From Gemmatimonadota bacterium (GTDB lineage: Bacteria; Gemmatimonadota; Gemmatimonadetes; Gemmatimonadales; GWC2-71-9): a stretch of DNA of 12,197 nt. The notes beneath the pieces were generated by a model. The model worked only from the letters and a program-made list of their open reading frames with translations. It was not told the origin of the DNA and searched no databases. Where the stretch lies: contig JBDHAB010000068.1 of assembly GCA_039588295.1 (NCBI GenBank), positions 1 to 12,197 on the forward strand, given 5' to 3'. Below are positions 1 through 12,197 of this stretch, one piece after another (positions within the stretch are counted from its first letter, which is position 1; each line of letters opens with the position of its first letter). Both the position numbers and the translations under genes were made by a program.

Positions 1-120
1 GAGTTGTGAGCGCCAATGAGCTTCCACACAGAAGTCTAGCGTGCAGCCGTATCCGGCCCATCTATTTGCGACGAACGGTCGGTTGAGTGGGATGAGCGGT
101 CTCACGGCGGCGTGAGTGCC

Positions 121-136
121 CGGTGCAATTGCATTA
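121..136. promoter_or_regulatory. Palindromic candidate operator (core TGCAATTGCA, 124-133)
   Basis: Perfect 10-bp palindrome. The 16-mer CGGTGCAATTGCATTA matches TGATGCAATGGCATCA (2833-2848) at 12/16 positions. Confidence 0.35.
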
Positions 137-170
137 CTCCGATGTCTGCTACCCGTGCGGGGCCAAGCCG

Positions 171-179
171 TGCTAGTCT
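171..179 (+). promoter_or_regulatory. Candidate extended -10 promoter (TGcTAGTCT) for the beta-barrel gene
   Basis: TGn+TAnnnT pattern, similar to TGaTACACT (1740-1748) and TGaTAGACT (2870-2878). The predicted TSS (~186-187) coincides with ATG187. Confidence 0.35.
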
Positions 180-186
180 GGGTTTG

Positions 187-1605
187 ATGCCGCAGAAGTC
201 GTCGTTGGAGGATGGGAAGAACATCGCGGTAGCGCTCGCTGCGTTGCTGAGTCTCATGGCCACGGATGGGGCCAGGGGGCAGATGGCGTTCCCGCGCGAG
301 CCGGAGGAGGACAACCGGGAGTACGTTCTCGACGCCGTCACCAACGACAACAGCCGATTGTGGCGCGAGGTATGGGACGCCGGCGACAACCGCTTTCGCA
401 TGCGAGTGGGGAGCAACAACGTCGCGCAGTGGTTCCTGGAAGAGCAGCTCAAGTTCTCCGCCAATCTGATAGAGCATCGCCTCCGCTTTCGGTTTCATCA
501 CGCCCGGCTCCTTCGCTACTCGAGCGAGCGGCTCGCGGGCGATACCTTCGAATTCGAAGTGCGCGCGTTTGACGACAACTATGTGTCCGCTTACGCGACG
601 CCGACCTCCGTGCGGGCGGAGAACGCCATCGGGCTCGTGCTGCAGAATCGGAGGGCGGTGGACCGGTACTCACTCTTCTTCATCGATTTCCCCCACGTGG
701 TTCGCAATTTCACCGAGGACCGGAAGGGCACCTCGGACAGTCTCAACGTGGTCTTCACCGACAAACCGGTTCGACTCGGCCTGAATGTTCGGGAGCGGCT
801 CCACCGCGGCATCTGGCTGAGGCTCGAGGGCGAGCTCGTGCCCGAATTCACGGTGGCCGAGGAGGACAGGGCGACGGGCTCGGCAGGCCGTTCGGAAAAG
901 ATAAAGGCGAGATCACTCGCGGGCTGGCTCGAAACCAACTGGCCGCAGACGGACCCTTTACCGGCGCGGTCGGCGATTGGCATCGAGGCGGGGTATCGGC
1001 GGGACGAGCGCACGGAGGGTTCTACGTTCCTCAGCGGGGCGCAGGCGCCGGGGGAAGCGGTGGCGCCATTGACGGAGCGCAGCGACAGGAACCGCCCGCG
1101 GGGTGCCGGCGGCCTCATTCTCATGGAATTCGACAAGGACCTCTACTGGATCAGTCCAGACGATTCGGTGACCGCCTGGTGCCACACGCGGACATACGGC
1201 AAGCCCTATGCCTGGATCGTCCTGAACGATCGGTGGACGGTGCGTGCAGCGGTTCTTATCGAAATGCGGGAGATCCGGCGGCGCAACCGGCAGTCGGTGG
1301 AAACATCGATCGAGAACCGCTACGTCGCGCCGGCGGCGGGTGCGCGGCTCGGTCTGGGCGCGCGGCGCCGGGCGACCGTTGAAATGGGATGGGCCTCGCT
1401 GTTTCGCCGGCGTGAAGAGCGAACGGGGGCGGGCCCGCCGGTCGAGACCGACATCGACGACCACCGCATCTATGCGGCGTTCGAATACGCGTTCGGCCCC
1501 GACAGAATCGTGCGCCTGGTCGAAGCGTTCGATCTCGACGCGCGCGACCGCGGGCAGTACGGCATTCACGACCACGCCTTCGTCCAGATGATCATCGGGT
1601 TCTGA
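187..1605 (+). CDS. Predicted outer-membrane beta-barrel protein, uncharacterised
   Basis: The ORF track opens at GTG112, but ATG187 (or TTG205) gives a Sec signal peptide (KNIAVALAALLSLMATDGARG|Q). Many alternating hydrophobic/polar strands (e.g. RLRFRFHHA, WLRLEGEL, WTVRAAVLIE, IYAAFEYAF). C-terminal HAFVQMIIGF ends in Phe, as in a BAM beta-signal. Stop TGA 1603-1605. Start uncertain. Confidence 0.75.
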   Translation: MPQKSSLEDGKNIAVALAALLSLMATDGARGQMAFPREPEEDNREYVLDAVTNDNSRLWREVWDAGDNRFRMRVGSNNVAQWFLEEQLKFSANLIEHRLRFRFHHARLLRYSSERLAGDTFEFEVRAFDDNYVSAYATPTSVRAENAIGLVLQNRRAVDRYSLFFIDFPHVVRNFTEDRKGTSDSLNVVFTDKPVRLGLNVRERLHRGIWLRLEGELVPEFTVAEEDRATGSAGRSEKIKARSLAGWLETNWPQTDPLPARSAIGIEAGYRRDERTEGSTFLSGAQAPGEAVAPLTERSDRNRPRGAGGLILMEFDKDLYWISPDDSVTAWCHTRTYGKPYAWIVLNDRWTVRAAVLIEMREIRRRNRQSVETSIENRYVAPAAGARLGLGARRRATVEMGWASLFRRREERTGAGPPVETDIDDHRIYAAFEYAFGPDRIVRLVEAFDLDARDRGQYGIHDHAFVQMIIGF

Positions 1606-1719
1606 GGCCTCGATCGAGGCACGACCTGCTCTACGCGCCTCTGGGCCAAGGAATATCTTTGAAAACTGCTGCGCCAGTCCCCTGTAGCGCGAGTTTGAAT
1701 CCCTGGCGGCCGTCGGAGC

Positions 1720-1748
1720 TTGCTTTTCGCTCTCTGGAGTGATACACT
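1720..1748 (+). promoter_or_regulatory. Sigma70-type promoter for Cys-rich gene copy 1
   Basis: TTGCTT (1720-1725), 17-bp spacer, TACACT (1743-1748), with extended -10 TG at 1740-1741. Predicted TSS ~1755, just before the conserved leader hairpin. Confidence 0.6.
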
Positions 1749-1756
1749 CGCCGGAC

Positions 1757-1855
1757 GTTGAGGGGTCTGCGTACGGCGATTTCTCGACAGCGGCAGAGGT
1801 GCCTTCCATCCCACGGGAGGGGAGCAGTGCACCGGGGCGCTTCGCCCGAAGCCGC
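1757..1855 (+). ncRNA. Candidate structured cis-regulatory 5' leader RNA, copy 1 (unassigned family)
   Basis: Hairpin 1757-1788, then a three-way junction: GCGGC1790-94/GCCGC1851-55, GGTGC1798-1802/GCACC1829-33 with an inner hairpin, and GGGCG1835-39/CGCCC1843-47. The three substitutions relative to copy 2 all keep pairing. Confidence 0.5.
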
Positions 1856-1869
1856 CCCACTGGACAAGG

Positions 1870-1879
1870 AAGGAGGTGA
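1870..1879 (+). promoter_or_regulatory. Shine-Dalgarno AAGGAGGTGA
   Basis: Full-length anti-SD complement 6 nt upstream of GTG1886. Confidence 0.9.
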
Positions 1880-1885
1880 GCCTTT

Positions 1886-2653
1886 GTGAAGAAGGCTATC
1901 GTTTTCCTTCTAGTCCCGATTTGTGCAGCGTTTGTTCTGGGTCTTCTGGTAACACCGCAGACCAAGGTACAGCACCAGGACTCGTCCGCGTTCCAGGTTG
2001 CCTTGCAGGGCGCCGTGGACCGTCTCGAAGGGGGCGGCAACGTGCTCCTGGCGGGGACGGCAACGCCGGTCCACGCGGCACCGCAGCAGCCGACGTTCGA
2101 CGGTCGCTACACGTGCGACACGTACGAGCCGATCATGACAACGTGTGATCCGGCGCAGGGTTGCGCGGATCACACACAGGATCCCCTGGGCCACACGTGC
2201 GTGGCCGAGGAGTACACCTGCCAGCAGGCGACGTGTGACACGTATGACCCGCGGGCGTTCACGTGTGATCCCAACCTAGCGGAGTGTAATCTCCCGCATA
2301 CGACGGAGCCGACTCCGTACAGCCACACCTGTCAGGGTCACACCTGCGACGGTTCGTTCACCTGTGATTTCACGGTGGATCCGAGGGCGCTCACGTGCGA
2401 CGCGGCGGACCCGCTGTGCGAGTCCACCACGTTCAACGCGTTCATTCCCACGTGCAATCCGATGCTTCCGGAGTGTCGGCTGAACAACCCCGGTCACTGC
2501 ACGGCGCAGGGGTATCACACGTGCGAGCCGACCGCTCATACGTGCGATCCGGCCTTCCCGGATTGTACAACCATCGATCCATCGCAGCCGGGTTGCGCGA
2601 CCCCGGTCGAGAAGACCAGCTGGGGCCAGATCAAGCATCTGTATGGAGAGTAG
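1886..2653 (+). CDS. Exported Cys-rich Thr-Cys-Asp repeat protein with C-terminal SWGQIKxLY tail, paralog 1 (255 aa)
   Basis: GTG start with perfect SD. N-terminal MKK plus hydrophobic helix. 20 Cys in residues 77-237, 13 of them as TC. Ends TPVEKTSWGQIKHLYGE. Reading frame conserved with paralog 2 (~83% identity by manual alignment). Confidence 0.92.
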   Translation: MKKAIVFLLVPICAAFVLGLLVTPQTKVQHQDSSAFQVALQGAVDRLEGGGNVLLAGTATPVHAAPQQPTFDGRYTCDTYEPIMTTCDPAQGCADHTQDPLGHTCVAEEYTCQQATCDTYDPRAFTCDPNLAECNLPHTTEPTPYSHTCQGHTCDGSFTCDFTVDPRALTCDAADPLCESTTFNAFIPTCNPMLPECRLNNPGHCTAQGYHTCEPTAHTCDPAFPDCTTIDPSQPGCATPVEKTSWGQIKHLYGE

Positions 2654-2657
2654 TAAA

Positions 2658-2723
2658 GCCGTTGCGCGTGAACGGCAGGAATTCGGGGGCGAAGCCAAAT
2701 CGGCTTCGTCCCCGGATTTTTTT
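2658..2723 (+). terminator. Rho-independent terminator after paralog 1, preceded by a small hairpin
   Basis: GCCGTT/AACGGC hairpin (2658-2676), then a stem 2682-2696/2702-2716 with loop AAATC, followed by T7 (2717-2723). Confidence 0.85.
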
Positions 2724-2832
2724 GACCCGCGGGCGAGTCTTCGCATGCGCTGTTATCGAGGTTCTGCCGCGCGTGTCCGACCGGCGAAGCCCCGCCATGT
2801 TTTCCAAGCCTCCTCTTAGGCTTCCACCGAAT

Positions 2833-2878
2833 TGATGCAATGGCATCATGGTGCCGTTGTCCGTCGATTTGATAGACT
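2833..2878 (+). promoter_or_regulatory. Promoter region for copy 2: palindrome TGATGC-N4-GCATCA plus extended -10 TGaTAGACT
   Basis: Inverted repeat at 2833-2848, where an activator site or -35 flank would lie. No recognisable -35. The -10 (2873-2878) is homologous to the copy 1 -10. Confidence 0.45.
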
Positions 2879-2884
2879 CGGTGC

Positions 2885-2983
2885 GTCGAGGGGTCTGCGT
2901 ACGGCGATTTCTCGGCAGCGGCAGAGGTGCCTTCCATTCCACGGGAGGGGAGCAGTGCACCGGGGCGCTTCGCCCGAAGCCGC
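2885..2983 (+). ncRNA. Candidate structured cis-regulatory 5' leader RNA, copy 2
   Basis: Same predicted fold as 1757-1855, with three substitutions that are all pairing-compatible. Confidence 0.5.
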
Positions 2984-2998
2984 CCCACTGGAGAAGGA

Positions 2999-3008
2999 AA
3001 GGAGGTGA
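2999..3008 (+). promoter_or_regulatory. Shine-Dalgarno AAGGAGGTGA
   Basis: 6 nt upstream of GTG3015. Confidence 0.9.
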
Positions 3009-3014
3009 GCCTTT

Positions 3015-3788
3015 GTGAAAAAGGCTATCGTTTTCCTTCTAATCCCGATTAGTGCAGCGTTTGTTCTGGGTCTTCTGGTAACGCCCCAGACCAAGGTGCA
3101 GCATCAGGACTCGTCTGCGTTCCAGGTTGCCTTGCAGGGAGCGGTGGACCGTCTCGAAGGGGGCGGCAGGGTGCTCCTGGCGGGAACGGCAACTCCGGTT
3201 CATGCGGCACCGCAGCAGCCGACGTTCGACGGTCGCTACACGTGCGACACGTATGAGCCGGCGATGTACACGTGTGACCCGGGGCTTCCGGAGTGCTATG
3301 ACCACACACTGGACCCCCAAGGCCACACGTGCCTCAACCTGGAGTACACGTGCCAGCAGGCGACGTGTGACACGTACGACCCGCGGGCGTTCACGTGTGA
3401 TCCCAACGTGGCAACGTGTAACTTCCCGCATACGACGGAGCCGGCTCCGTACAACCACACCTGTGACGGTCACACTTGCGACGGTCATTTGACCTGTGAT
3501 TTCACGGTGGATCCGAGGGCGCTAACGTGTGACGCGGCGGACCCGCAGTGCCACTTCACCACGTTCGACGCGTTCGCACCCACGTGCGACCCGCTGAAGC
3601 CAGAGTGCCGGGAGAACAACCCGCAGCACTGCACGGCGCAGGCGTATCCCACGTGCGATCCGAGCGTTCCTACGTGTGATCCAGGCAACCCGCTGTGTAC
3701 AACCATCGATCCGGTGCAGCCGGAATGCGCGACCCCGGTCGAGAAGACCAGCTGGGGCCAGATCAAGACGCTGTATGGAGAGAAGTAA
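3015..3788 (+). CDS. Exported Cys-rich Thr-Cys-Asp repeat protein with C-terminal SWGQIKxLY tail, paralog 2 (257 aa)
   Basis: Same architecture as paralog 1. All 20 mature-region Cys are conserved (14 as TC). Ends TPVEKTSWGQIKTLYGEK. Confidence 0.92.
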   Translation: MKKAIVFLLIPISAAFVLGLLVTPQTKVQHQDSSAFQVALQGAVDRLEGGGRVLLAGTATPVHAAPQQPTFDGRYTCDTYEPAMYTCDPGLPECYDHTLDPQGHTCLNLEYTCQQATCDTYDPRAFTCDPNVATCNFPHTTEPAPYNHTCDGHTCDGHLTCDFTVDPRALTCDAADPQCHFTTFDAFAPTCDPLKPECRENNPQHCTAQAYPTCDPSVPTCDPGNPLCTTIDPVQPECATPVEKTSWGQIKTLYGEK

Positions 3789-3789
3789 A

Positions 3790-3856
3790 GCCGTTGCGCA
3801 TGAACGGTAGGAATTCGGGGGCGAAGCCAAATCGGCTTCGTCCCCGGATTCTTTTT
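3790..3856 (+). terminator. Rho-independent terminator after paralog 2
   Basis: Small hairpin GCCGTT/AACGGT, then stem 3811-3828/3834-3851 (loop AAATC), followed by T5 (3852-3856). Confidence 0.8.
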
Positions 3857-3884
3857 GACCTGCGAGGGAGTCTTCGAATACGAT
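3855..3884 (+). promoter_or_regulatory. Candidate sigma70 promoter for the membrane-protein pair, overlapping the terminator T-tract
   Basis: TTGACC (3855-3860), 18-bp spacer, TACGAT (3879-3884). SD-like AGGGGG at 3902-3907 precedes ATG3915. Confidence 0.45.
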
Positions 3885-3914
3885 GTTATCGAGGTTCGGC
3901 CAGGGGGATAACAC

Positions 3915-6338
3915 ATGCGGTTGTGGGCCCGGAACATCTCGTTTCTCCTTCTCATCGGCGCCACGCTGGGAAACCTGGGCTTCCTCGGTGGCGCTCTCTA
4001 TCCACTGATCGCGTTCCTGAGTTTCGCTGCCTTCATCTGGACGTTCTTCCCCTTCTTGCGGATCGGCCGTCGCGTCCCGCTCCCCGCGGTGGTGGCCGCC
4101 GTGTTGACCGCCGCGGTGGGTGTCTTGCTGTCCCGCCTGGCCCCACTGGGACTCTTCCACCTGTACCTGTTCGGGGCGGCGGCATTCCTCCTTCTCGGTT
4201 GGCGGCACGACTCCCGGGAGGCGCGTCACCTGCAGAGCTACGTGGTGGCGCTGGCCTGTACGGGACTCCTTGCCGAGCTGGTGCGGATACTTCCCATCCT
4301 CTGGCACCTCCGTGTGGGACTGGCCTCGGTCCTGTCTTGGGTCGGTGAAAACCTGGCGCGGGAAGATCGAAACCTGGGGCCGACCGCCATGGCATTGCCG
4401 TCACTCGTTGCCCTGATCCTCCTCGTGCTGGTCCGAGAGGCGGCTGCCGAACGGCGCCATCGCTATCGATGGGCGATCGGGCTGCTCGTGCTGGTGGCCT
4501 CGCACCTCTTCTATCTGGCCATGCTGAAGTACTACGCGCGCTGGGTTGCCTCCCACCGCGGGTGGGACTGGTTGATTTTGAACTCGCAGCACGTGTTTCT
4601 CATCTTGGGAAGCATCGCGTACACACTCTTCGATCGCGGCCGACCGGTGCGCTGGCTATGGCCCCCGCCGGCGCGACGCGTCGCCTTTGCCTCTTCGCTG
4701 GCCTTCGCGCTGGGCGTGGCCGCGGCGCTGACACTCGGCTGGACGACGACACCTCGGCGAGGATCGCCTCGCGTGATGATTTACGACGCGGGCTACATCA
4801 ACTGGAAGGTGCCCGTCCACGGCGTCTACGGCGAGAAAAGCGCCGGCATGTTCGGGATGCTCCCCGCGGCGTTGGAGTCGGTTGGATTCGACGTGGTCGC
4901 TTCGGATGATTTGACCCGGCTCGATCAGGCCGGCGCACCCGCGTGCATCGTAATGATCAATATCCAGGAGTATCTCGAAGACGAGGACAAGGAACGCATC
5001 TGGCGATTCATCGAACGGGGTGGTGGCCTGCTGTGCCTGGGGGATCACACGGGTGTCGCCGGCATACGCGGTCCGTTCAACGACCTTCTCGAGCCTGTGG
5101 GAATCCGCTTCCGGTTCGACAGCTCGACATTCTTTGGAGACGGATGGAGTGACGCCCTCGATTACCGCGCCCATCCCATGAACCGAGGCGTCACGACGGC
5201 AGAAGACTTCCAGATTTGGGTCGGCGCCACGCTCGATATCGATGTCAATGCTCGCCCGGTGGTCGTCGGCCGTTACGGGTACTCCGACATCGGCGATGCG
5301 GCCAATATCGCGCGTTCCTATCTCGGTGATCGCCGCTACAACCCGGACGAACTTCTGGGCGACGTCGTCCTGGTCGCCGACGCCCGCTACGGCCAGGGGA
5401 AGGTCATGGTGTTCGGGGACACCTCCGGCTATCAGAACCTGTCGCTGGGGCGGAGCCTGGACACCGTGGCGCGCTCACTGGATTACCTCAGCGCGGGCGG
5501 TCGGTTTGGCCCAGGGGTGGGCACACAGATTGGCGGACTCATCGCGATACTGCTGATTGTCCTGGCGAGTTTCGCGTTGGCCGCGAATCCCATGCCCATC
5601 GTCGCCGTGACCCTGGGGCTGGCAATCGGGTCTGCGGCGATGCATCTGGTGACCACGACACCGCAGCCGCTGAGCCCGGTCTTTGCCGAGCCGTCTTGGA
5701 AACCCGTCGCGGATCTCCCGTTCGAGGTCGGACGGTCCCTCGCGGTGATCGATGGGTCCCATGGAGGGCACCACACCCTGCGCGGGTGGAAGGACCGGAG
5801 CCTCGGAGGACTTCAGTTGAACCTGGCCCGCAACGGCTACTTCCCCGTCGTCCGCCCCGAGTTTCCATACCGGGACATGGAGAACGGAGCCAAGGTGCTG
5901 CTCCTCATTGCCCCCACGCGCAGGTACAGCCAGGGAGAGATCGACGCCGTCGAGCGATTCTTGACCCAGGGTGGACGCGTCATCGCGGCGGTGGGATTCG
6001 AGGAGCTCGACGCCTCGCGTGGTCTTCTGGAACATTTCGGGCTGACGGTTGCGAACATACCGTTGGGACAATTCGAGATTCGGGCGGAGAGCGACACGCT
6101 CGCGGTCAACTTCCGGGAGGCGTGGCCGGTACAGTTCGACCCAACGAACCCCGCCGACGTCCTGCTATCCCAGTGGGACTATCCCGTGGTGGTGAGGCGC
6201 ACGGTTGGAAAGGGCGACATCGTGCTGATCGGGGACAGCGCTTTCTTTCACGACGTAAACCTGGAGACCCGTGATCGGTACTTCGCGGGCAACGTCGCGT
6301 TCTTCAGAGAGCTGACCGAAATGGGAAGTGTGCAATGA
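3915..6338 (+). CDS. Multi-pass membrane protein with two GldG/DUF4350-like (class I glutamine amidotransferase-like fold) domains (807 aa)
   Basis: About 275 aa of N-terminal hydrophobic helices. Domain 1 has RFIERGGGLLCLGDHT...NDLLEPVGIRF...HPM...GQGKVMVFGD. Then a TM hairpin. Domain 2 has VIDGSHG...RFLTQGGRVI...GKGDIVLIGDSAFF. These are typical GldG/DUF4350-like motifs. Confidence 0.8.
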   Translation: MRLWARNISFLLLIGATLGNLGFLGGALYPLIAFLSFAAFIWTFFPFLRIGRRVPLPAVVAAVLTAAVGVLLSRLAPLGLFHLYLFGAAAFLLLGWRHDSREARHLQSYVVALACTGLLAELVRILPILWHLRVGLASVLSWVGENLAREDRNLGPTAMALPSLVALILLVLVREAAAERRHRYRWAIGLLVLVASHLFYLAMLKYYARWVASHRGWDWLILNSQHVFLILGSIAYTLFDRGRPVRWLWPPPARRVAFASSLAFALGVAAALTLGWTTTPRRGSPRVMIYDAGYINWKVPVHGVYGEKSAGMFGMLPAALESVGFDVVASDDLTRLDQAGAPACIVMINIQEYLEDEDKERIWRFIERGGGLLCLGDHTGVAGIRGPFNDLLEPVGIRFRFDSSTFFGDGWSDALDYRAHPMNRGVTTAEDFQIWVGATLDIDVNARPVVVGRYGYSDIGDAANIARSYLGDRRYNPDELLGDVVLVADARYGQGKVMVFGDTSGYQNLSLGRSLDTVARSLDYLSAGGRFGPGVGTQIGGLIAILLIVLASFALAANPMPIVAVTLGLAIGSAAMHLVTTTPQPLSPVFAEPSWKPVADLPFEVGRSLAVIDGSHGGHHTLRGWKDRSLGGLQLNLARNGYFPVVRPEFPYRDMENGAKVLLLIAPTRRYSQGEIDAVERFLTQGGRVIAAVGFEELDASRGLLEHFGLTVANIPLGQFEIRAESDTLAVNFREAWPVQFDPTNPADVLLSQWDYPVVVRRTVGKGDIVLIGDSAFFHDVNLETRDRYFAGNVAFFRELTEMGSVQ

Positions 6339-8977
6339 CGCTGGTCTGGTTGGGAATACTGATGCTGGCGTTCTCCTGGCTGGGGGCATTGCCCATCTTC
6401 CATCCGGCCAGCGGCTCGTGGCCATGGCTTCCCGCCGGCGTGGCGCTCCTGGTGGTCGGGCTGCGCCATACCGACCTGTGGGCGGAGGGCGACCGCGTGC
6501 GCCCGGCCATCGCGGTGCTGGTGGTCTCGATCGCGGCCGTGGCCTGGCTGGAGGGCCCGTTCCACATCGGATTTCTGTTGTTGGGCCTGGCGGCGATCAT
6601 CACGCTGCTGCCCGTTGTCCGCACCCTCGGGCGGTGGGCACTGCCCGGCCTCTGGGTGTCCGGGATGGTGTGCGTCGTGCAAGCGGCGTGCGTGCCGCTG
6701 CTCTACGCTTTTTGTGCGCGTTACCATCGGACCGCCGAGCTGCCATTCCTGCACGATCTATTGCCCGGATACCCCGCCGTGCCGTGGCTGGCCGCGCTCC
6801 TGTACGTACCGATAAAGATTCTGAATCCCGGGACGGCTCTCAACGGCTCGACGTTGCACCTCTCCACCTCACTGGACACCGTGGCGCTCACGCCAACCTG
6901 GGAGAAGTTGGGCCTGATACCGGCGGTGCTGTTCGCGGCAGGAGCGGGCCTCGTCGTGCTCCTTCGTCCCGACTGGCGCAAGCGACTCGCCGGCCTGCTC
7001 GTCGGGATCGTTGTGTTCTTGTACGTGCGTCTCCTCTTTCTCTTCGTGCTGGTAATGCACCTTCGGAACGAGCGCGTGTTCTGGCTCCCGGACGCTCTTC
7101 TCTTGAGTTTCCTGCCGCTGCCGTTTCTGCTGGCCGCGTGGTGGCGATCGGGCGTCCAGGCCGGTGCGGAGCACCCCGCAGGCAACGAGACATCGCGCCA
7201 GCCGGGTTTCGGCCGTCGCATCCGCCGTTGGCTTTCGGGTGCGAACGACAATCCGAGATTCTTCGCCCGTGGATGCCGAAAGTCCCGCGTGTTCCTGGCC
7301 ACGGGGCTTCTTGCGGGCGGGCTCACGTTGCTCTTCGGGTTTCACGACCCCGGGAGCCCCAAGCCTGGACGCGTCCTCATCGACGAGGGTCACAGCGACT
7401 GGGAGTGGACCACGCAGCCCTTCGACACCACCTGGTACGGCGGCAAGTCGGGCTACAACTACTACTGCCTCGCCGATTACTGGAGTTACTACTACCACGT
7501 GGAGACCCGCCAAGACAGCCTGACGCCCGAGTTCCTGGCCGACTGGGACGTGCTAGTCGTCAAGACACCTACCATGGGTTTCGCGCGCGACGAGGTCGAT
7601 GCCATCGAGGATTTCGTTCGCCGGGGTGGGGGGCTGTTTCTCATCGGTGATCACACGAACGTGTTTGGCACCAGCACCCATCTCAATCCCATCGCCGAGC
7701 GATTTGGCATGTACTTCCGGTATGACGCCACGTACAACCTGGCCAATCTGGGTCTCAGTACTTTCGAGCGCCCCCAACGCTTCGCCCACCCGGTGGTTCG
7801 GTTCATGCCCTCCTACCTGTTTGCCACGTCGTGCACGCTCTACGGCCCGCCGCTTTCGGAAAACGTGCTTCTCGGCTACGGGTTGCGGGCGATGTACCTG
7901 GACTATTCGGAGGTCAGCTATTTCCCGACCAAAACGGAAAAGTGGGATTACGACTTTGGCCTGTTTCTGCAGGCGGGCGGTGTGAAGTTTGGAAAGGGGA
8001 GGGTGCTGGGCTTCACCGACAGCACGTGTTTCTCCAACTTCTTCATGTTCATGCAGGGAAAGCCCGAGATGGCGCTCGCGTCGATCGAATGGCTGAACCG
8101 CAAGAACCGATGGGCGTGGCTTTCCAGGGTTTTCGTGCTCGCATCGCTCGCCGGATTGACTCTGCTCGCGATGGAAGCTCGCCGCAACTCGGGCGCGTCG
8201 TTTTGGAGCTGGGTGACCGTCTCGGGTACGCTGGCCGTCGTCCTGCTGGGCGCACTCGCCGAATCCTGGGTCACGCGATCGTACGCACTACCAGAACCGC
8301 GGCGGGAACCGGTCTACGTCACCTTCGATCAGAGTCACGGGAACTACGTTGTGCCCGGGGAGCGGCTCCCCGTGATGAACTGGCAAAATTTTCAAACCTT
8401 CTATGTGTGGACGCAACGCCTCGGTTTGGTCCCGCGCAACGAGCCCAGTCTCGACAGGGCCGTCCAAAACGCCCGCGCCCTGGTCGAGATCCAACCCATT
8501 CGGCCATTCTCGATCGAAGATATCGATCGGATCGTCGATTTCGTTCGGCGGGGGGGCACGCTCGTTGTCCTGGATTCACCGGAGAACCTCGGGAGCACGG
8601 CGCCGTCGCTCCTGGGGCCGTTCGGCATCGAATTCGACGAGGAGGCGGCCGATTCCGTCGCCGTCCTGGATGCTGCCGGTGACACACTGGGGGTCGCACG
8701 AAGTGCTACCGGCGTGAACAATGTAAAACCGCTTTTGAGGCTCGGTGACGGTCGGATTGCCATGGGCTACCTGCCCTTCGCCAAGGGCATGGTGGTGGCG
8801 TGCGCGGCTTCGTACCTGTTCAGCTCCGAATCCATGGGAAACACCGCCGTCGTGCCCGATGACCGGCGACGGCGTTTGTTTCGGGCGGAGTACGACATCT
8901 TCGAGAAGGTTGCCGGCCTGGAAGTCCGCGAACGCTACTATATGGATCTGGAAACACCGGCAGGAACCAGCCCCTGA
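6335..8977 (+). CDS. Multi-pass membrane protein, exosortase-like N-terminal region plus two GldG/DUF4350-like domains (880 aa); paralog of the upstream gene
   Basis: ATGA overlap with the upstream stop. Hydrophobic N-terminal ~335 aa. Domain 1 has VLIDEGHSDWEW...DFVRRGGGLFLIGDHT...NPIAERFGMYF...HPV...GKGRVLGFTDS. Then a TM hairpin. Domain 2 has FDQSHG...DFVRRGGTLVVL. Confidence 0.8.
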   Translation: MTLVWLGILMLAFSWLGALPIFHPASGSWPWLPAGVALLVVGLRHTDLWAEGDRVRPAIAVLVVSIAAVAWLEGPFHIGFLLLGLAAIITLLPVVRTLGRWALPGLWVSGMVCVVQAACVPLLYAFCARYHRTAELPFLHDLLPGYPAVPWLAALLYVPIKILNPGTALNGSTLHLSTSLDTVALTPTWEKLGLIPAVLFAAGAGLVVLLRPDWRKRLAGLLVGIVVFLYVRLLFLFVLVMHLRNERVFWLPDALLLSFLPLPFLLAAWWRSGVQAGAEHPAGNETSRQPGFGRRIRRWLSGANDNPRFFARGCRKSRVFLATGLLAGGLTLLFGFHDPGSPKPGRVLIDEGHSDWEWTTQPFDTTWYGGKSGYNYYCLADYWSYYYHVETRQDSLTPEFLADWDVLVVKTPTMGFARDEVDAIEDFVRRGGGLFLIGDHTNVFGTSTHLNPIAERFGMYFRYDATYNLANLGLSTFERPQRFAHPVVRFMPSYLFATSCTLYGPPLSENVLLGYGLRAMYLDYSEVSYFPTKTEKWDYDFGLFLQAGGVKFGKGRVLGFTDSTCFSNFFMFMQGKPEMALASIEWLNRKNRWAWLSRVFVLASLAGLTLLAMEARRNSGASFWSWVTVSGTLAVVLLGALAESWVTRSYALPEPRREPVYVTFDQSHGNYVVPGERLPVMNWQNFQTFYVWTQRLGLVPRNEPSLDRAVQNARALVEIQPIRPFSIEDIDRIVDFVRRGGTLVVLDSPENLGSTAPSLLGPFGIEFDEEAADSVAVLDAAGDTLGVARSATGVNNVKPLLRLGDGRIAMGYLPFAKGMVVACAASYLFSSESMGNTAVVPDDRRRRLFRAEYDIFEKVAGLEVRERYYMDLETPAGTSP

Positions 8978-8992
8978 GCCGGTGGCACCCCG

Positions 8993-11900
8993 CTACTTGA
9001 GCAGCAACATCTTTCTGGCTGCCACGAAGCCCCGCTCCCGGATCTCGTAGAAATAGAGGCCCGTCGCAACCGGGCTTCCGTGACGGTTGGTGCCCCTCCA
9101 GACGACCTCGTACCGGCCCGACGGGAGGATCTCATCGACCAGAGTATGGACGAGTGCCCCGGTGACATCGAAGATCCGGAGCGTGACCCTCTGCGGGCTG
9201 CCGTCGGGCACGTAGAATACGATGGTGGTCGAGGGGTTGAACGGATTGGGGTGGTTCTGGAGGAGAGCCGGTATCGAAATGGGGATCGGGGTCGGCCCGA
9301 CGTCGCCCACATGGGTAGGCACGTTGAAACCGATGCGGCCGTTTCGATGCACGTTCGCGTGGAACGTGGGCCACGGTGCCAGTTGGGCATCGTGAGTGCC
9401 GGAGAGATCCCAAACGTAGAGGTTGTTGTCCCACCCGGCGGCGATTAGGTCTGTATCACCATCCTGGTCGACATCGTCGACGAAGGGCGCCGCGCGAACC
9501 GCATCCATGGTCGCGATCGGGAAGCCGTCGATCGGCTGGCCCCCGAGGTCATACGCATAGAGATAGCGCGACTCATCGCCGACCAGGATGTCGAGCGCTC
9601 CATCGCCATCGATGTCGGCGACGACGGGCGAACACTCGGAAGCGATGACGACGTTGAAGGTAACCGGCCACCCAGGATAATCCTGTCCGTCGGCTTTCAG
9701 GACGTGGAGTCTGGTGGCGCTCGCCGTGTAGCCGACCAGCACGACTTCGAGCTTATCGTCATCGTCGAGGTCGGCGAGCGCTGGCGACGGACAAAAGAAC
9801 GGCTCGTTTATCGCTACGTAACGCGGCCACCCGGACGCGACGCCGGCGTCGTGATTCAGGACGTAGACGTGCCCCGTCCTCGCGTGACAGACTATCTCTA
9901 TCAGACCGTCATTGTCCACGTCACCCGCGGCAACGCTGCCCACGGCCTCGCCGGGCAGGGCGAATGGCCAACCCCCGACCGCACTCCCGTCCTCGTTCAG
10001 TGCATAGACCGTGTCCGCTCGCGTGCCCAGGATGATCTCGTCTTTTCCGTCCAAGTCGATATCGCAGGCGGCCGGCGTCTGGTAGTGGTAGTTGGTGGTG
10101 GGGGTGCGGAAGAAGACTCCGTCGGTCGCGGGATTGAGGTCGCCGTCTATCAGTTCGGACCCGTCGGCGTGCCAGGCATAAATCACGCCGCGTACGTCGA
10201 CGGCAATCACTTCGTGGAGTCCGTCGCCGTCGAGGTCTGCCGCGACGGGCGTCGCCCGGAACTGATCCTCCGCGACTCGTGGCCACCCCGGCAGCGCGGC
10301 ACCGCTGTGGTCCATGCAGTAGACCGATTCCGTGAAGAGGTCGGCCGCGATGATATCGAGTCCCGGGCCGGCGTCCAGCCGTGCCAATGCGACGGCGGCG
10401 GTGAAGTCGTTCCCCTCCGTGCTCAATATTCCCCACGTCTGCGGATCGCCATCGCCGTCACGGAGCTCGGTGCCGTCGTGATGCCATGCGTAGACGTAGC
10501 GGTTGCCAACGACGATCTCCTTGTCCCCGTCGCCGTCAATGTCGCCGACGGCCGGCGAAGACGCTGTGGGGTTCTGCATCTCGATCGGAAACCCCGCTTG
10601 CTGGGGCGGATTCGTGCTCACGGAAGACTCCGCGGAGGGCAAGCTCTCATTTCCTGCGCTGTCGATCGACGTGACCACGTAATAGTACCGCGTGTTTGGT
10701 TGAAGGTTGGAATCCATGAAAACCGCGTGTTCCACCGGGTCGACCGAGACCAGGTCGTACGGGCCGCCCGACGTCAGGGAGTGATAGACATTGTATCTCG
10801 CGACGTCGGGCGCGGAGCTCTTCGACCACGTCACTTCGATGCGGTCCACCGCGTGGCTGGCGTCGAATGACAAGCCCGTTGGCGGTGCAGGACCCCTCAG
10901 CTCGATCGTGTCTCGATGCGATCGCCCGAAGAGGTCGACGATTTCGACTGCGAGGTAATGTTCGCTCGACGTCGACGTCTCGATGATATGAAAGCCCATC
11001 GCGTTTTCGACAGTGGTAAACGGCAGACAGTCGGAATACGAGTCGGTGCTGTCCAGGAAAACGAAAGCCCCGTCCAGATCCGTCACCTGCGCTGTCAGGC
11101 CGGCGGCGGCACCCGTCCCGTAGTTCTTTACTCCGTAGAAGAGAAGAAACTCCTCCATCGCCTCGTTGACGCCGTTACCGTTCCCGAGCGGCGGATCGTC
11201 ATCGATTCGAAGCGTGATCAACTCCAACTCCGGCGCGTGGACGGTCTCACGATAGGTGTCGCCCCAGCTGCCGGCTAGATCGTCTTGAATCGTCAATTCG
11301 AACTGCGCAACCGTCTCGTCCGGAATACCCGTGGCAAATGCAACCCGAACCGGATCCAGGGCCGCTTTCACGGAATCGGGAACCACCACACCCACCGAGG
11401 CCGTGCTGTCGACGACCGTCACCGCCGAATCGTCGCACCGAATGATTACCGATACATTGCCCGAGGAACTGCCGCCAGTGTTGCCCAAGCTGAGTGTCAG
11501 GTCGACGGTCTCGCCGGCGTCAATCGCTCCGTCTCCGTTGCCGAAAGTCCCGCCCAGCGTATCATCGTCGACCTCGGAGCCGAGGCAATAAACATAGGGA
11601 GGAAGCGACGAATTCACGGTGATGAAGCTCTGGTGGCGCGCGAGGTTGAGACCGGTCACGACGACGCCAATACTGCCTGGTAATTCGACGGTGAACTCGA
11701 TGCTGACGTTACCCGTGACGTCTGTCGCTGCACGGCGGTAGTCCTCGCCCTCTTTGTACAGGCATACAACGGCCGAGTCGACCGGCTGCCCGCCGGCGGT
11801 AACGAGAACGGCGATGTCGGTCGTGCCCAGTTCGACGTTGGTGGGATGAACGACCGTGACGCTGTCCACGGCTCCCGTCCACAGCGGGAGCTCGGGATCG

Positions 11901-12197
11901 GACAGCAGCGTGTACACGTAATGCGTCCAGCGATCAACGTTGTCGCCCATTTCGGCCCATGCGGTCTGCGCGAGCCTCGATCCCGCAAATGCCGCACCGA
12001 TGCTGAAGACGCCCTGGTTGAAGACGAGGTCGTAGAAATCGTTCATGTAGTAGGCGTCGATGGTTGGGAACTCGTAGTCGCTCGCGCCGATTGTTGCGAC
12101 AGCGCCACCATTCGGATTTCTCATGAAGTGTTCGGCGATACAATAGTAGTCGAACGCCGACACGCTGCAGTCGACCATGAAGAGCATGAAGAGCCGA
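8993..12197 (-). CDS. Secreted peptidase C25 (gingipain-family) multidomain protein with Ig-like, FnIII, FG-GAP repeats and T9SS/FlgD-Ig C-terminal domain; 5'-truncated by the window edge
   Basis: Frame is open to the window end. C25 motifs: MVDCSVSAFD (Cys at the catalytic-like position, 12167-12169), CIAEHF...GGAVATIGAS, YTLLSDPEL. Two DD..GNG(D/N)G Ig-like modules. FnIII (PAPPTGL...YNVY...YYYVVTSIDSAGNES). Eight D(I/L/V)DxDG-type FG-GAP repeats. CTD LLQNHPNPFNPSTTI...IFDVTG...GLYFY...RKMLLLK. Stop TAG at 8993-8995. Confidence 0.88.
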   Translation of the reverse strand, partial: RLFMLFMVDCSVSAFDYYCIAEHFMRNPNGGAVATIGASDYEFPTIDAYYMNDFYDLVFNQGVFSIGAAFAGSRLAQTAWAEMGDNVDRWTHYVYTLLSDPELPLWTGAVDSVTVVHPTNVELGTTDIAVLVTAGGQPVDSAVVCLYKEGEDYRRAATDVTGNVSIEFTVELPGSIGVVVTGLNLARHQSFITVNSSLPPYVYCLGSEVDDDTLGGTFGNGDGAIDAGETVDLTLSLGNTGGSSSGNVSVIIRCDDSAVTVVDSTASVGVVVPDSVKAALDPVRVAFATGIPDETVAQFELTIQDDLAGSWGDTYRETVHAPELELITLRIDDDPPLGNGNGVNEAMEEFLLFYGVKNYGTGAAAGLTAQVTDLDGAFVFLDSTDSYSDCLPFTTVENAMGFHIIETSTSSEHYLAVEIVDLFGRSHRDTIELRGPAPPTGLSFDASHAVDRIEVTWSKSSAPDVARYNVYHSLTSGGPYDLVSVDPVEHAVFMDSNLQPNTRYYYVVTSIDSAGNESLPSAESSVSTNPPQQAGFPIEMQNPTASSPAVGDIDGDGDKEIVVGNRYVYAWHHDGTELRDGDGDPQTWGILSTEGNDFTAAVALARLDAGPGLDIIAADLFTESVYCMDHSGAALPGWPRVAEDQFRATPVAADLDGDGLHEVIAVDVRGVIYAWHADGSELIDGDLNPATDGVFFRTPTTNYHYQTPAACDIDLDGKDEIILGTRADTVYALNEDGSAVGGWPFALPGEAVGSVAAGDVDNDGLIEIVCHARTGHVYVLNHDAGVASGWPRYVAINEPFFCPSPALADLDDDDKLEVVLVGYTASATRLHVLKADGQDYPGWPVTFNVVIASECSPVVADIDGDGALDILVGDESRYLYAYDLGGQPIDGFPIATMDAVRAAPFVDDVDQDGDTDLIAAGWDNNLYVWDLSGTHDAQLAPWPTFHANVHRNGRIGFNVPTHVGDVGPTPIPISIPALLQNHPNPFNPSTTIVFYVPDGSPQRVTLRIFDVTGALVHTLVDEILPSGRYEVVWRGTNRHGSPVATGLYFYEIRERGFVAARKMLLLK

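Follow-up and report, generated by a model that had tools for sequence, protein, structure and literature searches.

In lanthipeptides of classes I to IV, a precursor with a conserved leader carries a core in which Thr is followed by Cys in the N-to-C direction, the precursor gene, with a strong Shine-Dalgarno sequence and a terminator, precedes the enzyme genes, and some genomes hold several precursors per cluster. These traits are common to the system described here, which was found in a 12,197-nt stretch of DNA (the window) and is built around two membrane proteins, MA and MB. Its substrates, unlike lanthipeptides, have a Sec signal and protein-sized cores fused to surface anchors, and its gene cluster differs from those of classes I to IV (LanB/LanC, LanM, LanKC, LanL) in that no synthetase recurs and the candidate enzymes face outward. 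Neither a Lan synthetase nor a LanC-like cyclase was recurrent in 88 loci, and LanC-like genes (PF05147) were present in 4 of 50 MB genomes, mostly incomplete bins, and in none of 14 control genomes. Curli and Fap also have an abundant exported repeat subunit; unlike them, the MA-MB system has no co-conserved outer-membrane channel and occurs in monoderms and archaeal bins.

Characterised RiPP precursors are described as being modified in the cytoplasm, with few exceptions (PMC13712780). The same source describes TMcins, small bacteriocins with a TM helix, as matured at the membrane by integral membrane proteins that include an uncharacterised escort, a likeness by description only; TMcins differ in their small size and TM helix, and the steps it lists are leader removal and disulfide formation. 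Bufferins are presented as Cys-rich precursors, some of them long, whose Sec signal peptide takes the place of the typical leader and which are modified by an MNIO enzyme and a DUF2063-type partner before export (PMC12452194). The MA-MB system differs from them in its separate leader, in the pairing of Thr with Cys, and in having MA and MB as the sole recurring enzyme candidates; no MNIO or partner family was recurrent in the 88 loci. Exosortases and archaeosortases are reported to use a Cys-Arg-His triad on PEP-CTERM or PGF-CTERM substrates (bioRxiv 10.1101/2023.06.07.544157). GIFT domains in OST and IFT are regarded as scaffolds; they are proposed to bind sugar, and those of OST48/Wbp1 to help recruit lipid-linked sugar (PMC7226087). 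No paper describing a module of MA, MB and substrate was found in the literature.

Organization of the locus

All five co-oriented ORFs listed by the first-pass annotation (187-1605, 1886-2653, 3015-3788, 3915-6338 and 6335-8977) were confirmed in the sequence. The features are as follows.

187..1605, + strand: protein of an unnamed family, putatively an outer-membrane beta-barrel, next to the conserved system but outside it
1870..1879, + strand: Shine-Dalgarno sequence of CYS1, AAGGAGGTGA, with an identical second copy before CYS2 at 2999-3008
1886..2653, + strand: CYS1, substrate 1, 255 aa, 35 homologues
1982..2032, + strand: CYS1 leader motif, a variant of S-P-[LA]-F-x-x-[SA]-L-x-x-[AS]-[IV]-x-x-L-E-G; the signal-plus-leader profile retrieves Cys/Thr-rich proteins
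2093..2596, + strand: CYS1 Thr/Cys repeat core, 19 of 20 Cys assignable to their own Thr 4-10 residues upstream
2600..2650, + strand: CYS1 tail, [ST]WGx[IVL]K, a tag spread genome-wide and not system-specific
2677..2723, + strand: intrinsic-terminator-like hairpin and U-run after CYS1 (z -5.4)
3015..3788, + strand: CYS2, substrate 2, 257 aa, the other copy of the tandem duplication and built like CYS1; its leader is at 3111-3161
3809..3857, + strand: intrinsic-terminator-like hairpin separating the substrates from MA-MB (z -5.9)
3915..6338, + strand: MA, 807 aa; 9 TM, GIFT domain 1 (aa 283-528), 2 TM, GIFT domain 2 (aa 606-803)
6335..8977, + strand: MB, 880 aa; MA-like layout, GIFT domain 1 (aa 343-591), GIFT domain 2 (aa 658-862)

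CYS1 and CYS2 arose by tandem duplication (spacing 1128-1133 nt); the proteins are 83% identical and contain 21 and 20 Cys. CYS1 consists of an N-terminal hydrophobic helix (aa 4-22), a leader helix (aa 33-49), a core from Thr70 to Cys237 and a WGxIK tail, with a putative signal-peptidase site after Ala64. The perfect Shine-Dalgarno sequences and separate terminators that had been ascribed to the two paralogues are both in place, each gene being followed by a hairpin and U-run; none of 200 shuffles was as stable as either hairpin, and a simple terminator scan picked up neither. Strong expression, which had also been claimed, may be read from such signals. A weak sigma70-like site (3855-3884) overlaps the end of the second hairpin. 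The MA and MB reading frames overlap by 4 nt.

MA, MB and a leader-bearing substrate recur together

MB gave 223 matches in GTDB. Eighty of them were examined; they come from a wide range of bacterial phyla and from two archaeal bins, with the module present in Bacillota, Chloroflexota, Desulfobacterota, Bacteroidota and archaea. Across 88 loci only MA, MB and a substrate recurred widely, the next real family being found in eight. MA lay within 10 kb of MB in 62 of the 80 GTDB loci, and where it was not adjacent a full-length copy existed elsewhere in 7 of 10 such genomes.

The signal common to the substrates is an N-terminal leader, which the first-pass annotation had missed. A leader ORF was present in 47 of the 80 GTDB MB loci, seeds included. 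Among 37 MB genomes chosen for lacking an adjacent leader, 24 had one elsewhere in the genome and 13, incomplete bins, had none. All 17 inspected non-seed leader loci encoded Cys/Thr cores (two cut by contig ends; seven weak matches left out). By comparison, 2 of 150 control genomes from the host phylum had a leader match, in both cases a false one to a Cys-poor protein; among relatives of G301 a match occurred in the single MB-positive genome versus 1 of 56 MB-negative ones, the latter again a Cys-poor false hit. A signal-plus-leader profile devoid of core sequence gave 114 matches in 1.84 billion representative proteins: 82 had at least six Cys after the leader (two of them unrelated), 23 were too short to judge and nine had fewer. 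These results demonstrate that the leader tracks MB across genomes and that the conserved system has three parts, MA, MB and an exported leader-bearing substrate. The search for homologues of the pair across GTDB, with inspection of neighbourhoods, found Cys/Thr substrates beside MB or elsewhere in MB genomes. Both the three-gene recurrence and the leader support the proposal of an undescribed module made up of the pair and the Cys-rich proteins.

Across lineages the substrates follow one plan. They have a signal peptide, in many lineages with the conserved S-P-x-F leader helix behind it; Thr/Cys repeats form the core, and the anchor differs from lineage to lineage. The anchor may be a WGxIK tail, a T9SS-type CTD, SLH, an IPTL-type tail (as in the foreign substrate L206) or others, and some substrates have no tail.

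The first gene looks like the outer-membrane barrel it was called, judging from a C-terminal Phe invariant in 18 aligned homologues and from its Atlas features. These matched, at 0.96-0.97, clusters that bear the name 'alginate export' or in which SlipAM is present (19% of members); the Atlas recognition score was under the tool's mark. It was found in none of 87 foreign loci and in 3 of 50 MB-positive genomes, never adjacent to MB, and was therefore excluded from the conserved system. The suggestion that it exports, anchors or binds the substrates is not supported by this distribution or by the presence of the module in Bacillota, Chloroflexota and archaeal bins. The [ST]WGx[IVL]K tail is a genome-wide tag of Latescibacterota/Eisenbacteria/Krumholzibacteriota-type genomes, with 9-49 copies in each of five out of five MB-negative relatives. 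Because it abounds without MB and most substrates elsewhere have other anchors, the tail is not supported as the recognised signal. Of the idea that the pair processes or modifies the Cys-rich proteins at their T-C-D motifs or at this tail, action on the substrates is most likely and the part given to the tail is unsupported.

MA and MB are paralogues with GIFT domains predicted to lie outside

An hhalign comparison (E 4e-47, probability 100%) shows MA and MB to be full-length paralogues. In each, 11 membrane helices are combined with two DUF4350/ABC_transp_aux/GIFT domains, in agreement with the earlier description of paired inner-membrane proteins with GATase-like-fold domains. All four soluble domains share the fold of the GIFT domains of GldG, IFT52, OST48/Wbp1 and site-1 protease (S1P). 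In structure searches IFT52, S1P and OST48 topped the lists for both proteins (Z 16.6-21.3). The best match had Z 21.3, rmsd 2.8 and 211 aligned residues for MB, and Z 20.4, rmsd 2.4 and 186 aligned for MA; OST48/Wbp1 matched MB with Z 18.6 and 16.7 (rmsd about 3, about 215 aligned). The IFT52 likeness was also found by sequence (E 3e-8). The positive-inside pattern predicts that both GIFT domains of MA and MB lie outside, as those of GldG and OST48 do. MA and MB differ from known GIFT proteins in having two domains per chain, 11-TM paralogues and invariant Lys/Asp/His.

Domain 1 of MB has invariant E351, E357, K410, D439, H440, T441, N442 and D562, with C500 in 98% of homologues; N349, H378, T379, D402, D458, E479 and D502 are invariant in MA. 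In the MB membrane core R232 is invariant (55/55 homologues) and its counterpart in MA is not conserved; with the near-invariant H131 and E190, it is predicted to lie at or near the outer face. The MA alignment has no conserved Cys (no column reaches 50%), and neither protein has a CxxC motif. The nucleophile-elbow Cys of class I GATases is absent at the position set from the sequence pattern, the strand ending in G-D-H-T in both.

The pair does not belong to the Gld pathway, since TIGR03521 scored 12.5 bits versus a cut-off of 389.85; no GldA/GldF recurred, and mixed ABC ATPases were seen in only 8 of 88 loci. An exosortase-like nature had been proposed as well. MB aa 146-275 show the order of helix, three-strand meander and two TM helices described for exosortases and archaeosortases (bioRxiv 10.1101/2023.06.07.544157), and R232 aligns in register with the Arg of their N-x-x-R. 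The comparison of the MB membrane core with 19 exosortase cores was not significant (hhalign E 0.004, probability 8%; reversed control E 0.083). Exosortases and archaeosortases are represented by the profiles PF09721 and TIGR04178; fourteen membrane regions had no Pfam match at E up to 10, and a narrow exosortase profile found nothing. The exosortase catalytic Cys aligns with E-K-L-G in MB, with no Cys in MA, and its His with F-W (W250), the conserved H131 lying elsewhere. The likeness is weak, and both of these residues are absent. The substrates, too, are unlike exosortase targets: they share an N-terminal motif, and those in the window have no tripartite C-terminal signal (motif, TM helix, basic tail), their tails containing no membrane helix.

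Almost every core Cys is preceded by its own Thr

The cores are 16% Thr and contain up to about 90 Cys. With core limits set by our own spacing rule, 1:1 matching gave 1325 of 1391 Cys their own Thr 4-10 residues upstream, versus 1155 downstream and 964 +/- 14 in shuffles. In 66 of 67 cores a Thr precedes the first Cys by 4 to 10 residues, compared with 31 of 67 for a control window. A Thr at -1 is common at internal Cys (812 of 1086) and rare at the last one (7 of 67). One cluster makes up 50 of 79 cores; when clustered at 50% identity, upstream exceeded downstream in 14 of 15 clusters, with one tie. Of the 250 intervals between Cys in 11 long-repeat cores, 249 contain Thr, at -8 (65%) or -9 (36%). 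The partner is retained while repeat spacing ranges from 4 to 14 residues. This directional order is a lanthipeptide-like grammar. In 41 of 79 cores the Cys count is an odd number, which would not be expected of proteins with all their Cys in disulfides. The exceptions are clusters paired at only 0.70-0.75, 10 of 98 cores in which Cys outnumber Thr, one stretch of L166 with about four Cys per Thr, and L206, where Thr is at -2 and the next candidate 12-13 residues off.

Proposed mechanism and alternatives

We propose that MA and MB are a leader-directed, ATP-independent maturation machine outside the membrane, whatever the chemistry, with a probability of about 0.8. The two proteins would form a heterodimeric, membrane-embedded maturase with its active side facing outward from the cytoplasmic membrane. 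The substrate would be exported by Sec and then recognised through the leader helix; after modification of the core, the leader would, in the window's lineage, be cut off at the A-x-A site (Ala64), and the mature product would reach the surface via whichever anchor the lineage already has.

As for the chemistry, the likeliest reading is that each Cys is joined to a Thr 4-10 residues upstream in methyllanthionine-type rings, to which we give a little less than even odds. Neither ATP nor tRNA is available outside the membrane, and Thr would have to be activated from a membrane lipid, by acyl or phospho-headgroup transfer at the Arg-bearing MB membrane core. Elimination of the activated Thr would then take place in the Lys/Asp/His pocket of GIFT domain 1 in MB, followed by attack of the substrate Cys. 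We know of no enzyme that dehydrates Thr without ATP or tRNA, and of none with the GIFT fold that does so. Against thioether formation stand the closest folds, all non-catalytic GIFT domains (IFT52, the site-1 protease domain, OST48/Wbp1), and the pairing exceptions given above. Modification of Thr alone (by glycan or acyl groups) would give the same pairing, and so would a Thr-x(n)-Cys turn with a structural role.

One alternative is a leader-directed transferase that moves a lipid-linked group (sugar, phosphoglycerol, phosphoethanolamine or acyl) onto Thr or Cys of the core, so that the surface protein becomes densely decorated and is not cross-linked. The 11 TM helices with R232, H131 and E190 near the outer face suit a lipid donor, the cores are rich in Thr, and the OST48/Wbp1 domains, proposed to help recruit lipid-linked sugar (PMC7226087), are among the nearest folds. 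We nevertheless consider it unlikely: it leaves unexplained both the upstream Thr of Cys after Cys and the missing -1 Thr at the last Cys, no glycosyltransferase or donor-synthesis family is widespread (the largest such cluster is in 6 of 88 loci), and no GT-C fold is among the matches listed, which barely cover the membrane part.

MA-MB might instead be a non-catalytic or redox chaperone that grips the leader during disulfide formation or metal loading (Zn, Cu, Ni, Fe-S), with Thr structural or a second ligand and a metal-binding or structural surface protein as product. Known GIFT domains are scaffolds, C500 of MB is well conserved, the Cys-excess stretch of L166 is consistent with disulfides, five loci (three near-identical) have a metal ABC solute-binding-like gene close to the module, and Cys-rich exported RiPPs such as bufferins are described as binding copper (PMC12452194). 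The frequent odd Cys counts, the lack of CxxC in either protein and of conserved Cys in MA, invariant polar residues in MB domain 1 denser than scaffolds usually retain, and a Thr partner that stays constant as spacing varies make this reading improbable as well.

It is very unlikely that unlinked cytoplasmic enzymes (class V lanthipeptide, radical SAM or MNIO type) modify the substrates and that MA-MB is confined to exporting, retaining, trimming or sensing what they make. Bufferins with Sec signals offer a precedent for modification before export (PMC12452194), and the genome-wide search covered LanC-like genes alone; however, no such enzyme recurs in the 88 neighbourhoods, the leader, behind the signal peptide in many lineages, would cross the membrane along with the core, and an unlinked enzyme would be needed in Bacillota, Chloroflexota, Desulfobacterota, Bacteroidota and archaea alike.

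That the pair processes the tail exosortase-style while the barrel exports or anchors the product is barely credible: the co-orientation of all five genes, the in-register alignment of Arg on Arg and an Atlas feature score of 0.80 to exosortases, a lead only, speak for it, whereas the missing exosortase Cys and His, a tail that lacks a membrane helix and is absent from most substrate lineages, and above all the lack of the barrel in all 87 foreign loci and in 47 of the 50 genomes and the tail's abundance in MB-negative relatives largely refute it.

If MA-MB is indeed an outer-face, leader-directed modifying machine common to diderms, monoderms and archaeal bins, it would represent a new kind of protein maturation and the first catalytic role for GIFT domains. 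With a short portable leader, cores tolerant of differing sequences and apparently only three genes needed, the system is directly testable; thioether formation, if true, would provide an ATP-free route to macrocyclised displayed peptides. We regard as somewhat unlikely the fullest version, a first lanthionine-type synthetase outside the cytoplasmic membrane that is lipid-powered and uses the portable leader to place dozens of Thr-Cys rings in surface proteins, as a redox-proof alternative to disulfides, in some archaea and in bacteria that are for the most part uncultured and largely anaerobic. As to the origin of the window, the contig is probably foreign to its bin.

Gene organization of the window

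The window spans an entire contig (C68). The first-pass annotation was accurate in describing five co-oriented ORFs, the two Cys-rich ones with Shine-Dalgarno sequences (SDs) and terminators of their own. The features of the window are as follows.

187-1605, + strand: 472-aa ORF, putative outer-membrane barrel
1886-2653, + strand: CYS1, Cys-rich
2600-2650 and 3732-3785: [ST]WGx[IVL]KxxY/F C-terminal tail (WGxIK tail)
3015-3788, + strand: CYS2, Cys-rich
3915-6338, + strand: membrane protein MA
6335-8977, + strand: membrane protein MB, sharing 4 nt with MA
8993-12197, − strand: gingipain-family (C25) peptidase, C-terminal part, carrying fn3, FG-GAP repeats and a C-terminal domain of FlgD/T9SS type; convergent to the five-ORF set

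CYS1 and CYS2 are the products of a tandem duplication spanning about 1.13 kb. Both are preceded by a full SD, and each is followed by a terminator-like hairpin (z −5.4 for CYS1 and −5.9 for CYS2). No Pfam or NCBIfam model matched CYS1, CYS2 or the barrel. Heme attachment to the CYS proteins was dropped, both lacking CxxCH. The window had no Rfam match at gathering scores, and 1600-3920 yielded chance matches only. A 116-nt stretch repeated 5' of both CYS genes was unconserved beyond the SD in 8 homologous loci and folded no better than shuffled sequences (z −1.66), and a riboswitch at this position was therefore rejected.

MA-MB recurs with Thr/Cys-rich substrates

We found 418 MB homologues among 8000 scored candidates. 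In GTDB genomes, 223 MB stretches were confirmed and the best 80 of these were retrieved, to which all 80-locus counts refer. Record titles in this set include Latescibacterota, Eisenbacteria, Krumholzibacteriota, Zixiibacteriota, KSB1, Calditrichaeota, Bacteroidota, Ignavibacteriota, Desulfobacterota-type lineages, Chloroflexota, Bacillota, Verrucomicrobia, Blastocatellia, Anammoxibacter and two archaeal bins. MA lay within 10 kb of MB in 62 of the 80 loci, and several of the remaining loci stop at contig edges. Ten genomes with a non-adjacent MA carried it elsewhere at full length in seven cases and in part in one; it was not found in two.

When all ORFs of 88 loci were clustered, the only widespread families were MA/MB, their antisense shadows and the substrates; the next real family reached 8 of 88 loci. 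The GTDB homologue search with neighbourhood inspection suggested earlier revealed that Thr/Cys substrates recur beside MA-MB. By these sequence comparisons, the MA-MB-substrate module is real and widespread.

Some loci showed further features. In Bacteroidota/KSB1-type loci (L034, L062, L063, L066, L082), MB is accompanied by one or two short-core substrates and by a trio of TolC-like, adaptor-like and MacB-like permease genes, named by inspection of their sequences and possibly a dedicated exporter; MA is often unlinked. Unlinked MA lies directly 3' of a MerR-like helix-turn-helix gene in L167-L170, with a LexA-like gene near in two cases, both likewise named by sequence inspection. In genome G302 (L011, L178, L193), the MA-MB operon is apparently split into two distant pieces, and no leader-bearing substrate was found in the genome. 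In five loci (L004, L005, L006, L011, L085), three of them near-identical, the module has a metal ABC solute-binding-like gene close by, which faintly suggests a connection with metals.

The substrates share a leader

The Thr/Cys-rich ORFs adjoining MA-MB are very divergent, yet they have in common a motif shortly downstream of the hydrophobic helix at the N-terminus, S-P-[LA]-F-x-x-[SA]-L-x-x-[AS]-[IV]-x-x-L-E. A profile of signal plus motif, with core sequence excluded, detected a leader ORF in 47 of the best 80 of 223 loci (seeds counted) and a match elsewhere in 24 of 37 MB genomes selected for having none nearby. All 17 opened non-seed leader loci encode Cys/Thr cores; seven weaker matches stand outside this count. 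In controls, 2 of 150 host-phylum genomes and 1 of 56 MB-negative relatives of the single-contig genome G301 matched, each with a Cys-poor false hit, and the single MB-positive relative in the G301 set has a true substrate 4 kb from MB. A search of 1.84 billion representatives with this profile yielded 114 matches, some of them seeds; among the matches listed, 82 carried 6 or more Cys downstream of the leader (2 of these being unrelated), 23 were fragments and 9 had fewer Cys. Neither the leader nor the cores are covered by a Pfam or NCBIfam model, and domain models matched 26 foreign substrates in tail domains and low-complexity sequence only.

An A-x-A site precedes the leader in many lineages. 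In the window's family it lies downstream of the leader (P61 in 30/31, A64 in 31/31), so that signal and leader would be removed together. The C-terminus tracks lineage, being a WGxIK tail, a T9SS-type CTD (L025), SLH (L073, L075), a WD40-like propeller (L048), GEVED/PKD (L037, L054), an IPTL-type tail (L206) or none. Desulfobacterota-type substrates (L044, L147, L162, P0223, P0240) have their first repeats separated from the main T-M-N-P array by a globular insertion of about 110 aa.

The barrel and the WGxIK tail lie outside the module

The first-pass annotation had proposed that the barrel exports, anchors or binds the repeat proteins, and had named the conserved C-terminal tail as one of two possible targets of the membrane pair. 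Neither proposal was supported. The barrel was missing from 87/87 foreign loci, was present in 3 of 50 MB genomes, and in G301 lies about 860 kb from MB. The WGxIK tail occurred 12-64 times per genome in five MB-positive genomes (Latescibacterota/Eisenbacteria/Krumholzibacteriota type), and 9-49 times in each of five relatives lacking MB. Five unrelated genomes had it 0-1 times. As judged from these counts, it is a general tag of such lineages.

The barrel family itself comprises 20 homologues (41-80% identity) with an invariant C-terminal Phe and, close to the C-terminus, an invariant H-D-H; the N-terminal half is rich in Arg/Glu and strongly conserved. Its members in G301 (L184) and G302 (L186) adjoin a small, divergently oriented gene that encodes a protein with a Cys-rich C-terminal tail. 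The [ST]WGx[IVL]KxxY/F tail, present 9-64 times per genome independently of MA-MB (G301, G303, G306, G329, G330, G379, G380, G383, G384, G388), is a candidate sorting tag without a known handler.

Thr and Cys are paired in one direction

Only cores with 6 or more Cys were counted, truncated ends and five unrelated hits having been excluded beforehand. In 98 cores, Thr and Cys made up 16% and 13% of residues, and Thr at least equalled Cys in 88. Repeat units range from T-C-x-x and S-T-C-x-G-S to T-M-[ND]-P-x-D-P-x-C and Y-T-x-D-P-x-x-W-P-x-C. Of the 250 intervals between Cys residues in 11 long-unit cores, 249 contained a Thr, almost always at −8 or −9.

The array ends indicate that the pairing Thr lies upstream of its Cys. 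In 66 of 67 cores a Thr stood 4-10 residues ahead of the first Cys, compared with 31/67 for a control window, and the last Cys had a Thr at −1 in only 7/67, compared with 812/1086 internal Cys; this rarity is as expected if the −1 Thr serves the next Cys. One-to-one matching assigned an upstream Thr to 1325 of 1391 Cys, compared with 1155 for downstream Thr and 964 ± 14 in shuffled cores; in CYS1 and CYS2, 19 of 20 Cys were each matched to their own upstream Thr. When each 50% cluster was represented once, upstream exceeded downstream in 14 of 15 (one tie) and exceeded shuffles in 15/15. Points against the rule are a Cys-excess stretch in L166, wider spacing in L206, two clusters at 0.70-0.75 and the weight of one cluster, which contributes 50 of 79 cores.

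Modification of T-C dipeptides (e.g. thiazoline) was dropped, as the last Cys lacks a −1 Thr and long repeats lack T-C. Ranthipeptide-type links from Cys to a downstream Thr were also dropped, as they run opposite to the observed direction.

Architecture of MA and MB

MA and MB, both matching DUF4350, ABC_transp_aux and GIFT with neither reaching any NCBIfam family cut-off, are paralogues by sequence. AlphaFold2 models were confident (MB pLDDT 88.5, pTM 0.89; MA pLDDT 90.1, pTM 0.91) and shared a layout of nine membrane helices, GIFT domain 1, two helices and GIFT domain 2. Basic residues are concentrated in every second loop, the one preceding helix 9 being the clearest case, so that both GIFT domains are predicted to lie outside the cytoplasm. 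The nearest solved folds to the soluble domains were IFT52, a site-1 protease domain and OST48/Wbp1.

In 55 MB homologues (33-72% identity), E351, E357, K410, D439, H440, T441, N442, D464, D562, N568, K576 and E578 of domain 1 were invariant, and C500 was kept in 98%. MA H378, T379, D402, D458, E479 and D502 were kept in 53/53 homologues. From their strand-end positions, these polar residues probably line one face of their GIFT domain.

The MB membrane core aligned in register with exosortases, including the Arg, but only at E 0.004 and a probability of 8%, and an exosortase profile built from 10 close sequences gave no match. The core lacks the Cys and His of the exosortase catalytic triad described in bioRxiv 10.1101/2023.06.07.544157. 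Structural searches used models in which the membrane parts of MA and MB stood together with the GIFT domains, and in this setting the membrane parts drew no match. Complex prediction of MB (1-866) with CYS1 (1-120) scored 0.03 against a mark of 0.32, which speaks neither for nor against binding.

A proposed maturation mechanism

Lanthipeptide clusters combine a conserved leader that is discarded, a variable Thr-Cys core, a strongly translated precursor gene with a terminator, and dedicated enzymes. The MA-MB module resembles them in its conserved, apparently discarded leader, its variable core with ordered Thr-Cys pairs, a precursor gene that appears strongly translated and is closed by a terminator, and what would be one dedicated enzyme pair, but the usual cyclase is missing. 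Because LanC-like genes occur in only 4 of 50 genomes and no lanthipeptide synthetase recurs near the module in 88 loci, we propose that MA-MB itself modifies the substrate after export; modification in the cytoplasm by unlinked enzymes is improbable.

We consider it likely (probability about 0.8) that MA-MB and its substrate form a dedicated leader-directed maturation machine. That the product carries thioether rings, joining each Cys to a Thr 4-10 residues upstream, is a tentative reading, somewhat short of even odds. In the most economical chemistry, Thr would be activated from membrane lipid, Lys/His/Asp residues of MB domain 1 would carry out the elimination of the activated Thr, and Cys would then add to it. 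Ester elimination in class I synthetases, and likewise phospho-Thr lyases, are analogues for such an elimination; we infer every chemical step. It is unlikely that MA-MB transfers a group to the core Thr or Cys without cross-linking. A role as disulfide or metal chaperone for the substrate is similarly doubtful; the Cys number is odd in 41 of 79 cores. The maturation mechanism is proposed from sequence and is open to direct testing.

The first-pass annotation recognised no named system, and we agree: the module lacks defining features of exosortases, GldG, lanthipeptide classes I-IV, MNIO RiPPs and curli. By analogy, it would work most like a lanthipeptide system shifted to the outer face of the membrane. 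Searches of openly readable literature, judged by titles and the first lines of abstracts, gave no published description among the papers listed, nor did passages of the graspetide survey PMC8939145; the module is apparently not yet described.

Origin of the contig

None of 300 genomes sampled across the host's phylum yielded CYS or MB, and none of 20 host relatives yielded the C25 peptidase. The closest named homologues are from Latescibacterota and Eisenbacteria, and two of the three real WGxIK tails in the host bin lie on this contig (C68). Its tetranucleotide distance of 1.31 falls above the 90th but below the 95th percentile and does not single it out. The contig is probably misbinned or horizontally acquired, composition being undecisive, and its origin has no bearing on the MA-MB-substrate system. 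Several small contigs of the bin (C68, C64, C75 and C79) carry T9SS-type C-terminal domains or the WGxIK tail. The scarcity of these features elsewhere in the bin suggests that the DNA was misbinned or transferred.
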